Sequence record: NC_028894.1
Strand: one strand, 5' to 3'
From: Escherichia phage vB_EcoM_VR20
DNA length: 64,000 bases
Within the stretch, counting starts at the first letter, position 1. Each line of letters starts with the position of its first letter. Of this stretch, positions 1 through 64,000 are shown in pieces. The notes beneath the pieces are model-generated. The model saw only the letters and a list, made by a program, of their open reading frames with translations, was not told where the DNA came from and searched no databases. A program made the position numbers and the translations under genes.

Positions 1-478
1 CTTCGACAAGTTTTCTTCTTGCAGGAGTGGATAGGCCCATAAAAGGGGTATATCCAGCTGTGCCGAGTACGACAATCTGTTTGAAGCTTGCATAGGACAT
101 TCCGATAAGCTGTTCAAATTCCGCTTGGAAGTCTTTACTGCTGGCAGATTCATCAAGACGTTCACCGCCACAAGAGATTTCAAAAACGTTGGGTTTTTGC
201 CCGCGCTTGATATAGTATTCTTTTCCATCATATTCCATCCACAATTCAACGAGCATATCTTTTTTGTTGCTCGAGTTAATCAGCTGACCTTTCTTTACAT
301 CACGGAAAGGCTTACCGAACATAGCAAAGGTAACCGCTTCAAGGAACGTAGATTTACCTGCGCCATTCTTGCCGGTGACCAGAGTTTTTTGGACTTTATC
401 CAGTTCAACAGTAATCGGTTGAGCACCAACCGACATAATATTTTTATAGATAACTTTCTTAAGCTTAAAAGTCTTCAC
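1..478 (-). CDS. 46: Recombination endonuclease subunit gp46 (SbcC/Rad50-like ATPase), N-terminal part; gene continues past window start
   Basis: Minus-strand translation VKTFKLKKVIYKNIMSVG...GKNGAGKST (Walker A) matches T4 gp46 N-terminus; GTG start at 478 overlaps stop of upstream ORF; not in ORF track. Confidence 0.8.
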   Translation of the reverse strand, partial: MKTFKLKKVIYKNIMSVGAQPITVELDKVQKTLVTGKNGAGKSTFLEAVTFAMFGKPFRDVKKGQLINSSNKKDMLVELWMEYDGKEYYIKRGQKPNVFEISCGGERLDESASSKDFQAEFEQLIGMSYASFKQIVVLGTAGYTPFMGLSTPARRKLVE

Positions 479-693
479 AAAAGATTCCTTTTAATGTATC
501 TTTTAGACCATTCTATCATATCATCATAATCTAAAAAGCATTCATCAAATTCAGCCATGCAAACCACCCCCTGCGCCGTTTTTGATGTGATATAAATTAT
601 TCCGACATATCTAGAATCTTCTTCGGTATAATCAATATTTGCTACAAATTCATCATCAAGATTAAATTCAAAAGTCTTCATCATAATAAGCAT
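475..693 (-). CDS. Hypothetical small protein (46.1-position)
   Basis: 72 aa ORF, stop overlaps gene 46 start (GTGA); same strand as flanking genes. Confidence 0.4.
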   Translation of the reverse strand: MLIMMKTFEFNLDDEFVANIDYTEEDSRYVGIIYITSKTAQGVVCMAEFDECFLDYDDMIEWSKRYIKRNLL

Positions 694-931
694 CCTTGAT
701 GCATGATTCAGCCATATGAATTAATGTCTCTGGAGTATCATCTTCCATTACATTAAAGCTAAATTCCACGGCCCAATCGGTGACTACATAGACTTTGATA
801 AGTTGACCAGTTTCCCGGTCAGTGATAGCTTCAAACCAATACTTAATAGTATTCGGTTGATTATCGTCGTCAACCACATCACATTCGCGGATATGCTCAA
901 GCCCCGCTTCATTAAAATCATAAAGTCTCAT
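668..931 (-). CDS. Hypothetical small acidic protein (46.2-position)
   Basis: 87 aa ORF between 47 and 46, overlapping neighbours by a few codons. Confidence 0.4.
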   Translation of the reverse strand: MRLYDFNEAGLEHIRECDVVDDDNQPNTIKYWFEAITDRETGQLIKVYVVTDWAVEFSFNVMEDDTPETLIHMAESCIKDAYYDEDF

Positions 932-1947
932 GGTTGCACCTCAAGATATAATTTATTGGCCAATGCTTTGAGAGCTTTTGATTCTTTCTCATTGGCGTCA
1001 GGTAATGCATCGATATATTCTGCCATCATATCAGTTAAGCGTTTTATATCTAACTCTTCATCAGAGTCAGTCGTATCAACACTGTTATCAACCTTATTGA
1101 CAACACGCAATTCATGTACACGCTTTTCTAATTCGGATTCGAACTTGGTCAGGTCTTTATCGACTTTTTCTACAATAACACGGACTGATAAGTCTTTGAA
1201 GTCGTCGTAGTTAATAGTTTCGTTTGGATAGAAAATCTTCCGATGCCAGGTGGTTTCATTCGGAATAAATTTCATCTCTTCGGTTTCGGTATCAAATTCC
1301 CAGAACCCACGCGGGTCGTTCTCATCACCCGCTGTTAATGTCCATGGTGTCCCGATGTACTTAACGTTTGCAGCTTCTGAAATGGTATGAAAGTGACCAG
1401 ACCAAACTTGTTTGTACTTCTTAAGGAAATCAGGTTCAAGTCCGTGGGATTTCAATCCTTTATAGAAATAAAACCCAGTTAATTCCCAGTGACCGATGCA
1501 ATATTCAGCCCCAGAAGTTTTGATGTGTTGATGAATGTCAGTTGCGTTCTCGTCGCACATCCATGGAATCATATCAATCTGGCAACCGTCAAAATCAACA
1601 GTCGTTGGCTTATCGTAGATTTTAACATGGTCATACTTATTCAGGAGCTCAGTGATAGCATTAGGATGAATCTTATTCTTCAGATTCATGTCATGGTTCC
1701 CGACTATCGTGTGCATAGTAATTCCTGCTTCACGAAGGAGTTCCATAATCTCACGGCTGAATTCCATCGTCTTATGCGTTACGGCCTTACGGACGTCAAA
1801 AATATCACCATACTGAATCCAGACTTTAATTCCATTCGCTTTGGAATATGCAATCGCCTGTAAAATACCATCACGTTGAATGTTTTGAGCCCATGGGTCG
1901 TCAGCTTTGACACCTAAGTGCCAATCACCTAAATTTAAAATTTTCAT
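928..1947 (-). CDS. 47: Recombination endonuclease subunit gp47 (Mre11/SbcD-like phosphoesterase)
   Basis: MKILNLGDWHLGVKADD...GNHD...GHFH phosphoesterase motifs; start taken at internal Met (1947), ATGA overlap with upstream small ORF. Confidence 0.85.
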   Translation of the reverse strand: MKILNLGDWHLGVKADDPWAQNIQRDGILQAIAYSKANGIKVWIQYGDIFDVRKAVTHKTMEFSREIMELLREAGITMHTIVGNHDMNLKNKIHPNAITELLNKYDHVKIYDKPTTVDFDGCQIDMIPWMCDENATDIHQHIKTSGAEYCIGHWELTGFYFYKGLKSHGLEPDFLKKYKQVWSGHFHTISEAANVKYIGTPWTLTAGDENDPRGFWEFDTETEEMKFIPNETTWHRKIFYPNETINYDDFKDLSVRVIVEKVDKDLTKFESELEKRVHELRVVNKVDNSVDTTDSDEELDIKRLTDMMAEYIDALPDANEKESKALKALANKLYLEVQP

Positions 1948-2087
1948 AAGCCAAGCACCGTTATCGCAATGCAAAATAAAATTACTGAAATGAACCCGTC
2001 AGGAGTAGAAAAGAATCCTATCCAACAAGCTCTTGTGAATGTGTAGAATGCCATGAATAGCACGACATATCCTAAAAATAATTCCAT
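1944..2087 (-). CDS. Small hydrophobic protein (47 aa, 47.1-position)
   Basis: ORF MELFLGYVVLFMAFYTF..., GAGGAG SD upstream, stop overlaps gp47 start; below ORF-track size cutoff. Confidence 0.4.
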   Translation of the reverse strand: MELFLGYVVLFMAFYTFTRACWIGFFSTPDGFISVILFCIAITVLGL

Positions 2088-2107
2088 ATACTCTCCTCAG
2101 TTGGTTC

Positions 2108-2134
2108 ATTTTATCATCCCGAATATAAAGCAAA
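2108..2134 (-). promoter_or_regulatory. Candidate MotA-dependent middle promoter (MotA box TTTGCTTTA, 12 bp, TAAAAT)
   Basis: Minus-strand TTTGCTTTA at 2134-2126 and TAAAAT at 2113-2108, just downstream of a hairpin+T-tract, upstream of 47.1/47. Confidence 0.4.
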
Positions 2135-2152
2135 AAGGAAGCACTAGGCTTC
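2130..2152 (-). terminator. Rho-independent terminator-like hairpin (GGAAGC..GCTTCC) plus T-tract
   Basis: Inverted repeat GGAAGCctagtGCTTCC followed on minus strand by TTTTTG. Confidence 0.4.
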
Positions 2153-2317
2153 CTTTCCAATTAATACACCGTACAGAGGTTCGTGAGAAGACCTGAACTT
2201 GATAGGCTTATAGGTAATAGTACCTTCATTTTCTGCTTTAATACGAGCAGCTTCAAATTGAAGAATCATCTCGTTTTTGTCAGATTTAATCTTATCAAAA
2301 TCCGTCGAATTCGTCAT
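2144..2317 (-). CDS. Hypothetical small protein (57 aa)
   Basis: ORF MTNSTDFDKIKSDK... in the 47-55 interval. Confidence 0.3.
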   Translation of the reverse strand: MTNSTDFDKIKSDKNEMILQFEAARIKAENEGTITYKPIKFRSSHEPLYGVLIGKEA

Positions 2318-2375
2318 TCATATGACCTCTTAAAAATCTGGATGTTCGTCGTTCATTAGCCACCTGTCCATGTTA

Positions 2376-2576
2376 TCATCGTTGCCACCATTTCTTAAGT
2401 TGATGAGAATCGACCCAAACCTTGGCTACAGGCTCAATCTGAAAAATACCATCAGAATATTGGCCCATCATTTTGTATTCGGTTTCGGTTTGCTTGATAC
2501 AGATATTACCATATGAGCGAAGTCTGAAAGCGGCTCCAACAAGAAGCCGTTTAAAAGGTTTATTTACTAATGCCAT
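2376..2576 (-). CDS. Hypothetical protein
   Basis: 66 aa ORF, same strand, in 47-55 interval. Confidence 0.3.
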   Translation of the reverse strand: MALVNKPFKRLLVGAAFRLRSYGNICIKQTETEYKMMGQYSDGIFQIEPVAKVWVDSHQLKKWWQR

Positions 2577-2871
2577 TTACGATTTCCCAAATTTGTTTGC
2601 GAGTAGAATCCCACATCAACTTAATCAGGTCTTCCGTAACGGGTTGGCGGTAAATCCCACGCAGTTTAACAAGAGCATATTTGTATGCTTCAAAATTGTT
2701 TTCCAGCACTGCGCCTTGAGCATGCTTATTCAGTCGTGCAATTTCACGAGCATTCTTTTTCAGAATCTTCGCTGCTTGACTGGTTGCTTCGAGTGCGTTC
2801 GCTTCTTCGAGACGTTCCTGTGCTTCTTCAATCTGCTTATCGGTCAGTTGAGAAATATCTGGAGCTTGCAT
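2560..2871 (-). CDS. Hypothetical helical protein
   Basis: 103 aa ORF, charged/helical composition. Confidence 0.4.
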   Translation of the reverse strand: MQAPDISQLTDKQIEEAQERLEEANALEATSQAAKILKKNAREIARLNKHAQGAVLENNFEAYKYALVKLRGIYRQPVTEDLIKLMWDSTRKQIWEIVNGISK

Positions 2872-2872
2872 A

Positions 2873-3124
2873 TTAATCCTTGGGAGTTAACTCAATTGTA
2901 AAATATAGATTAGCATTATCCACATGATAACGGTAATCAACGTTATTGTCCGGAGAAGTAAATTCCAGATTCCGGACGTTTAAAGGGTCGATATCAATTG
3001 GAAGACCTTTTATGTCTCGCAGATAAAGTTTAATGAAATATGGGAGAGCCGTAAAGTCTTCCTCGATTTTATCTAAAAAATCGGTAATATCAAATTGATG
3101 TTCCATATAAAAAATCCAAATCAC
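2873..3124 (-). CDS. Hypothetical protein
   Basis: 83 aa ORF immediately downstream of gene 55. Confidence 0.4.
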
Positions 3125-3647
3125 CCTCTTTATCTTTGGCGCTCTTATCAGACCCTGGCGCTTTAACTAAAGAGGATTCGTACTGTGTCATTTTGTCATA
3201 GATGTCCTGGATAAATGTTTCATCAGCCAGAGCCACCATATCGTCGTCACGTGAATCATATACGTTATGGACGAAGTAGCTATATTTCTTTGCCATTTCT
3301 TTACGTTCTTTTTTGATACGCTGAACGAAAGCATTGAAGCAAGCCATTGTTATGTAAGCATGTGGATTATCGTATTTTGTTTCGTCGAAGTTGTGAAGAC
3401 CTTTTATTGCGGCCTCAATTCCGTCTGCTATCATTTCTTGCTTCCAGGATTGGGTATATCCGGAGAAGTTGAAACGTTTGCTAAGACCTTCGGCTATAAG
3501 CATAATCGCCAGACCAATAACATCGTTCTGGCGAATAATTTTGTTCGGGTCGGTGTTCGCATTCAGCTTCTGTTTCCACTCCGAAATAGCTTTCAAAAGC
3601 TCTTTATTATTTACATAGTTATTCTTGGTTAATTTAATTTCGTTCAT
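3090..3647 (-). CDS. 55: Late-transcription sigma factor gp55
   Basis: 185 aa; YVNNKELL...[39 protein letters not shown] nearly identical to T4 gp55. Confidence 0.9.
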
Positions 3648-3695
3648 ATCGCCTCACTTAGTATATGAATATTATATCATCCTTTATACAAAGCA

Positions 3696-3962
3696 TTAGC
3701 GAAGTAAACAGTAAGCCTGGAAGACCTTCTCCATAATTGCCTTAAATTCATGGATGTCAATATAAGGGATAACCTCGGCATCACTAATGAATTCCATCAG
3801 ACGGTCATGCTCGTTGCGGTATTGTCCTTCATTCAACATACTGATATGGGACTCCCAAGAGCCATACCCTTCTGCGTGTGGGAAGAATGTTATTTTCATG
3901 AATTCATCCACCCAAAACGTTCCCAGGTCCTGGATGGATATCATTGTATGATTGATGTGCAT
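3696..3962 (-). CDS. Hypothetical protein (55.x)
   Basis: 88 aa ORF in tight same-strand array. Confidence 0.4.
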   Translation of the reverse strand: MHINHTMISIQDLGTFWVDEFMKITFFPHAEGYGSWESHISMLNEGQYRNEHDRLMEFISDAEVIPYIDIHEFKAIMEKVFQAYCLLR

Positions 3963-4228
3963 CAGTACACCAATTGGGCAGCTTCTAAAACATCATCAAG
4001 CTTATCAAACTGGTCAATATAATCAATCCCACCAACTTCATCTTTAGCATACAACCAATATTGGTGAAATTCATATTCAATAATAAAGTGGTCACCTTCA
4101 ATCTGGAGAACGCCAGCATTATTAAATTGAACTGCATAACCCGTAAAGCGAACATCATTCAGGAGTTCTTCTTTCATAGTAATCATTTCCAAGTTTTTAT
4201 CGTAATTAGAGAGTTTTATTTTAATCAT
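3962..4228 (-). CDS. Hypothetical protein (55.x)
   Basis: 88 aa ORF, abutting neighbours. Confidence 0.4.
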   Translation of the reverse strand: MIKIKLSNYDKNLEMITMKEELLNDVRFTGYAVQFNNAGVLQIEGDHFIIEYEFHQYWLYAKDEVGGIDYIDQFDKLDDVLEAAQLVY

Positions 4229-4484
4229 TTAAGTAGTCCAGGAATTCGTCTAATGTCATGCCTTCCGCCCAAGCTTCCCAGGCATCGATTTTAGTGTACT
4301 TGGTTTTAGTACACATAGGATAGATTCTGAATTCATATCCCATTGAAATGAAATAATTTAAAGTCCTTTGTAAATAGTAACCTTGACTAATTTTATGAGC
4401 TCGGCGAATTCCATTAGCATACGTATGTTTGTATGATACTATTACCGCAACACCTTCAGGTAATTCAATAGCAGGACACATCAT
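4221..4484 (-). CDS. Hypothetical protein (55.x)
   Basis: 87 aa ORF, overlapping stop/start with neighbours. Confidence 0.4.
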   Translation of the reverse strand: MMCPAIELPEGVAVIVSYKHTYANGIRRAHKISQGYYLQRTLNYFISMGYEFRIYPMCTKTKYTKIDAWEAWAEGMTLDEFLDYLND

Positions 4485-4831
4485 TTCGCACCCTTAATAA
4501 TTTTCAGGTCAACAAAACCTTTCTTGCGCTGGGACTTCATACGCTTGATAGCTTTATCAGAAACTTCTTTGTTTTCGCGCAGAAGCGGCAGACCAAACGC
4601 TACTACATCGAATTCATTCAGGATATACTGGACAAGGCTTTCACGAATACGTGCTTTACCCATTGTCTGACCTTCTGCAATAATCAGCTTCTGTACATCG
4701 CCTTCCCACTGGTCCAGAATCTCAGGGGTAACGAAACCAGATTTCATCAGAGTGTTAACTTTAGCAAATGCGAAATTAGCGATGGTGTTAGTGATAGATG
4801 CAGTCATGATATATTCCTCAGTCTCATTCAA
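4481..4831 (-). CDS. Hypothetical protein (55.x)
   Basis: 116 aa ORF, coupled to downstream ORF. Confidence 0.45.
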   Translation of the reverse strand: MNETEEYIMTASITNTIANFAFAKVNTLMKSGFVTPEILDQWEGDVQKLIIAEGQTMGKARIRESLVQYILNEFDVVAFGLPLLRENKEVSDKAIKRMKSQRKKGFVDLKIIKGAK

Positions 4832-4879
4832 TTAAAATTTTATTATCCTAGGGTCATTATACCATGACCCCGTTGGTTT

Positions 4880-5077
4880 TTACTGCGCTTTAGCGCCTTT
4901 CCAACCTTCATACATCATTGCGGCGGAAATTAACAAAGCACCCGAGCAACTTGAATATTTGTGATTCCAAAACCAGTTTAGAAAAACTTCGTCATCAATA
5001 CCTTGAGCTATCATATTTTCAAAGAACTGACGGCGCGATTCAGCAATTCGCTGTGATAATTTAGATTCAGGATTCAT
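4880..5077 (-). CDS. Hypothetical protein
   Basis: 65 aa ORF. Confidence 0.3.
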   Translation of the reverse strand: MNPESKLSQRIAESRRQFFENMIAQGIDDEVFLNWFWNHKYSSCSGALLISAAMMYEGWKGAKAQ

Positions 5078-5302
5078 TTAAATTTTCCAGTTACCGTTTT
5101 CATCAATAAATTTAATCCAGTCATTTACTGACCACTTAGTTGTATCGCCTTTTGGAGCAGGATTTAAAGTGTATAATCCTTGTTTAAAAAGCATTCGTTT
5201 GATATTCATGTTTTCCTCAGCTGTAACGATAACACTCGTTTGATTTACGTTTTGCGACACGATGAGAAGTATTATAATCCAAATCATCCTCAACGTATAC
5301 AT
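5078..5302 (-). CDS. Hypothetical protein with N-terminal hydrophobic segment
   Basis: 74 aa; MIWIIILLIVS signal/anchor-like; overlaps alternative-frame ORF 5217..5510. Confidence 0.3.
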   Translation of the reverse strand: MYTLRMIWIIILLIVSQNVNQTSVIVTAEENMNIKRMLFKQGLYTLNPAPKGDTTKWSVNDWIKFIDENGNWKI

Positions 5303-5512
5303 CTTTTTTCAACTGACGAACTTCTTTACGCAGTTGACGATTCATCTCATTCTTGACTTCTGAATCAACGCCACGCATACGCTTCCATTTGTCTGAACGG
5401 AAGATATTTTCTTCAACTTGTTCCTGACTTACACCATCAGGCGCCTGACGACGCCCTGAATAATAAAAATCTTTTACAGACAATTCTTTGCGACGAATAG
5501 TTTTACCCATAG

Positions 5513-5767
5513 TTACCTCAGCAGTTTGTATCCAATAAGATTTTTAATGTACTGGATATCTTTGACATCCAAATCCAACTTAAGGTCTTTCAGACGGTCA
5601 CCCAGGGTCAAAAAGGTTACATGTTTCCAATTCTTCACTGGGCAACAATAAGTCTTAGGACCATTTGCAATTTCAATATTCTTATCAGTGACGGTGATAA
5701 AAATCAAACGTTCATCATCAAGATTAAGGGTGGCGACATTTTTCATTGAATGCAATTTCAGGCTCAT
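5513..5767 (-). CDS. Hypothetical protein
   Basis: 84 aa ORF. Confidence 0.35.
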   Translation of the reverse strand: MSLKLHSMKNVATLNLDDERLIFITVTDKNIEIANGPKTYCCPVKNWKHVTFLTLGDRLKDLKLDLDVKDIQYIKNLIGYKLLR

Positions 5768-5950
5768 AATTTAATTTCCTTAGCTATCGAACAAAATACA
5801 CCACGGTCACAAATCATTTTAATATTAAGGTCAATTATGGTATACCACACATCCAGGCTAGATATTTCAGTTACTAGAACAGCTTTGCCGTTGATTGAAT
5901 AATACTGGTTGACTTTAATTTCTTTATCTTGGATAGTCATAATGTTTTCC

Positions 5951-6000
5951 TCATCAGTAGTTGATGGGATAATGATACACCATTCAAAGGGGCTTGTACA
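5951..6000 (-). promoter_or_regulatory. Class I early-promoter/leader cassette
   Basis: TGTACA, ~17 bp, TGTATCATTATCCCATCAACTA...GAGGAAAA-ATG. Confidence 0.45.
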
Positions 6001-6008
6001 CCCCTTTT

Positions 6009-6326
6009 TTAATCTTCAATTAAGTCCTGGTCATACCCCAGGGATATCAGTTTTGTTTTAAAGGCAGGAATATTGGTCATTTTTTCATCATTGACAAAAA
6101 TCACCGGGTAACGAATGTTAAGGGTAGGATATCCAGCACGCTTAGCCAGAGACACGATTAAAGGCCTGTCATAAGCGATTTCAGAGCCTTGTTTGTTAAG
6201 GACTGAATAGAATGTATAAGGAAGGTTTAAGGAGCCCAGAAGGCTCCTGACGTGCATACAACCAGGGCATCGACCGACTTCTTCGGGGATACCATAGATT
6301 TCAATCTTAGTCGAGTTTTGGCCCAC
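6009..6326 (-). CDS. nrdH: Thioredoxin/glutaredoxin-fold redox protein (NrdH-like)
   Basis: 105 aa with CPGC redox motif near N-terminus; position just upstream of nrdG/nrdD as in T4. Confidence 0.55.
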   Translation of the reverse strand: MGQNSTKIEIYGIPEEVGRCPGCMHVRSLLGSLNLPYTFYSVLNKQGSEIAYDRPLIVSLAKRAGYPTLNIRYPVIFVNDEKMTNIPAFKTKLISLGYDQDLIED

Positions 6327-6618
6327 AGGAAATCACTCCTTGGTAGTCCCAGGTTTTTAGAACTTCTTCACAAACAGCTTCGTCATCAACAGTTTCATAA
6401 GGAACATAAATCTGAATAAGAAATCCGGTATCGTCGAAGCTGAAATAAACCGTCGGTTTGATTCCGTGAATCTCTGATAGAGCATAGATGTCTTTAAGGT
6501 CTTCTTCCTTATCGACAAAGAATTCCGGGTTCAGGTCACAGTCGTGGAAGTACCATTCATCACCGAACTTGTCCCACGCGGTCCAATTAGTAGTTACATA
6601 TTCTTCAAAACGTTTCAT
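6307..6618 (-). CDS. Hypothetical acidic protein
   Basis: 103 aa ORF. Confidence 0.4.
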   Translation of the reverse strand: MKRFEEYVTTNWTAWDKFGDEWYFHDCDLNPEFFVDKEEDLKDIYALSEIHGIKPTVYFSFDDTGFLIQIYVPYETVDDEAVCEEVLKTWDYQGVISCGPKLD

Positions 6619-6854
6619 TCTTTCACCTTCATCATTTTTGCGATGGTACTATGGATAGCCTGGATTCGTTTGTTGAATTCAGAGCTTTCGAGGCCAGGAT
6701 TGGTGCTTAACCAACCGATGATAACAAACAGCAAACCAAACGGGATGGCCAGAATAAGCAGACAAACGATGAACAAAACAAGCGTTATGTTTGCCAGAAT
6801 ATCTGCTGCAGCATTACGAAATTTATCCATATTTACCCTTAATTGATTAACCAA
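6615..6854 (-). CDS. Small membrane protein
   Basis: 79 aa with long hydrophobic stretch LVLFIVCLLILAIPFGLLFVIIGWL. Confidence 0.4.
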   Translation of the reverse strand: MVNQLRVNMDKFRNAAADILANITLVLFIVCLLILAIPFGLLFVIIGWLSTNPGLESSEFNKRIQAIHSTIAKMMKVKE

Positions 6855-6944
6855 GCATTGATAAGCACTAAACTATACTGCGAATAAAATTCTGGACCAA
6901 AATGAAAAATCATATCATTTATAGTACCCATAATGTAATTCAAT

Positions 6945-7415
6945 TTAATCATGTTTCCACACCCCATCGGTATTTGACCAAAGTCGCTGATTATCTGACC
7001 CTCGCCACAGTTTTTTGGTCGGAAGATTTTTCTCATACTTCCCATCAATAATAACATCAACATATTTAAGCATTTCTAGTTGTTTAATATCTTCAAACTT
7101 ATATCCTGTCCACATCCAAATGCTTTTATTGGGATAAAGATTTTTAATAGTTTGAACCACAGAGTGAATAACATCTCGGTTATCAGGATAGAGAGGGTCT
7201 CCTCCAGTTATAGTTAATCCTTCTATATAATCATTATTCAAACATTCAATTAATTGTTCTAGTGTTTCACCAGTGAATGGAACGCCATTTCTAGCATTCC
7301 ATGTTGATTTATTATAACACCCTTCGCATTTATGCAAACAACCTGTAACGAAAAGAACGACCCTACATCCAGGGCCATTCACAAAATCGCAAGGATAAAT
7401 TCTATCATAATTCAT
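6945..7415 (-). CDS. nrdG: Anaerobic ribonucleotide reductase activating protein NrdG (radical SAM)
   Basis: 156 aa; CDFVNGPGCRVVLFVTGCLHKCEGCYN cysteine cluster typical of NrdG. Confidence 0.85.
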   Translation of the reverse strand: MNYDRIYPCDFVNGPGCRVVLFVTGCLHKCEGCYNKSTWNARNGVPFTGETLEQLIECLNNDYIEGLTITGGDPLYPDNRDVIHSVVQTIKNLYPNKSIWMWTGYKFEDIKQLEMLKYVDVIIDGKYEKNLPTKKLWRGSDNQRLWSNTDGVWKHD

Positions 7416-9229
7416 TGATGTTTAACCCTATGCATGATTTCTTTATTTTTGCCGAGATTAAATCCACGTTCGTTCGGATTCCCTAAATAGCCGCATGTTC
7501 TTCTTATTGTGTTCATCTTTTTAGGGTCAGTTTCTCCACAAATAGAACAAACAAATCCGTTTTCAGTAGGAGTCATTTCATGGGTACTTCCACACGTAAA
7601 ACATTTATCTACTGGCATATTAACACCAAAATAATCTAAATGTTGTGCAGCATAATCCCATACAGCCTCAAGACCTTTTAAGTTATTTTTCATATCAGGA
7701 AGTTCAACATAAGAAATGTGACCGCCTGTCGCAATGAAATGATATGGGGCTTCACGAGAAATCTTTTCAAACGGGGTAATATTTTCTTCTACTGAAACAT
7801 GGAAACTGTTAGTGTACCAGCCTTTATCGGTAACATCTTTTACACTTCCGTATTTTTCGGTATCAAGTTTACAGAAGCGATAGCACAGGTTTTCAGCAGG
7901 AGTAGAATACAAACTAAAAGCAAATCCGGTTCTTTCAGTCCACTGCTTAAGACGAGCATTCATTTTAGTTAAAATTTCTTGTCCAATATCACGACCGACA
8001 AGAATATTCAATTCGTGAATACCAATGTATCCCAAAGACACTGAACTTCTACCGTTTTTAAATAACTCAATTATATCGTCATCAGGTTTAAGACGAACCC
8101 CGAATGCACCTTCTTGGTAAAGAATAGGAGCAACAGTCGCTTTAACTCCTTTTAAGGAACTAATTCTACACATCAAAGCTTCAAAACATAAATCCATTCG
8201 CTCATTGAACAATTCAGTAAATTTCTGTTCATTGAACTGTGTTCCAATATAAGAATCTAACGCAATACGAGGAAGATTTAATGTTACAACACCAAGATTA
8301 TTACGTCCATCAAGAATTTCATTACCAGTCGAATCTTTCCATACGCCCAAGAAACTACGACAACCCATTGGAGAAACAGGAATAGATGAACCAGTGATAG
8401 CTTTGTTATTCTTAGCTGAAATGATATCAGGATACATTCTTTTGCTTGCACACTCTAAAGCAAGCTGCTTAATATCATAGTTTGGGTCGTCTTTATAAAG
8501 ATTAACACCTTCTTCAACGAACATAACAAGTTTAGGGAAAATAGGAGTTATCCCATCACGACCAAGACCTTTAATACGATTTTTCAGAATTGCTTTCTGA
8601 ATCATTCGTTCAGTCCAGTCAGTTCCAGTACCAAATGTAATTGTCACAAAAGGAGTCTGACCATTTGAACTAAAGAGAGTATTTACTTCATATTCATAAG
8701 CTTGGAATGCATCATATACGTCTTTTTCTGTTTTAGATTGAGCATAATTCAACGCATCAGTGATTTGCCATTTTTCCGCGTCCTCAATATGTTTCGCATA
8801 GGTACGTTTAACATAAGGAGAAAGTACTTTATCTACATTCGCAAAAGTCGTTCCGCCATATTGATGGGAAGCAACCTGTGCAGTAATTTGTGCCATAATT
8901 GCAGTAGCAACACTGATTGATTTAGGAGTTTCAATCTGTGCATTACCGAGCTTAAACCCGTTCTCAAGCATTCCTTTTAAATCTACTAAACAGCAATTAG
9001 TAAATGGAAGAGCAGGGGAATAATCAATATCATGGAAATGAATAATTCCGCTTTCATGTGCTTTCATAATAAAAGACGCGACCATATTTTTGGCAATGTG
9101 TTTAGATACAATACCAGCCATAAGGTCACGTTGGGTTGGAAAAACACGAGAATCTTTATTAGCATTCTCGTTTAAAAGGTCTTTATTAGTTTTATGAATC
9201 AATCCTTCAATTTCGTTTTCAATTGTCAT
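7412..9229 (-). CDS. nrdD: Anaerobic ribonucleoside-triphosphate reductase NrdD (uninterrupted)
   Basis: 605 aa; C-terminal glycyl-radical/zinc ribbon region CFTCGS...CSICGE; no intron or inserted ORF. Confidence 0.9.
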   Translation of the reverse strand: MTIENEIEGLIHKTNKDLLNENANKDSRVFPTQRDLMAGIVSKHIAKNMVASFIMKAHESGIIHFHDIDYSPALPFTNCCLVDLKGMLENGFKLGNAQIETPKSISVATAIMAQITAQVASHQYGGTTFANVDKVLSPYVKRTYAKHIEDAEKWQITDALNYAQSKTEKDVYDAFQAYEYEVNTLFSSNGQTPFVTITFGTGTDWTERMIQKAILKNRIKGLGRDGITPIFPKLVMFVEEGVNLYKDDPNYDIKQLALECASKRMYPDIISAKNNKAITGSSIPVSPMGCRSFLGVWKDSTGNEILDGRNNLGVVTLNLPRIALDSYIGTQFNEQKFTELFNERMDLCFEALMCRISSLKGVKATVAPILYQEGAFGVRLKPDDDIIELFKNGRSSVSLGYIGIHELNILVGRDIGQEILTKMNARLKQWTERTGFAFSLYSTPAENLCYRFCKLDTEKYGSVKDVTDKGWYTNSFHVSVEENITPFEKISREAPYHFIATGGHISYVELPDMKNNLKGLEAVWDYAAQHLDYFGVNMPVDKCFTCGSTHEMTPTENGFVCSICGETDPKKMNTIRRTCGYLGNPNERGFNLGKNKEIMHRVKHQ

Positions 9230-9699
9230 TTTAAACTCTTTCTAAGCTGCTTCTTAAATGAAGCCATTAATTGTGTTTTTGTGTCAGATTCATTATAAGT
9301 CATACCGTTCAAAAGCATTTCCCGAATCATTTCTTCTTTCCCCAGACGGCCAAACTCTTTGGCTTTGTCTGTTACAAAATTGGGGTGAATATTGTTTTCG
9401 GTATAATCAGATTTCAGATAGACAAGCAAACTCTCCAACCATTCCAGGTAGTCAACATTGCGACCTTTCAGACCCGAACGGCTGAACTTATGCTTCATTT
9501 GCCCTTCTGTTCCATTGCACAGATTGCATAGTAACCCGCGAACCTTACCAGCTTTTGGCCCGTTCAATTCGTGGTCATGGTCAAGATGGTTGGCCTGAAC
9601 ATCAGAGTCCAAATCACGGTGGCAAATTGGACACTTACCAGCTTGTGCATCATAAAGTTTTTGTTTTTCTTCTTTGTATAATTTGCCAGTCAACAACAT
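9226..9699 (-). CDS. 49: Endonuclease VII (Holliday junction resolvase) gp49
   Basis: 157 aa; MLLTGKLYKEEKQK...HLDHDHELNGPKAGKVRGLLCNLCN matches T4 EndoVII. Confidence 0.85.
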   Translation of the reverse strand: MLLTGKLYKEEKQKLYDAQAGKCPICHRDLDSDVQANHLDHDHELNGPKAGKVRGLLCNLCNGTEGQMKHKFSRSGLKGRNVDYLEWLESLLVYLKSDYTENNIHPNFVTDKAKEFGRLGKEEMIREMLLNGMTYNESDTKTQLMASFKKQLRKSLK

Positions 9700-9734
9700 A
9701 ATAAACCCTTACCATTATTAGATAAGGGTATTTA

Positions 9735-9920
9735 TTATTTTTCAAATGTGCTATAGAACGAACGATGCAACCGTTTAAATTGACGAATCATCTTTTTGGT
9801 AGGACGAGTATACAATCCCACACAGGTGGCCATAAACTGGTCAGTAGGACTTCCTTTGATAAGAAGTTTCCAGACCTTGTCACCGTTTAACTTTTCAGTA
9901 TAGACTAATTTAGTTTTCAT
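9735..9920 (-). CDS. Hypothetical basic protein
   Basis: 61 aa ORF. Confidence 0.3.
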   Translation of the reverse strand: MKTKLVYTEKLNGDKVWKLLIKGSPTDQFMATCVGLYTRPTKKMIRQFKRLHRSFYSTFEK

Positions 9921-10189
9921 TAAACAATCCTAAAACAAGGATAATGGCAGTCAACGTTACCATTATCAATTATCATATACTCAGTGATACAGGTCCATGA
10001 CCCTTCAATTTCTATGGTATCAAAAAGGTATTCATCTGTTTCAACAACGTCCCAAACATTACATTTAACATCAGGGTCAAAACGTTGTCTTAACGCCTGG
10101 ATAACATCGCCATTTTTAAATCCTGCGTCTTTAAGCTCTTTCATAAAACCTGATTGAGCAGCATGAATATTAACAATTTCTAAAAACAT
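9920..10189 (-). CDS. Hypothetical protein
   Basis: 89 aa ORF. Confidence 0.35.
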   Translation of the reverse strand: MFLEIVNIHAAQSGFMKELKDAGFKNGDVIQALRQRFDPDVKCNVWDVVETDEYLFDTIEIEGSWTCITEYMIIDNGNVDCHYPCFRIV

Positions 10190-10479
10190 TAAAAGACCTC
10201 ATCAGAAAAGCGGAGTTGAGCTTCAAGCCAATGAATATAGTCAGCTGCAGCAAAAATTAAAGCAGATTCTTCATCGGGTAACTTACGAGAATCCGACAAT
10301 TCGTAAAGCGAATGTTCAATCAGACGGCCTTTATGACGGCCAACTTCAATTTTGGTACTCATATCCAAACTCCATATCGATTAAATCATTGTTTGAAGGT
10401 TCATTATAATCTATTTCGGAATCGTTGTAAACAGGTTCCTCTGGCTCGACAGTTTCCCATCGAGCGGTATACCATGGTT

Positions 10480-10812
10480 TTATAGCGTAATCCATTCTCT
10501 GATAGTTTGGGTTACGACACGTTCTTGGAGCTTAACCAGCTCAACAGTCGGGACCATATGGTCCCAGTCAGTATGATAAGAGCCGGTACGAGTTTCGTTT
10601 ACAGCCACATGCACATTATGTTTTTTACTGAAATAAATTGCCTGGCGATATTGGTATTTGCCGGTTTGTGTCCATTCGCCTAATTCAACCGGAACCAGGT
10701 AGTCCGAAAATTCAAACTCGTATGATTCAGTAAACGCATCATGGTCTTCAATGATTTCGCTTAAAACAGCATCAACATCTAATTCATTTTCAATAGTCAT
10801 TGGTCGCTCCAA
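10480..10812 (-). CDS. Hypothetical acidic protein
   Basis: 110 aa ORF. Confidence 0.4.
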   Translation of the reverse strand: MERPMTIENELDVDAVLSEIIEDHDAFTESYEFEFSDYLVPVELGEWTQTGKYQYRQAIYFSKKHNVHVAVNETRTGSYHTDWDHMVPTVELVKLQERVVTQTIREWITL

Positions 10813-11105
10813 TAGCTTGATACTTCAAAATCAGGCTCGCCGTTGTCCCAGTACCAAGGACCAACCGGATGCCAATCGCCATGCTTATCTTCTTCGTATA
10901 TTTCAGATTCAAGTCCAACATATTGCCATTGGACTTCATAAGCAGTGCCACCAATTACAACAGTGTTCTCACCGTACGGGTTAGCCACAGCAAAGTCAAT
11001 ACCTTCTTCTTTCGCCAGAGCTACCATGTATTCATAGAGTTTATATTCCAGGTCGTCTTCTTTACCGTCACCCAGATAAATTGTTTGTCCACTTAATTCA
11101 CTCAT
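10797..11105 (-). CDS. Hypothetical acidic, Trp/Tyr-rich protein
   Basis: 102 aa ORF. Confidence 0.4.
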   Translation of the reverse strand: MSELSGQTIYLGDGKEDDLEYKLYEYMVALAKEEGIDFAVANPYGENTVVIGGTAYEVQWQYVGLESEIYEEDKHGDWHPVGPWYWDNGEPDFEVSSYWSDQ

Positions 11106-11123
11106 AATTCCACCATAAATTCG

Positions 11124-11291
11124 TCAATCATTTAAAGTTCCAGAATGAAGCACCAACCAGAAATAAAGGCCAACAAATCATTGACGTCAGCCACCAACAA
11201 AAATCACCTGCACCGAAATCATCTAATTTAGCTAGGGTCTTAGCATACCCAATACCAATGATAATATACAAAACACCCAACATTAATTCAA
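11124..11291 (-). CDS. Small membrane protein (55 aa)
   Basis: ORF MIELMLGVLYIIIGIGYAK... read from reverse complement; below ORF-track cutoff. Confidence 0.3.
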
Positions 11292-11555
11292 TCATTTGAA
11301 ATATTCTCGCAGTTCATTGAACCCACCAATATGACTTCCGTCCGGAGCAAACACTTGGGGCATAGTCAAGCCAATTTGAGATTCGCGACCAAGTGCAGCC
11401 AGGAGTTGAGCAATCTTCTCATCAGCAAACACACCTTTTTCTGGCATAACGTTGATGAATTCGTAAGGTTGTTTTTTAACATCCAAAAAACGTTTTGCAT
11501 TATCGCAGAATACACAGCGATGAATAGATGAATCATAACCATATACTTTAAACAT
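11292..11555 (-). CDS. nrdC: Thioredoxin (glutaredoxin-like) NrdC
   Basis: 87 aa; MFKVYGYDSSIHRCVFCDNAKRFL...MPQVFAPDGSHIGGF matches T4 NrdC. Confidence 0.85.
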   Translation of the reverse strand: MFKVYGYDSSIHRCVFCDNAKRFLDVKKQPYEFINVMPEKGVFADEKIAQLLAALGRESQIGLTMPQVFAPDGSHIGGFNELREYFK

Positions 11556-11556
11556 A

Positions 11557-11814
11557 TTATTCCTTAATTCCTAATACTTGTTTGAAGGTCTCAGTATAAT
11601 CGGAGTATTGACCGGTTTGTTCTTTATGTTTGACCATAATACCATAAACATCTGAACGCATATTATTATATGAACGAGTTAAAGCAGATTTCAATACTGA
11701 ATAACTATCCGGAAGTTTACCGTGTTCTTTATAATAGGCCAGAGTTAATTCACGGACCGCCTTATCAGCAGTCTCAAGATATTCTTTACGCTTTGCCATT
11801 TTCTTCTCGCTCAA
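11557..11814 (-). CDS. Hypothetical protein (nrdC.1-position)
   Basis: 85 aa ORF. Confidence 0.4.
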
Positions 11815-12010
11815 ATCGGTGTTTACAATGTCTGCATTTATATTGAAGCGGAGAGCTACGCCAATAAGTCAATTGGACCTGTTCAGTTCCACATTCAGGG
11901 CAGTTCGGAACGTTTTTAGAAGCGCGTTCACGTCGTTCGACAATTTTAATAATCGCATTCCAATCAGGAATCCCGTATTCTGCAATGTCTTCTCTTAAAC
12001 GTTGTTTCAT
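11786..12010 (-). CDS. Small zinc-ribbon protein
   Basis: 74 aa with CPEC...CRHC two CxxC pairs. Confidence 0.4.
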
Positions 12011-12999
12011 TTCAGCAGCTCCAGAGCCTGCTCCAGTTTATCCAGACGATTGGTTGATTCTTCCCAAAGTCGCTTGACTTTTGTATAGTCTTCCGTTGCC
12101 TTTTTATTAACAGCAAGAGCTTCATTATACGCTGTTTCCAGGGCAACAATTTCAGGCGCTTTTTGTTTCACTGGTTCATTATTCAGATTATCAATCAGGT
12201 CTTCAAGGGTGGTAACTTCTTGCGGTGTATTCATAATTTCCTCATTTTTCTTTTTATAGATTTCTGCAATAGTTGGTTGTTTTGCGCATTTAACTTCGCG
12301 TAATGTCACCGCAATTTTCCAACCTTTCCAACCATGAGCACTGGTGATAGGGTCTACTTTAATTTTTTCAACAGTGCGCATATAATTAAGGGCACACTGT
12401 ACCTGATGAGTAAGAACACATGCAATATCAAGATACTTTTTAACATTTTCTGGGGTAGCTTGTGGAGTAAAGAACTCATACTTAACTGTAATAATTACCT
12501 GGTTTTCACCAGACTCTTTAACATTTATCATGTGCTCAGCCAGATGGGAGATAGTGCGAAAATCACCACCCATCAATTTTGTCGCTGATTTGATGATAGA
12601 CATTTTGTTATCTCTGAATTCACGTGCCCAGCAATTTGCGAATTCAGAAGCAGTATAGCCTTGTTTATCGAGATAGTATTTTTCAACATCACCAAACCAA
12701 TGATATCCAATTGTACCTTTACCGCGTCTGGATTCAACACCAAACTTATTAAGAAGGTCTTTATTAACCAGGTATGCCAGGACTCGGGAACCTTTAAAAG
12801 TTTTCTTGATATCATCGTTACCAGCACGACTCGCAATAGTTGCAATGTCTTTCTTGAAGCGGCCAGATGCAACAATCGTCGAGTCAATCTGATTTAACCA
12901 GAAATTGATAATTGAAAGGATAGCCGATTCACCTATTAATGGTTTTACTTTTGAATCGATAGTGGTGTTAAAGGCCTGGATATATTCATTACGTGTCAT
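12007..12999 (-). CDS. Hypothetical protein with C-terminal coiled coil
   Basis: 330 aa; C-terminal ~60 aa heptad-like KxxE-rich helix ending [12 protein letters not shown]. Confidence 0.5.
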   Translation of the reverse strand: MTRNEYIQAFNTTIDSKVKPLIGESAILSIINFWLNQIDSTIVASGRFKKDIATIASRAGNDDIKKTFKGSRVLAYLVNKDLLNKFGVESRRGKGTIGYHWFGDVEKYYLDKQGYTASEFANCWAREFRDNKMSIIKSATKLMGGDFRTISHLAEHMINVKESGENQVIITVKYEFFTPQATPENVKKYLDIACVLTHQVQCALNYMRTVEKIKVDPITSAHGWKGWKIAVTLREVKCAKQPTIAEIYKKKNEEIMNTPQEVTTLEDLIDNLNNEPVKQKAPEIVALETAYNEALAVNKKATEDYTKVKRLWEESTNRLDKLEQALELLK

Positions 13000-13057
13000 A
13001 GTGTTCTCCTCATAAAGTAGGAATTCATTATACTCCCTCCATCCTTGGAAGTAAACA

Positions 13058-13990
13058 TTATTTTAATGCTTTGATTGCAGCTTGCAATTTATTGCGTTGT
13101 TTTTCCATGTTCTTGATGCGATTCAGAACATCCTGGATACCCTTTTTCTCATCTTCAATCAGACCATTTAAACGGTTGACTGATTCCTGGATAGTATCAG
13201 CATGATAGCTCTCAATAGGCTTCATCGTAGGGTTAGTAACCACTATAGAATTATAAGGTTTAATTTTCCACTGATACTGTTTGGAATCGAATGGACCAGG
13301 CACCGCGGTGGTTTTGAATTTGTCATAGGCTGCATACTGGCCTACGCTGTCACATGATACTGTAGAGGTAGCGATAGAGATACGTTCCATTTCTGGTTCC
13401 TTTTTCTCTTGATAAGGAGCATAAGACAAAAGATATTCTTTAGTTAATTTAATATCAATGGCTATAGTTTTAAGGAATTTTTCCGTTTGGTGGATATAAT
13501 TTGTATCTTCATCAAACGTGTACGATTCAACAGCATGGCGCATATAAAACAGCGCAATACCCATAACCTCTTTAAAGTTATGACAAAGAGCAACATCGCC
13601 CTTGGTGGTTGGTTTGAACTTAATCTGTACACCATCATTCTTGATATTGATAATCAAGTTGTCAGAGTTAAAATTATAGTTCTTGATGTTAACCGGAGCT
13701 TTGCGAATACGAAATCCGCCGGCCAGAATTTCCTTGATACTCTTACGAACCGTGGCACCAAACAAAAACGCTGGGCGGCGGCAGTAATCATTCAGAGAGT
13801 TAATTCTTACAATACGTTGGCCATACCCCTGGGTAGCAGAACCTGATTTGATTTTGCCAAAGTTAACCAAAGAATTCATTGCGATAAGACGAGTCACACG
13901 ACCGTCATGTGGTTCATAACTACTAGCATATTCAGCGCGAGTTTTAATTTTCATATCATAGTCCAAATAATTTTTCATAAAATTTAGCAA
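13058..13990 (-). CDS. Hypothetical protein with C-terminal coiled coil
   Basis: 310 aa; C-terminus ...LIEDEKKGIQDVLNRIKNMEKQRNKLQAAIKALK. Confidence 0.5.
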   Translation of the reverse strand: MLNFMKNYLDYDMKIKTRAEYASSYEPHDGRVTRLIAMNSLVNFGKIKSGSATQGYGQRIVRINSLNDYCRRPAFLFGATVRKSIKEILAGGFRIRKAPVNIKNYNFNSDNLIINIKNDGVQIKFKPTTKGDVALCHNFKEVMGIALFYMRHAVESYTFDEDTNYIHQTEKFLKTIAIDIKLTKEYLLSYAPYQEKKEPEMERISIATSTVSCDSVGQYAAYDKFKTTAVPGPFDSKQYQWKIKPYNSIVVTNPTMKPIESYHADTIQESVNRLNGLIEDEKKGIQDVLNRIKNMEKQRNKLQAAIKALK

Positions 13991-14171
13991 TAGGCCAAAA
14001 CACCATCATAATTGCCCAAACAAACCAAAGCAGAGGCCATACTAGTGTAATGAATACTGCGTCATAGCTTGATTCAATTTCGATTGGATTCCAATCACCC
14101 GATTTATGAATGATAATGGTCGTTATGAATCCTAGCACAAAGTAAAGGAGAATAAAACCTACTATTTCCAT
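13956..14171 (-). CDS. Small membrane protein
   Basis: 71 aa, two hydrophobic segments. Confidence 0.4.
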   Translation of the reverse strand: MEIVGFILLYFVLGFITTIIIHKSGDWNPIEIESSYDAVFITLVWPLLWFVWAIMMVFWPIAKFYEKLFGL

Positions 14172-14257
14172 ATTAACCTACACGATATTTGAGAATATAA
14201 GCCACAGAATACCTGTGGCGACAATTACATAACCAAGAACAGCAAGCCATTCCATCA

Positions 14258-15106
14258 TTAATCCTTAAGCAATTCAATAACGTTCATCAGTTTTTGACGT
14301 TCAGCTTTTGCTGCACTGTTCAGTCCTGACAGGCGGAAAATTTCATCATCTTGTTGCTGGATGGTGATGTTAAGTTCTTCAATCTGTTTAGTGAAAAGCT
14401 CAATTTGCTCTGAATATTTTTCATTGCTTCGCACTGGAACAGGTTCCATTTTAGGAGCTTGCTCTGAAGGACTATCAACTACAACTCGGTCTTTAATTTG
14501 ACATAATTTAATACGCTGGACGCCTCCAGTTTTAACATCATAAAATACAAGAATTCCATGGGTCTCTAGTTCAGACAAAGCCAAACGGAGGTGGAATTTC
14601 CAGTTTTCGTATTGACATCCGCTAAAAGAAGAAATACTGTATTCGCCTTCATTTTGACCTTTAATAACATTAAATAGTTTGTAATCTAAAGAATTATTGG
14701 TTTTAAAGGTCATTTGTTTATCTTGACCGCTTGCCAGACGAGCACCAAGAGCTAATAAACGTCGTTGGTTAGTATGAAGGTCTTTGACCACTTCATCAAA
14801 TGTCATGGTGCTAATCGCACGACCATAAAGGTCATAACCTTTATTATAATTTTTAAGTAAAATTTTGGCATTAGCACGAGACAACATACCCGAACGTTGA
14901 AGAGATTTCATGACTCGGTCTTCTAATGTAAGCAAGCCCGTTGTTTTATTAAAGATTTTAGTGAATTCAGCAGAATTAGTACAAACATTGAACTTATTCC
15001 ACATCATATATAAAACATTTAAAACCACATCTTTAGTGCTCGGAATACTGTTAAATTTAACAACTTTTTTAACTTCAGAACGAATTTCATTAATTGCTTG
15101 TGACAT
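14258..15106 (-). CDS. Hypothetical protein with C-terminal coiled coil
   Basis: 282 aa; C-terminus ...EQIELFTKQIEELNITIQQQDDEIFRL...RQKLMNVIELLKD. Confidence 0.5.
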   Translation of the reverse strand: MSQAINEIRSEVKKVVKFNSIPSTKDVVLNVLYMMWNKFNVCTNSAEFTKIFNKTTGLLTLEDRVMKSLQRSGMLSRANAKILLKNYNKGYDLYGRAISTMTFDEVVKDLHTNQRRLLALGARLASGQDKQMTFKTNNSLDYKLFNVIKGQNEGEYSISSFSGCQYENWKFHLRLALSELETHGILVFYDVKTGGVQRIKLCQIKDRVVVDSPSEQAPKMEPVPVRSNEKYSEQIELFTKQIEELNITIQQQDDEIFRLSGLNSAAKAERQKLMNVIELLKD

Positions 15107-15169
15107 ATTATTTTCCTCAATAGATTAATCAAAGGTCAGAACCATTATACCATCCTTGGTATAAAGCGT

Positions 15170-15694
15170 TTATGCGAGAACCGTCTTTAAACGCTCTTCA
15201 AACTTCTGAAGGAGTACATGGCGCTCTGCTCTTTGTTTGATATAGGTTTCAATACGCTCTGAAGTGAGATTGTATTGTTCATTAACTGATTCCCTCATGA
15301 ATTCAGGAATCTCTTTACATGCTTTGATTTCATTGAACTTATCAAGCACCGCTTGTTGTTCAGCAATCAGACCATCATAATATTGGATATCTGATTTGAT
15401 GTTTTGTACATCAGATTCAGTAGGCATATTTTTCTTTGCTCTTGCCGCTTGATATTCTGCATTAGTCTCTCTTGACCAGAACAAAGAGCGGTTTTTGTTG
15501 GTGTTTTTATATACATCAACAATACCAACTGAATCAACAGTCACAATCCAGTTCCAGGCGTTTTTATAAGTTTGACCACCTGATACTGTAATCTCACCCG
15601 CACAAGCAACATCATTAAAGAACTTGCTTTGCGCTTCTGATTTAAAATTACCATTATTGTAATTAATCAGATTAAAGATTGATTTAGCTTCCAT
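15170..15694 (-). CDS. Hypothetical protein
   Basis: 174 aa ORF preceded by class II leader cassette. Confidence 0.45.
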   Translation of the reverse strand: MEAKSIFNLINYNNGNFKSEAQSKFFNDVACAGEITVSGGQTYKNAWNWIVTVDSVGIVDVYKNTNKNRSLFWSRETNAEYQAARAKKNMPTESDVQNIKSDIQYYDGLIAEQQAVLDKFNEIKACKEIPEFMRESVNEQYNLTSERIETYIKQRAERHVLLQKFEERLKTVLA

Positions 15695-15699
15695 TTTAT

Positions 15700-15760
15700 T
15701 CTCCAGTATTTGGTAACTCAGTATGGGAACATTATACGTCTATCCCCATACTATGTACAC
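15700..15760 (-). promoter_or_regulatory. Class II promoter/leader cassette
   Basis: GTGTACA...CGTATAATGTTCCCATACTGAGTTACCAAATACTGGAGAATAAA-ATG. Confidence 0.45.
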
Positions 15761-15762
15761 CT

Positions 15763-16065
15763 TTAATTAAAAGTTCTTTCAGTATTTTCACCACTGAACC
15801 AGACGCTCTTAACAGCTTGCTGGGCACGATGAAGCTGCTCTGCCATATAAACACCAAGGGCCTCAGCTTTACGTGTCCTGTGGGCTTCTGCGGCGACCAT
15901 TTGCAGCTTATCCATCATGATAAGAGCTTTACATTTCTCCTTCAGAGCATATCGCTTTTTCTCTTCTGGAGTTTTGACCATTCCTCTTAACTTGTGCATT
16001 TTCAACTTAAAATGGTCAGCAGATTTCAGACATGCCTCAATCATGTCAAGTTCATACTTTTTCAT
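15763..16065 (-). CDS. Hypothetical basic helical protein
   Basis: 100 aa ORF. Confidence 0.4.
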   Translation of the reverse strand: MKKYELDMIEACLKSADHFKLKMHKLRGMVKTPEEKKRYALKEKCKALIMMDKLQMVAAEAHRTRKAEALGVYMAEQLHRAQQAVKSVWFSGENTERTFN

Positions 16066-16071
16066 AATTCC

Positions 16072-16290
16072 TCACTTGCGACGACGTTTTGGTAATGGTT
16101 TAGGGAAGAACATTGCTTTACCTGCAGGGGTCAAAGTCACACGCAAAGCATTACCAATACCAAGGGATGCTTTAACCAGACCTTTGGCTTTTAACTCGCC
16201 AAATGCTTGACGTTGTTCAGGGTCACGAGTGTTAACCATCAGACCTTTTTCACCAGCAGCTTTGATTAATTCTAACATTTTATTCTCCAT
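16072..16290 (-). CDS. Hypothetical small basic protein
   Basis: 72 aa; preceded by class II leader cassette and terminator. Confidence 0.4.
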   Translation of the reverse strand: MENKMLELIKAAGEKGLMVNTRDPEQRQAFGELKAKGLVKASLGIGNALRVTLTPAGKAMFFPKPLPKRRRK

Positions 16291-16291
16291 T

Positions 16292-16350
16292 TGTTTATTT
16301 GGTAACTCAGTATGGAATCATTATGCATCATGACCATCTGGTTGTACACT
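16292..16350 (-). promoter_or_regulatory. Class II promoter/leader cassette
   Basis: GTGTACA-17bp-GCATAATGATTCCATACTGAGTTACCAAATAAACAAATGGAGAATAAA-ATG. Confidence 0.5.
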
Positions 16351-16356
16351 ACTTTT

Positions 16357-16386
16357 TAAAATAAAAAAGGACCCCGAAGGGTCCTT
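16357..16386 (-). terminator. Rho-independent terminator
   Basis: GGACCCcgaaGGGTCC hairpin followed on minus strand by TTTTTTATTTT; immediately downstream of 16392..17402. Confidence 0.6.
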
Positions 16387-16391
16387 AGAAT

Positions 16392-17402
16392 TTAACGATA
16401 ATAGGAATTGTGGTTGTCAAGATATACCTCTTCAACAAACTTGTCCCAGAACTTCATGTCTACCTTATCAGGCATACCATTCTTAGCGGCCCAGATGGCA
16501 TTAGTTTCGACTTCATCAATGATAGCTTCAAGTTCGGCCTGTACATCTTTAAAAGCATGAAGCCCTTGTTTGATTTCAAGGATAAATGGTGCTGTACGTA
16601 AAGGATATTGGAGGTCACCAGTTTGATAGATTTCCTTCAACTGGTATCCAGCACGATAAGCATGGCTCAGAGCTTTCCAGTCAATACCTTCATTGGCTTC
16701 TGCCTTACGAGCACGTTCACCATATTCGGCATCGAGTTTATTCAGAGATTGCTTGAGCTCGATTAAAGACAAGGTGGTTTGGTACTTACGTCCAAGAACA
16801 GTATAGAACGTTTGAGGGCCTGTTTTCTCGTGGTTATGGAATACCCATTCACAGAACTCATTTTCAGGGAGTCGATGTTTGATATCTTCTACCTTAGTGC
16901 GACGTTGCTTAGTCGAACCATCTTCTTGATAGTCGACCCACTGTTCAGGAATCTGGTTAACGATTGCCAGTACACCACGTAGAGCGGCCAATCGAGAACC
17001 TTTAACACCATACTTAGAAGCTTGCTTGCGGACATAACCCAAATAGGCTTTCATGTTAGTTGTATAGAACCGTGAACGGTTATCCTGGATAAACTTCCAT
17101 ACATCTGGTAAATCGGATTTGACAACCAGGTCAGCCGGGGTGTGAATCATATCCAGGGCAACGGTTTCGCCTTCGGCCGCCAGTTTAAAGAAATATTTCA
17201 GACTATAAAGTTCATGGTCAACATCATCTTTTGTATTTTTGGTAGCCGTGTTATTCGTGTTCAGGTTGGTATGGTTCATCGCCGTCCCAAGTAGAATATC
17301 ACGAGGATGTGGAACAAAGATTTCTTTAAAATCGACATCAGATTCTGGGGTACTTGTTCCATAAAGGTGGCTACCGAAGTAGCCTTTCATAACTGTTCTC
17401 AT
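16392..17402 (-). CDS. Predicted nucleotidyltransferase-fold protein (Pol-beta superfamily-like)
   Basis: 336 aa; N-terminal GSHLYGTSTPESDVDFK fits G[SG]x9-13[DE]h[DE]h signature; start at internal Met with GAGGA SD; ATGA overlap with upstream membrane ORF. Confidence 0.5.
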   Translation of the reverse strand: MRTVMKGYFGSHLYGTSTPESDVDFKEIFVPHPRDILLGTAMNHTNLNTNNTATKNTKDDVDHELYSLKYFFKLAAEGETVALDMIHTPADLVVKSDLPDVWKFIQDNRSRFYTTNMKAYLGYVRKQASKYGVKGSRLAALRGVLAIVNQIPEQWVDYQEDGSTKQRRTKVEDIKHRLPENEFCEWVFHNHEKTGPQTFYTVLGRKYQTTLSLIELKQSLNKLDAEYGERARKAEANEGIDWKALSHAYRAGYQLKEIYQTGDLQYPLRTAPFILEIKQGLHAFKDVQAELEAIIDEVETNAIWAAKNGMPDKVDMKFWDKFVEEVYLDNHNSYYR

Positions 17403-17851
17403 TTTTTGTCCTCGAAGTGGATTACAGGACACATCTTAGATTTACGAGCTTTAATGTATTGAATAACGATGTTTTCTTTAGTTTCCTTTCCTTCACGTTT
17501 GGCTAGAATACGTTGCCATTCCTTTTCTTCTTTATGTAAATCATACCAGGACCATAAATTCATTAGACCATACATTAAACCAAATGCTACCGCCAGAATA
17601 AGAGCCAGTGTAGCTAGTCCTAAAATAAACCCTAAGCCTAAACCGACCGGGGTACTTAATACAAAGAAATGCTCTAATACACCGGCCCCCGCGACAGTTA
17701 ATCCAAAAACCATACTACCGATAAAAATGGCACAAACAAAACAAGCCCAAACCATTTTCCAAAAGTAAGCACACAATGAGTGTGGACGAGAATGGCGGTC
17801 ATAAAAACGGTCATGGAAGCGAGCGTGCCAAGAGTTTGCATTGATAATCAT
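17399..17851 (-). CDS. Integral membrane protein
   Basis: 150 aa; hydrophobic segments FVCAIFIGSMVFGLTVAGAGVL and LGLGFILGLATLALILAVAFGLMYGL. Confidence 0.5.
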   Translation of the reverse strand: MIINANSWHARFHDRFYDRHSRPHSLCAYFWKMVWACFVCAIFIGSMVFGLTVAGAGVLEHFFVLSTPVGLGLGFILGLATLALILAVAFGLMYGLMNLWSWYDLHKEEKEWQRILAKREGKETKENIVIQYIKARKSKMCPVIHFEDKK

Positions 17852-17861
17852 AATATTTTCC

Positions 17862-18419
17862 TTAAGAGTTCATAGTTGGGATAACAGAGTTCAGATAAGA
17901 GACTAAAACTTTTAGCTCGTCCTTAGTAAATACCACTTCACTTTCACCGTCGTGGGTCTGAACGATGGATAATAAGTCACGACCCTCGTGTTGATGAACC
18001 GTAAGCTCTGTATTATAATCGCCTTCTTCGTCACCTTCAAACGTTTCACTAGAACGAATCAGTGCATCTTGACCAGGGACTTTCCATTCAACTTCTGGCT
18101 TGCATTCTTCCTGGAAGAGTTTGAAAATACAATCAAAGAATTTATCAGAATCGCTGATGCTCAGACATTCAATACCATTTTCCAGATTAAACCCGTTTTC
18201 GTTTTTATAGATATAGGCATACATATCATCATTGATATCAATAGGAGCACTAGCACGACCATTAAGATAATCGTGTCTATCCAAAACCATTAAATCATAA
18301 AGCGGTTTAATATCAGCGATAGTCAGCACGATTTTATCGTCTTCTTGTGAAAGCTCAATTGCGTTATTAACTACTTCAGCGGTCAGTTCGCCAAACAATT
18401 CAGTTGTTTCAATAATCAT
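17862..18419 (-). CDS. Hypothetical acidic protein
   Basis: 185 aa ORF. Confidence 0.45.
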   Translation of the reverse strand: MIIETTELFGELTAEVVNNAIELSQEDDKIVLTIADIKPLYDLMVLDRHDYLNGRASAPIDINDDMYAYIYKNENGFNLENGIECLSISDSDKFFDCIFKLFQEECKPEVEWKVPGQDALIRSSETFEGDEEGDYNTELTVHQHEGRDLLSIVQTHDGESEVVFTKDELKVLVSYLNSVIPTMNS

Positions 18420-18429
18420 TTTCTGTTCC

Positions 18430-18720
18430 TCAACGGTTATGTTTTAAAATACTATAAAGAGCTTCTACTTGGCTTGCATCCAGGTAAATAACATCATCAT
18501 CTTGCTCAATGGAAATCCCACCAGTATTGCCTTCAACGAAATTACATTCGCACACTTCAACGGGGCGGTATACGTCACCAACTGGATGTTCAGGCTCCAG
18601 AACAATCACACCATTTTCAGAATTACCACTTGGGTCGTATAACATTACAGTTTCCTCGCTAACCATGAAAAGAATAAACCAATTAAAACAGGCCCTACAG
18701 CCATTATTAACCAAGCCCAA
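18430..18720 (-). CDS. Hypothetical protein
   Basis: 96 aa ORF. Confidence 0.35.
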   Translation of the reverse strand: MGLVNNGCRACFNWFILFMVSEETVMLYDPSGNSENGVIVLEPEHPVGDVYRPVEVCECNFVEGNTGGISIEQDDDVIYLDASQVEALYSILKHNR

Positions 18721-18736
18721 GGTTCAAGATAGTAAA

Positions 18737-18994
18737 TCATCTCATGCTCCTATGCCAACAGTTACGTGGCTCACGTTTAAAAATTTCATCATGCATTGAT
18801 TGACAACCAACACAATATATCACACCTTTAATCGCTTGTCTCCGCGCTTCAGGAATTTTTTCGTCGCAGTCAAAACAGAATTCAGCAGACTCCCTTTCAA
18901 CTGCAACCTGTGCTCTCGCATAGGTGATAGCGGCTTGTACAACCGCTTCCATCTCTAACTGTTCAGCGCCATCTTTTGCAAATCCAACAGCCAT
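18737..18994 (-). CDS. TraR/DksA-type C4 zinc-finger protein
   Basis: 85 aa; CFDCDEKIPEARRQAIKGVIYCVGCQ (CxxC-x17-CxxC) after an N-terminal helix. Confidence 0.5.
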   Translation of the reverse strand: MAVGFAKDGAEQLEMEAVVQAAITYARAQVAVERESAEFCFDCDEKIPEARRQAIKGVIYCVGCQSMHDEIFKREPRNCWHRSMR

Positions 18995-19176
18995 TATTCT
19001 TTCAACCCATTCAGATATTCAACCAAATTAGCTTTAGAGTTATTCAAATCACGCTTACACTGTTCTATTCCAGAATATGAATATCCTTCACATAATTCCA
19101 CTGCCAGGTCATTAGATGCGTTTTCAATATGCCAGGCAAGTTTAATAATTTTTTCAATTTGTTCAGTAGTTAACAT
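18994..19176 (-). CDS. Hypothetical protein
   Basis: 60 aa ORF. Confidence 0.3.
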   Translation of the reverse strand: MLTTEQIEKIIKLAWHIENASNDLAVELCEGYSYSGIEQCKRDLNNSKANLVEYLNGLKE

Positions 19177-19180
19177 AATA

Positions 19181-19417
19181 TCACCAGTATTTGTTGATGG
19201 TAGAAATTAATTCTTGGACTTGAGTATTTTTCAGTTTACACCCGCAACTTTTTAATGTTTCTTTAAAAAGCTCAACCTCTTTAAGCTGTTCCTTTTCCAG
19301 GCGGATTCTGTACCCCCTGTAATCAGCAAATATGCTTCTGTCATCAAATATCTTAATTTCAAGAATATGATTGTTGGTTTCATATTCCAATGAAACCATA
19401 GTATTTGTAAGTTTCAT
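19181..19417 (-). CDS. Hypothetical protein
   Basis: 78 aa ORF. Confidence 0.35.
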   Translation of the reverse strand: MKLTNTMVSLEYETNNHILEIKIFDDRSIFADYRGYRIRLEKEQLKEVELFKETLKSCGCKLKNTQVQELISTINKYW

Positions 19418-19701
19418 TATTCCACCACATATGATAATGAGAAAATTGCTGATGAAAGATGAGTAGCATCTTCTTCACACAGTTCAAATGGAGCTTTCTG
19501 CAAGAGTTCAACCACTTCTTCATCAGTGGCACTGTCCATAAAGATTGCATAATCGTTAAGATAGATAACAACCTCATCACCAGTATTAACTGCATCAATC
19601 TTGATGTTCTTAATTCTCATTGTATTCTCCTCAGTAGTTGATGGGATAATAGTACACCCTTTTGATGAGGATGTAAACCCCCTAAATGAAAAAAGGTCCA
19701 C
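19417..19701 (-). CDS. Hypothetical protein
   Basis: 94 aa ORF preceded by class I promoter cassette. Confidence 0.4.
   Translation of the reverse strand: MDLFSFRGFTSSSKGCTIIPSTTEENTMRIKNIKIDAVNTGDEVVIYLNDYAIFMDSATDEEVVELLQKAPFELCEEDATHLSSAIFSLSYVVE
19630..19680 (-). promoter_or_regulatory. Class I early-promoter/leader cassette
   Basis: GTTTAC...GTGTACTATTATCCCATCAACTACTGAGGAGAA. Confidence 0.4.
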
Positions 19702-19721
19702 CCGAAGGCAGACCTTTTGAA

Positions 19722-20105
19722 TTACTCTAATGTTAACAGGTACTTGGTTTGAAAGAAAACGCCAACGATATCGTCCAGAGTCGATTGAATAGCCTTGGGT
19801 ACAACTTTATAGACTCTTTCAGAGCTTTTAATCATTTCATCTAAAAACAAAATTGTATCTTTCGGCAAGTCCGAGGCGGACGGTAATGCAGCTTTGTATT
19901 GTTTCCCGCTGTAACCTAACCATTGCTCACTGAACTGGTCGAGTGGACCTTGGATTTCTGTGAAGTAGAAATCATAAGCTTTATGGCGGGCGTAACTTTT
20001 GGTTTCAAGATGGGCGGATTTAAAATAAGCCAAAGAGACTAACAACCACCCAATATATGAATCCACCTCAGACCCACGACCTGTTACGAAATCATCGAAT
20101 TTCAT
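19722..20105 (-). CDS. Hypothetical protein (rI.-1 position)
   Basis: 127 aa ORF directly downstream of rI. Confidence 0.45.
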   Translation of the reverse strand: MKFDDFVTGRGSEVDSYIGWLLVSLAYFKSAHLETKSYARHKAYDFYFTEIQGPLDQFSEQWLGYSGKQYKAALPSASDLPKDTILFLDEMIKSSERVYKVVPKAIQSTLDDIVGVFFQTKYLLTLE

Positions 20106-20388
20106 CTTCCAATTTTACCTTCATTAATTTAGCGTATTCGACTGCAGCAGCCCGGCCATCAATTTGACATGTGATTTCATTTACACATTGACTCTTATTG
20201 TTCCATTCAGTTTTAATAAAAGCCCAAAATTGTTCGGACTGCTCGACGCTGGGTTCTTTGAATTGCGAATAGATTTGCATCGCACTATCTGCATATTGTG
20301 TAAATTTACCATCTGTAGCAGAGGACAGATTTGGGCCTAAACAGCCCATTAGTAATAGACTTAGAGAAAGTCCTCGAATAAGGTCCAT
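20092..20388 (-). CDS. rI: Lysis inhibition regulator rI (membrane-anchored periplasmic)
   Basis: 98 aa from internal Met: N-terminal anchor LSLSLLLMGCLG; SVEQSEQFWAFIKTEWNN...AVEYAKLMKVKLEDE resembles T4 RI; AAGGAG SD; late promoter upstream. Confidence 0.65.
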   Translation of the reverse strand: MDLIRGLSLSLLLMGCLGPNLSSATDGKFTQYADSAMQIYSQFKEPSVEQSEQFWAFIKTEWNNKSQCVNEITCQIDGRAAAVEYAKLMKVKLEDEIR

Positions 20389-20459
20389 AAAGGACTCCTT
20401 ATTGTTGGTCATGATTACGCTTTGCAGCCTTAACATAGCGGAATACTAGTTAGTAACTG

Positions 20460-20467
20460 TATTTATA
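20460..20467 (-). promoter_or_regulatory. T4-type late promoter TATAAATA
   Basis: Exact TATAAATA on minus strand ~70 nt upstream of rI start. Confidence 0.5.
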
Positions 20468-20738
20468 ATCTTTTAAACTTGAAACAATATATTGCAAATA
20501 AATCAGAAAAATGTCTATCAACCCATATTCTTTGCACTGGACTAGTAACAGTCAGCATATAATGTGCTTTTTGTAAATTTATTCCATTTTTATTCGGGCA
20601 TTCTTTATTAACAGAATGGTACGTGCTTGCTACTATTTCAATTTCCCTTTCATATCTCTCGCTATCTGTTTGTGTGGGGATAAATGCAATTCCAGCAATA
20701 ACAAAAATAGAGATATACGTCCAAATCTTATATATCAT
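20463..20738 (-). CDS. Small secreted/membrane protein
   Basis: 91 aa; N-terminal hydrophobic IWTYISIFVIAGIAFIP. Confidence 0.4.
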   Translation of the reverse strand: MIYKIWTYISIFVIAGIAFIPTQTDSERYEREIEIVASTYHSVNKECPNKNGINLQKAHYMLTVTSPVQRIWVDRHFSDLFAIYCFKFKRL

Positions 20739-20745
20739 AAGGACC

Positions 20746-21318
20746 TCAGCTTGTCAATTCGAGCCAATGTTTCCTGCATAAAGATACGTACGATTCATTC
20801 CCACCGACTAACACTTGCTCGCCGTCCTTTACAGCAGCACCGTCGATTACTCGAGCGGTCATGGTTGCTTTCCGGCCGCAATGGCAGACGCCCTTTAATT
20901 CAACCAGTTTATCCGAAATAGCCAGAAGTCTGGCTGAACCGGGAAATAACTGACCCCGAAAATCTGTTCTTAGCCCGTAACACATAACGGGGATATTATA
21001 ATTATCAACCACTCGTGCTAACTGGTCAATTTGCTCTGGTAACAAAAATTGAGCTTCATCAACCAGGACACAATGGATATCCTTTTGAGACTCGGCCCAT
21101 TTATAGAATTCAAACAGGTTCATGTCGGCCGTTACCAGGTTTGCTTCCTGGCTAATACCAATACGTGATTTAATTTCAGATTCCGAGTCCCGATTATCAA
21201 TAACAGGTTTTAGCAAAAGCACACTCATTCCACGCTCTTTATAGGAATAAGCTGCAGTCAGCAATGAAGCTGTTTTGCCTGCATTCATTGCTGCGTAATG
21301 ATAAATTAAACTCGCCAT
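20746..21318 (-). CDS. tk: Thymidine kinase
   Basis: 190 aa; P-loop AMNAGKTASLL, VDEAQF, C-terminal zinc cysteines CHCG...C typical of TK. Confidence 0.9.
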   Translation of the reverse strand: MASLIYHYAAMNAGKTASLLTAAYSYKERGMSVLLLKPVIDNRDSESEIKSRIGISQEANLVTADMNLFEFYKWAESQKDIHCVLVDEAQFLLPEQIDQLARVVDNYNIPVMCYGLRTDFRGQLFPGSARLLAISDKLVELKGVCHCGRKATMTARVIDGAAVKDGEQVLVGGNESYVSLCRKHWLELTS

Positions 21319-21327
21319 ATCACCTTC

Positions 21328-21513
21328 TTAAAGAGTATTCACATAAGCAATTAATTCGTTTTCTTTCTCATCAAACCGATTAGCAAATTCTTCCTGATGT
21401 TCGGCATCTATCGGGCCGTGTTCATCATAAAAAGCGTTCGCTTCCGTATGCTCGTCCAAAAGCTCATGGATAAGCTCAAACAATCTACTTTTCTGACTAA
21501 TACTTAAACTCAT
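21328..21513 (-). CDS. Hypothetical acidic protein
   Basis: 61 aa ORF. Confidence 0.3.
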   Translation of the reverse strand: MSLSISQKSRLFELIHELLDEHTEANAFYDEHGPIDAEHQEEFANRFDEKENELIAYVNTL

Positions 21514-21716
21514 TTCGGTTCACCTTGTTTTACAAAGTCTGGATACGGTTGAAACCCGGAATAGAAACCAGCGCCTGCATGATTCACACACCCTTTATTA
21601 GAACAATAGCACCAATAATCAAAATCACATATCATTTCATCGTTGCATAAAGCAAAAACAACTGGCCATTTACACTTTTCACAGTGAGCATTTTTAAGAA
21701 TACTAGTTTGACTCAT
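21510..21716 (-). CDS. Small Cys-rich protein
   Basis: 68 aa with 7 Cys (CEKC...CNDEMICDFDYWCYCSNKGC). Confidence 0.4.
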   Translation of the reverse strand: MSQTSILKNAHCEKCKWPVVFALCNDEMICDFDYWCYCSNKGCVNHAGAGFYSGFQPYPDFVKQGEPK

Positions 21717-22167
21717 AATCCACCACTATCAAATCAATGTCAGGAGTAAACATATCAATTAACCGGGAAACCTTATCCCAATCACCACCTGCAATACCAC
21801 AGCCAATCCTGGGAATATAAATCACGGGCTTGAACAAAAGTGATTCTGCTTGTCGATTTAATTCTATCATGCAATTTAATAAAGCACCATAATCCAGATT
21901 TGGACCCGGTTCATACTGGGTATAAAGGTTATAGCACATACCAAATCCAGTTGGCTTATGTTTAAAAACGATAGACATATCACCGAGTTTTTCTCGGGAA
22001 CCGTATTCAGTTGATGTTTTATCCATTTCTAAAATTTTTGGGTAAGCCTTTGCCAGTTGGCCAGCAACGCCTGACCCCATTGTATGGAAGCAGTTACAGC
22101 CATGAGCTATGATGTTTCCTTCGAGAAAGAGGGCGACGATATCGCCCTTAATATAGTTAACAATCAT
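21703..22167 (-). CDS. Macro-domain protein (ADP-ribose binding/processing)
   Basis: 154 aa; GDIVALFLEGNIIAHGCNCFHTMGSGVAGQLAKAYP and later GCGIAGGDW match macro-domain glycine-rich motifs. Confidence 0.6.
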   Translation of the reverse strand: MIVNYIKGDIVALFLEGNIIAHGCNCFHTMGSGVAGQLAKAYPKILEMDKTSTEYGSREKLGDMSIVFKHKPTGFGMCYNLYTQYEPGPNLDYGALLNCMIELNRQAESLLFKPVIYIPRIGCGIAGGDWDKVSRLIDMFTPDIDLIVVDYESN

Positions 22168-22523
22168 TTAGAGTTCAATCCTCTGTTATAGGAATCGACT
22201 AACCTGTCAACCATACTGGTACAGGCCGCTTTATATTTGGCACTCGACAGAATACAATCCATTTCAAATAGTTTCTTTTCATATTTGTTAGATAAAGTAC
22301 TCTTTTTCATAAGAGTGTGTTCAACATCATTTTGACCGTCTTTATAGGCAGCAGTGAGTTTGGCACTGAACTGGATTATACAATCCACATTGCTTGATGC
22401 GCAATAATCTTTGGCCGTCCTCGTTGCATATTCTACGATGCTGTTGTTGTCGACGCTCTGTACTGAAGCTATTCCTCCCGTGCTGAATACTAACCCCATG
22501 GCTAAAGTTATGACTCTTACCAT
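22164..22523 (-). CDS. Small secreted protein (vs-position)
   Basis: 119 aa; signal-peptide-like MVRVITLAMGLVFSTGGIASVQS; identity with T4 vs not verified. Confidence 0.4.
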   Translation of the reverse strand: MVRVITLAMGLVFSTGGIASVQSVDNNSIVEYATRTAKDYCASSNVDCIIQFSAKLTAAYKDGQNDVEHTLMKKSTLSNKYEKKLFEMDCILSSAKYKAACTSMVDRLVDSYNRGLNSK

Positions 22524-23066
22524 TTAATCCACCATTTTTAATAGGCCTCGTGATTTTAAGTAGTTAGCTTTTTCTAGGACCTGCGAAGCATATGTATTTC
22601 CAGCTTTCACATTCCACCCTGCATTATATGATGATAGTGTTTTTCTTATGTCCCCCTTGTGAATGTTCAACCAATATGAAAGCTCAATATAGGCCCAGCG
22701 CGCGCTGTTTTCTCTCTTGCTTATCATCTTGATTATTTCTTTATCTGTCATTGTCCACCCAACCTGTTTTACACGCTCGCGTACGGTTGGAAGATAATTT
22801 TGGAATATACCATATGCATGATGCTTATCTTTATTTAATCCTGTATTAACACCAGCAGATGATTCCTGCCAGGTTAAACCAGCCATGATATATCCCAAAC
22901 CATTATGTTGGTGCGGATTTTCTTTGTACTTACCATTTTTCTGGAACTGTTCTCCAAACGCATAAGCATATTGAAGATTTTCCATCTGTTCATTACTGAA
23001 AGTAGGCTCTACGCTATGGGCAGACATACTAACTGTCAATAGTAAGGTGGCGATTACTTTTTTCAT
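22524..23066 (-). CDS. Secreted protein, possible lytic transglycosylase-like (vs.1-position)
   Basis: 180 aa; signal peptide MKKVIATLLLTVSMSAHS; E-S containing TWQESS segment; functional call weak. Confidence 0.4.
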   Translation of the reverse strand: MKKVIATLLLTVSMSAHSVEPTFSNEQMENLQYAYAFGEQFQKNGKYKENPHQHNGLGYIMAGLTWQESSAGVNTGLNKDKHHAYGIFQNYLPTVRERVKQVGWTMTDKEIIKMISKRENSARWAYIELSYWLNIHKGDIRKTLSSYNAGWNVKAGNTYASQVLEKANYLKSRGLLKMVD

Positions 23067-23076
23067 GAATTCCTCA

Positions 23077-23535
23077 CTAGATATAAATCACTTTTGTGCT
23101 AATTTTTCCTTCCAGACGATTAGAGTTAACAAACGCCATACGACAACACATGGTTGGAGACTTCCCAGGTAATGCCGGGTTAACTGTCATTCCTAACCAT
23201 AGGTTCTTGTCTGTGATTTCCAGACGAAGTGGACGGTAGTTCACATTCGGGTCAATTTGTGCTTCAACTTCTGGAAGCGGTTCCATTTTTAAGAATTCAA
23301 CAATTTCTTTTACATGTGGTGTGATTTTTCCAAACAAGTCAAAAACATATTGTTCGTCAATTTCACGTTGGATTGCACGGTCCAACAGGTGTGGACTGTA
23401 CTTAATGAAGAATGCTTCAAGGCCTGCTTCTTTACAAGCCTTGTTGATAGCATTATTAATTTTGAGGAACTCCGTTTCAAAAATACGACGAAGTTTATTG
23501 CGGCGAATGTAAACACTTGAATCAATAGTAGTCAT
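23077..23535 (-). CDS. regB: Endoribonuclease RegB
   Basis: 152 aa from internal Met; VYIRRNKLRR...YSPHLLDRAIQREIDEQYVFDLF...LEITDKNLWLG...CRMAFVNSNRL matches T4 RegB. Confidence 0.8.
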   Translation of the reverse strand: MTTIDSSVYIRRNKLRRIFETEFLKINNAINKACKEAGLEAFFIKYSPHLLDRAIQREIDEQYVFDLFGKITPHVKEIVEFLKMEPLPEVEAQIDPNVNYRPLRLEITDKNLWLGMTVNPALPGKSPTMCCRMAFVNSNRLEGKISTKVIYI

Positions 23536-23554
23536 GATTATCTCCTTTTGTTTG

Positions 23555-24171
<617 letters not shown>

Positions 24172-24175
<4 letters not shown>

Positions 24176-24405
24176 TTCACTTCCTCGCCAGTTGCGATAT
24201 CATATTCTACCAAACGAAGGCCATCAGTCCAACCTTGCACGGAGATATAGGTAGTCGGGTAAACAATTTCTTTACCATTCCATTGGCCACCGTCCCAGCA
24301 TTCCATAAAGCCTTGTTCGCCCTGTTCGTGGAACCAGTCAACAAACATCTTCAGAGCTTCATCAGAGCCTTCAATTGTCAATTTAGACATATTTTTTCCA
24401 GTCAC
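24172..24405 (-). CDS. Hypothetical protein
   Basis: 77 aa ORF. Confidence 0.35.
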
Positions 24406-24682
24406 TAATTAATCGCACATCCTGGTCATAGGTCAGGAGGCTACGAGTGATAATACCCTTACAAGGTCCAGAAATAAATTCCAGAGTAAAGTAAGGAACC
24501 AACTTCATCAAGCGAATACTCGGAGCAGTGCAACGAAATCTGGACCCAACAAAAGGTCCAGACAAAAACACATACTCAAAGAAATTTGCTTTATTAAAGA
24601 TTTCAAAATTCTTTACGAAATCTTCAGACCTAACTTTTGGAATAAAATAGATTTGGTCAAAAAGCTCTTCATGGGTCATCAT
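24383..24682 (-). CDS. Hypothetical protein
   Basis: 99 aa ORF. Confidence 0.35.
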   Translation of the reverse strand: MMTHEELFDQIYFIPKVRSEDFVKNFEIFNKANFFEYVFLSGPFVGSRFRCTAPSIRLMKLVPYFTLEFISGPCKGIITRSLLTYDQDVRLISDWKKYV

Positions 24683-25206
24683 TGCATTCCTATCACAAAG
24701 AATAACGGCAAAGGCTTATCACCTTGACACATAAATTTATTCATCATTACCTGATAAGCTTCATAGAACTTATCCATTGCAGGGAGGCGAATAGGTTCTT
24801 CAATAATGATTAAAAGACGCGTAAAACGCAATCCACGGTACTTATGGAAATTATCTTCATCAAGGAAACTGCGTACAGTATCATAGACAACGAATCCAGG
24901 TCGCTCAACATTAAGATGTGGTTGTGCCTTAGAAACCCGCTTTATTATATTACAGATTTCTCGTGAGCGATGCGAAGAACTCGACATAACAATCACATCA
25001 TTACCTTTGGAAACCCAATCCGCAGCAAACTGCGCAATGGCACTTGTTTTACCTGTTTGTCGTCCACCGTCAAGTCTAAGGGTACCAAACTCTTGCATTC
25101 TTGAAGCTGGTTCATACCAGGTGTATTGGTCTGAATCTAAACGTTCAATGGCGCGTTCAGCGAAGGCGTGCATTAAGGTTAGATAAATGGGAGTTAAAAA
25201 TTTCAT
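24679..25206 (-). CDS. Small P-loop NTPase
   Basis: 175 aa; Walker A GGRQTGKTSA and Walker-B-like LLIIIEEP. Confidence 0.5.
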   Translation of the reverse strand: MKFLTPIYLTLMHAFAERAIERLDSDQYTWYEPASRMQEFGTLRLDGGRQTGKTSAIAQFAADWVSKGNDVIVMSSSSHRSREICNIIKRVSKAQPHLNVERPGFVVYDTVRSFLDEDNFHKYRGLRFTRLLIIIEEPIRLPAMDKFYEAYQVMMNKFMCQGDKPLPLFFVIGMQ

Positions 25207-25366
25207 AGTTGTCTCTTAGTTGTGGGGCCATTCCTTGGCACATAATTCGTCCATGTATCCGTATGTAAACCCTTTACCGCACTTGGGCTCGACCTTATTA
25301 CAGGTAGGGAAAGGCCCATCACTCAGAGGACGCGACGTTCATGAGGAGAGGGTCGGCTTGCCTTTA

Positions 25367-25666
25367 TTAGAAAGAACCAGAGCCTTTAATTGTGTTCTGG
25401 CGACCTTTATTTTCTAATTCAGAATGGTCAATTTCATATGCTTGTGCTACGCCAAAGGCCTTTTTAACTTTAGCTAAAGAACCTTTAGATGTAACAATAT
25501 TAAAAGTATTACCTTTAGTAAAATCAACCAAATCCACTTGTACACCTTGTTTACCGAGGCTTGCGACAATAGCATCAACATATTGTTGGTCTAAATTGCC
25601 CTGGACTCCGATTTGAAATGCTTTAGGAGCTTTAGCTTCTGTGATAAATTCTTGATAAGTTTTCAT
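25367..25666 (-). CDS. Internal-protein-like ORF with capsid targeting sequence
   Basis: 99 aa; N-terminus MKTYQEFITE (CTS-like) with I-x-E site. Confidence 0.55.
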   Translation of the reverse strand: MKTYQEFITEAKAPKAFQIGVQGNLDQQYVDAIVASLGKQGVQVDLVDFTKGNTFNIVTSKGSLAKVKKAFGVAQAYEIDHSELENKGRQNTIKGSGSF

Positions 25667-25674
25667 TTATTCTC

Positions 25675-25725
25675 TCCAAGTTGATGGGATAATTATGCAC
25701 TATCCCATCAAAAAGTAAACAGTTA
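25675..25725 (-). promoter_or_regulatory. Class I early-promoter/leader cassette
   Basis: GTTTAC-17bp-TGCATAATTATCCCATCAACTTGGAGAGAA; inverted repeat GATGGGATA..TATCCCATC around -10. Confidence 0.5.
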
Positions 25726-25986
25726 TGCTTTACCGCCAGAAACAATACCAAAGGTCTCAAAGTCCCATTCAATATCGTCAACATCAACTTTCTTACCAGC
25801 AACCACGAATGCGATTTCGCGACGTTTTGCATAGGTGACAATTTCTTTACCATCACCGCCAAAGAAAGAATAACCATTGCGCTTCATGGTGCCAAAGTCT
25901 TCAGCATCACCAGCAAACGCGCGGACTTTAAAGGAACCAGCAGGAGCTTTAGCAGATTCAGTAATAAATTCTTGATAAGTTTTCAT
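25723..25986 (-). CDS. Internal-protein-like ORF with capsid targeting sequence
   Basis: 87 aa; N-terminus MKTYQEFITES. Confidence 0.55.
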   Translation of the reverse strand: MKTYQEFITESAKAPAGSFKVRAFAGDAEDFGTMKRNGYSFFGGDGKEIVTYAKRREIAFVVAGKKVDVDDIEWDFETFGIVSGGKA

Positions 25987-25999
25987 AATGTCTCTTTAA

Positions 26000-26314
26000 T
26001 TAAGCTTTAGGGAAATCGCGCAAAAACGCATCATAAAGTTTATTACCAATACGACGGAATGCTTTTGCTGCATGAACGTTATCCGGGTTTGCAATTTTAA
26101 TCTGCATTACATGACTACCCGCCCATGATTTAGCTTCGTCATAATAACCTTTAATTTCTTTAATAGTCTTGCGTTTGCCGCCAGGACCATCAACAGTAAT
26201 TTTCCACGAACCCGTGCTTGTTTCACTTGGTGGGGTTAATTGTTCAATCCAGACATAACCGCCTTCAACACGTTTTTGGGTGGATTCAGTAATAAATTCT
26301 TGATAAGTTTTCAT
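26000..26314 (-). CDS. Internal-protein-like ORF with capsid targeting sequence
   Basis: Start taken at internal Met giving MKTYQEFITEST...; 104 aa. Confidence 0.5.
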   Translation of the reverse strand: MKTYQEFITESTQKRVEGGYVWIEQLTPPSETSTGSWKITVDGPGGKRKTIKEIKGYYDEAKSWAGSHVMQIKIANPDNVHAAKAFRRIGNKLYDAFLRDFPKA

Positions 26315-26362
26315 TTTATATTCCATTGTTTGGTTGATAAAATCATTATACAACCTTTTTAG

Positions 26363-26779
26363 TTAAGCGTACACAGCTTTCCCATAGTATTTGTACCAGG
26401 TAGGCTTTTGAGAAATTTTCTCATTCAATCTGGCTTGACTGATTTCAATTGACCAGATTGATGGTTGATAATCATTCTTCCATTCATCAGGAATATCATT
26501 TAAATCTTGGGTAGAAATATCTTTTATGTTAAACCCTCGCTTTAAACATTCCGCAATAAGTTCTTGATGACGGTTTTTAAGGAACAAAAGTTTATCATAA
26601 AAGAAGGTGACATGACCAGTCCCTAAAAGAAAAGATGATGGGATTTTAAAGTCAGAAACCTTTTTACCATTTTGTACATGTTTGCGAACCGCACCAAACA
26701 CGCGAGGAAGCTCACGATATTCAGCCATAAGATGTTGGTCAGCAAGTTCAGATACCAGGGTTAAATTAATGCGAGTCAT
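26363..26779 (-). CDS. denV: Endonuclease V (pyrimidine-dimer DNA glycosylase) DenV
   Basis: 138 aa; [35 protein letters not shown]... nearly identical to T4 DenV. Confidence 0.9.
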
Positions 26780-26789
26780 GTTTGTTCCT

Positions 26790-26830
26790 CCAAGTAGTTG
26801 ATGGGATAATAATACATCAATACGAGGAGG
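26790..26830 (-). promoter_or_regulatory. Class I early-promoter/leader cassette
   Basis: TATTATTATCCCATCAACTACTTGGAGGAA upstream of denV. Confidence 0.45.
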
Positions 26831-26838
26831 TTGTAAAC

Positions 26839-27120
26839 TTATTTTGTGGAAGCAGCCGAGATATATTTTTCAAGACGCTGTTTCATCAGCGAGCCGTTCT
26901 TAGCGATTTCTTCCGGTTTATCGCACATACGCAATAGAGCTTCAAGCTTAGTGATATCAGATGTCCGCTCAAATTTGCGAGTATCTACCTTACTAGCAAG
27001 TTCGGAAATACGCGCTAACAGACTTTCGGCTTCTACCAAAGCTGTGCCCAGCTTAGTTGCAAATGTGTCAGTAGCTTCATTAAGAGTGGTCACGGTCAAA
27101 AATTCATTATAGGTTTTCAT
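26839..27120 (-). CDS. Internal-protein-like ORF with capsid targeting sequence
   Basis: 93 aa; N-terminus [15 protein letters not shown]. Confidence 0.5.
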
Positions 27121-27601
27121 ATGCTTTCCAAGTTCCTGTTTTAAATGTTGAGATTACACGTTTCGCTCGATTAGGTGTTTGTTTGTACCATTTGGATTGA
27201 GCCAGGTTAACAGCAGCTTCGTCCCAACGTTTCTGTTGAAGCAACCGAAGGGAGTTAGTAAACCCAGCAACGCCGGCTTCACCCATTTGGAAGACCATAT
27301 TAATCAGGGCACAGCGACGAACTTCGTCAAGACTATCATACACTGGTTTTAATTTAGCATTACGCATAACACTCGCACGTGCTTTTTCCACTGAACGGTT
27401 AAACAAGGTTTCAGCTTCAACCTGGGTTATGCGACCATTGCAGACGCGACCCATGAGCTTGTCGAGCTCGGCACGAGCAACATCTTTAGACGGGTTCTTA
27501 GTTATCAGTTGCCCGATACCGATGGTCCAAAAGCCTTCGGTATCTTTATACAAATCCAACTTACAACCTTCATCTATGCGTAACATTTCGAATATATTCA
27601 T
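27107..27601 (-). CDS. e: Endolysin (T4 lysozyme, gene e)
   Basis: 164 aa; [12 protein letters not shown]...[11 protein letters not shown]...[33 protein letters not shown] matches T4 lysozyme incl. E11/D20/T26. Confidence 0.9.
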
Positions 27602-27640
27602 AATACCCCCTTATATAGGGGTATTTATTATCCGAAAATT
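27602..27640 (-). promoter_or_regulatory. SD-sequestering hairpin with late-promoter-like AATAAATA upstream of e
   Basis: Minus-strand AATAAATACCCCTATATAAGGGGGTATT-ATG; inverted repeat pairs the GGGGG SD with CCCC. Confidence 0.45.
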
Positions 27641-28080
27641 TGGGTCAGTACCTTGTACATCGATTTGCCCATCACGTATTGCCATTGGCTCGGTTTAATC
27701 AGAGCAAAAGCATCGAACTCTGGGACTGTACTACCATCCGGGAAGGTATGATAGGCAGAGCATTTACTATGTCTGAATTGTTCATGCTCAACCGGAACCG
27801 TATACAAAAACAGGTGAAGGTTTTTGTTATCTGAATAACGGAACTCACCGAGGTCTTTTAAGAATGCTGGGTCGTATTGGGTAAATCCGGTTTCTTCTTC
27901 GGTTTCACGAATAGCGGCTTCAATCGGGGATTCACCAGCTTCAACATGACCCTTAGGGATGTCCCATTTGTGCGCAGACATACCTGGTTTACGAGAACCG
28001 GTCACACGACCCATGAATAACTCTTTATCTTCAGTCATGAAAATAATGCCAGCAGATAATTCCTTCACTTTCTTACTCAT
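27628..28080 (-). CDS. nudE: Nudix hydrolase NudE (e.1)
   Basis: 150 aa from MSKKVKELSAGIIFMTED; Nudix box GHVEAGESPIEAAIRETEEETG. Confidence 0.8.
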   Translation of the reverse strand: MSKKVKELSAGIIFMTEDKELFMGRVTGSRKPGMSAHKWDIPKGHVEAGESPIEAAIRETEEETGFTQYDPAFLKDLGEFRYSDNKNLHLFLYTVPVEHEQFRHSKCSAYHTFPDGSTVPEFDAFALIKPSQWQYVMGKSMYKVLTQIFG

Positions 28081-28309
28081 CATCACGTTCCCAAGATTTT
28101 TTAAAGATTTCGGCCACAATAATTTCAACGCATGTTTCTGTTGACGGGCTTTCACTATCAGATATTTGGACCATATAATCGGAAATTGGGCGGAACATAT
28201 CTAAGTCAGTTTCTAAATCATCTTTGATTTTCTCTTCTGATGTACCTGTATCATAGGAATACAGATAAGAATCACATGACTCGGATTTAATATAAATTGC
28301 AATACTCAT
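28073..28309 (-). CDS. Hypothetical acidic protein
   Basis: 78 aa ORF. Confidence 0.35.
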   Translation of the reverse strand: MSIAIYIKSESCDSYLYSYDTGTSEEKIKDDLETDLDMFRPISDYMVQISDSESPSTETCVEIIVAEIFKKSWERDDE

Positions 28310-28896
28310 TTACGGCATTCCTCAATAAAAGAGTTCAATGTATTTTTCTTATTGATATCGTCATATAGCTTTTTAACTTTAGAAATACGAAAAGGTACTT
28401 CAATAGCCATAGTCCATAAAAATGATGCAATAAGTCCAATAGCAGCAGAAGAAACACACGCGCCCATTACAGCTACAGGTGCTTCATTTTTACCTGTCAA
28501 GAAAAACAACAGGATTGGTAAAAATAAGATTCCAGCCCACGCATAAAACCTGGAACAAATTAACTTATCAAATTCATCTTTCCAGGTACGAAATCCATAT
28601 TTCTTGCTATAAGAAATTAATGGGTCAGGTGTCTGTTCTTTGAGTGGTTCTGGTTGATGTCCATTAATGATGTATCCCATTTTATATTCCTTAATTAAAA
28701 GCTCTTTCACATGACGATTGCATCGCGACCAATCAACATTTTCCACCTTGATTCCTTCATCACCATCATCAAGGTTCGCCCAATATTTTTTGGTAATCAT
28801 AAATTCGTCTCTTGATACAATTATACCTGCATTTTCTGCCCGGCGGATGAAGTTTACATCAACACCCATGCACCCAGGTTCATACAGCATTACCAT
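28306..28896 (-). CDS. Membrane protein with C-terminal FIEECRK tail
   Basis: 196 aa; soluble N-domain, two hydrophobic segments, C-terminus ...LNSFIEECRK. Confidence 0.5.
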   Translation of the reverse strand: MVMLYEPGCMGVDVNFIRRAENAGIIVSRDEFMITKKYWANLDDGDEGIKVENVDWSRCNRHVKELLIKEYKMGYIINGHQPEPLKEQTPDPLISYSKKYGFRTWKDEFDKLICSRFYAWAGILFLPILLFFLTGKNEAPVAVMGACVSSAAIGLIASFLWTMAIEVPFRISKVKKLYDDINKKNTLNSFIEECRK

Positions 28897-29576
28897 CCCT
28901 CCATAGGGAATTCCAGATATACTTGAGCATTAACGCGGATTTCATTTGTAATCTTTTTAACACGGTCGGTATTACGAGACACACGACCAAACCAGCGCCA
29001 CCCGTTACTTACTGCACGAGAACCTGTATGCCATGTCTGCCAATCAAACTGGAGCAACGTGCGGTCAGGAGCATCCCACTTGGTTAATTCATTGGACTCA
29101 ATTTTTTCCAGAACTTCTTTATGCCACTGGCGATAGATAAGTTCACCTTCAGGAATCTGACTAAATTGGGCAGTTCCGGTTGCAAAATAAGTAGGACACA
29201 CATCAGCGTTAACAAGACCAAGAATATGTTCAGAATGGTAACGAGGATTATCATAATCAGGTTGCCCTGCAGTAATAAAGTGTTGACCAACCGGAATATC
29301 CGGACGCGGTACATCATCATGGTGATAACCTGGGATAGCAGGATACCAACCAGGCATTAACATATGTACACGAGAATCGAATACGACATTTTCATTAGTC
29401 CAATCAATCGGAAGATTGGTAATAAAACTACGAGTGATTGGGCCGCCTTTATCCCAAGCAAAACTCAAATCACAGTTAAAGAACATCGGTTCATTTTTGA
29501 TTTGATCGTTTTGAACATCGTGAGCAAAACCACTTACGGCACGAGCTCGGCTATTAAACACTTTAGAACTATTCAT
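28890..29576 (-). CDS. Hypothetical protein (possible enzyme, His/Asp-rich)
   Basis: 228 aa ORF; GYHHDD and YHSEH segments; no confident family. Confidence 0.45.
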   Translation of the reverse strand: MNSSKVFNSRARAVSGFAHDVQNDQIKNEPMFFNCDLSFAWDKGGPITRSFITNLPIDWTNENVVFDSRVHMLMPGWYPAIPGYHHDDVPRPDIPVGQHFITAGQPDYDNPRYHSEHILGLVNADVCPTYFATGTAQFSQIPEGELIYRQWHKEVLEKIESNELTKWDAPDRTLLQFDWQTWHTGSRAVSNGWRWFGRVSRNTDRVKKITNEIRVNAQVYLEFPMEGW

Positions 29577-29584
29577 AATATTTT

Positions 29585-29635
29585 CCTCATTGATTGTGGG
29601 ACCATTGTGTCATGGTCCCACTTGGATGTACACAC
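29585..29635 (-). promoter_or_regulatory. Promoter-like element with inverted repeat around -10
   Basis: GTGTACA...GTGGGACCAtgacacaaTGGTCCCAC...GAGGAAAATATT-ATG. Confidence 0.4.
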
Positions 29636-30595
29636 TTATTTTGTGAAAGGGCGAATTAAATGTTGGTTAGCCTTGAAGCGTTTAACATAGTCTTCGCGAC
29701 CCAGGGTGTTGTACATATTAACCACTTCCTGGTAATGTTCCCAGGCATACTCACGGAACCATCCAGAAGTAATGGAGGTACAGACTTTTTCCAGTGCAAT
29801 ATGGAAGCTCACGGATGGAGAAATATTGAACTCATTAGGAACCTGCGAACGCTCCAGAGCGAGCACACATGCTTCTTCATAAACCCCTGCCAGTTTAATA
29901 ACATCAGGGAGTGCTTCAAATTTTTCACGTGAGGTCATGACTTCTGAATCATCCTTCATATAGAACTTATATGCAGGCTTATCAGCAAGCGCCACGGCCT
30001 CGTGGATGGAGTCATGGTCAAGGGTATAGATTGTATCATTAAAGAAAGTTTTCTTGCCCACGTCTAGTTTAGGGTGACTGTATGACAGTGTTTCTGCCTG
30101 ACGCTGCAGCATGATTTTCTGCAGCTCATCATTAAGAACAATACCCTTATTGCGAAGGTAATTAATATGACTCATGGTCTTCAGGAAGAATGGATTGTTC
30201 TTCAGGTAACGATGAGATAATTTAATTGCCAGACAAATATCAGGAGTCGCCCAGTAAAAACCTGTAAGACGGTCCTTTTTAATATGATTTTCAGCATATT
30301 TCAGGAGACGATAACTTGAGGTGAAATCTTCGTCTTGAAGCTCGCCAGTAATTTCTCGTACGTTGGTCAGGGCACGGACAATATAAGCTTCAAAATAGGT
30401 TTCTTTGCCATTGTACATACATTTAAAAGCTTGGACATCAGGGTTATCCACAGGAATATGAGCACCGAACATACGTGCTTTAAAGTGGTTCCATGAGCCT
30501 TGGTCGGCAATGAAATCCCAATCAGAGTTTTCAATTTTCTGACTTTCAATCAGACCAGCGTTATGTAATGCACGAGAACCAATAACTAACATCAT
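29636..30595 (-). CDS. Hypothetical protein
   Basis: 319 aa ORF preceded by promoter-like inverted repeat. Confidence 0.5.
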   Translation of the reverse strand: MMLVIGSRALHNAGLIESQKIENSDWDFIADQGSWNHFKARMFGAHIPVDNPDVQAFKCMYNGKETYFEAYIVRALTNVREITGELQDEDFTSSYRLLKYAENHIKKDRLTGFYWATPDICLAIKLSHRYLKNNPFFLKTMSHINYLRNKGIVLNDELQKIMLQRQAETLSYSHPKLDVGKKTFFNDTIYTLDHDSIHEAVALADKPAYKFYMKDDSEVMTSREKFEALPDVIKLAGVYEEACVLALERSQVPNEFNISPSVSFHIALEKVCTSITSGWFREYAWEHYQEVVNMYNTLGREDYVKRFKANQHLIRPFTK

Positions 30596-30609
30596 AATAT
30601 TTTCCTCAT

Positions 30610-30777
30610 TAGTAAAGACGAGTTACTTCATATTTTCCAAGTGCCGATTTTTTCGCTTCAATTCGTGAGGCAGCAAGATTGGCGGCCTCTAGTGAAGAAA
30701 ATTGAACCACTTGAGAAGTATTCTGTCTTACTCCACCTTGCGGGTGAGTGACAAAAACAATAAGAACATTATACATA
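30610..30777 (-). CDS. Hypothetical small protein (55 aa)
   Basis: ORF MYNVLIVFVTHPQGGVRQ... with conserved GAGGAAAATATT-ATG initiation region; below track cutoff. Confidence 0.3.
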
Positions 30778-30784
30778 ATATTTT

Positions 30785-30830
30785 CCTCATTAGTTGACGA
30801 GATAATGATACTACGTTTCTTTAGGCTTGT
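30785..30830 (-). promoter_or_regulatory. Class I early-promoter/leader cassette (variant)
   Basis: GTGTACA...TATCATTATCTCGTCAACTAATGAGGAAAATATT. Confidence 0.4.
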
Positions 30831-30879
30831 ACACTAAATTTCTGCACATAAGTCCTCCTATCACATCCTTGTGATAATT

Positions 30880-31113
30880 TTAGCAGCTACTCGGATACCA
30901 GATTTTACCATCGGCACGAGCAACGAAGGTACGACCAGCTTCTTCACCATAACAAGAGCTGTTCAACCAGTCTTCAAGACGGACTTCGCCGTCATAATCA
31001 TCAAGCTCAACACCAAAATCTTGAGCAGAAGCCATATCTTTTACTTTCTTATACAGTGCAGCCAGTTCAAGGGCGGCTTTTTCTAATTCAGCATGTTCAA
31101 CAGCAGTAGTCAT
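30880..31113 (-). CDS. Small protein, member 1 of C-terminal WxSSxxC paralog array
   Basis: 77 aa; N-terminal helix, internal WLNSSC and C-terminal ...GKIWYPSSC. Confidence 0.5.
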   Translation of the reverse strand: MTTAVEHAELEKAALELAALYKKVKDMASAQDFGVELDDYDGEVRLEDWLNSSCYGEEAGRTFVARADGKIWYPSSC

Positions 31114-31122
31114 TTTATCACC

Positions 31123-31350
31123 TTAGCAAGACATAGAGGAGTTGTACCAGAAACCTTTACCTTCTGGGATACCATAATCACCGTGAATCCAGTCATATTT
31201 TTTATATTCTGGGCAACCCGCGGGAATATATCGCTGAAGACTGTCAGCATATACATGAAAGTATTCACCAGTTTTATCGGCCAGCTGTTCACCTTCACAG
31301 ATTAGTGCACGGATTTGGTCTTCAATTTCTTTAACAGTTTTAGTAGTCAT
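31123..31350 (-). CDS. Small protein, member 2 of C-terminal WxSSxxC paralog array
   Basis: 75 aa; ends ...GKGFWYNSSMSC. Confidence 0.5.
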   Translation of the reverse strand: MTTKTVKEIEDQIRALICEGEQLADKTGEYFHVYADSLQRYIPAGCPEYKKYDWIHGDYGIPEGKGFWYNSSMSC

Positions 31351-31358
31351 TTATTTCC

Positions 31359-31571
31359 TTAGCATTCGTAAGAGGAGGACACCCAGGAGTTACCGCTAAT
31401 AGTAATACAACCATTATAAAGCGTGATATGTTGTTCCAGATTACGCTGACCATCGATATAGATATCAGCTTCTTCACGTTCTTCTTTACAAATCTGGATA
31501 ACATTTTCAATAGCTGCCGCGGCAGTACGGATTGCACAATCTAATTCACGAGACATAACATTCCTTAACAT
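31359..31571 (-). CDS. Small protein, member 3 of C-terminal WxSSxxC paralog array
   Basis: 70 aa; ends ...SGNSWVSSSYEC. Confidence 0.45.
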   Translation of the reverse strand: MLRNVMSRELDCAIRTAAAAIENVIQICKEEREEADIYIDGQRNLEQHITLYNGCITISGNSWVSSSYEC

Positions 31572-31846
31572 TCAGCAGAAGAGGACACCCAACCACCATT
31601 TTCCAGGTCAGTTGTATAGTCATGAGTATTAACAATAGCCCATTCAGGATGACCATGTTCTTCCCAATGAGCAAGGTCAGCTTTCAGGGCGCCAGGAGAA
31701 TAATAGTCACCGCCCATACCGCGAGCAGGGTATATATTAAAATGAGTCTCATATTTGTCTGCAATTTCCTCGGCACGACGAATAGCTTTATGGATGTCAT
31801 TTACTGCGTTAGCCAGTTCTTTATTTTTACGGTAATCATTCATCAT
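31565..31846 (-). CDS. Small protein, member 4 of C-terminal WxSSxxC paralog array
   Basis: 93 aa; EEIADKYETHFNIYP...GGWVSSSAEC. Confidence 0.5.
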   Translation of the reverse strand: MMNDYRKNKELANAVNDIHKAIRRAEEIADKYETHFNIYPARGMGGDYYSPGALKADLAHWEEHGHPEWAIVNTHDYTTDLENGGWVSSSAEC

Positions 31847-31855
31847 AGCGTTTCC

Positions 31856-32146
31856 TTAGCACATTGCCGAAGAGGAGACCCAAGCACCAACTGTAACGAC
31901 ACCGTTTTCAACTTCACCGCCGTTGTTTTCAATTTCATCTTTAAACCACTGGGAGCATTCATAACCGACAGGATAATATGTACGGCCCGAACCATAATCA
32001 CCGGTACCAAATTGGATACCATATTCATCTGCGATTTCTTCACAGTGTTTTTCAATTTCAGAGGTCTTATTTAGAAGAGAATAGATAGCTTTTTCTGCAG
32101 ATTTCTCATCATAATACTTGGGGATAGCAATTTCAATTTTATTCAT
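31856..32146 (-). CDS. Small protein, member 5 of C-terminal WxSSxxC paralog array
   Basis: 96 aa; EEIADEYGIQFGTGDYGSGRTYYP...GAWVSSSAMC. Confidence 0.5.
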   Translation of the reverse strand: MNKIEIAIPKYYDEKSAEKAIYSLLNKTSEIEKHCEEIADEYGIQFGTGDYGSGRTYYPVGYECSQWFKDEIENNGGEVENGVVTVGAWVSSSAMC

Positions 32147-32496
32147 GATTTACATTCCTTAATAAAGGTTTCAAGGTCATTACGTTTTGTTTTGTCTAGG
32201 AACTTATTATACTCAGCCATTGCTGAAGCATATCTCTTCCGACTAGGAGCATTCACGGCGTTTGTGTGACAGATATCATACACAACAGGTATAAAATAAG
32301 ACACAACAGCCGGAGCGATTATCATAAAGAAGCCCATCTCAATAGGCATCACTCCCTCGATTGCAGCCATAACCGTGGTCATTACCAGACCAACCAAACC
32401 ACCAAGCATGGCGGTGACAATCCCTAATAATAAATTGGCACCAATATCATATTCAGCCAATTGATAAACATGTGATGCAAGATTAGGCCGTTCCAT
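32143..32496 (-). CDS. Two-TM membrane protein with C-terminal FIKECKS tail
   Basis: Start at internal Met (MERPNLASHV); hydrophobic segments; C-terminus ...LETFIKECKS. Confidence 0.45.
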   Translation of the reverse strand: MERPNLASHVYQLAEYDIGANLLLGIVTAMLGGLVGLVMTTVMAAIEGVMPIEMGFFMIIAPAVVSYFIPVVYDICHTNAVNAPSRKRYASAMAEYNKFLDKTKRNDLETFIKECKS

Positions 32497-32842
32497 TACG
32501 AACCTCCTTAATAAATTCTTCGGCACATTTAATTTTGTGCTCTTCTTGCAGGGAAACACATTTTTGTTCCCACTCTTTAACTCGTCCCCGATAACCTTTA
32601 TTCATATGATTTTGATGCCACACATTTATCAATACCATACACAGGACTGTAATAAAAGGAGCTGCAATTACTAGCGTCCAGGCGACTCCAACACTAATGA
32701 TATTCATATCCCCACAAAGCACCATCATTATAACCCCAACGATGCACATGGACAGAGCTCCAAATGGAGGCATAAGGTCTTTATCAATCTTGTCTGCGTA
32801 CACAAATTTTTCTGGTTTACTTGGCAGATATAACGTTCGCAT
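32483..32842 (-). CDS. Two-TM membrane protein, paralog of 32143..32496
   Basis: Start at internal Met MRTLYLPSK with AAAGGGG SD; C-terminus ...EEFIKEVRNGTA. Confidence 0.45.
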   Translation of the reverse strand: MRTLYLPSKPEKFVYADKIDKDLMPPFGALSMCIVGVIMMVLCGDMNIISVGVAWTLVIAAPFITVLCMVLINVWHQNHMNKGYRGRVKEWEQKCVSLQEEHKIKCAEEFIKEVRNGTA

Positions 32843-33371
32843 TTTGAACCCCTTTAGCATATTCACGACATTCAGCAATAAAACGATTAAGCTTTCGTTT
32901 TTGTTTATGACTTTCTAATGTGTACTCAGACGTCAAATCAAGAAGCTCAGCTTTATCATAATTTTTAATATCAGTATAAGCTGGCCGGCGGTCAACCATT
33001 CCAAATACATCACCATTTTCTAGCGCCACATAACATACTAAATGGTAATCATCATCTGCCATATTAAGAAGTATACAATCATCGCTCTCGTTTAAAGCAT
33101 ATACTGAATAACGTAGTCCAGCGAATTCCACTCGTTGAATACCCAGATTTACATCAATAATTTCCAAGGCATCTGCGAAAGAAAGGTCTTCAGCTAAAGC
33201 AAAAATAAAAGGCAATTTTGTAGTATCGCCACGGCTAGTTGTTCTTCTTAAGAAATCATTGGAATAACCCAAGTCACCGCGGATTCTATAAAGAACTGTA
33301 TTAGTTTCAGTAGCAAGGCCACTACCGCCAAACCAGTCTACATTTGATATAAGGTCAGTATATAAGCTCAT
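32817..33371 (-). CDS. Hypothetical acidic protein with C-terminal FIAECRE motif
   Basis: 184 aa from MSLYTDLIS (GGAGAGGAG SD); C-terminal ...KLNRFIAECREYAKG. Confidence 0.45.
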   Translation of the reverse strand: MSLYTDLISNVDWFGGSGLATETNTVLYRIRGDLGYSNDFLRRTTSRGDTTKLPFIFALAEDLSFADALEIIDVNLGIQRVEFAGLRYSVYALNESDDCILLNMADDDYHLVCYVALENGDVFGMVDRRPAYTDIKNYDKAELLDLTSEYTLESHKQKRKLNRFIAECREYAKGVQNANVISAK

Positions 33372-33414
33372 AATTTTCTCCTCTCCCAATTAGGGGGCTT
33401 TGCCCCCCTTTATC

Positions 33415-34008
33415 TTACTTAAGTGAATTGATGTATTCTTCAATGTCAGCGGATGTGGTATCCACACCAACCTGTGGACCTTTGAAGGTTTCAACACGCA
33501 TCAGAGTGTCTTCAATATCAATCTTAGTCAATGCAGCGATTTCAACAACATCATCTGCGGTTGCAATACCTAGGGCAGACACCTTACGGGTTTCGCGGAT
33601 GTATTCCAGTTTAACAGCTAGTTCCTGACGAGAGTCATCCAGCTCTTTAACTTTCAATTTAATTTCATTACGCATTTCAACATAATCATCTGCCTTCTTA
33701 CGAAGTTGTTTAGCAGTGCGACGATACAGGAGACCCAGTTTAGCATGGACCTGGACATCAGCACCATCAGCAATCAGTTTACGAATTTCACGCTCTTTTG
33801 AAGCGGCGAGCTGGTCTTTTTCATTCGCTAGCTCGCGGATGCGTTTTTCTTCATTAACAGACTTAACGTGGGCAGTCTGGAGCTCAGTAATCTTATCAAT
33901 CAGGGTAGAAGCAGCTTTAGTATACTGGTCTTCAATAGACAGGTTTTGCGCCATTGCAGTACCCAGTTTGGAGCGGATAAATTCAACAAGTTTCTTTAAA
34001 GTATTCAT
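33415..34008 (-). CDS. Coiled-coil protein (possibly PspA/IM30-like)
   Basis: 197 aa, largely predicted helical with heptad-like charged repeats; family assignment unverified. Confidence 0.4.
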
Positions 34009-34083
34009 GGTATTTCCTTCAGATGGTTAAAGTTTTATTATCCAGGGAACATACTATCATGTTCCCAGAGGTATGTAAACATT

Positions 34084-34482
34084 TTATTTCATTTTTGCGA
34101 GGCAGATTTCATTGGCTTCCCATTGAGCTTGCTTAATAATAGCTTTGGATACAGGAACCTTTTGACCATAAGTTTTTGACGTTGAGAGAACAATATATTT
34201 GTTTGCCTCATTATGCCAGCCCCATGATTTTTCACCATGAGTACCTTTAACTACAGCTGACACCTCAACAGAACAACCATCAGCGCCAATCTTGGTATCA
34301 ACAATCCATTCATTTCGCTTAATTGCTTCTTCCAATGCTGCTGCTTCCGCCATCCAGTGTGTTTCAGGGTCTATTTGTTCAATCTCACGAGTTAACGCAG
34401 CTCCCAGGTCTTTTGCATATTTTTGTTGCTCTGGGGTTAATGAGTCATATAACTTTTTCATTTCTTTATCTTCAATATTCAT
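34084..34482 (-). CDS. Hypothetical protein
   Basis: 132 aa from MNIEDKEMKK with GAGGAAAATATT SD. Confidence 0.45.
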   Translation of the reverse strand: MNIEDKEMKKLYDSLTPEQQKYAKDLGAALTREIEQIDPETHWMAEAAALEEAIKRNEWIVDTKIGADGCSVEVSAVVKGTHGEKSWGWHNEANKYIVLSTSKTYGQKVPVSKAIIKQAQWEANEICLAKMK

Positions 34483-34516
34483 AATATTTTCCTCAAGGGG
34501 CTTTCGCCCCAATCAT

Positions 34517-34822
34517 TTAAATTTTGTTTTCCTGCACACCATAATAAAGTTCATCAGACACAATATCCAGGATGCGGCGAACATATTCATCATGGTATTG
34601 GCAGTCAAAATCAAATGCAACAGTAGTTTCCGCTTCACGAGTGAATTTAACTTGCACATTCAGGTGATTAACAACGTTAGTTAATTTATCAGTAAAGAAC
34701 TCTTTTGCTACCGCCTGTTGGACTTGCACTTTGAACTTGGTGTTACGAATCATATTTTCAGCAGATGTGAAATTACCAGTTTTATCAAAGTCAACAAGCG
34801 CCAGGTTGATGATGAATTTCAT
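34517..34822 (-). CDS. Hypothetical protein
   Basis: 101 aa ORF preceded by class II leader cassette. Confidence 0.45.
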   Translation of the reverse strand: MKFIINLALVDFDKTGNFTSAENMIRNTKFKVQVQQAVAKEFFTDKLTNVVNHLNVQVKFTREAETTVAFDFDCQYHDEYVRRILDIVSDELYYGVQENKI

Positions 34823-34824
34823 TT

Positions 34825-34900
34825 TATTCTCCAGTGTTTTATTTGGTAACTCAGTATGGAATCATTATGCCTTAAAGCAGGGGGCTTGTATACCCCCTTT
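34825..34900 (-). promoter_or_regulatory. Class II promoter/leader cassette with upstream GC hairpin
   Basis: GGGGGtatacaagCCCCC hairpin, then GCATAATGATTCCATACTGAGTTACCAAATAAAACACTGGAGAATAAA-ATG. Confidence 0.5.
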
Positions 34901-34904
34901 TTAA

Positions 34905-35348
34905 TTAAATTTCAAATTCTTTGCGGAAGTTGGAAGCATAAGACTGAACTGATGCTTTGTTGAATCCAAACTCACGCACAATCATATCAATAACAGCTCT
35001 GCGAGCAGCACCGTTAGACATATTAACAGTTCTGAACATATCATAGCATAAATCTTTGTTGCTCATACCGGAGCGTTTAGGTGCCTTACGTTCAGCTTTT
35101 GGTTCAGCTTTAGGAGTAGGTTTAACTTCTGGTTTAACCTGTCCATCATTCAGACCTTTAAAAATTTTACCTGCCAGAGTTGCCAGTTTAGCAGCTTCGC
35201 CACGAGTGATACCAAATACTGCCGGGTTAAATGAAATACCTTCAGCTGTCAGACGTTTGAAGAACATACGTGCTGCGGATTGTGCTTCAGCTTCAGAAGA
35301 GTTGTTTAATGCCAGTTTAACATACTTAACCAGTTTTGAAGTTTTCAT
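34905..35348 (-). CDS. Hypothetical protein, paralog family with conserved C-terminal domain
   Basis: 147 aa; C-terminus ...NGAARRAVIDMIVREFGFNKASVQSYASNFRK shared with 35801..36226; class II leader upstream. Confidence 0.5.
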   Translation of the reverse strand: MKTSKLVKYVKLALNNSSEAEAQSAARMFFKRLTAEGISFNPAVFGITRGEAAKLATLAGKIFKGLNDGQVKPEVKPTPKAEPKAERKAPKRSGMSNKDLCYDMFRTVNMSNGAARRAVIDMIVREFGFNKASVQSYASNFRKEFEI

Positions 35349-35349
35349 T

Positions 35350-35420
35350 TTATTATCCCGTTTGTTTATTTGGTAACTCAGTATGGAATCATTATGCCTT
35401 AGTTAAATTCCAAAGTACAT
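35350..35420 (-). promoter_or_regulatory. Class II promoter/leader cassette
   Basis: GCATAATGATTCCATACTGAGTTACCAAATAAACAAACGGGATAATAAA-ATG. Confidence 0.5.
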
Positions 35421-35421
35421 A

Positions 35422-35718
35422 TTAATTTTCAGAAGTTGGGAAATAAACTTCAAAGTCATACATGTTTACTACTGCAGTCGCGATTGCTTGGTACTGCATA
35501 CCCAAGAAAGTTTTCTTGTTCTTACGCCACAAGTTAACCATTTCTGTTTTGATGCATGCCAGGGAGTAGTTGGATGCAGGATACTGTTTGATGATTGCAA
35601 CAACTTCTTCAGAAGCAGTTTCGCACAATTCATTCAGTTGAGCTTCAATTTTAGCAGAAATGATTGCTTTGTTTTCTTCTTGAGCTTGGGTAGCGTGCCA
35701 TGCAGGTGCGTTGAACAT
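35422..35718 (-). CDS. Hypothetical protein
   Basis: 98 aa ORF, class II leader upstream. Confidence 0.45.
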   Translation of the reverse strand: MFNAPAWHATQAQEENKAIISAKIEAQLNELCETASEEVVAIIKQYPASNYSLACIKTEMVNLWRKNKKTFLGMQYQAIATAVVNMYDFEVYFPTSEN

Positions 35719-35719
35719 T

Positions 35720-35790
35720 TTATTCTCCAGTGTTTTATTTGTTAACTCAGTATGGGATAATTATACACTATCCCACCTGGAAGTAAAACA
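35720..35790 (-). promoter_or_regulatory. Hybrid class I/II promoter/leader cassette
   Basis: GTGTATAATTATCCCATACTGAGTTAACAAATAAAACACTGGAGAATAAA-ATG. Confidence 0.5.
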
Positions 35791-35800
35791 CTTTTCTCAA

Positions 35801-36226
35801 TTATTTTTGAGCTTTGCGGAAGTTGGATGCATATGACTGAACAACAGTCTTTTTGATATCATGGGTGGTAACCAGAACATCAATCAGAGCGCGACGAGCT
35901 GCATTATCATTCATATCAATTTCTGCAAATGCCTGGAAGCAAATGTCACGAGCATTACCAGATTTGGACTGGATTTTTTCTTCTTTAACTTCTTCAATTG
36001 GGAATTCAATCATTTCAGCTTGGATTAATTCAATGATAGATTCTTTTGACTGTTTGGTGTTTACCTTCAGTTCAGAATTAAGGGACTTGGCGATGGCAAC
36101 AATCTGGGTTGAAGTCAGATGAATAAGTGCATCTTCACGAATGCAGATTTCACATACTTCGTCAGCAACCATTTTGTTGGTGATGCGGGTAACAGAAAAT
36201 GCAGAGGTCAGGGTCAGAAAGTTCAT
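35801..36226 (-). CDS. Hypothetical protein, paralog of 34905..35348
   Basis: 141 aa from internal Met MNFLTL; C-terminus ...DNAARRALIDVLVTTHDIKKTVVQSYASNFRK. Confidence 0.5.
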   Translation of the reverse strand: MNFLTLTSAFSVTRITNKMVADEVCEICIREDALIHLTSTQIVAIAKSLNSELKVNTKQSKESIIELIQAEMIEFPIEEVKEEKIQSKSGNARDICFQAFAEIDMNDNAARRALIDVLVTTHDIKKTVVQSYASNFRKAQK

Positions 36227-36227
36227 T

Positions 36228-36320
36228 TTATTTCTCCAAAGTTTTGTTTGATTCAGTGTGTAACTCAGTATGGAATCATTATGCGCCGGGTCAATTCGGA
36301 TGTACACTACTTTTTGAAGA
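36228..36320 (-). promoter_or_regulatory. Class II promoter/leader cassette
   Basis: GTGTACA...GCATAATGATTCCATACTGAGTTACACACTGAATCAAACAAAACTTTGGAGAAATAAA-ATG. Confidence 0.5.
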
Positions 36321-36344
36321 AAATTTCAAATTTATTCGGGGTAT

Positions 36345-36365
36345 AAAAAAGCCCGCAATGCGGGC
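36345..36365 (-). terminator. Rho-independent terminator
   Basis: GCCCGCaatGCGGGC hairpin followed on minus strand by TTTTTT, 3 nt after stop of 36368..36922. Confidence 0.6.
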
Positions 36366-36367
36366 TG

Positions 36368-36922
36368 TTAGTTCTTATAAAAGCGGAACGGATTTATATG
36401 AAAGGCGAGCATAGCCTTAGGGATGGGTCGGGACAGAAGGCTCTTGAGCTTCCAGCCACAATAAACACGCAGATAAAAGGTGATTCCACCGACCTTAAGA
36501 TAAGGAACAGAAGCAAAAACACCCCAGGCGTTGTCCGTCCACATCCAGAGCCATCCATGATGAGCTTTATCCGGGGAACCAGATTCGACATCAGGATTAC
36601 CTTTATAATGGAATTCTGAATTGCAATCACGACCGAGCTTGTGGTAAGCAAAATTGTATGCTTTGTTTCGCCAGAGCCAGGCTACTCGTTGGAAGTAAAC
36701 ACCTAACGGCCATTTTCTGATTTTTTCCCAGCGTTTAACATGACCACGGTCACCATCAATTGGATTATCGTATGTCATCATCCAGTCAAATCCGAACGGA
36801 AGCTTACCAGTCTTTTTGTTATGGAACGGCACTACAAATGGTGCAAGGATAACAGCCAGAATCATTGAAATGAAATCCAGTGGCACTAACAGAATCCAGC
36901 TTAGATATTTTAAAAGTTTCAT
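36368..36922 (-). CDS. Membrane-anchored protein, apparently late-expressed
   Basis: 184 aa; N-terminal TM LSWILLVPLDFISMILAVILAPFVV then Trp-rich soluble domain; TATAAATA ~27 nt upstream. Confidence 0.5.
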   Translation of the reverse strand: MKLLKYLSWILLVPLDFISMILAVILAPFVVPFHNKKTGKLPFGFDWMMTYDNPIDGDRGHVKRWEKIRKWPLGVYFQRVAWLWRNKAYNFAYHKLGRDCNSEFHYKGNPDVESGSPDKAHHGWLWMWTDNAWGVFASVPYLKVGGITFYLRVYCGWKLKSLLSRPIPKAMLAFHINPFRFYKN

Positions 36923-36948
36923 AAATTTCCTTAGTTATGGGTACGTTA

Positions 36949-36956
36949 TATTTATA
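36949..36956 (-). promoter_or_regulatory. T4-type late promoter TATAAATA
   Basis: Exact TATAAATA on minus strand upstream of 36368..36922. Confidence 0.5.
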
Positions 36957-36984
36957 AAAAAGCCCCAACCTTTCGGAAGGGGCT
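36954..36984 (-). terminator. Terminator-like hairpin
   Basis: AGCCCC..GGGGCT imperfect hairpin followed on minus strand by TTTTTAT; downstream of 37033..37416. Confidence 0.4.
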
Positions 36985-37032
36985 AAGCCTTGCGGCAACC
37001 TTGTCGGGGTTCCACCTGCTAGGCAAGTGTTC

Positions 37033-37416
37033 TTATCCGCGTGCGAATGCCATTGCAGCGCGTTCGTTGGCACGGTCAGTGATGTTCAAGAATTTATCAC
37101 GAGCGATTTCGATTGGAGCACCAACCCAGTCAGCAGCACCATTACCTGGGGACTGTTTAGGACGAACCATATAAGTTGAAACTTTGGAACCAGCTAGTTT
37201 AGCACCAGGTGCAGCGGCATTCTTAACGTCTTTAGCTTTGATACCAAAACCAGTTACGATGCCCCAAGAAACACCATTAACTGGTTTCTTGAACATAACA
37301 CGGTCGCCAATTGAAACACCCGCTTTTTCTGGAGCTACTAAAGAAAATTTACCGGCTTCAGTCAGCACGGATTCGGTGATGGTATTGCGATTTAAAAATT
37401 CTGCATATGTAAGCAT
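37033..37416 (-). CDS. Hypothetical protein with CTS-like N-terminus
   Basis: 127 aa; MLTYAEFLNRNTITE resembles capsid targeting sequences. Confidence 0.45.
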   Translation of the reverse strand: MLTYAEFLNRNTITESVLTEAGKFSLVAPEKAGVSIGDRVMFKKPVNGVSWGIVTGFGIKAKDVKNAAAPGAKLAGSKVSTYMVRPKQSPGNGAADWVGAPIEIARDKFLNITDRANERAAMAFARG

Positions 37417-37653
37417 TTTGTTTTTCCATTATTAGGGTTGTTGTTAATATTTATATTCCATAGTACCGGATGCACCATCCGCTCGGATTTCTCATACTAC
37501 CGGGCGCACCGCCCGCTCTGGAAAAACTCCATAAAAAGGTGCGCCGTTTCTGCTGTGATATAAGGGGACATCAACAAATCGTAAAGATTTATTAATGTCA
37601 GTCCTTAAACAGGGAACATCAGTCCGACGACTTACCGGTAGCGACCCGGTTTC
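37417..37653 (-). other. GC-rich structured intergenic segment (candidate small stable RNA)
   Basis: Hairpins CGGGCGgtgCGCCCG, CGGATGgtgCATCCG, ACCGGgtcgctaCCGGT within 240 bp lacking an ORF, adjacent to the tRNA genes. Confidence 0.3.
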
Positions 37654-37893
37654 TCATTCAATTGTAATAGCTAATTTGACTTTAACAACCTTATAATTGG
37701 AATCAAGGTCATTGAATTCCATAAAATTTGTTGCTAATCTGCGAGTCGGGAAACTTAGATATTTATTATGAGCCGGAGGAGCGGTTAATGCAAACCATGG
37801 GACTTGTTTATCATTTGCATCGAACTCGTCAAAACTATAAACCAGCTCGTTGTTGGTTATATCCATAACCGCATAGGATTCGTTAATAACCAT
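37654..37893 (-). CDS. Hypothetical protein
   Basis: 79 aa ORF downstream of tRNA-Arg. Confidence 0.4.
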   Translation of the reverse strand: MVINESYAVMDITNNELVYSFDEFDANDKQVPWFALTAPPAHNKYLSFPTRRLATNFMEFNDLDSNYKVVKVKLAITIE

Positions 37894-37910
37894 ATAATAT
37901 CCTCAGTAAT

Positions 37911-37987
37911 TGGTCGGGGTGGTGGGATTCTAACCCACAACCTACGGTTTAGAAGACCGTTGCTCTATACAATTGAGCTACACCCCG
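37911..37987 (-). tRNA. tRNA-Arg (anticodon UCU), CCA encoded
   Basis: Manual cloverleaf: acceptor CGGGGTG/CACCCCG, D-stem GCTC/GAGC, anticodon stem ACGGT/ACCGT, loop CTTCTAA, T-arm GTGGG-TTAGAAT-CCCAC. Confidence 0.8.
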
Positions 37988-37989
37988 AG

Positions 37990-38062
37990 TGGCCCCATCC
38001 GGACTTGAACCGGAAACCTGCCAGTTATGAGCCGGATGCTCTAACCAATTGAGCTACAGGGC
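37990..38062 (-). tRNA. tRNA with CAU anticodon (Met or Ile)
   Basis: Manual cloverleaf: acceptor GGCCCTG/TGGGGCC, D-arm GCTC-AATTGGTTA-GAGC, loop CTCATAA, T-arm TCCGG-TTCAAGT-CCGGA; one mismatch in anticodon stem. Confidence 0.7.
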
Positions 38063-38068
38063 CTAAAA

Positions 38069-38341
38069 TTAAATTACAAATCCAGCGGGAGCATTATCAT
38101 CTTTTGCCATGTGCTGAATTGTATGATAAGTCATTTCTTCAGGAGCAACCAGATAAGCCGCAACGTTAACTAGTGGAATTATTTTTGGTTTAGCGAATGT
38201 GCTATCGGCAATTGCCATAAAGGACTCGCCGTCGGTCTCAACTTCGCCAAATTGACATTCATATGAAATAGAACAACGTTTGGTAGTTGTTGTCTTGGTT
38301 TCCGGGTCATAAAAAGCTAATTTTAATACTAACATAAACAC
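38069..38341 (-). CDS. Hypothetical protein
   Basis: 90 aa ORF immediately upstream of tRNAs. Confidence 0.4.
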   Translation of the reverse strand: MFMLVLKLAFYDPETKTTTTKRCSISYECQFGEVETDGESFMAIADSTFAKPKIIPLVNVAAYLVAPEEMTYHTIQHMAKDDNAPAGFVI

Positions 38342-38456
38342 CTCAAATAAAATTAAGTAAAGTAAGTTTGATTAATAGCACATGCTATTATGAAAGATTC
38401 TTTGAGGGAAGAACCTTTGGTAATAGAGGGTACTTATTAATAATAACGCGTTTTTG

Positions 38457-38939
38457 TTAAAGCATATCAAGCGCTTTAACAGATGGGATTCGGATTTCTT
38501 CTTCGATTATATATAGCTTAACATAAGAAATTACACGCATGAAATCGCCATCATATTCGCAAGCCATACCTAAAAGTTCAGTCAGAGCTTCATTCAGGTA
38601 GTATTCTTCATCATCGTCATTCAACAAGGCTTCCAAATCTGCAATACCAAGAACTTTATTCAAAAATTCATAAGTCAACTGCCCAGATTTTACACCAGAT
38701 GCAATGTGGGCGATAACCAAGTGTTTAACCACATCCCATTCTGAATTACCACATTTATTGCGGTTGTTACAATGCGAACCATGGAAAAGTTCCAGGATAT
38801 ATTTGTACTGTTGGATTTCTTGTTCTTCTACGCCAAATACCATTTGGGTTTTATAGTTGTCACCATCATTTTCCCAGGTTTCAATTTCAATCGCATAACC
38901 TTTAGGGATGGTCTGACCAAATTTGATATTCATTCGCAT
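38457..38939 (-). CDS. Hypothetical acidic protein
   Basis: 160 aa ORF. Confidence 0.45.
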   Translation of the reverse strand: MRMNIKFGQTIPKGYAIEIETWENDGDNYKTQMVFGVEEQEIQQYKYILELFHGSHCNNRNKCGNSEWDVVKHLVIAHIASGVKSGQLTYEFLNKVLGIADLEALLNDDDEEYYLNEALTELLGMACEYDGDFMRVISYVKLYIIEEEIRIPSVKALDML

Positions 38940-39319
38940 GTTCCTTCATCAACAATAGTATGCGTATTGGCATTAACAATCTGCCACCAGTCAAAACGGT
39001 TGGAACCATAACAAGGCTTTTTCTCGTTTTCTTTAATGATATCGCGCAGTTCATCTTCAGTCGCAGCTTTTGCAATTAAGTCAGCATAACCGCCACGAGG
39101 ATAATAACTATCACCAGCAAAGAGCAAAAAGTTTGTTTTGATATTCTTGAATTCTTCAAGAGTAATAACTGTTCCAGATGGTTGAACAATATCTACGTAA
39201 CTATATCCTAATTTCTGGGCATTATCTACCGCTTCAAGCAGGGTGTCATGTGCCCACCCAATTTGGCACTCTGGCTTTTCAGATGGATTGGCCTGATAAT
39301 CCGCATACACTTTATACAT
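38930..39319 (-). CDS. Hypothetical protein
   Basis: 129 aa from internal Met MYKVYADYQ with AAGGTGAG SD. Confidence 0.45.
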   Translation of the reverse strand: MYKVYADYQANPSEKPECQIGWAHDTLLEAVDNAQKLGYSYVDIVQPSGTVITLEEFKNIKTNFLLFAGDSYYPRGGYADLIAKAATEDELRDIIKENEKKPCYGSNRFDWWQIVNANTHTIVDEGTCE

Positions 39320-39320
39320 T

Positions 39321-39506
39321 TTACTCACCTTTAGACATTTTATCCATAACGAAAGAGATTGAACCAATTAAGAATGCAACTACTAAAGAGATTATATTCT
39401 CAGAAGTTGAAAGCATATTCAACATAAAGCCAGCGAACATGCTAAAACCAAAAGCGGTAACAGCAACAAAGGCAGTAACATTTCTAATTAATTCGCAACG
39501 TTTCAT
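39321..39506 (-). CDS. Small membrane protein
   Basis: 61 aa; two hydrophobic segments; class I promoter cassette upstream. Confidence 0.4.
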   Translation of the reverse strand: MKRCELIRNVTAFVAVTAFGFSMFAGFMLNMLSTSENIISLVVAFLIGSISFVMDKMSKGE

Positions 39507-39514
39507 TTTATTCT

Positions 39515-39570
39515 CCTCATTAGTTGATGGGATAATTATACACTATCCCATATCTAAAAGTACACTTATT
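39515..39570 (-). promoter_or_regulatory. Class I early-promoter/leader cassette
   Basis: GTGTAC-~18bp-TGTATAATTATCCCATCAACTAATGAGGAGAA; IR TGGGATAG..TATCCCA. Confidence 0.5.
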
Positions 39571-39799
39571 TTTTACGGAAAATTGATTTATACTGTTTAG
39601 CCCATTTCTCGATAACTTCTGCTGGACCCTGGATAACAAAATAGTCCCCAAACTCTTCACCGCCGAGCTGACCGTAATTATCTAAGGCGTCGCGGAGAGT
39701 TCCATAAGGCATTTCGCCCATTTTATCTTTCTTGCCGGTGTAAATGAATTGCACTTTAACATCAGCAGTTTCATTAATAAATTCTTGATAAGTTTTCAT
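39566..39799 (-). CDS. Internal-protein-like ORF with capsid targeting sequence
   Basis: 77 aa; MKTYQEFINETADV. Confidence 0.55.
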   Translation of the reverse strand: MKTYQEFINETADVKVQFIYTGKKDKMGEMPYGTLRDALDNYGQLGGEEFGDYFVIQGPAEVIEKWAKQYKSIFRKK

Positions 39800-39804
39800 G
39801 TTGT

Positions 39805-39860
39805 CTCCAGTAGTTGATGGGATAATTATACTGCAGTTATCCCATCACGTACACTAAATT
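39805..39860 (-). promoter_or_regulatory. Class I early-promoter/leader cassette
   Basis: GTGTAC...GATGGGATAACTGCAGTATAATTATCCCATCAACTACTGGAGACAAC-ATG. Confidence 0.5.
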
Positions 39861-40132
39861 TTTGTATATTGTCCAGCTTTAACTTTTTTCAGTTCACGAG
39901 GGCTTACCGCGTAAGTGAATGGAGCATTCCAGGAAGAACTGACTTTGTAACCTTTAGTCAACATCATTGCTGAAACTTTCTTGTTATCAGGACCGTTTTC
40001 GCCTTTAACAAGAAACAACTCAAATGCGCCACCATCAACCGGTTTGGCCTTAACCATCAGATGTCCTTTCAGGTCTTCCAGCATATCCGGGTGACTAATT
40101 GATTCGTTAATAAATTCTTGATAAGTTTTCAT
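39854..40132 (-). CDS. Internal-protein-like ORF with capsid targeting sequence
   Basis: 92 aa; MKTYQEFINESISHPDMLE. Confidence 0.55.
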   Translation of the reverse strand: MKTYQEFINESISHPDMLEDLKGHLMVKAKPVDGGAFELFLVKGENGPDNKKVSAMMLTKGYKVSSSWNAPFTYAVSPRELKKVKAGQYTKI

Positions 40133-40144
40133 TAGTAGCTCCAG

Positions 40145-40195
40145 TAGTTGATGGGATAATTATACTGCATTTATCCCATCGTGTACATTACATTT
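40145..40195 (-). promoter_or_regulatory. Class I early-promoter/leader cassette
   Basis: TGTACA...GATGGGATAAATGCAGTATAATTATCCCATCAACTACTGGAG. Confidence 0.5.
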
Positions 40196-40487
40196 TTGAA
40201 CCGCGAATCACGCCATAAGCTGCGAAGTCGTCAGTGATGTTCTTAGGGGTGTTTTTACCAGTTTCAATATATGCGATGCTGGATTTCTGACCAAATGAGG
40301 TAATTTTATTATAGTTAGAGTCAAGGAAAGTATAACCATTTTTACGCAGCTGGTCAAAGTCTTCAGCGTCGCCTTTACCTTTGAAGTCAACCCATTTGTA
40401 TGTGTTTTTCTTCTGAAGGCCCAGAGGCCAGGTTTTTGCTTCTGCCAGGTAATTATTTTCTACCAAAAATTCGTGGAGCGTTTGCAT
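40188..40487 (-). CDS. Internal-protein-like ORF with CTS-like N-terminus
   Basis: 99 aa; MQTLHEFLVENNYLAE. Confidence 0.45.
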   Translation of the reverse strand: MQTLHEFLVENNYLAEAKTWPLGLQKKNTYKWVDFKGKGDAEDFDQLRKNGYTFLDSNYNKITSFGQKSSIAYIETGKNTPKNITDDFAAYGVIRGSKM

Positions 40488-40495
40488 TTGAAATC

Positions 40496-40768
40496 CTATT
40501 TTAGATAAATTGCATATTTTTTATAACCAGCTGTCTCATGGCGGAGACCCTTGTCATTGGCAAAACGCTCAATGTTGTTGATTTGGTTCTGGTCAAGTTC
40601 AGAGATGTCAAACGCGAAAAAGTTGCGTTTGTTACCAATTGTTATATGGTCAGTTAAGTCAATGCTATACAAGTGATTGATATTGTCAATCATAGCTTTG
40701 ACTGCTTTACTAATTTTTACTTCTTCATTCAGTTGGGACTCGTTGAAAAGTTCATTAAAAGTTTTCAT
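40496..40768 (-). CDS. Internal-protein-like ORF with CTS-like N-terminus
   Basis: 90 aa; MKTFNELFNESQLNE. Confidence 0.45.
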   Translation of the reverse strand: MKTFNELFNESQLNEEVKISKAVKAMIDNINHLYSIDLTDHITIGNKRNFFAFDISELDQNQINNIERFANDKGLRHETAGYKKYAIYLK

Positions 40769-40776
40769 AAGAAACC

Positions 40777-41109
40777 TTATTTATACAGTTTAGCTAGTTC
40801 TTTACGTCCGCGAGCAGACATAATGAATTGTTCATCACCAATTTTGAAATAAGCCATACCGCCGTCAACAGCGATGCCAATTTCTTTAGTACCTTCTTTG
40901 CCTTTCCACTTACCACCAGATTTCAGGACAGCTTCAACTGCAGCTTTGGAATATTTGGACGTTTGAAAACGTTCATTACCAATCTGAAAGAAAACACCAT
41001 CTGCATTTTTGGATAAACCAAATTTCAGAGAGCCTTCACTATCATCAATTGATTTGGTCTCATTGATGGCGGATTCGGCTAAAAACTCGTTGTAAGTTTT
41101 GATGTTCAT
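40777..41109 (-). CDS. Internal-protein-like ORF with CTS-like N-terminus (ipI position)
   Basis: 110 aa; MNIKTYNEFLAESAINE; directly upstream of 57B. Confidence 0.5.
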   Translation of the reverse strand: MNIKTYNEFLAESAINETKSIDDSEGSLKFGLSKNADGVFFQIGNERFQTSKYSKAAVEAVLKSGGKWKGKEGTKEIGIAVDGGMAYFKIGDEQFIMSARGRKELAKLYK

Positions 41110-41165
41110 TTTAACTCCGTTTGTTCATTGGTGTAGGAACATAATACTGCACCTACACTCATTTG
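41110..41165 (-). promoter_or_regulatory. Promoter-like element with inverted repeat around -10
   Basis: TGTACA...GTGTAGGtgcagtattatgttCCTACAC upstream of the ipI-position gene. Confidence 0.4.
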
Positions 41166-41169
41166 TACA

Positions 41170-41854
<685 letters not shown>

Positions 41855-41855
<1 letters not shown>

Positions 41856-42532
41856 TATAGTACCTTATTAATTTTATCAAAAAGTTCATCGAGTGTGCCA
41901 TCGTTTTTAATAACAATGTCACTAGCTAGTGGTGGAAGTCCAGCTTCCGTAATGTGTGTATCAGTAGAATGATTTGCTTCATCGCGTTCTACAAAGATTA
42001 TTGTAGCACCCATCGCCCGAAGCGAATCAAGTTCGTTCTTTTGGCGAACATCCGGGACAACGTAATATTTATATCCAGAATAGAGGTTGTCAAGATAGTC
42101 GCATGCAAAAGTTTTAATCCAAAACATGCTGTCGAACTCTGTACAAACGATGTCAGTTCCAAGGGTCTGCATGAAACGTCTAACTGTCCAGGGCTCAACA
42201 TTATTTAGTGTGTGAAATTCAATAATTTTACGAACCATATCTGGATTCGGAAGGTCAAGATTGTATTGTTGTTTCAACCATTCAAGAGCATCAACCAGAA
42301 GAATATAAGCTTCGGTGTTGTTCATTATCAAGGTTTTTTCACGGTCATAACCTTGTCCATCAAAATTTTCCAGGGTCAAATTGTGTGGTAGGTCTTGACG
42401 AATCCACGCTTTATAAAGCGCTTCTTTAATCGGACCCGCAAGCTGCCACTTTGTTCCGTTTTGACTAATAACATAATCAGCAGTCGTATCTTTACCACTG
42501 CGTTTTTTACCCACAATCGCAATTAATTTCAT
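41855..42532 (-). CDS. 1: Deoxynucleoside monophosphate kinase gp1
   Basis: 225 aa; P-loop IAIVGKKRSGKDTTADYV. Confidence 0.8.
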
Positions 42533-43128
42533 ACGTTTCTCATAGATGGATGCATTGACTTAGACCTGATTTCCTGTTGCATTGCTGCATTACTATCAAT
42601 CTGTGGTCTACCTTCTATTATTATACCATCAATTTCTACAGCAAAAGACTTAAAGTTAAAAGTTGCTGTTGCATTGATAGCCGGGTCAGAATCTTCTTTA
42701 TATGAATACTGAATCTCTGACAGGTCGGACGGCCATGCTCCATAGTAATGGATTGACATGACAATTTTGTCCTTGTTGTTATCTAAGATATGAAGCGTGA
42801 CCGCTTCGGGACGACCCTTTGGATGCCATGCTTTTGATTCGTGTGTGATGTAGTTGTTGAGCGAGAGCATCCATTTATAGATATCAAGCCATGCTCTTAG
42901 GTCTTTGTCACACAGAAAGTTAACAATCAGCGGGTCGAATTCTATTGTACTACCAGGAAGACTGGAGCGATTTATACCTTGTGTCCCCCCGGGGACATCC
43001 GTCACAGGAATGTGAACTCCTGGGAGGGTAACATCTTGAACGTTGAGTTTAAAGGTCTGTGTGAGGTTTGAATCGCTTACCTCTAATATAAAGTTAGTCG
43101 TGTTAGTTTGATTATATAAACCTGACAT
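42529..43128 (-). CDS. 3: Tail completion / sheath stabiliser protein gp3
   Basis: 199 aa from internal Met MSGLYNQ; synteny 1-3-2-4. Confidence 0.65.
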   Translation of the reverse strand: MSGLYNQTNTTNFILEVSDSNLTQTFKLNVQDVTLPGVHIPVTDVPGGTQGINRSSLPGSTIEFDPLIVNFLCDKDLRAWLDIYKWMLSLNNYITHESKAWHPKGRPEAVTLHILDNNKDKIVMSIHYYGAWPSDLSEIQYSYKEDSDPAINATATFNFKSFAVEIDGIIIEGRPQIDSNAAMQQEIRSKSMHPSMRNV

Positions 43129-43213
43129 AGTGCACCTTGTTTGCTTTAAAACAATCAGTGTTATAATGGTTCTAGACCTTTTGTCCTTACCAATAACACT
43201 GACCGATAATAGA

Positions 43214-44047
43214 TTATGAATTTCTCCATACTTTCTGAGAAGAGAATCTTTTGCCTTTCGACATAAATTGTTGCAACGGAAGCATAACAACATTTGCCCA
43301 GTCGCTGGGCTTGATTTCAGTAATAGTACCTTTTATATTGCCAGGTATATATGCTTTAATCATCTGGTCAGCCCCTTTAAATCCCTTCACCTTTGACCAA
43401 TCAATTTTCAGATGAGTCTTGTTCGTAATCGTAGGAGTATTAGCATATTGCTTAAGAAGTTCCTCAAGGAACTCTTGACGCGCCTTCGGTGGAATATAGT
43501 GCAAGTTCAAACCATACATCAAATTGTGCTTACCTAGCCCAAGATAAATGATTAACGGATATTTGTCCCAGTACGGAAGAGTATCCTTATGCTTTGCATC
43601 ATAGATATAAGCATAAATCTTACCTGGTTGAGGTTTAGCCGTTACGTGACCGCGAACTGATTTCTTAATTGTCTCGGCGAACCATCTGGCAGATTTGGTG
43701 TTGCTTGCTGCACCTTCGTTAGCAATCTTATCTCTTATGCTCTTCCTAAAGCTATTCACCATTATCAGCTGGCGTTCAGCCTTCGTAAGTTTACCAGCAG
43801 GTTTCTTTTTGAGCTTGGATACTTTATAAGCAGTCTGAATTCTCGAATGGTATCTTGACATGCTTTTGGTAAAGGTCGAATAGTTGATTCCTTTCTCTTC
43901 AGCAAACTTCTTCGAGGTCATTCCCTTTTCTTTTGCTGTATAAAATTCAACCCCTATCTCAACCCATTGTTGTTCGGATTTACTGGGTTTCGGACCTGGT
44001 TTATCTGCAGATTCATTGATAAATGTAAAAATACTCATCCTTTCCAT
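43214..44047 (-). CDS. 2: DNA end protector protein gp2
   Basis: 277 aa basic protein; synteny and size as T4 gp2. Confidence 0.7.
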
Positions 44048-44484
44048 CCTAATTTTTTCAGTGAGTTTTCAGTGATTATCCTGAACGTTATACCCATCTT
44101 ATCCGCGGTAGCTTGCGCAGCTTTCCATTTGTCAGAGTTAACGCTCCAGGTGTACATCTCATTAATAAATCTCTTTTTACTCGCAGTGGTATTATTAACC
44201 GGTTTGGTTGGGGGTCTTGTTTCTTTTAATGGTTTAACTTCGAAAAAGAACTGTTGCCCCGTATCGAACTTAACCCAGAAATCCATATAATATCTGCGTT
44301 TTTTCCCTTCAGCGTTGCAGAAGTATGGAATAATCACAGTCTCAGAGCCCCATTGAACAACGTTCGGATGGTTGTCGAGCCATCTCATCAACCACGCCTC
44401 CCAGCTTGACCGGTATTGTATTTTCTTCCAGTCGCCCTTATATTTTTCTATATTGGTGGGCTTAAATTTCCCGGAGTATGCCAT
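44035..44484 (-). CDS. 4: Head completion protein gp4
   Basis: 149 aa; synteny and size as T4 gp4; late promoter upstream. Confidence 0.7.
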
Positions 44485-44512
44485 ATAGCCTCCTAATAAA
44501 TATTGATATACT

Positions 44513-44520
44513 TATTTATA
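44513..44520 (-). promoter_or_regulatory. T4-type late promoter TATAAATA for gene 4
   Basis: Palindromic TATTTATAAATG in the divergent 4/53 intergenic region; minus-strand TATAAATA ~28 nt upstream of gene 4 ATG. Confidence 0.5.
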
Positions 44521-44532
44521 AATGGAGGCTTT

Positions 44533-45135
44533 ATGCTTTTTTCATTTTTTAACCCAATTGATTATGATGCGAAAACAATCAGAAAAAACTCGGCATCATT
44601 GACGAAAGAAGACGTCTTAAGCATTCCAATGACTGACATCTTCAGAAACTACCGCGCTTATTTCGATAAGGTCGCTGCTAATTATACACCCAAAACCTAT
44701 TACATTGCAGGAGCTCCGAGACCCGAAGAATTGTCATATCAGCTCTATGGGAACACGCAGCTCTATTGGGTTCTCCTGATGATTAATGACATCTATGACC
44801 CTTATTATGGTTGGCTTGGTTCTCAGGAATCATCCTATCAGGCATCTATTCAGAAATATTCGAATGTCGGTGGTAACCAGGTCCTTTATCATGTGAATGA
44901 AGATGGTGAAAAGTTCTGGAACCTTGTATCTTACCCTGATAATCCATACACCTGGTACGATAAAGGTGACCGCAACAGATTATATCCGCAATACGAAGGC
45001 CCATTGGCTGCAGTGGATATCTATGAAGATGCTATCCGTAAAAATGAATACAAACGCGAAATAAAAATAATTGACCCAGAAGATATTGAGTCATTTATTT
45101 CTGCGCTTATCCGTGAAATGGAGAAGGCTCTATGA
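44533..45135 (+). CDS. 53: Baseplate wedge protein gp53
   Basis: 200 aa from MLFSFFNPIDYD with GGAGG SD; synteny upstream of gene 5. Confidence 0.75.
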   Translation: MLFSFFNPIDYDAKTIRKNSASLTKEDVLSIPMTDIFRNYRAYFDKVAANYTPKTYYIAGAPRPEELSYQLYGNTQLYWVLLMINDIYDPYYGWLGSQESSYQASIQKYSNVGGNQVLYHVNEDGEKFWNLVSYPDNPYTWYDKGDRNRLYPQYEGPLAAVDIYEDAIRKNEYKREIKIIDPEDIESFISALIREMEKAL

Positions 45136-46874
45136 TTAATATGTCAGATAATGTAAGTTGGTTCGTCGGGGTTGTCGAAGACCGAATGGACCCACTTCAG
45201 CAAGGTCGTGTTCGTGTTCGTGTATGGGGTATGCATCCATATGAGAAAGCACAAGGGCCTGTTAAAGGTATCAGAACCGAAGACCTTCCTTGGATGTCTG
45301 TATTGATGCCGACATCATCTGCATCAGTTTCTGGGATTCAAACTGCCATGACTGGTATGGTCCCAGGTACTCAAGTATATGGTCACTTTTTAGACAAGTG
45401 GAAGCTCAACGGTCTTGTTATTGGTACGTATGGTTCAGCCTCAAGACAAAAAGCAAATCCTAACGAAGGTTTCTCTGACCCCACAGGGCAATACCCACTT
45501 TATGTTGGTAATGATGCGGCGGCGCTTAACCGTGGCGGTGAAGTCGGTTATGATGCAACTTCGAACGTAATTCAGGATGCAAACCTTGACCTTGGTATTA
45601 ACCCCGATGGCCTTGATCTGAGTCAGGTTAAACCGGATGATAATCCTAATTTCACAATTGAAAATATGCTCCACCGTGATGAAGGTCTTCGACTGAAGGT
45701 ATATTGGGACACCGAAGGTTATCCTACTATAGGTATAGGGCACTTAATTGCACCACAACCTATTAGAGATATGAATCAGATAAACAAAATATTATCTAAT
45801 CAAATAGGCCGTGAAGTTAAAGGTAACCCTGGTGCAATATCAATGGACGAGGCTTCTAAGTTATTTCAAGAAGACCTTAAAAAAGTTCAAAACGATATAG
45901 GTAGGCATAGCGTTGTGGGCCCGGTTTATAATAAAGAAAACCGTTCGAGACAAATGGCTCTTGAAAACATGGCTTTCCAAATGGGATTAGGCGGATTGGC
46001 TAAATTCCGTGGAATGCTTAGCGCAATGTTAGTAGGTGATTATAAAAAGGCATTTGAGGAAGCTCGTAATTCAGTATGGTTTAACCAAACTAAAGGGCGT
46101 GCATCAAGGGTATCAATGATTATCCTTACGGGTAATATGGAATCATACGGTATTATGGCCCCAAAAGAAAGAGAATTTAAAGGGCGTTCGTATAGGATGA
46201 TTCAAACCTTTGCGGCTCCTACAAATTCTGACCCAGCCGACCCGTGGACTCCAGAAGATACAAGGATTCTATTTAAAGAGCCAGAATCAAGTTACAAGGG
46301 CGAATATCCTTATGTGCAGACAATGCAAACCGAAGGCGGGCATGTACAGGAATTCGATAACACCCCAGGGCAAGAACGTTATCGACTGATTCATCCGACC
46401 GGTTCCTATGAGGAAGTTGCACCAGATGGTCGTAAGACTTCGAAGACAGTGGCTGATGGTTATTATATGACCCAGGGCGATTCGAGTACTTACGTTGGTG
46501 GTAATAATAAAGTCAACGTTGGTGGTGATGAAACCTATTATAATATGGCTAATGTTCGTCGTCAGACCGATGGAAACGAAACCATCCATATTCGTGGTAA
46601 CGAAGAGAAAACTGTAGAAGGTAATGGGACTCTTCGTGTTAAAGGCAACGTTACTGTTATTGTTGAAGGAAATGCTGACGTTACTGTTAAGGGGGATGCG
46701 ACTACAATGGTAGAAGGCAACGAAACTCGCACAACTAATGGTAATTTAAATTGGACTGTAAATGGTACCGTATCGTGGACTTGTGCAGGTGCTTGGTCCG
46801 AGACTATGGCTTCAATGAGTTCTATTGCATCAGGTCAATATACTATTGATGGTTCGAGGATTGACATTGGCTAA
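45132..46874 (+). CDS. 5: Baseplate hub subunit and tail lysozyme gp5
   Basis: 580 aa; lysozyme motif DTEGYPTIGIGHL; C-terminal VxGxxxxx beta-helix repeats. Confidence 0.9.
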   Translation: MINMSDNVSWFVGVVEDRMDPLQQGRVRVRVWGMHPYEKAQGPVKGIRTEDLPWMSVLMPTSSASVSGIQTAMTGMVPGTQVYGHFLDKWKLNGLVIGTYGSASRQKANPNEGFSDPTGQYPLYVGNDAAALNRGGEVGYDATSNVIQDANLDLGINPDGLDLSQVKPDDNPNFTIENMLHRDEGLRLKVYWDTEGYPTIGIGHLIAPQPIRDMNQINKILSNQIGREVKGNPGAISMDEASKLFQEDLKKVQNDIGRHSVVGPVYNKENRSRQMALENMAFQMGLGGLAKFRGMLSAMLVGDYKKAFEEARNSVWFNQTKGRASRVSMIILTGNMESYGIMAPKEREFKGRSYRMIQTFAAPTNSDPADPWTPEDTRILFKEPESSYKGEYPYVQTMQTEGGHVQEFDNTPGQERYRLIHPTGSYEEVAPDGRKTSKTVADGYYMTQGDSSTYVGGNNKVNVGGDETYYNMANVRRQTDGNETIHIRGNEEKTVEGNGTLRVKGNVTVIVEGNADVTVKGDATTMVEGNETRTTNGNLNWTVNGTVSWTCAGAWSETMASMSSIASGQYTIDGSRIDIG

Positions 46875-46908
46875 TATACTTCCAATGAGCACTGACTTAG
46901 GAGACTCC

Positions 46909-47406
46909 ATGGAAGGAGCTTCAATCGATGTTACGTTTACAGCTCAATTAGAAACAAACGAAACATTAGTCGAAATAAATATAACTGAATATGAGGCCAC
47001 CCCTGGCGTTAATGTTGAGGGTAATCATCTTTATGGTGTTTATGAATCCGTGTTCGGATTTGCAGATGATGCGCTTAAATACCGACTTAACGATGAATTC
47101 AAAACTGCCGGTTCATGGGAAGACCTTCCTGCAGATAAGAGTACTCAATTGTATCTCTGGAGGGCCCCAGCGAGCCTCCAGAAGGTCTTTTCATACACGG
47201 TAACCCTAACCTATGACTTTCAAGAAGAGAGCTCTGGTGGAGACACAGGGAGCTCTGGCGGCAGTAATAGCCGTGCAGGTAATGAGACCGACCCACCTCC
47301 TGCTCCAGTAAGAAAGACAATGACAAAAGTTTACACAAAAACTATTGTCGGTAACTGGTCAAGATGGGCAGATAAATTGCGTTCATACGTATACGCGAGG
47401 GATTAA
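46909..47406 (+). CDS. 5.1: Baseplate-associated protein gp5.1
   Basis: 165 aa from MEGASIDV with AGGAGA SD; position between 5 and 5.4. Confidence 0.5.
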
Positions 47407-47699
47407 TGGCTGGATTAAGTTTTAATCAATGTGTTACAGCAGGTCACGAAGCATGGCCGCCGACTGTAATCAATGCAACTCAAGGTAAAGTATTCACCGG
47501 GGGAATTCCGGTATTAGTTGCCGGAGACCCTATTACCGAGCATACCGAAATTAAAAAACCATATGAAACCCATGGTGGAGTAACACAACCGAGAACTCCG
47601 AAGGTATTCGTTACCGGTAAGAAAGCTGTTCAAATGGCAGACCCGATTTCATGTGGTGATACTGTGGCTCAAGCCTCATCAAAAGTCTTTATAAAATAG
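47406..47699 (+). CDS. 5.4: PAAR-repeat spike tip protein gp5.4
   Basis: 97 aa, same length as T4 gp5.4, PAAR-like. Confidence 0.75.
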
Positions 47700-47707
47700 G
47701 AAATAAA

Positions 47708-49666
47708 ATGGCTACTCCTACGAATTACCAATTAACAAGAACCGTTAACGCTATCCCAAAAGTATTTGTGGGAGCTACGTTTGAAGAAATTAAAAAGAAT
47801 ATCATTGACTGGCTATCAAGCCAGGATGAATTTAAGGATTATGATTTCGTAGGTTCGCGAATGAATATCCTGATTGATATGCTTGCATACAATACATTGT
47901 ATATGCAACAGTTTGCTAACACGGCAGTTTATGAATCATTTATCGGAACTGCAAACCTAAGGTCTTCGGTTGTTCAGGCTGCACAGGATAATGGTTATCT
48001 TCCATCTTCACGTTCGGCCGCAAAGACTTCGGTTATGTTAACATGTTCTCACGCTCTCCAACCATCGAATATTGAAATCCCGCGCGGGACTAAGTTCCTG
48101 GCTTATGCTCGTGATACATCAGCTGACCCTTATATGTTTGTCACAACGGATAATGTAATCGCGGTAAAAGACATTAACAACCAATATCTGCCGATTGTAT
48201 CCCTTGCACAAGGTCGTATTATTCGTACTGAACTTTTGTATGACCCGAAACAACCTATTCTTATTCGTGACCCGGATATTGACCGAAAAGAAGTTAAGCT
48301 TTTTGTGAACGGTATCGAGTGGACCGACTGGACAAACAAATCAATGGTTCATGCTGGCTCAACGTCCACCATTTTCTATATGCGCGAAACTGTTGATGGT
48401 AATACTGAATTCTTCTTCGGTGAAGGCGAATCGACCAAATCTGTTGCCGGTGGCGTATTGGAAGCCAACTATATTGGTGGATTGAAACCCGTACAGGATT
48501 CGACAATTGTTATCGAATATCTTCGCACATCAGGGGCTGATGCAAATGGTGCAGTTGATTTCAGCTATGCAGACTCCTTGACTTATATCACTGTTGACAA
48601 GATTACCGAAAACTACAATAACGATAAAGATTACGTTGGAGCTGATGGCGGTGGTGACCCGGAAGATATTGAACGAATCCGTGAACTGGCTGTAGTTAAA
48701 CGTGAAGCGCAGATGCGTGCTGTCACCGGGACCGATTATGATACCTTCGTATCAGAAAGATTCGGCTCAATCGTACAAGCCGTACAGACGTTTACAGACG
48801 CAAATAAACCTGGGTATGCGTTTATATCAGTTAAGCCTAAATCGGGCTTGTATCTTACCGCAGTGCAGCGTGAGGACATCAAAAACTACCTTAGTGAGTT
48901 CAACGTATCGACAATTACACCATCAGTTATTTCTCCTGATTATTTGTTCCTTAAACACAATATCAAAGTGTCTTATGCGCTGAATAAATTACAGGAATCT
49001 GAACAGTGGTTGCAAGCACAAATCATTAACCAGATTGACCGCTATTATATTGATGAAGTTGAATTGTTTAACCACAGTTTTGCTAAATCGAAAATGCTCA
49101 CTTATGTGGATAATACTGACCATAGTATTTTGGGTTCGTCTGCAACGGTGACAATGGTTCGCGAGGTCTTGAACTTCTTTAAGACTCCAGAATCCGGCAT
49201 TAAATATTATAATCAATATACTAATAGGTCGGTGGAATCAAGCGAATTCGAATTCGTTCCAACAAACCAAAGCGATACCGTTACCTCCTATAACGTCCGT
49301 ATTGTAGCGACTGACCGCAACTCTTCTGGCGATGGTAAAATGGTCATTGGTCCGTTCCGTCCAGGTGATGTTCAGCTTAATGCGAATATTCAACCTTATA
49401 CAGGTAATGACTTTAATAAGATGGTTGCACCTGCTGACCAGACTCAATACTTTGTAATCGGTGAAATCGATTATTGGTCTGATTATATCTTCTGGGATAT
49501 CGCCGCGATTGGTTTGACTTCAGACCGTTTTGAAGTGCAAACAATCGAACTATATGCGGGTCCAGACCAGGACAACATCTATACAAAAGACGGTTCGCTT
49601 ATCGTATTCGAAAATGACCTTCGTCCACATTATACGACTATTAATTTAGAACCAATTACATTATAA
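47708..49666 (+). CDS. 6: Baseplate wedge protein gp6
   Basis: 652 aa; synteny and size. Confidence 0.85.
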   Translation: MATPTNYQLTRTVNAIPKVFVGATFEEIKKNIIDWLSSQDEFKDYDFVGSRMNILIDMLAYNTLYMQQFANTAVYESFIGTANLRSSVVQAAQDNGYLPSSRSAAKTSVMLTCSHALQPSNIEIPRGTKFLAYARDTSADPYMFVTTDNVIAVKDINNQYLPIVSLAQGRIIRTELLYDPKQPILIRDPDIDRKEVKLFVNGIEWTDWTNKSMVHAGSTSTIFYMRETVDGNTEFFFGEGESTKSVAGGVLEANYIGGLKPVQDSTIVIEYLRTSGADANGAVDFSYADSLTYITVDKITENYNNDKDYVGADGGGDPEDIERIRELAVVKREAQMRAVTGTDYDTFVSERFGSIVQAVQTFTDANKPGYAFISVKPKSGLYLTAVQREDIKNYLSEFNVSTITPSVISPDYLFLKHNIKVSYALNKLQESEQWLQAQIINQIDRYYIDEVELFNHSFAKSKMLTYVDNTDHSILGSSATVTMVREVLNFFKTPESGIKYYNQYTNRSVESSEFEFVPTNQSDTVTSYNVRIVATDRNSSGDGKMVIGPFRPGDVQLNANIQPYTGNDFNKMVAPADQTQYFVIGEIDYWSDYIFWDIAAIGLTSDRFEVQTIELYAGPDQDNIYTKDGSLIVFENDLRPHYTTINLEPITL

Positions 49667-49694
49667 GCCTCTTCGGAGGCTTTAAGGAATCTTA

Positions 49695-52600
49695 ATGACT
49701 GTTAAAGCCCCTTCTGTTACTAGCTTGCGGATTGATAAACTATCTGCCAACCAGGTTAGTATTAAATGGGATGATGTAGGCTCCAACTTTTACTATTTTG
49801 TGGAGATTGCACAAATCACAGAAAATGGAGTACGCATCCCAACTAGAGATTTAATTTGGCGCGACCTTGGTTATACCGCAGACAATGAATGGTTCGAGCA
49901 GGAATATATTCGTCCGTTGACAAGTTATCAGATGCGTGTGTCTGTTGCGGCAATGGGCTTCGAACGGTCTGATTGGGAATACACCGAAGAATTTGAAACC
50001 TTTGCAACGAACGCATATACTTTTGAACATATGCGCGAATTTAGTTTGGCCAATAAATTCATTGAAGAAAAATTCACCAATAACAATCAGAGCTATATCA
50101 ACTTTAACAATGATGCTATTATGGCTTCATTGATGTCCGAAGACTTTACATGGACTTCTGCTTATTCTCATTTGTCTTCAATTTCGAACTATGTTTTGCA
50201 AGAAGACCAATATCATGAAATCCAGGGACCGATTCAAGCAGTTTGTGTTGACCAAAACCGTACGATGCTTGCTGAACTTGGTGGTGTGCTTTATCTGTTC
50301 GAACGCTTTCAGCCGATGGTTAAAGTCTCCAATGACAAAGGTCAAAACTGGTATTACATAAGACTCTTTAATGAGCGTATCGGTAACCCTGTGTCAAGGA
50401 CTGTATATTATCAGACTGATACCACAACTTACGTTCTGGGCTATGACCGCATATTCTATGGCCGACAATCAAGCGATATAAGATGGTCTGCGGATGATGT
50501 TCGATTCAGTTCTGAAGACATTACATTTGCTAAAGTCGGTTCGGATATTAACCTTGGATTTGATATTGAAATCTTCGGGAACTATGCAAGACTTCCGGCC
50601 TATATTTCACAAATAGCTGAAGCTATCACGGTTTCGGATGAATTCATTTATGTTGCGGCTCGTGGTCGTGTGTATAAAGCAAAAACCTCTGATGCACCGA
50701 TTGATACAACTCCAGGGTCTCCAACCTTCGGTGAAAAACTATTTGAAACTGGTTACAGTACAATTACGGCGAACCCTAAAGCAGTTTGCTATAAAATGGA
50801 TTCGGTCCAAGGTCATACGTTTGCATTAATTACGGGTGAAGTTAAAGAAGAAAGACAAGACCCAACTAAACCTGAAAACGTTGTTGACTCTCTGGATAAA
50901 GGTGTTTATAAATTAGACCCTGATACTGATACATGGACGAGAGTTTTTGGTAATACAGAAGAAGAACGTCGTCGAATCGAACACGGTTATGCAAGCATGT
51001 CAACTGATGGCATCGAAGTGTTCTTTAGCTCCAGTAACTTCAAATATTCGGTTGAGCCTGATACTGAACTACCTCTTAAATATCCTGATGAAGTTAACGA
51101 AGCAGTCAAATACGTTTACGATGAGCAATGGATACATAATAAGCATTACCTGATGATGAGCTTCAGAGCTGGCGAAGATTCTGGCTTCGAAGAGTTCAAA
51201 CCAGGTCGTATGACTTACTATGCAGAGCCGTTCTTTAACTGGTCAAGACGTGACGATACTCGTTGTTGGATTACGACTTCAGACCGAGCAATGGTCGTCT
51301 ATAACGATATTCTTTATCAGTACATCATCGATACATTTGGTGGAACTTCCCCGGAACGTATCGTGCATGAATATTGGAACAAAGGTCGAGTAACGATTAC
51401 TGCACCTAACATCGAATTCAATGGCTTTAAAAAATATGCGTCCGGGATTATGCTTCATAAAAATACCGGGGAATTAATTGGCTATTTTGAATTTGACTAT
51501 CGCGTGCGTGATGAAGTGCGTATCATCTGGAAGCCAAAAGAAATTATGCTTATGGCTGAACTACAAAATCAGGAACATGATATTCCGTGGACTCCGGAAA
51601 ATGAGAATAAGGAAAAAGACCCTGACTTGCAACCACTGTTAACGAAGATGGTTCCGGATAGTTATCTTTTACAGGATAGTAAATTTGAAAAATTCTGTGA
51701 ATACTATTTGCAGTTCATCAGTGATGGCTCCGGTACATACTATAACAACCTTTTGAATCTTATTCGCAACCAATATCCGCGCGAGGAAGATGCATGGGAA
51801 TACCTCTGGAGCGAAATGTACAAACGTAACATTTACCTCTCCAAGGAAAAACGTGACGAAGCTGTTCGATTCTTCCAGGCCCGACAGTCTGATTTTTGGG
51901 CAACAAAAGGCACAGAAGCGTCTTATAAATTCTTGTTCAAATTGCTGTATAATGAAGATGTTGAAATTGACATCGAATCCAAGAACGGAACCGAGTATGA
52001 TATTGTAGTTGAATCTGATAATATCAGTGAAGACATTGTAGGCCAAACCATTTATACCGCAACTGGTCGCAGTAATGTGACTTATATGGAGCGCGATTAT
52101 AAAGATGGTAAATTAAGATGGCGCATTACTATTCATAACCTCCTGGGACGTTTTATTGTTGGGCAAGAAATTAAATCAGAAAGAACCTCATTCGAGGGGA
52201 TGATTGTACAAGGTGTTCGTGGTAAAGAGTTGTTGAGTAACAACATAGATTATATTAACCGTAATCGCTCTTATTACGTAATGACAATTAAGTCAAACCT
52301 TCCAACCTCCCGTTATCGTAATGACGTTTTGAGATTCGTTCACCCGGTTGGATTTGGATTCATCGGTATCACGTTGCTGACAATGTTTGTTAACGTTGGT
52401 TTGACTCTTAAACACACCGAGACAATCATTAATAAATTAAGTAACTATAGATGGTCTTCTGGTATTCCGTCAGAATGGAATGACCGAGTTGCAGTGATTG
52501 GTGTTGATGGTACTATTGAGAAAAACCCTACCACAGGTGAAGCAATATATAACATCGCTCCTAATGCTGGCCAACCATTCCCGTTACCAGCTGATTATGA

Positions 52601-52790
52601 TGCCGAGAACGATTTCTCTATGTTCTATGGATTGTTACCGTCACAACGTCGTGGAAAATATAGTCCACTGTTTGACCAGTCAGCTGTTACATTCTCGAAC
52701 TGGAGAGCATTAGTTGACCAACGTCTTAAAGATGATATTGGTAATCCAAGAGACCCGGTTAATCCTACACAGGTAAATGTAAATGAATAA
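49695..52790 (+). CDS. 7: Baseplate wedge protein gp7
   Basis: 1031 aa; synteny and size. Confidence 0.85.
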   Translation: MTVKAPSVTSLRIDKLSANQVSIKWDDVGSNFYYFVEIAQITENGVRIPTRDLIWRDLGYTADNEWFEQEYIRPLTSYQMRVSVAAMGFERSDWEYTEEFETFATNAYTFEHMREFSLANKFIEEKFTNNNQSYINFNNDAIMASLMSEDFTWTSAYSHLSSISNYVLQEDQYHEIQGPIQAVCVDQNRTMLAELGGVLYLFERFQPMVKVSNDKGQNWYYIRLFNERIGNPVSRTVYYQTDTTTYVLGYDRIFYGRQSSDIRWSADDVRFSSEDITFAKVGSDINLGFDIEIFGNYARLPAYISQIAEAITVSDEFIYVAARGRVYKAKTSDAPIDTTPGSPTFGEKLFETGYSTITANPKAVCYKMDSVQGHTFALITGEVKEERQDPTKPENVVDSLDKGVYKLDPDTDTWTRVFGNTEEERRRIEHGYASMSTDGIEVFFSSSNFKYSVEPDTELPLKYPDEVNEAVKYVYDEQWIHNKHYLMMSFRAGEDSGFEEFKPGRMTYYAEPFFNWSRRDDTRCWITTSDRAMVVYNDILYQYIIDTFGGTSPERIVHEYWNKGRVTITAPNIEFNGFKKYASGIMLHKNTGELIGYFEFDYRVRDEVRIIWKPKEIMLMAELQNQEHDIPWTPENENKEKDPDLQPLLTKMVPDSYLLQDSKFEKFCEYYLQFISDGSGTYYNNLLNLIRNQYPREEDAWEYLWSEMYKRNIYLSKEKRDEAVRFFQARQSDFWATKGTEASYKFLFKLLYNEDVEIDIESKNGTEYDIVVESDNISEDIVGQTIYTATGRSNVTYMERDYKDGKLRWRITIHNLLGRFIVGQEIKSERTSFEGMIVQGVRGKELLSNNIDYINRNRSYYVMTIKSNLPTSRYRNDVLRFVHPVGFGFIGITLLTMFVNVGLTLKHTETIINKLSNYRWSSGIPSEWNDRVAVIGVDGTIEKNPTTGEAIYNIAPNAGQPFPLPADYDAENDFSMFYGLLPSQRRGKYSPLFDQSAVTFSNWRALVDQRLKDDIGNPRDPVNPTQVNVNE

Positions 52791-53787
52791 CTCTACAGTA
52801 GTTTACCGTTCGATTGTTACATCAAAATTCAGAACGGAAAAAATGTATAACTTCTACAGCGTCATCGGGGATGGCGCCACTGAAAATACAATGTATGTCA
52901 CGTTCGGTCGTGCAGAACCATGGGCTGCAAACGAGAACGACCCGGGCTTTGCTCCACCTTATCCGGTTGATGATGCCCAAGGTGTTGAAGATGTTTGGAC
53001 TAATATGATGGGCGCGGTCAAGGTATATAAATCCATGCTTGACTGCGTGGTTCCTCGTAAGGATTGGGGTGATGTTCGTTATCCTAACCCGTTGAACTTC
53101 CAGATTGGCGAAATTGTCGTAAGTAATACCGCACCATATAACCGAACTGATGTTGGTAAAGGTTGGATGGTTTATCGTTGTGTGGATGTTCCTGAATCTG
53201 GGACTTGTTCGATTTATTCCATCACTAATAAGCAAGAATGTCTTAAGCTTGGTGGTAAATGGACTTCGGACTATGCTTCCAGCCGTGCACCATCAGGGAC
53301 TGGTGATACTGAAGGACGTGTTGATATGGGTGATGGTTATCTCTGGGAATATCTCTATGAGATTCCACCTGACGTATCCATTAACCGTTGTACAAACGAA
53401 TATATCGTTGTCCCATGGCCAGAAGAAATTGCAGAAGACCCTGAACGTTGGGGATACAAAGATAACCTGACATGGCAGCAAGATGATTATGGTTTAATCT
53501 ATCGTATCAAAGGAAATACAATTCGATTCAAGGCTTTCATGGATTCGATTTATTTCCCTCAGTTCAGTCTTCCAGGTAACAAAGGTTTTAGACAGATTTC
53601 AATTGTCGCTAACCCTCTGGAAATCAAAGCTGCACCTAATGACCCGAATATCAAAGCAACAAAAGAATATTACGATGCTATTGATTTGAGTCGACATTCT
53701 GGTGAAATGATTTACATGGAAAACAGACCACCTGTTTATCGTGCAATGGACCAAACCGAAGAAGTAAATATTATTTTTGAATTCTAA
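52783..53787 (+). CDS. 8: Baseplate wedge protein gp8
   Basis: 334 aa (identical length to T4 gp8); overlaps gp7 stop. Confidence 0.85.
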   Translation: MNNSTVVYRSIVTSKFRTEKMYNFYSVIGDGATENTMYVTFGRAEPWAANENDPGFAPPYPVDDAQGVEDVWTNMMGAVKVYKSMLDCVVPRKDWGDVRYPNPLNFQIGEIVVSNTAPYNRTDVGKGWMVYRCVDVPESGTCSIYSITNKQECLKLGGKWTSDYASSRAPSGTGDTEGRVDMGDGYLWEYLYEIPPDVSINRCTNEYIVVPWPEEIAEDPERWGYKDNLTWQQDDYGLIYRIKGNTIRFKAFMDSIYFPQFSLPGNKGFRQISIVANPLEIKAAPNDPNIKATKEYYDAIDLSRHSGEMIYMENRPPVYRAMDQTEEVNIIFEF

Positions 53788-53790
53788 CTA

Positions 53791-53812
53791 GGGACCTTCG
53801 GGTCCCTTTTTT
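53791..53812 (+). terminator. Rho-independent terminator
   Basis: GGGACCttcgGGTCCC hairpin followed by TTTTTT, 4 nt after gp8 stop. Confidence 0.7.
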
Positions 53813-53816
53813 ATTT

Positions 53817-53824
53817 TATAAATA
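53817..53824 (+). promoter_or_regulatory. T4-type late promoter TATAAATA for gene 9
   Basis: Exact TATAAATA 27 nt upstream of gp9 ATG. Confidence 0.6.
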
Positions 53825-53851
53825 TAGCTATATCAATAATGAGGCTTACCT

Positions 53852-54721
53852 ATGATTAATCAAACCCCAAAACTTTTAATAGATGTCGGCGAAATTGGTA
53901 ACGCCAGCACCGGCGATATCTTATATGATGGTGGTCGTAAAATTAACGAAGATTTTAATAACGTCTATAATACCTTTGGTGACCAACGTCTTTATTCAAT
54001 CGATAGTGGCCAGAACTCTCAGGTCTTACATGCTACAGGTTATTATCAAAAAGCAACAAACATAATCGAATGGAACACTCCTGTTGCGCTTGGTTCTCTC
54101 CGTGATGTCGATACCTCCAAGGGTGTTGTTACTGCCAGGATTGCCCGCGGTAAAATGGGTGAAGGTATTATCTTCATTAACTCTAACGGGACTTTATCAC
54201 CAACTCAATCTCTGGAAATCGAACTTCAAGGCACAGATACTTTCGTTTCGGCTCCGACCAACAAAATTCGCTTCACAAGCCCTTATACAAAGATTACTCT
54301 TTGGTGTATCGATGATGCAAACGGCGTTGGCACCTGGGATTATTCAATCGAAAATATGTTTGGTGTAAAACATATTCCTTTAGACCGAACTTATAATATC
54401 GGTCTGAACGCAAGAGATATTCCGATTGCATTGCGCGGTGATTTCAAAACAATGAAACTTTTGTTAACCGCTATATCTACTGATGAAACTAAATACAAAG
54501 CATCAGAGGTCATGCTCTTTGTAGACACTCAAGCTAACCAAGTGTATAGCACAGAATACGGTGTATTGCGTCGTGGTCACGTGGATGACGATGATGAGTT
54601 ATATACCATTAACTTTAAAATAGGCGCTGACAACTTCGTTACGGCGACCGTAAGCGCACCAGTCTCCATGAAGCTCGCCATTAAGGTAGCCGAGACACAA
54701 ACCATTGGGGTAGCAATCTAA
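53852..54721 (+). CDS. 9: Baseplate wedge / long-tail-fiber socket protein gp9
   Basis: 289 aa; synteny and size. Confidence 0.85.
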   Translation: MINQTPKLLIDVGEIGNASTGDILYDGGRKINEDFNNVYNTFGDQRLYSIDSGQNSQVLHATGYYQKATNIIEWNTPVALGSLRDVDTSKGVVTARIARGKMGEGIIFINSNGTLSPTQSLEIELQGTDTFVSAPTNKIRFTSPYTKITLWCIDDANGVGTWDYSIENMFGVKHIPLDRTYNIGLNARDIPIALRGDFKTMKLLLTAISTDETKYKASEVMLFVDTQANQVYSTEYGVLRRGHVDDDDELYTINFKIGADNFVTATVSAPVSMKLAIKVAETQTIGVAI

Positions 54722-56532
54722 TGAAACAAAATTTAAAAATAGGCGTGATGGTCGATGATGGTACCGGCGATTATCTTCGTCTCGGCGGCCAAAAAATTAA
54801 TAACAACTTTGATGACCTTTACTACCAGCTTGGCGATGGAGAAAATCCTCATGCTGCGGGTGCATGGAAAACATGGACCGTGGCCGACGGCACAACTCTG
54901 GAAGCCGTTATGGGTCGTAGTTATGCAGTGAATACCTCAAATGGTATGATTACTGTTAAGCTTCCTAAAGGAACTCCGTCCGAATATAATTACGTTATTC
55001 GTTTGCGTGATGTGTTTGCAACCTGGCAAGTCTCCCCGGTGACGATTGTTCCGGCTGTTGGCGACACAATGAAAGGCTCTCCTGACCCTGTTGTTATCCG
55101 TCGTAACCTGGCAGATATCGAACTGGTTTATTGCTCTCCTGGTCGTTGGGAATACATTGACAACAAACAGATTGACAAGATTTCGAATAATGACGTGGCA
55201 ACTGTTGAGACCCAGCAATTCATCGCGACAGAAGGTCAAACGGACTTCCTGGATGTGTTTAATGGTCGTCCTTATAACATCGCAAGCCTCGAAGTTAAAC
55301 ATCGTGGTAACGACCTGTTTTATGGCAAAGATGATATTTTCGACCCGGTGAATGCTGAATTCGGTTCGCCTGGTGCAGCGCCTGGTGAAATTGTAACCCT
55401 TGACGGTCGCAATATTCGTTTACGTATGCCTTGTGCAGCTGGTGACACGGTTATTGTCAGAACATTCAACGATGGTATTGCTCAGTATCGTAGTTCTTAT
55501 AACCGTCGAGATGTTCAAATCCGTGATTCGAAATTTACTCTTGAAACCCCGGTCGAAGGCTCTTTGGTTGTAGCTGATTTATCCACTAAACACACATTTA
55601 TGGTTACTGAACTTGCGGTATCGCCTAGCAGTCCAATTAACCCGAATGCCTGTGAAGTTTATATTAACAGCATATTACAACACGAAGCAGGAACTGCAAA
55701 CTATCCAGCTTATACCTGCGAAGGTGCTGATGGTGAAACTGCAGAAGAGTGTACAGATAATGGTGGTCAATGGTCTAAATCAAAAGAAGACTATATAACA
55801 GCCTTTGATGAAGACAACCGTATTGAATCTTTTGAGTTTGCTCGCACATTTGAAGATGGTGATATTCTGTCTATCGTTTGGTATAATAACGATATCGGCA
55901 CCACAATGACTCTTGACGAAATTACAGATGAAACAAATAACATCTATGTTTCCCAGGGTCCAGAAGTTTCAATCACCGGCGATATAAGAATTACGGATTA
56001 CGATAATCCGTTTGCTCCTAACCTGGAACCGGTGGACCCGAGCGAAATTAAACCATCTGCTGTTTCTATTCTCTTTAATATGTTCCATCCAATTGGCACA
56101 ATTTACGAGAACACGACTAACCCAAATAACCCTGCAACATATATGGGTATGGGAACATGGAAGCGCCTTGAAGAGCGTGTTTTGATTGGTTGGTCTTCTG
56201 ACCCGGCCTCAAACTTCCATACAAACAATAACGACCTGGATTCTTCTGGTGTTCCACAGGCGACTGCAGGTGGTACCGGGGGTAATGTACAGATTCATAT
56301 TAAATCAAACAATATTCCTAAAATTCGGACCGATGAAAAAGTATTGGTAGCTGATGCAACTGGTCCAATTATTGTTGGTGGTTGTCAGGTTGACCCAGAT
56401 GCTCAAGGTCCTGCTTATACAAACTATCGCGAAGATTATGCGACTATTAACGAAGCTCTTGACCCACTGGCACAGCCAATAGATACGCTTCCTCCATATT
56501 TGATTGTTTACCGTTGGGTAAGGATTGCATAA
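54721..56532 (+). CDS. 10: Baseplate wedge subunit and tail pin gp10
   Basis: 603 aa; synteny and size. Confidence 0.85.
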   Translation: MKQNLKIGVMVDDGTGDYLRLGGQKINNNFDDLYYQLGDGENPHAAGAWKTWTVADGTTLEAVMGRSYAVNTSNGMITVKLPKGTPSEYNYVIRLRDVFATWQVSPVTIVPAVGDTMKGSPDPVVIRRNLADIELVYCSPGRWEYIDNKQIDKISNNDVATVETQQFIATEGQTDFLDVFNGRPYNIASLEVKHRGNDLFYGKDDIFDPVNAEFGSPGAAPGEIVTLDGRNIRLRMPCAAGDTVIVRTFNDGIAQYRSSYNRRDVQIRDSKFTLETPVEGSLVVADLSTKHTFMVTELAVSPSSPINPNACEVYINSILQHEAGTANYPAYTCEGADGETAEECTDNGGQWSKSKEDYITAFDEDNRIESFEFARTFEDGDILSIVWYNNDIGTTMTLDEITDETNNIYVSQGPEVSITGDIRITDYDNPFAPNLEPVDPSEIKPSAVSILFNMFHPIGTIYENTTNPNNPATYMGMGTWKRLEERVLIGWSSDPASNFHTNNNDLDSSGVPQATAGGTGGNVQIHIKSNNIPKIRTDEKVLVADATGPIIVGGCQVDPDAQGPAYTNYREDYATINEALDPLAQPIDTLPPYLIVYRWVRIA

Positions 56533-57197
56533 TGACTACTTTGACAAATAAAAAGGCGGGTGTAATATCCCGCCATGCTGGTTACCTCCAGTTTGATTAT
56601 ACCACTACCGATTCCACTGCTGTAGCGGGTAACCGCTATATCGGTGGTCCATCTGCTAACCAGACAAATGACGGTGTATTCTATCCGACAGTCCAGAGCG
56701 CAATTGATGATATTGCATTTCGTGCAGAACTTCCTGTCGGGTCGATAATTACTCGTCATGAGAATACCGCTCCTGGGTTTATTAGCCAGTCAGATAAGAT
56801 TAAGTTCACTGGGTCTATTTCTGGCGAAAACCTTGGCGAAACGGTTCTTATTAAAGTATTCGGTTTCCCGGTAGAAGTTATTGTCGGTGACTCGAGCGTG
56901 CTGGTTGCATCGAAAGTCAATGACGTTCTTTTGACTGCAATTTCCCAGGGAATGATTATTTCTGCGACTGCTATCGATGCACTGGACCAGTCTATATTAA
57001 ATATTACATATAACGACTATCAGAATCACATCTTTGCCCCCACGACTCAATATGGTTGTGTTATGGAACAGACTATTGTTCAGCAACCTCGCTCTGGCTA
57101 TGGTCAATGGGAATATCTTGGCGCACAAGATGTAGTATTGCAAGGTGGTTCGGTTAATGGTCCAACATCTCTTTATCACTATAAGCGAGTCTACTAA
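56532..57197 (+). CDS. 11: Baseplate wedge subunit and tail pin gp11
   Basis: 221 aa from MTTLTNKKAGVISR, ATG overlapping gp10 stop. Confidence 0.8.
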   Translation: MTTLTNKKAGVISRHAGYLQFDYTTTDSTAVAGNRYIGGPSANQTNDGVFYPTVQSAIDDIAFRAELPVGSIITRHENTAPGFISQSDKIKFTGSISGENLGETVLIKVFGFPVEVIVGDSSVLVASKVNDVLLTAISQGMIISATAIDALDQSILNITYNDYQNHIFAPTTQYGCVMEQTIVQQPRSGYGQWEYLGAQDVVLQGGSVNGPTSLYHYKRVY

Positions 57198-58732
57198 TGA
57201 CAACGACTAACACGCTAAAACATATTAGCGATAAATCCGAATATAAAACATTTGACCCGGCGGGGACTTCATTCCCGCCAGAAGTAACAAACGTTCAAGA
57301 AGCATTAGGGGCTTTGGCTCCTATTGCTATCGATGGATTTATCCCAGAATCAACTGTTACGGTCCCAGGTATTATTCGTCTGGCAACTGAACAAGAAGTT
57401 ATTGATGGTCTCGGTAATAATACCGCAGTAACTCCAGAAACTCTTAAAGCTCGTTTGGCTATTCCAACTCAGGCCACCGAAACATATATTGGTATTACCC
57501 GTTATGCAACCGATGCAGAAGCTATTGCCGGAACTGTTTCGACTGCTGCAATTGTTCCATCAAGCCTCAAGGCTTCTATCGATGATACATTTAATACTCG
57601 TACGTCTACAGAAGACCGCAACGGTGTAATTAAAATTTCAACACAACCGGCTGCACTAGCAGGAACAGACGATACAACAGCTATGACTCCTCTGAAGGTT
57701 TCATTAGCAATCGGTGCAGCAACTGCAGCTCTTCCAACTTATAGCACCGCAACAACCACCGTTCAGGGGATTGTTAAAATTGCAACTCCAGCTGAAGTCC
57801 AACAGGGAACAATGAATGATGGCGTTGCTGTTTCTCCATTGGGCTTGAAACAACTCGTTTCTACTCAGGGTCAAAATGGTCTTATTCGTCTGGCCACTCC
57901 GACCGAAGCCGCTGCAGGCAGTAACTCGAATATTGCATTATCTCCGTCCACTCTTTTATCGAGAACAGGTACAACTGGGCGCCTCGGGGTTGTTAAATTA
58001 ACAACTACTGTTGGTTCTGGTGATGGTAATACAGCTCTTGCGTATAATGCAAATGTCATTTCAACTGGTGGTGGTACGATTAACGGAACTCTTAACGTTA
58101 ACGGAACTTTACGCAGAAATGGTCAGGATGTCGTAACCCGCAACGAACTAAAAGATAGTGTACCAATCGGAACTATTATCATGTGGGGCGGTCAAACTGG
58201 TAATATTCCTTCTGGCTGGGAAATCTGTGATGGTGGCAACGTTGGTGATGCTGGTTTCCGAAATGTCGTTGGTGGTAAATGGGGTGCAACTGGTAACAAA
58301 CCAGATTTTCGTGGCTTATTCCCGCGTGGTTCCAACAGCTCTAACGATGGTGCTATGAAGGAATGGGAAACAAACATTAATATAAGAAACGCCAAGGGAA
58401 ATGATTCCAAACAAAAACCTAAATTGGGTCAAGGTGTTGGTTCATATGGTCACGGTACAGTACAGGCACAACAACTCCGTTTCCACAAGCACGCTGGTGG
58501 TTTTGGTGAACATGATAACGCTGGTGCATTTGGTAACACAGTTCGTTCAAACTATGCAGGCACTCGTAAAGGTTTGGACTGGGATAACCGTTCTTATTTT
58601 ACGAACGAAGGCTATGAAATTGATGGTGCAGGTAACCGTGATTCCCGGACTACATTGAACAGCGAAGGTCTGATAGGTAATGAAAGCCGTCCGTGGTCCA
58701 TGTCCATTCTTTTTATTATTAAGGTCAGATAA
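57197..58732 (+). CDS. 12: Short tail fiber gp12
   Basis: 511 aa; Thr/Ala/Gly-rich repeats, C-terminal His-rich head (HKHAGGFGEHD). Confidence 0.85.
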   Translation: MTTTNTLKHISDKSEYKTFDPAGTSFPPEVTNVQEALGALAPIAIDGFIPESTVTVPGIIRLATEQEVIDGLGNNTAVTPETLKARLAIPTQATETYIGITRYATDAEAIAGTVSTAAIVPSSLKASIDDTFNTRTSTEDRNGVIKISTQPAALAGTDDTTAMTPLKVSLAIGAATAALPTYSTATTTVQGIVKIATPAEVQQGTMNDGVAVSPLGLKQLVSTQGQNGLIRLATPTEAAAGSNSNIALSPSTLLSRTGTTGRLGVVKLTTTVGSGDGNTALAYNANVISTGGGTINGTLNVNGTLRRNGQDVVTRNELKDSVPIGTIIMWGGQTGNIPSGWEICDGGNVGDAGFRNVVGGKWGATGNKPDFRGLFPRGSNSSNDGAMKEWETNINIRNAKGNDSKQKPKLGQGVGSYGHGTVQAQQLRFHKHAGGFGEHDNAGAFGNTVRSNYAGTRKGLDWDNRSYFTNEGYEIDGAGNRDSRTTLNSEGLIGNESRPWSMSILFIIKVR

Positions 58733-58741
58733 GGAATAAAA

Positions 58742-60319
58742 ATGATTAACAAATTAGAATTAGCAAATCTTCCGTTTGTCGATGGTGTGCCAGAAGCTGA
58801 CCAAAAACGAATTGAATGGATTCGCAATGGTGATTGCTTAACTGCAGCCACTACCAAATATGGGCACGATGGTGCCCTTAACGCCGCAGCTTTTGGTGTA
58901 CAGACCAACGTTGAAACTCTGGAAAAGAATGACACGACCACTAAGGACAAAGTAAACGAAATTGTCGATAGTGTTAACCAGATTAAAGAAGCCCTGGATA
59001 TTTCCACTGATGCAAGCGTTATCCAACAGATTGAAACCAACCGTCTTAATATTGTAAGTCTCCAGACGGATTTAGCCGAAACTGATATTGCTTTACTTGA
59101 TACCAGCACAAATCTCGGTGAATTACAGGAAGATGTTGGTTATTATAACCCACTGGAAGATGGACCATATTTGACCGTTCGTGCTAATATTAACCGTATT
59201 AAGCGTGAAATGGGCCATTATGCAAACCAAGATATCAATGGTGACCCATTGCCTGAAGGCGAAACCAATGATGCCACCGGGATGAAACGTATTATCATCG
59301 ATAATAGTACAGCAATTGCAACCACGCAACGTCGTCTTACTATTCTCGAAGAAAATTACAATGATTCTGATGTAGGTGGTCTCACGATTAAATTAAATGA
59401 GATGCGTGAAGAATTAGGTCCGCGTACAGAAGGTATTGGTAAATCTCCCGTTTATACTCGTTTAACTGTGGTTGAAGCTAAAGCTGAAACTAATGAAACT
59501 GATATAGAGAATATCAAAACTGCAATTGGTTACGGTCAAGGTCAAAGTATCGCAAACCGCGTCGGGACTCTGGAAACCAAGGCAACAAATTTAGAAAATA
59601 CCACTTCTGGTATGAATACAAGATTGTCGAAAGTTGAAACAGATATTGGTACTGATGCTGAACCGACTTCCATTAATGGCCGTCTAAAAACGTTGCGTGA
59701 TGACATGACAGGTGTTCGTGTTGTTATCGGGGAAAATACAAGCAGTGGCTTACAGGGACAAGTTGTTGCCCTTAACGTTGCAGTAGGTATTAGTGATAGC
59801 CCGGCACCGACTTCCTTAATTCCTCGTATGCGTGAAGTCGAAACTTCTAGTCGTGCGAACGCTGCAGCTATTCAGGATATTCAAGCCGAAATCGGTAACA
59901 ATCAGTCAGGCATCAAAGGTTCTATCCTGACGATTAAATCACAAATCGATGGGACCAACCCAAACGGTTCGACTGTTGCTGAAAAAGGTATTCTCCCGAC
60001 TGTTGAAGGTCTGGTCAATGAAATGCCGACTAAGCTCAGTGATGCACCATCTGATACGAAGATTTACGGTCGCCAAGACGGTGCTTGGGCCGAAATCGTT
60101 GGCGGTGATATTCCTGCTTTAGTATCACGTGTGGATGGTATCGAATCGCGCACCAGTGGAGCCGAGATACTGATAACCGAACTTGAAGGTAAAGTATCAG
60201 CCTTAGAAACAGAGCTCGCCAAAAGGCCTCCTGTTGCTCCTACGGCTGACGGACTCCCTTATGTGCTCGTTGATAATGCATGGGTTCTTTTGTCAACATT
60301 CGTGACTGTTGGACCATAA
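58742..60319 (+). CDS. wac: Fibritin (whisker) Wac
   Basis: 525 aa coiled coil; C-terminal foldon-like ...YVLVDNAWVLLSTFV. Confidence 0.85.
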   Translation: MINKLELANLPFVDGVPEADQKRIEWIRNGDCLTAATTKYGHDGALNAAAFGVQTNVETLEKNDTTTKDKVNEIVDSVNQIKEALDISTDASVIQQIETNRLNIVSLQTDLAETDIALLDTSTNLGELQEDVGYYNPLEDGPYLTVRANINRIKREMGHYANQDINGDPLPEGETNDATGMKRIIIDNSTAIATTQRRLTILEENYNDSDVGGLTIKLNEMREELGPRTEGIGKSPVYTRLTVVEAKAETNETDIENIKTAIGYGQGQSIANRVGTLETKATNLENTTSGMNTRLSKVETDIGTDAEPTSINGRLKTLRDDMTGVRVVIGENTSSGLQGQVVALNVAVGISDSPAPTSLIPRMREVETSSRANAAAIQDIQAEIGNNQSGIKGSILTIKSQIDGTNPNGSTVAEKGILPTVEGLVNEMPTKLSDAPSDTKIYGRQDGAWAEIVGGDIPALVSRVDGIESRTSGAEILITELEGKVSALETELAKRPPVAPTADGLPYVLVDNAWVLLSTFVTVGP

Positions 60320-60323
60320 CAAA

Positions 60324-60342
60324 AGGGCTTCGGCCCTTTTTT
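60324..60342 (+). terminator. Rho-independent terminator
   Basis: GGGCttcgGCCC hairpin followed by TTTTTT just after wac stop. Confidence 0.65.
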
Positions 60343-60344
60343 CG

Positions 60345-60352
60345 TATAAATA
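60345..60352 (+). promoter_or_regulatory. T4-type late promoter TATAAATA for gene 13
   Basis: Exact TATAAATA 18 nt upstream of gp13 ATG. Confidence 0.6.
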
Positions 60353-60370
60353 CAGTAAAGAGGAAAACAT

Positions 60371-61309
60371 ATGGCAACTGAATCATACAACCCAAAACAA
60401 TTAAAAGATGCAATCCTTCGTCGTCTTGGTGCTCCAATCACGAATATCGAAGTCACAACCGAACAGGTTTATGATTGTATCCAGCGCGCATTAGAATTAT
60501 ATGGTGAATATCATTATAATGGATATAACAAAGGTTATCAGGCTTTTTATATTGGTCATGACGAAGTTTCACAACAGAAATTCCGTGACGGTGTTTTCGA
60601 TTTAAAAGGACGTAATATTTTTGCAGTAACGCAGATTATTCGTACTAACGTCGGTTCATTAACTTCGATGGATGGCCAAGCAACATATCCATGGTTCACA
60701 GATTTCGTTCTGGGACTGGCTGGTATTAATGGCGGAATGGGTAGTTCGTGTAATAGTTTTGGTCCAAATGCTTTTGGTGCAGACCTTGGTTATTTTACAC
60801 AGCTTATGCAATATCGTTCGATGATGCAAGACCTGATGGTTCCACTTCCAGATTACTGGTATAATGACGATACTGAACAACTTAAAATTATGGGCAACTT
60901 CCGTCAGGGAGATGTTATTGTAATTGAAGTTTACACCAAATCCTTTAATGGTGTTGATGCAATGGCCAGCAATACGGCAGGTTATGGTTATGCTTCTGGT
61001 GATTGTTCAAATCCATGGAATGCTGGTGCACAGTGGGATAACCCGGCTCGCAGAATAAGCGGTATGAGAGCCGGTGAGGACCTTGGACTTCAAGATGGTG
61101 CATACAACAACCGTTGGGTGAAAGACTATGCCACGGCGCTCGTTAAGGAAGTTAACGGCAACGTATTGGCTAAACACCAGGGAATGATGATGCCAGGTGG
61201 CGTCACAGTTGATGGTGTTCGTTTAATCGAAGAAGCTCGTATGGAAAAAGAACGTCTCCGCGAAGAACTTGACTTGCTGGATGCACCGACTCCTATATTG
61301 GTGGGCTAA
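60371..61309 (+). CDS. 13: Neck protein gp13
   Basis: 312 aa; synteny and size. Confidence 0.85.
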
Positions 61310-62094
61310 TGGCTACTTATGACTCAAGATTATTCGCCCGGCTCGAAGACGGGACCGGGTATGACAATACCAATGCTACAGAGATATTGAACCCTTATGT
61401 AAACTTTATGCATCATGAAAATACACAGACTTTAGCTGATGCTATCGTTGCTGAAAGTATTCAGATGCGTGGGATGTCTCTCTATTATATCCCAAGACAA
61501 TTCGTTAAACCTGATTTGTTATTCGGTGAAGACCTCCAGAGTAAATTTGATAAAGCATGGAAATTTGCTGGCTATCTGGATACGTTCGATGCTTATCAGG
61601 GTGATGGTTCTATCTTTAGTAAATTCGGTATGTCTGTGAACGATGAAATCACAATATCGATTAACCCTAATCTGTTTAAACACCAATGCAATGGCACTGA
61701 ACCTATCGCCGGGGATTTGATTTATTTCCCTCTTGACAACAGCCTGTTCGAAATAACCTGGGTGCAACCTTATGACCCGTTCTATCAGGTAGGTCAAAAC
61801 GCCATTCGTAAAATTACCGCGAGCAAATACATTTACTCCGGGGAAGAGCTTAAACCTGAATTGCAACGGAATGAAGGTATTAATATTCCAGAATTCAGTG
61901 AGCTCGATTTACAACCAATCCACAATATTGATGGTCTTACAGATATCAGCGATATCCCTTATGCAGAATCCGATGAGATTAACGCAGAAGCGGCTGAATA
62001 TGTTAAACCATATTTTGTGCAGAATGGTCGTGGACTTGAGTCTCCTCCTAAGGCAAAACAGGATAGCTTTGACGATAGTTTCTTTGACGAATAA
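61309..62094 (+). CDS. 14: Neck protein gp14
   Basis: 261 aa; ATG overlaps gp13 stop. Confidence 0.85.
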
Positions 62095-62137
62095 ATACAT
62101 TTATTAATGCGCCCGGACTGGGCGCCTGGAGGTTACT

Positions 62138-63009
62138 TTGTTTGGGCATTTTTATAATTCGTCTCTGCGTCGCTATATCGTTTTAATGGGCGATTTATTT
62201 TCCCATGTACAAGTGGCCAGAACCAGAGAAGATACTGGACTTAAATATATTAAGGTCCCTATTTCTTATGCATCAAAAGAAAAATTCATGATGCAGCTTG
62301 GAAAATGGACCGCTATTCAGAATACACCAACTCCTGACATGTCACCACAAGAACGTGCTGCCCAGAAGGCTAAAATCGAGACCGTATTGCCCCGTATGAA
62401 CCTACATATGGTTGACTTGATGTATAACGGGCAATATAAAACGGCTCTCCAGAATCACACACAGGCGCGATTTGCCAATAACGACCCACGTAAGCAGATA
62501 TCTCAATATTCTCCAGTGCCGGTCAAAATGATTTTCGAGCTTGGAATATATACAAGACATCAAGATGATATGTTCCAGATTATCGAACAAATCATGCCTT
62601 ACTTCCAGCCACATTTTAATACAACTATCACCGAACTTTATACGAATGAAATTACATTCGAACGTGATATAAGAATTGTACTCCAGTCCATAGCTATGGA
62701 TGAGCAAATTGAAGGTGATGCAATGACTCGCCGTAGACTCGAATGGTCAATTATGTTCGAAGTTAACGGTTGGTTATATCCACCGGTTAAGGAAGTGGCC
62801 GGGGAAATCCGTACTATCTATCTTGACTTCTTTGCAAATTCTAGAGAGCTTGCACCGGAAGGTAATTTCGAATCTGTTGACTCAGAAGCCGTTCCACGAG
62901 ACGTCGACCAAGAAGACTGGCAAGGTGAATCCGTTCAAACTTACTCGCAAGATATTCCTGTACCGGTTGACCCAGCACCTCCAGCACCAAGAAAAAATAG
63001 GGTACCATT

Positions 63010-63013
<4 letters not shown>
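62138..63013 (+). CDS. 15: Tail sheath stabiliser / tail terminator gp15
   Basis: 291 aa; [13 protein letters not shown]...[14 protein letters not shown] matches T4 gp15; apparent TTG start after GGAGG SD. Confidence 0.8.

Positions 63014-64000
<987 letters not shown>

Follow-up and report, generated by a model that had tools for sequence, protein, structure and literature searches.

The 237-bp gap between a 79-aa and a 127-aa ORF was analysed within a 64,000-nucleotide stretch of Escherichia phage vB_EcoM_VR20 (NC_028894.1), referred to here as the window. The window is DNA of a T4-type phage, and the nearest records are Gaprivervirus DK-13, MN01, vB_YenM_P8, and UPEC07, with 92–96% identity across the locus. 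All genes surrounding positions 37417–37653 are on the minus strand, and the features of the locus are listed in that direction in Table 1.

Table 1. Features of the locus in the order of minus-strand transcription, with positions in the window.
Feature	Position	Strand	Remarks
tRNA-Met(CAT)	38063–37989	−	Upstream gene, same transcription direction
tRNA-Arg(TCT)	37987–37911	−	Upstream gene, same transcription direction
79-aa ORF (phrog_33509)	37654–37893	−	Inserted between tRNA-Arg and rnaD
rnaD ortholog (T4 species 2 RNA), ~120 nt	37538–37657	−	Homology, covariance model, covariation-supported fold
Gene-free stretch	37653–37417	−	Exact gap between the 79-aa and 127-aa ORFs
P0, rnaD 5′ hairpin (ACCGG-GUCGCUA-CCGGU)	37634–37650	−	Third hairpin of the first-pass annotation
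505-bp cassette (spacer, two hairpin units, late promoter, 127-aa ORF)	37033–37537	−	Occupies the rnaC slot
5′ arm GUUUUUCCA of a possible long-range helix	37519–37527	−	Perfect 9-nt complement of 37420–37428
Hairpin unit 1 (H1 stem-loop 37501–37515, CGGGCG-GUG-CGCCCG)	37493–37518	−	Direct repeat D1
Hairpin unit 2 (H2 stem-loop 37467–37481, CGGAUG-GUG-CAUCCG)	37459–37484	−	Direct repeat D1
T4-type late promoter motif TATAAATA	37448–37455	−	32 nt upstream of the 127-aa ORF ATG
3′ arm UGGAAAAAC	37420–37428	−	−12 to −4 of the ATG, over a weak Shine-Dalgarno
127-aa ORFan	37033–37416	−	Internal-protein-like N-terminus MLTYAEFLNRNTITE
Conserved GC-rich element with hairpin/U-run terminator	36957–37031	−	92% identical to T4 over 76 nt; follows rnaC in T4
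DUF7338 gene	36922–36368	−	Downstream of the conserved GC-rich element/terminator

The TGA stop of the 79-aa ORF falls within AUGAGAAAC, the start of rnaD. This ORF intervenes likewise in SP18, RZ, and MN01 and is missing from T4, JS10, TH40, and L059, where tRNA-Arg leads directly into rnaD. A first-pass annotation had placed the segment beside the tRNA genes; the tRNAs are 258 bp away with the 79-aa ORF in between, and the proposal that the segment is a processing site for the adjacent tRNAs finds no support, given that an ORF separates the two. Its statement that the segment holds no credible ORF is borne out, as only plus-strand ORFs of 33–41 aa cross 37417–37653. All three perfect hairpins that it listed are present where it placed them. 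Their plus-strand forms are CGGATG-CAC-CATCCG (37467–37481), CGGGCG-CAC-CGCCCG (37501–37515), and ACCGG-TAGCGAC-CCGGT (37634–37650), and the "gtg" loops given at the time correspond to the minus-strand reading, minus being the transcribed strand. The description as GC rich applies to the stems and not to the segment as a whole, which has 41–44% GC compared with ~38% in its flanks. When the whole 64 kb is scanned in 237-bp intervals for perfect stems of at least 5 bp with at least 4 G-C pairs, three distinct hairpins per 237 bp is the maximum, equaled by 0.4% of the 237-bp intervals scanned (mean 0.26). A second dense spot near 33.4 kb (33392–33409) reflects one terminator hairpin that the scan counts four times.

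An rnaD gene in the upstream half

Comparison with the T4 small stable RNAs, as the first-pass annotation had suggested, identifies the upstream half of the segment: 37657–37538 is the gene for rnaD, the ~120-nt species 2 RNA of T4-type phages. T4 rnaD (nucleotides 1–119) aligns to this region over its full length, with 108 of 122 positions identical (89%, E = 2e-39), and a covariance model (R1) scores the copy in the window at 135.6 bits (E = 5e-29, with the window sequence among the 30 that built the model). A scan with the covariance model finds this single copy within the 64 kb; a weak rnaD-like match at 572–595 lies inside a coding ORF and is attributed to chance. tRNA-Met and tRNA-Arg precede the gene on the minus strand, where it forms the distal end of the tRNA cluster. 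T4 rnaD (band D stable RNA; NC_000866, 71053–71171, annotated "small, stable RNA; species 2 RNA") shares both the strand and the location distal to tRNA-Arg, and the two agree in predicted fold (P0, P1, P2, and P3), in the 5′ start AUGAGAAACC, and in the 3′ end GGCGCACC. They differ in the sequence of the apical hairpin, with compensating changes, and in their surroundings: here a 79-aa ORF stands before rnaD and no rnaC after it, and the ends are therefore not made exactly as in T4. A sigma-70-like site (TTGTTA-16-TACAAT, 9 of 12 positions matching) is located just upstream of rnaD, in a region that has no excess of such sites.

The idea that the segment is an equivalent of a T4 small stable RNA was thus half right, because its upstream half is an rnaD ortholog while the two most conspicuous hairpins, CGGGCG and CGGATG, lie outside rnaD; of the three GC hairpins, only ACCGG-N7-CCGGT belongs to it. 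The Rfam scan suggested alongside that idea returns no match overlapping 37417–37657 at E up to 10. At the same threshold, the wider region 36300–38800 yields tRNAs only, as do the window and the T4 region at gathering thresholds, where T4 rnaC and rnaD themselves go unmatched. These scans are empty because Rfam 15 has no rnaC or rnaD family.

BLAST finds rnaD homologs in ~730 phage records with the window query and in 809 when a divergent query is used; most carry no annotation, and several are labeled rnaD. We gathered 30 distinct homologs from T4, Gaprivervirus, Dhakavirus, Karamvirus, Jiaodavirus, two Vequintavirinae-type phages (W70/A73 type), IMG/VR, and metagenomes. In metagenomes and 185,579 species genomes, the true matches to the rnaD core pattern are low-GC phage contigs only. 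Four species-genome matches to this pattern are chance occurrences in GC-rich contigs, and hence no bacterial homolog of rnaD was found; complete E. coli genomes gave no match to the 244-bp region.

The fold of this RNA is supported by covariation. The window rnaD folds with a minimum free energy (MFE) of −38.5 kcal/mol (z = −3.58) and forms every helix. From the 5′ side, hairpin P0 is followed by P1, which closes the domain, and then by P2, a conserved CCC bulge, and P3, with a variable hairpin at the apex. P1 (GUCGUCG/CGGCG-C) shows almost no variation, and the UCCCUG that provides the CCC bulge is invariant. P2 covaries (UGUU/AGCA, AGUU/AGCU, UUUAAU/AUUAAA), as does P3, and an RNAalifold consensus comprising P1, P2, and P3 contains compensatory changes in 8 of its 16 pairs. 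At the place of P0, a hairpin is kept while its sequence is replaced, by inspection with UCGGG-UAGCU-CCCGA in W70 and UCAGAA-GACG-UUCUGA in Karamvirus/Jiaodavirus; two of its five pairs show two-sided changes, and an invariant AA linker lies on its 3′ side. A 21-pair model that includes P0 was compared with controls in which the pairing partner was slid by one to three columns and with 500 column shuffles. In the model, 95.9% of cells are paired (32–49% when slid), 10 pairs and 53 cells carry two-sided changes (1–4 and 1–10 when slid), and the covariation score is 0.261 (at most 0.037 when slid). None of the 500 shuffles matches the pairing, the two-sided changes, or the covariation score, and 32 match the number of further pair types.

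The apical hairpin is exchanged wholesale between phages. At least five unrelated versions exist, and the window's own genus has three; BLAST coverage is unable to count these types, as common core pieces merge into one place. The core, in turn, is kept out to Karamvirus, Jiaodavirus, and the two Vequintavirinae phages, whose apical domain is wholly different. We conjecture that rnaD may be a protein- or enzyme-binding RNA, in which the invariant P1/CCC core would be recognized, with specificity adjusted by the exchangeable hairpin at the apex. Three motif resemblances were considered and set aside: a hammerhead-like CUGAUG...GAAAC has no Rfam match and is absent in Karamvirus; a kink-turn in the P1/P2 internal loop has extra unpaired bases and is not kept in Karamvirus; and AAGUCGU, compared with the 16S decoding site, is a 7-mer whose sharing with a 1.5-kb RNA is expected by chance.

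T4-type rnaC and rnaD have been known for about 50 years, since the 1970s, and are abundant late in infection. The T4 route to them involves a dimeric precursor and an RNase P cut at the 5′ end of species 1. By analogy with T4, rnaD would be made within the tRNA-cluster transcript and excised by host RNases, and its transcript ends in this phage are taken from those in T4. The T4 route cannot apply unchanged, however, because a protein gene rather than a tRNA precedes rnaD here and because rnaC is missing, both from the position 3′ of rnaD and from the whole window. JS10-type phages are likewise without rnaC, and the rnaC dimeric precursor is therefore not defining for rnaD. The roles of both RNAs were stated to be unknown in 2010 (PMC3014915). 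They have since been confirmed by northern blot as late accumulating, and the T4 data for discrete stable RNAs comprise northern blots and RNA-seq (PMC9697503, 2022).

A late-gene cassette with tandem hairpins in the rnaC slot

The homology of rnaD ends sharply at 37538 (...GGCGCACC) in ~730 phage records, and T4 homology returns at 37031 (ACACTTGCC...), in the element that lies 3′ of rnaC in T4. Between them is a 505-bp cassette, whose boundaries relative to T4, RZ, SP18, and JS10 run between ...GGCGCACC and GAACACTTGCC.... The same slot holds a 147-bp rnaC, near-identical throughout, in T4, HP3, and the same-genus phages SP18 and RZ, and it is empty in JS10-type phages, where the two flanks are joined directly. 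The cassette is found only in the window and 13 other phage records (14 in total), plus contigs L049, L059, and L060, and its GC content of 45–50% is above that of the genome. Its 5′ spacer is U-rich and contains GGAG, and the stretch 37537–37417 forms its 5′ leader. The late promoter motif TATAAATA (consensus as given in PMC3014915) is invariant in five of five aligned relatives. These comparisons show that a late-promoter-driven 127-aa gene takes the place of rnaC.

Strong purifying selection marks the 127-aa ORF as a real gene: five copies differ by 0 nonsynonymous and 6–23 synonymous codons. It has no match in Pfam or PHROGs, a search of 5.8 billion proteins returned near-identical copies only (one cluster at 98% identity), and a single-sequence AlphaFold model is unusable (pLDDT 36). 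The leader MLTYAEFLNRNTITE resembles the MKTY(Q/N)EF(I/L)... leaders of six ORFs in the window (MKTYQEFI(T/N)E), and T4 IPI itself begins MKTFKEF. Judged by sequence, the protein may resemble the T4 internal proteins (IPI, IPII, IPIII, and relatives) in its leader, in an I-x-E site, which is the kind of site cut by the prohead protease, and in the late promoter motif, but it differs from them in its diverged leader (L2, A5, no E at position 10) and in having no family match. Internal-protein genes are among those that differ between T4-type phages (PMC4122927).

Within the leader, the two hairpin units form a direct repeat (D1) of 26 nt with 81% identity and a 34-nt spacing, arranged as tandem 34-nt units of the form GAG-CGGNNG-GUG-CNNCCG-GUA(G/C)UAUG. 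The differences between H1 and H2 amount to compensating stem pairs (GCG/CGC versus AUG/CAU). A 21-nt pattern describing the unit occurs twice in the window, both times here, and in none of 100 shuffles; eight matches in IMG/VR are all chance occurrences in GC-rich coding DNA. H1 and H2 are found in 14 phage records only, always with the 127-aa late gene that replaces rnaC. The hairpin segment alone (z = −1.3) folds no better than shuffles.

Two substitutions among relatives bear on the stems. In TH44 and L059, a G-C pair of the H1 stem is replaced by A-U through a double change, and in TH40, TH44, and L059, an A-to-G change in H2 retains a G·U pair only on the minus-strand RNA. This one compensatory pair and one wobble change, seen among closely related sequences, suggest that the stems are under selection, most simply in RNA, and the hairpins are likely to act as cis elements at the RNA level. 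The flanks of the hairpins also recur at the 5′ end of rnaD. The composite ATGAGAAA-N(2–20)-CCGGTA is present twice in the 64 kb, in the rnaD 5′ module, which is where the annotated T4 RNA begins, and in unit 2, and 100 shuffles gave no instance of it. A related sequence, AUGGAG, precedes unit 1; in TH44 and L059, the AUGAGAAA ahead of H2 reads ACGAGAAA. The shared composite suggests that the units reuse the rnaD 5′-end signal or derive from its partial duplication.

We read the segment, with a probability of about 0.7, as the junction of two minus-strand units: rnaD, followed by the leader of a cassette in the place of rnaC, with the hairpins as RNA elements. No terminator was found between the tRNA-rnaD unit and the late gene, and from this arrangement upstream early/middle transcription presumably reads into the 127-aa gene. 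H1 and H2 would then be RNA elements in transcripts reading through from rnaD, and the late promoter below them would yield a translated late mRNA. Because the flanks AUGAGAAA...CCGGUA are common to the hairpin units and the rnaD 5′ module, the units may mark sites of RNase cleavage or 3′-exonuclease arrest, which would punctuate the transcript and split the stable RNA from the downstream message. This last step is our best guess as to how the hairpins work, and a tentative one.

Alternative readings of the hairpin half

The clearest competitor for how the leader works is a temporal switch of the kind documented for T4, where the initiation regions of genes e, soc, 49, and I-TevI are sequestered and late transcripts lack the 5′ arm (PMC3014915). 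Here, GUUUUUCCA would pair with UGGAAAAAC in read-through transcripts and mask the 127-aa gene's Shine-Dalgarno, H1 and H2 serving as clamps in the loop, while late transcripts beginning below TATAAATA would lack the 5′ arm and be translated. The arrangement is the one seen in T4, in that TATAAATA (37455–37448) lies between the 5′ arm (37527–37519) and the 3′ arm covering the Shine-Dalgarno (37428–37420). Both the MFE fold and the centroid fold of the leader contain the helix, in the window as in TH44, and a complement of at least 9 nt arises at only 0.75% of random window positions when a 23-nt initiation region is compared with the upstream 126 nt. In the leader alone, the mean unpaired probability from −13 to +3 is 0.35 in the window and 0.33 in TH44, and complementing the 5′ arm in silico raises the window value from 0.35 to 0.63. 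The accessibility is, however, lowered in only two of five relatives: the initiation region is unpaired at 0.56–0.64 in TH40, MN01, and L049, in two of which a one-A deletion weakens the helix. With rnaD attached, the value is 0.61, the same as for the late mRNA (0.58), and the effect is gone. Across relatives the arms are invariant or merely weakened, and, unlike the T4 switches, the helix is A/U-rich, spans ~90 nt, encloses two hairpins, and leaves the AUG uncovered. As the ensemble test is robust neither across relatives nor with rnaD attached, we treat the switch as a rival to the punctuation reading and consider it doubtful.

The hairpins could instead belong to something larger than a leader. 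The whole 237 bp might be one novel structured RNA, or rnaD might carry a lineage-specific 3′ extension in which the hairpins substitute for rnaC. A 241-nt stretch does fold better than shuffles (z = −3.0), and in both its MFE and centroid folds the rnaD 3′ end GGCGCACC pairs with its exact complement GGUGCGCC in H1. The hairpin units and the rnaD 5′ module share their flanks, and the hairpins fill the first 80 nt of the slot held elsewhere by rnaC. Most of the long-fold score, however, comes from rnaD itself (z = −3.6), with the hairpin segment at the value given above, and there is no similarity to rnaC. The distribution also separates the halves: rnaD homology stops at 37538 in the ~730 records, the hairpins travel with the 127-aa gene, and the cassette is joined to three different rnaD apical types. 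We regard a single RNA as unlikely. Terminators ending the tRNA-rnaD transcript before the late gene would account for two stable GC stems between an early/middle unit and a late gene, and a U-run (GGCGCACC-UUUUUAU) directly follows rnaD in the window. This run is shortened or altered in relatives, though, and H1 and H2, with no U-tract after them (GUAGUAUGAG and GUACUAUGGA come next, respectively), are therefore not classical terminators. A terminator scan of the minus strand over 36800–38400 gave no terminator-like site, and the canonical terminator of the unit is kept further downstream, at ~36957–36990; this reading is very improbable. Finally, the hairpins might act in DNA, as a cruciform or as a site recognized by the homing or recombination enzyme behind the movement of the cassette, or they might be inert intergenic remnants of the donor. 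They do border an insertion within a hyperplastic region, at one locus only, in a cassette richer in GC than the genome, and indels of T4-type genomes are bounded by conserved stem-loop motifs, the PeSLs (PMC4122927). Against an action in DNA, the H2 A-to-G change pairs only as G·U in minus-strand RNA and would leave mismatches in a DNA cruciform; moreover, there is no adjacent sigma-70-type promoter and no likeness to the PeSL consensus quoted for the T4/PST pair, and the ORFs of 35500–39500, a minority of which were compared with protein families, showed no obvious homing endonuclease gene. Inert sequence is hard to reconcile with the compensatory double change in H1. An origin in DNA-level function or in donor remnants thus appears quite unlikely, and the junction of rnaD and cassette leader, with hairpins acting in RNA, remains our preferred reading.

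Relation to known T4 elements

The rnaD half belongs to an RNA family that is known but functionally uncharacterized. The hairpin half at most works like known T4 leader devices and is a member of no described family. It resembles T4 rnaC (species 1 RNA) in occupying its slot, between the rnaD 3′ end and the ACACTTGCC... element, and differs from it in having no sequence similarity and in that the slot here holds a protein-coding cassette.

For genome annotation, the practical point is that an "empty" spacer proves to be an RNA gene followed by a late-gene leader. The locus does not solve the role of rnaC or rnaD. It does provide a covariation-supported fold for rnaD, for which Rfam has no model, sets an invariant core apart from a swappable apical domain, and adds homologs beyond Tevenvirinae. 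Within one genus, natural isogenic-like variants carry rnaC, nothing, or a late protein cassette in the slot, which offers material for testing both RNAs. The tandem hairpins amount to a minor regulatory curiosity confined to one lineage.

A more far-reaching reading would take rnaD as a modular RNA of scaffold and cartridge, acting as an anti-defense decoy or inhibitor in an arms race, with the neighboring slot as an exchangeable counter-defense slot. The invariant core AAGUCGUCGG ... UCCCUG ... ACGGCG is common to Tevenvirinae genera and the two Vequintavirinae phages, and three apical cartridges occur upstream of the same cassette. A convergent SNP in rnaD has been reported from the adaptation of a T4-like phage to an E. 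coli host that is semi-permissive (PMC12685909, 2025), and together with the cartridge swapping it would fit an arms-race RNA. If this were true, some phages would carry rnaC in the slot, and this lineage would carry an injected internal-protein-like ORFan there instead. The support consists of distribution patterns and the SNP as reported in PMC12685909, and we consider this reading a long shot.

A further parallel to the hairpins is found in the PeSL (promoter-early/stem-loop) cassettes of T4-type hyperplastic regions (Arbiol 2010; Comeau 2014), which likewise place stem-loops at the edge of an ORFan-bearing indel in a hyperplastic region. The present cassette differs from them in carrying a late rather than an early promoter, with no sigma-70-type promoter next to H1 and H2, and in that H1 and H2 are confined to a single locus, in the window as in the 14 phages, rather than forming a dispersed repeat family. 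Elsewhere in the window, hairpin-plus-TATAAT motifs lie upstream of other internal-protein-like ORFs, and these may be true PeSLs.

The rnaC slot and its downstream flank

The site between the 3' end of rnaD (T4 species 2 stable RNA) and a conserved GC-rich element, which holds rnaC, nothing or a 505-bp cassette, is occupied in the window by a cassette with a 127-aa ORFan (37033-37416, minus strand). Judged from codon differences, this ORFan is a protein under strong constraint, with 0 nonsynonymous against 6-23 synonymous differences across the five copies compared. Searches of Pfam and PHROG returned no match, and its AlphaFold model was unusable (pLDDT 36).

The GC-rich element downstream is retained in all three states of the slot: filled by rnaC, empty, or carrying the cassette. 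It consists, in order, of a hairpin (CACUUGC-CUA-GCAGGUG), a GCAA-looped stem and AGCCCC...GGGGCUUUUUU, the U-run of which is overlapped by a TATAAATA for the next gene (36949-36956). The tRNA/stable-RNA unit probably terminates at this element, which would form its 3' end.

At the other end of the cassette, the rnaD 3' end GGCGCACC (37538-37545, minus strand) is exactly complementary to GGUGCGCC in the cassette's hairpin 1 (37505-37512, minus strand); with hairpin 2 it is complementary at 7/8 positions. When rnaD and the hairpin stretch are folded together as a 241-nt transcript, this pairing displaces both P1, the closing helix of rnaD, and hairpin 1 in the MFE and centroid folds. The predicted pairing could reflect an alternative conformation or could be a coincidence.

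Features at the rnaD locus, in comparison loci and elsewhere in the window
Feature	Position	Strand	Context
79-aa ORF (phrog_33509)	window 37654-37893	minus	indel separating tRNA-Arg from rnaD
Conserved GC-rich element	window 36957-37031; T4 (L001) 2831-2906	minus (window)	in T4, after rnaC
rnaD homolog	Escherichia phage W70 (L017, Vequintavirinae) 692-794; A73 likewise		non-Straboviridae phage; directly after tRNA(CAT)
Conserved unannotated spacer, ~130-170 nt	L055 790-925; L057 783-915; L058 776-948		Karamvirus/Jiaodavirus; within tRNA cluster, tRNA-Asp to tRNA-Met
Internal-protein-like ORFs, two clusters	window 39566-40132; 25367-27120	minus	leader MKTY(Q/N)EF(I/L)...

rnaD upstream context and relatives in other phages

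Upstream of rnaD, the window, MN01, SP18 and RZ carry the 79-aa ORF, which is missing from T4, JS10, TH40 and L059; in the window, its stop codon lies within the first bases of rnaD. Inside its 3' end we noted a sigma-70-like TTGTTA-16-TACAAT (37661-37688, minus strand) that matches the consensus at only 9/12 positions. By its placement this site would have transcription begin roughly where rnaD itself starts, within its first bases, and could be an independent rnaD promoter in phages with an ORF between the tRNAs and rnaD.

The rnaD homolog of W70 has an identical core, a 5' hairpin (P0) rebuilt by compensatory changes and an apical domain of Karamvirus/Jiaodavirus type, a combination suggesting that the RNA has moved horizontally between phage families. 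In Karamvirus/Jiaodavirus, the tRNA-Asp to tRNA-Met spacer carries GUUCCCACAG...CUGUGUUCU, a sequence similar to the type-B apical domain that rnaD has in HP3 and TH44. The rnaD covariance model found no match in this spacer, which may represent a further stable RNA. The HP3 record itself (NC_041919) carries the taxonomy line 'Rosemountvirus', probably in error, whereas its 168-kb genome has a T4-type tRNA/rnaD/rnaC locus.

Internal-protein-like ORFs and other hairpins

Six small minus-strand ORFs (77-104 aa) open with a leader of internal-protein type and fall into two clusters, so that the phage has at least two polymorphic internal-protein-like loci, not counting the 127-aa ORF. A recurring hairpin, GATGGGATAA-N-TATAAT-TATCCCATC, lies ~40-70 nt upstream of the minus-strand ORF starts at 40132, 39799 and 25666, with a -10-like hexamer within or close to the loop and GTGTAC/GTTTAC preceding it; the arrangement resembles the PeSL (promoter-early/stem-loop) motif of hyperplastic regions in T4-type phages. 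A further, perfect hairpin (AGGGGGC-TTT-GCCCCCT, 33392-33409) separates two minus-strand ORFs with convergent spacing, one at 32817-33389 and the other at 33415-34008, and is likely an intercistronic terminator or stabiliser.

What the first reader, a model, noticed from the sequence alone, without database searches (positions are those of the whole stretch)
39566..41109. Cluster B: five tandem CTS-tagged ORFs at the ipI position upstream of 57B
Five consecutive ORFs (77-110 aa) start MKTYQEFINE, MKTYQEFINES, MQTLHEFLVE, MKTFNELFNE and MNIKTYNEFLAE, each with L/I-x-E shortly after; bodies are unrelated. T4 has a single ipI gene here, whose product inhibits a type IV restriction enzyme. An expanded, diversified array at this hypervariable site suggests an arsenal of injected proteins. 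Two copies have near-identical class I promoter cassettes.
Basis: partly seen in the sequence, partly recalled or inferred. Interest (0 to 1): 0.8.

Follow-up and report, generated by a model that had tools for sequence, protein, structure and literature searches.

The report
Variable array of injected phage proteins
Five small genes next to the anti-CBASS gene 57B of a T4-like coliphage each begin with the T4 capsid-packaging tag, and they form the well-known variable "internal protein" locus whose products are injected with the DNA to disarm host restriction; this is an ordinary though well-stocked example, and two of the five have never been labelled as such.

Summary
Five minus-strand ORFs (110, 90, 99, 92 and 77 aa) fill window 39566-41109 between 57B/Acb1 and tRNA.4. 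All start with a T4-type capsid targeting sequence (CTS), and their bodies are mutually unrelated.

The window is a Gaprivervirus (98% identical to VR7). VR7 already annotates two of the ORFs as Ip6 and Ip9.

The interpretation matches established knowledge:
- The polymorphic ip locus was described by Repoila et al. in 1994.
- T4 Ip1-3 each block a different GmrSD type IV enzyme (Silas 2025).

What I add:
- Ip6 here is 78% identical to Bas37_0260. A knockout of that gene made phage Bas37 sensitive to McrBC.
- In 27 related loci I found 49 CTS ORFs in 12 body families, 0-5 per locus. One metagenomic relative has six.
- The 92-aa ORF exists only in Gaprivervirus. It is a cassette flanked by 96-nt repeats (promoter stem-loop plus CTS codons). 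VR25 lacks it and carries a chimeric junction.
- The 110-aa ORF models as a Whirly/PUR-like tandem ββββα fold.
- The T4 ip genes use the same stem-loop promoter design.

Packaging, cleavage and injection are inferred, not shown. Verdict: new members of a known kind, modest interest.

The parts
40777..41109 (-). B5: 110-aa CTS ORF (VR7ORF156c family, phrog_3966). First gene of a three-gene unit. The CTS is shifted by two residues (MN-IKTYNEFLAE|S).
40496..40768 (-). B4: 90-aa Ip9 family internal protein. CTS is MKTFNELFNE, with a second site L-N-E at 13-15.
   Evidence: phrog_7673 'internal head protein', E 3e-56. VR7 annotates it as ip9. Present in 10 of 27 loci.
40188..40487 (-). B3: 99-aa CTS ORF (VR7ORF154c; Ip7-like phrog_2667). 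Paralogue of window 25723-25986.
   Evidence: AF2 model has pLDDT 69, with no specific fold match.
39854..40132 (-). B2: 92-aa CTS ORF (VR7ORF153c, phrog_15565). Restricted to Gaprivervirus and never annotated as an internal protein.
   Evidence: One 90% cluster among 5.8 billion proteins. 16 phage records, all at least 97.8% identical and all 'hypothetical'. Absent from VR25 with a chimeric cassette at the junction.
39566..39799 (-). B1: 77-aa Ip6. Orthologue of Bas37_0260, an experimentally supported anti-McrBC factor.
   Evidence: phrog_8111, E 2.5e-51. VR7 annotates it as ip6. 78% identical over all 77 aa to Bas37_0260. Function from bioRxiv 10.1101/2025.11.20.689424.
41110..41169 (-). Early-promoter and stem-loop cassette in front of B5. 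-35 TGTACA, -10 TATTAT lying in the loop of GTGTAGG/CCTACAC, then SD GGAG.
   Evidence: folding -16.3 kcal/mol, z -2.4.
40133..40198 (-). Promoter and stem-loop cassette in front of B2 (GATGGGATAA...TTATCCCATC with TATAAT in the loop). Left copy of the direct repeat.
   Evidence: (D2).
39800..39864 (-). Promoter and stem-loop cassette in front of B1. Right copy of the direct repeat, 92% identical to the left copy.
   Evidence: D2, I5; -18.1 kcal/mol, z -3.7; 0 of 200 shuffles fold as well.
39507..39565 (-). Third, more diverged copy of the same cassette, in front of tRNA.4.
   Evidence: (D3).
40103..40198 (-). The 96-nt recombination repeat (cassette, SD and first 10 CTS codons). Its partner is at 39770-39864, 90% identical. 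Together they flank the B2 module.
   Evidence: VR25's single copy is left-type at its 5' end and right-type at its 3' end, with the crossover inside an identical 31-nt stretch.
40778..40785 (-). The only exact T4 late-promoter consensus (TATAAATA) in the locus. It overlaps the B5 stop codon, 9 nt before the B4 start.
41170..41625 (-). Flanking gene 57B, the anti-CBASS phosphodiesterase Acb1.
   Evidence: phrog_755. PF23474:Acb1 on identical products. 57B/Acb1 named in the preprint.
39321..39506 (-). Flanking gene tRNA.4 (61 aa). It is the conserved downstream anchor of the locus.
   Evidence: PF26870 Phage_T4_Y07D.

Best explanation
This is the ipI-position hyperplastic locus of a VR7-like T4-type phage (Gaprivervirus). 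It encodes five different capsid-targeted internal proteins (Ips).

Proposed mechanism:
1. Each protein is made with an N-terminal capsid targeting sequence of 10-12 residues (consensus MKTYQEFI-x-E). This peptide binds the gp22/gp67/gp68 scaffolding core of the prohead.
2. The gp21 prohead protease cuts after the Glu of L/I-x-E. This frees mature proteins of 67-98 residues that stay in the head with the DNA.
3. The proteins are ejected into the next host together with the DNA, before any phage gene is expressed.
4. Each then neutralises one pre-existing host defence. For B1/Ip6 the likely target is McrBC-type type IV restriction. For the other four the target is unknown.

How the array diversifies: homologous recombination between repeated units moves whole gene modules in and out. 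Each repeated unit is an early-promoter stem-loop cassette (PeSL-like) plus the CTS-coding 5' end.

Shown here:
- the ORFs and the conserved motif;
- protein-level selection on the motif;
- synteny with T4 ipI;
- presence/absence variation among relatives;
- the recombination junction;
- orthology of B1 to Bas37_0260;
- presence of gp21/22/67/68 in the 98%-identical relative VR7.

Inferred: packaging, cleavage, injection and the anti-defence role of B2-B5.
For: Motif. All five N-termini match the T4 IPII/IPIII tag MKTYQEFIAE. They keep the residues that genetics showed matter: positions 4 and 7 for targeting, 8 and 10 for processing, and L/I-X-E for gp21 (PMC9026906).

Selection on the peptide. 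Across 49 CTS ORFs from 27 loci the first 10 residues are 69% identical on average, while the bodies fall into 12 unrelated families. Invariant residues are encoded by several synonymous codons, for example four for Thr3 and six for Ser11. Selection therefore acts on the peptide and not on the DNA.

Locus. Nearly every ORF between 57B and tRNA.4 in these loci carries the tag.

Machinery. VR7 encodes gp21, gp22, gp67 and gp68.

Function. B1 is 78% identical to Bas37_0260, whose deletion makes Bas37 sensitive to McrBC. T4 Ip1, Ip2 and Ip3 each inhibit a distinct GmrSD (PMC12373910).

Promoters. T4 ipI, ipII and ipIII and the Bas37 ip genes have the same design, a -35 GTTTAC plus a palindrome spanning the -10. 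Early-type promoters are therefore compatible with packaging.

Shuffling. VR25 lacks B2 and has a chimeric cassette. VR26 swaps B3 and B2 for ip5 exactly from the ATG. Other relatives replace or lose Ip6. This matches the PeSL mechanism (PMC2839356).
Against: - I found no virion proteomics or N-terminal sequencing for any of these five proteins.
- Three tags deviate from the tested IPIII sequence. B3 has Leu4. B4 has Leu7 and F-N-E instead of L/I-x-E. B5 carries two extra N-terminal residues.
- Only B4 has an exact late promoter.
- VR7 lacks gene 42, alpha-gt and beta-gt, and Gaprivervirus is reported to lack known hmC enzymes (PMC8056088). The modified-DNA rationale for type IV restriction inhibitors is therefore unproven for this lineage.
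- B5 models as a nucleic-acid-binding type of fold rather than an obvious enzyme inhibitor.
Confidence: 0.78

Rival explanations
1. The proteins are packaged, but they act mainly as general DNA-associated head contents. They would serve charge neutralisation, help with head assembly, or aid DNA ejection or protection by binding nucleic acid. They would not be specific inhibitors of host defence proteins.
For: - Mature B5, B3 and B2 are basic, pI 9.3-9.6.
- B5 models as a Whirly/PUR-like fold, whose solved members bind ssDNA or RNA.
- The older literature noted about 300 copies per head of basic IPs, and a head-assembly defect of IPIII mutants (PMC9026906).
Against: - Such a generic role does not predict 12 unrelated body families with presence/absence variation between near-identical phages.
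- B4 and B1 are near neutral.
- All four Ips with a known function are specific type IV restriction inhibitors.
Confidence: 0.12
2. The shared N-terminus is a by-product of the recombination mechanism. The first 30 nt of each gene would simply belong to the mobile promoter cassette, and the proteins would be ordinary early cytoplasmic accessory proteins that are not packaged.
For: - The repeat that mediates gain or loss of B2 does include the first 10 codons.
- The promoters are of the early type, and the same cassette precedes non-Ip genes elsewhere in the window.
Against: - The other genes behind the same cassette (for example at 5960, 19637, 26797, and tRNA.4 at 39523) do not start with the tag.
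- CTS codons vary synonymously while the peptide is conserved.
- B4 and B3 have the tag without any cassette in front of them.
- The identical tag is sufficient for packaging in T4 (PMC9026906).
Confidence: 0.04
3. The proteins are injected anti-defence factors. However, because this lineage lacks the hmC/glucosyl pathway, most of them would target defences other than type IV (modification-dependent) restriction.
For: - VR7 has no gene 42, a-gt or b-gt (PMC8056088).
- None of the eight CTS bodies in the window is homologous to T4 Ip1-3.
- The array sits beside Acb1, an anti-CBASS gene.
Against: - The one member with a functional homologue (Ip6) points to McrBC, a type IV enzyme.
- VR7 keeps dCTPase gp56, and Gaprivervirus keeps Alc and DenB homologues (PMC8056088). 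This suggests that cytosine is replaced by something.
- Ip6 and Ip9 families are shared with glucosyl-hmC Tequatroviruses.
Confidence: 0.3

Closest known systems
[quoted passage not shown] 1994; Silas et al. 2025, PMC12373910)
   Same: - Same genomic position as T4 ipI, between 57B and tRNA.4.
- Same N-terminal capsid targeting sequence and gp21 cleavage motif.
- Same small size.
- Same promoter and stem-loop design.
- Same pattern of unrelated bodies behind a shared tag.
   Different: None of the five bodies is homologous to IPI, IPII or IPIII. There are five genes here instead of one. The host phage lineage lacks the glucosyl-hmC pathway that gives the T4 inhibitors their rationale.
Bas37_0260 of phage KarlGJung, a CTS-bearing anti-McrBC factor at the ipI locus (bioRxiv 10.1101/2025.11.20.689424)
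   Same: B1/Ip6 is 78% identical over the full 77 residues. It sits at the same place, immediately before tRNA.4.
   Different: It comes from a different genus, and 22% of residues differ. Activity against McrBC has not been tested for the Gaprivervirus protein.
PeSL (promoter-early stem-loop) mobile regulatory cassettes of T4-type phages (Arbiol et al. 2010, PMC2839356; Comeau et al. 2014, PMC4122927)
   Same: - A sigma70-like promoter with a stem-loop overlapping the -10, followed by SD and ATG.
- Dispersed copies in variable regions.
- A crossover inside the cassette explains gain or loss of one ORF.
   Different: The stem sequence (GATGGGATAA/TTATCCCATC) is specific to this lineage. The recombining repeat here also includes the CTS codons. 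Promoter and terminator activity were not tested here.
Whirly / PUR / MRP1-MRP2 fold (tandem bbbb-alpha repeats that bind single-stranded nucleic acids)
   Different: Sequence identity is only 8-13%, with no Pfam hit. The repeats are shorter than in solved members. Model confidence is moderate (pLDDT 76). SsgA, which does not bind nucleic acid, scores equally well.

Membership tests
T4-type capsid-targeted internal proteins (Ip) | N-terminal propeptide of 10-19 residues resembling MKTYQEFIAE, with the targeting residues at positions 4 (Tyr) and 7 (Phe) | tested here: met
   B1 and B2 have Y4/F7. B5 has Y and F in register after a 2-residue extension. B3 has L4/F7 and B4 has F4/L7, both conservative variants. 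Rules are from PMC9026906.
T4-type capsid-targeted internal proteins (Ip) | gp21 cleavage motif L/I-X-E ending the propeptide | tested here: met
   I-N-E (B1, B2), L-V-E (B3) and L-A-E (B5) at the expected place. B4 has F-N-E there and L-N-E at 13-15.
T4-type capsid-targeted internal proteins (Ip) | Encoded at one of the two ip loci of T4-like genomes | tested here: met
   Lies between 57B and tRNA.4, exactly where T4 has ipI.
T4-type capsid-targeted internal proteins (Ip) | The phage has the prohead protease gp21 and core proteins gp22/67/68 that read the tag | tested here: inconclusive
   These genes lie outside the 64-kb window. They are present in VR7, which is 98% identical across the locus.
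T4-type capsid-targeted internal proteins (Ip) | The processed protein is physically present in the virion and ejected into the host | not testable with these tools
   No proteomic data were found in the searched literature.
T4 IPI (GmrSD-CT596 inhibitor) family | Sequence homology to T4 IPI (phrog_4363) | tested here: not met
   T4 IPI falls in phrog_4363, and none of the five does. BLAST of the bodies gives E > 3. No PDB sequence hits were found for the two ORFs searched, B3 and B5.
Ip6 / Bas37_0260 anti-McrBC family | Full-length homology to Bas37_0260 and the same locus position | tested here: met
   B1: 60 of 77 residues identical, no gaps, E 2e-46. Both genes directly precede tRNA.4.
Ip6 / Bas37_0260 anti-McrBC family | Protects the phage against McrBC | not testable with these tools
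   Shown only for Bas37, by knockout.
PeSL regulatory cassettes | Intergenic unit with a sigma70-like -35/-10, a stem-loop between the boxes or over the -10, then SD and start codon | tested here: met
   Promoter scan hits at 40187-40159 and 41169-41141. Stems of 10-11 bp with TATAAT in the loop, z -2.3 to -3.7.
PeSL regulatory cassettes | Repeated through variable regions, with recombination between copies adding or removing ORFs | tested here: met
   Nine minus-strand copies of TATAATTATCCCATCAAC within 3 mismatches, against 0.17 expected. Chimeric single copy in VR25 where B2 is missing.
PeSL regulatory cassettes | Measured promoter and terminator activity | not testable with these tools
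   This needs reporter assays.
Whirly/PUR-like fold (B5 only) | Two bbbb-alpha repeats forming the Whirly/PUR domain | tested here: inconclusive
Whirly/PUR-like fold (B5 only) | Binds single-stranded DNA or RNA | not testable with these tools
   This needs EMSA or similar.

The most novel reading that the evidence does not exclude
The Gaprivervirus lineage has no hmC or glucosylation genes, yet it keeps eight capsid-targeted proteins. This points to two things not yet described. (a) Its DNA may carry an unidentified cytosine modification that McrBC-like enzymes can see, because it retains an orthologue of the anti-McrBC factor (Ip6). (b) Some of its injected proteins may work in a new way. In particular the B5 family may be an injected Whirly/PUR-like protein that binds single-stranded nucleic acid, rather than an enzyme inhibitor. 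The lineage-restricted B2 cassette may be aimed at a defence not yet linked to any Ip.
Probability: 0.2. Interest if true: 0.6.

Novelty: new member of a known kind. Interest (0 to 1): 0.3.

Why it matters
Injected internal proteins act before any phage gene is expressed. They therefore set the host range of T4-like phages, including those used for therapy.

Only four Ip families have a known target: T4 Ip1-3 against GmrSD variants, and Bas37_0260 against McrBC. This locus gives a compact panel to test. It holds one likely McrBC inhibitor (Ip6), one widespread family (Ip9), and three families that databases mostly call hypothetical.

The locus also gives a clean natural example of how promoter-plus-tag repeats move such genes as cassettes. 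If the phage really lacks hmC, the targets of these proteins could extend the known scope of injected anti-defence proteins.

Tried and rejected
- Pfam, NCBIfam, PADLOC and Rfam scans of the five ORFs and the locus gave nothing above threshold.
- PDB sequence searches for B3 and B5 gave nothing.
- I tested whether B5 is related to the Ip10-like ORF at 26000-26314, because both hit phrog_3966. A profile comparison aligns only the 11-residue tag, so the shared PHROG is probably driven by the tag.
- I considered an IPI homologue in the window and rejected it.
- The exhaustive HMM search for remote relatives of B2 failed. 'B2 has no distant relatives' therefore rests on the word-indexed search and tblastn only.
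- Repoila et al. 1994 (PMC395341) is not held in the library. It is cited only through papers that cite it.
- Literature searches for Gaprivervirus DNA modification or virion proteomics found nothing specific.
- The VR7 annotation of a 121-aa ORF156c was rejected. Its start lies in the -10 box, and that frame is closed by TGA in the window.
Full report
**What is there**

Window 39566-41109 holds five consecutive minus-strand ORFs. In transcription order I call them B5 to B1:
- B5: 40777-41109, 110 aa.
- B4: 40496-40768, 90 aa.
- B3: 40188-40487, 99 aa.
- B2: 39854-40132, 92 aa.
- B1: 39566-39799, 77 aa.

They lie between 57B (41170-41625) and tRNA.4 (39321-39506). T4 has its single ipI gene in that same interval. 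They are downstream of 57B in the direction of transcription. tRNA-Arg and tRNA-Met follow at 37911-38063.

The locus is 98.1% identical to coliphage vB_EcoM-VR7 (Gaprivervirus). It is 100% identical over 1,881 nt to IMG/VR contig UViG_2706795408. VR7's depositors named B1 'Ip6' and B4 'Ip9' and left the other three as hypothetical. RefSeq later relabelled B3 'internal head protein'.

**The tag**

T4 IPII and IPIII begin MKTYQEFIAE, and IPI begins MKTFKEFTSTTTPVSTITE. The five ORFs begin:
- B1 and B2: MKTYQEFINE.
- B3: MQTLHEFLVE.
- B4: MKTFNELFNE.
- B5: MN-IKTYNEFLAE.

A regular expression for this motif, run over all six frames of the 64-kb window, finds only these ORFs and three more at 25367-26314.

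Published genetics on IPIII show several rules (PMC9026906). The first ten residues suffice for encapsidation. Residues 4 and 7 matter for targeting, and residues 8 and 10 for processing. gp21 cuts after L/I-X-E.

B1 and B2 meet every rule. B5 meets them with a two-residue shift. B3 (Leu4) and B4 (Leu7; F-N-E at 8-10, L-N-E at 13-15) are conservative variants.

**Is the conservation functional?**

I fetched 28 loci around close 57B relatives from IMG/VR. In 27 loci, counting the window's own and T4's, the 57B-tRNA.4 interval holds 49 tagged ORFs, 0 to 5 per locus. Almost nothing else is encoded there.

The first ten residues are 69% identical on average. The bodies split into 12 families with no detectable similarity between families. 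At invariant residues the codons vary synonymously: four codons for Thr3, two each for Tyr4, Glu6, Phe7 and Glu10, and six for Ser11. The peptide is therefore under selection, not the DNA.

Within the window, bodies with the tag removed show no significant pairwise similarity among the five (best E 0.022). The one related pair involves the other cluster: B3 and the ORF at 25723-25986 (E 6e-13).

**What they do**

None of the eight tagged bodies in the window is related to T4 IPI, IPII or IPIII. Those three each inhibit a different GmrSD type IV restriction enzyme (PMC12373910).

B1/Ip6 is 78% identical over its full length to Bas37_0260 of phage KarlGJung, and it sits at the same position. A 2025 preprint showed that deleting that gene makes Bas37 specifically sensitive to McrBC, and noted its packaging tag. 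B1 is therefore most likely an injected McrBC inhibitor.

For the other four I can only offer descriptions:
- B4 is the widespread Ip9 family, found in 10 of 27 loci.
- B3 belongs with the Ip7-like proteins (phrog_2667). Its model is weak and matches no specific fold.
- B5 belongs to a family found in 54 phage records from Escherichia, Citrobacter, Serratia, Edwardsiella, Yersinia and other hosts. It lies next to 57B in some and next to the endolysin in others, and is almost always labelled hypothetical.
- B2 is confined to VR7/SP18-like phages: one protein cluster in 5.8 billion, and 16 phage records all at least 97.8% identical.

The gp21 protease and the gp22/67/68 core proteins needed to read the tag lie outside the window. 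VR7 has them.

**Expression and shuffling**

B5, B4 and B3 form one unit with 8-nt spacers. B2 and B1 each have their own cassette.

The cassettes have a -35-like TGTACA and a 10-11-bp stem whose loop carries the -10 (TATAAT or TATTAT), followed by GGAG and ATG. The same motif, TATAATTATCCCATCAAC, occurs nine times on the minus strand of the window, against 0.17 expected.

T4 ipI, ipII and ipIII and the Bas37 ip genes have the same design with different stem sequences. Early-type promoters are therefore normal for proteins known to be packaged. The only exact late promoter (TATAAATA) sits just before B4.

These cassettes fit the published definition of PeSLs (PMC2839356; PMC4122927).

The cassettes in front of B2 and B1, together with the first ten codons, form a 96-nt direct repeat (90% identical) flanking the B2 module. 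Relatives differ as follows:
- VR25 lacks B2. Its single cassette is left-type at the 5' end and right-type at the 3' end, with the crossover inside an identical 31-nt stretch.
- VR26 replaces B3 and B2 with ip5, starting exactly at the ATG.
- Other relatives lose Ip6 or replace it with an 84-aa tagged ORF.
- One metagenomic contig has six tagged ORFs.

The window's array is therefore large but not exceptional.

**Caveat on the target**

VR7 has no gene 42, alpha-gt or beta-gt at the syntenic sites, although it keeps dCTPase gp56. A comparative study also found no known hmC enzymes in Gaprivervirus, yet did find DenA, DenB, Alc and dCTPase homologues (PMC8056088).

The DNA modification of this lineage is therefore unknown. 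It follows that the relevance of modification-dependent restriction is also unknown. The retained Ip6 orthologue argues that some McrBC-visible modification exists, but this is inference.

**Verdict**

The phenomenon, however, has been known since 1994 and was functionally extended in 2025.

The new elements are modest:
- two to three unlabelled Ip families (B2, B5, and partly B3);
- a functional assignment for Ip6 by homology;
- a fold lead for B5;
- a clean recombination junction.

Packaging, cleavage and injection remain to be shown for these proteins.

Noticed in passing
window 25367-26314 (minus strand): A second cluster of three tagged ORFs: 104 aa Ip10-like, 87 aa paralogue of B3, and 99 aa Ip7-like. 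All start MKTYQEFITE. In VR7 they lie between denV and vs.8, near the T4 ipII/ipIII position. The phage therefore encodes at least eight putative internal proteins.
   Followed up: partly
window 5960, 19637, 23551, 25680, 26797, 30793, 35753, 39523, 39813, 40147 (minus strand): A dispersed early-promoter cassette: (G/T)TGTACA, then N17, then TAnnAT-TATCCCATCAAC-TACTGAGGAG, then ATG. Several copies carry a stem-loop in or over the spacer. The motif occurs 9 times against 0.17 expected. It looks like this lineage's version of PeSLs.
   Followed up: partly
L033 (VR7 1-50000), sites uvsX-imm and 47-55: VR7 has no gene 42 (dCMP hydroxymethylase), no beta-gt and no alpha-gt, yet keeps dCTPase gp56. 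A cytidine/dCMP-deaminase-like ORF (VR7ORF147c) lies near the ip locus. The DNA modification of Gaprivervirus appears to be unknown.
   Followed up: partly
L001 3977-4342 (VR7ORF156c) versus window 41110-41150: VR7's annotated 121-aa start for the B5 homologue lies inside the -10 box of the promoter. In the window that upstream frame is closed by a TGA. The extension hides the packaging tag, which probably explains why the gene was never called an internal protein.
   Followed up: yes
window 41170-41625: 57B is the anti-CBASS nuclease Acb1 (PF23474). The ip array therefore sits directly beside another counter-defence gene and forms a small anti-defence island.
   Followed up: partly
L041 2501-3389 (Logan ERR2241904 contig): A related phage has six tagged ORFs in this locus (110-90-99-92-80-84 aa). 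The 84-aa ORF (MKTYQQFINESADAKVEFAYVG...) looks like a diverged Ip6. Other relatives carry only four.
   Followed up: partly
window 39578-39601 and 40771-40794: The 3' ends of B1 and B5 share GCTAAAC(A/T)GTATAAAT(C/A). This is a late-promoter-like TATAAAT at the downstream edge of two otherwise unrelated genes, and is possibly a module boundary.
   Followed up: no
H51 (PQ341120.1, phage EAWsc9): One GenBank record labels the B5 homologue 'profilin'. This is presumably a structure-based automatic name. It does not agree with the Whirly/PUR-like matches found here.
   Followed up: no
window 42529-44047 versus L001 5735-7406: VR7 carries a MobB-like homing endonuclease gene between genes 3 and 2. 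In the window the ORFs at these positions abut or overlap with no room for it, so the endonuclease seems to be absent.
   Followed up: no
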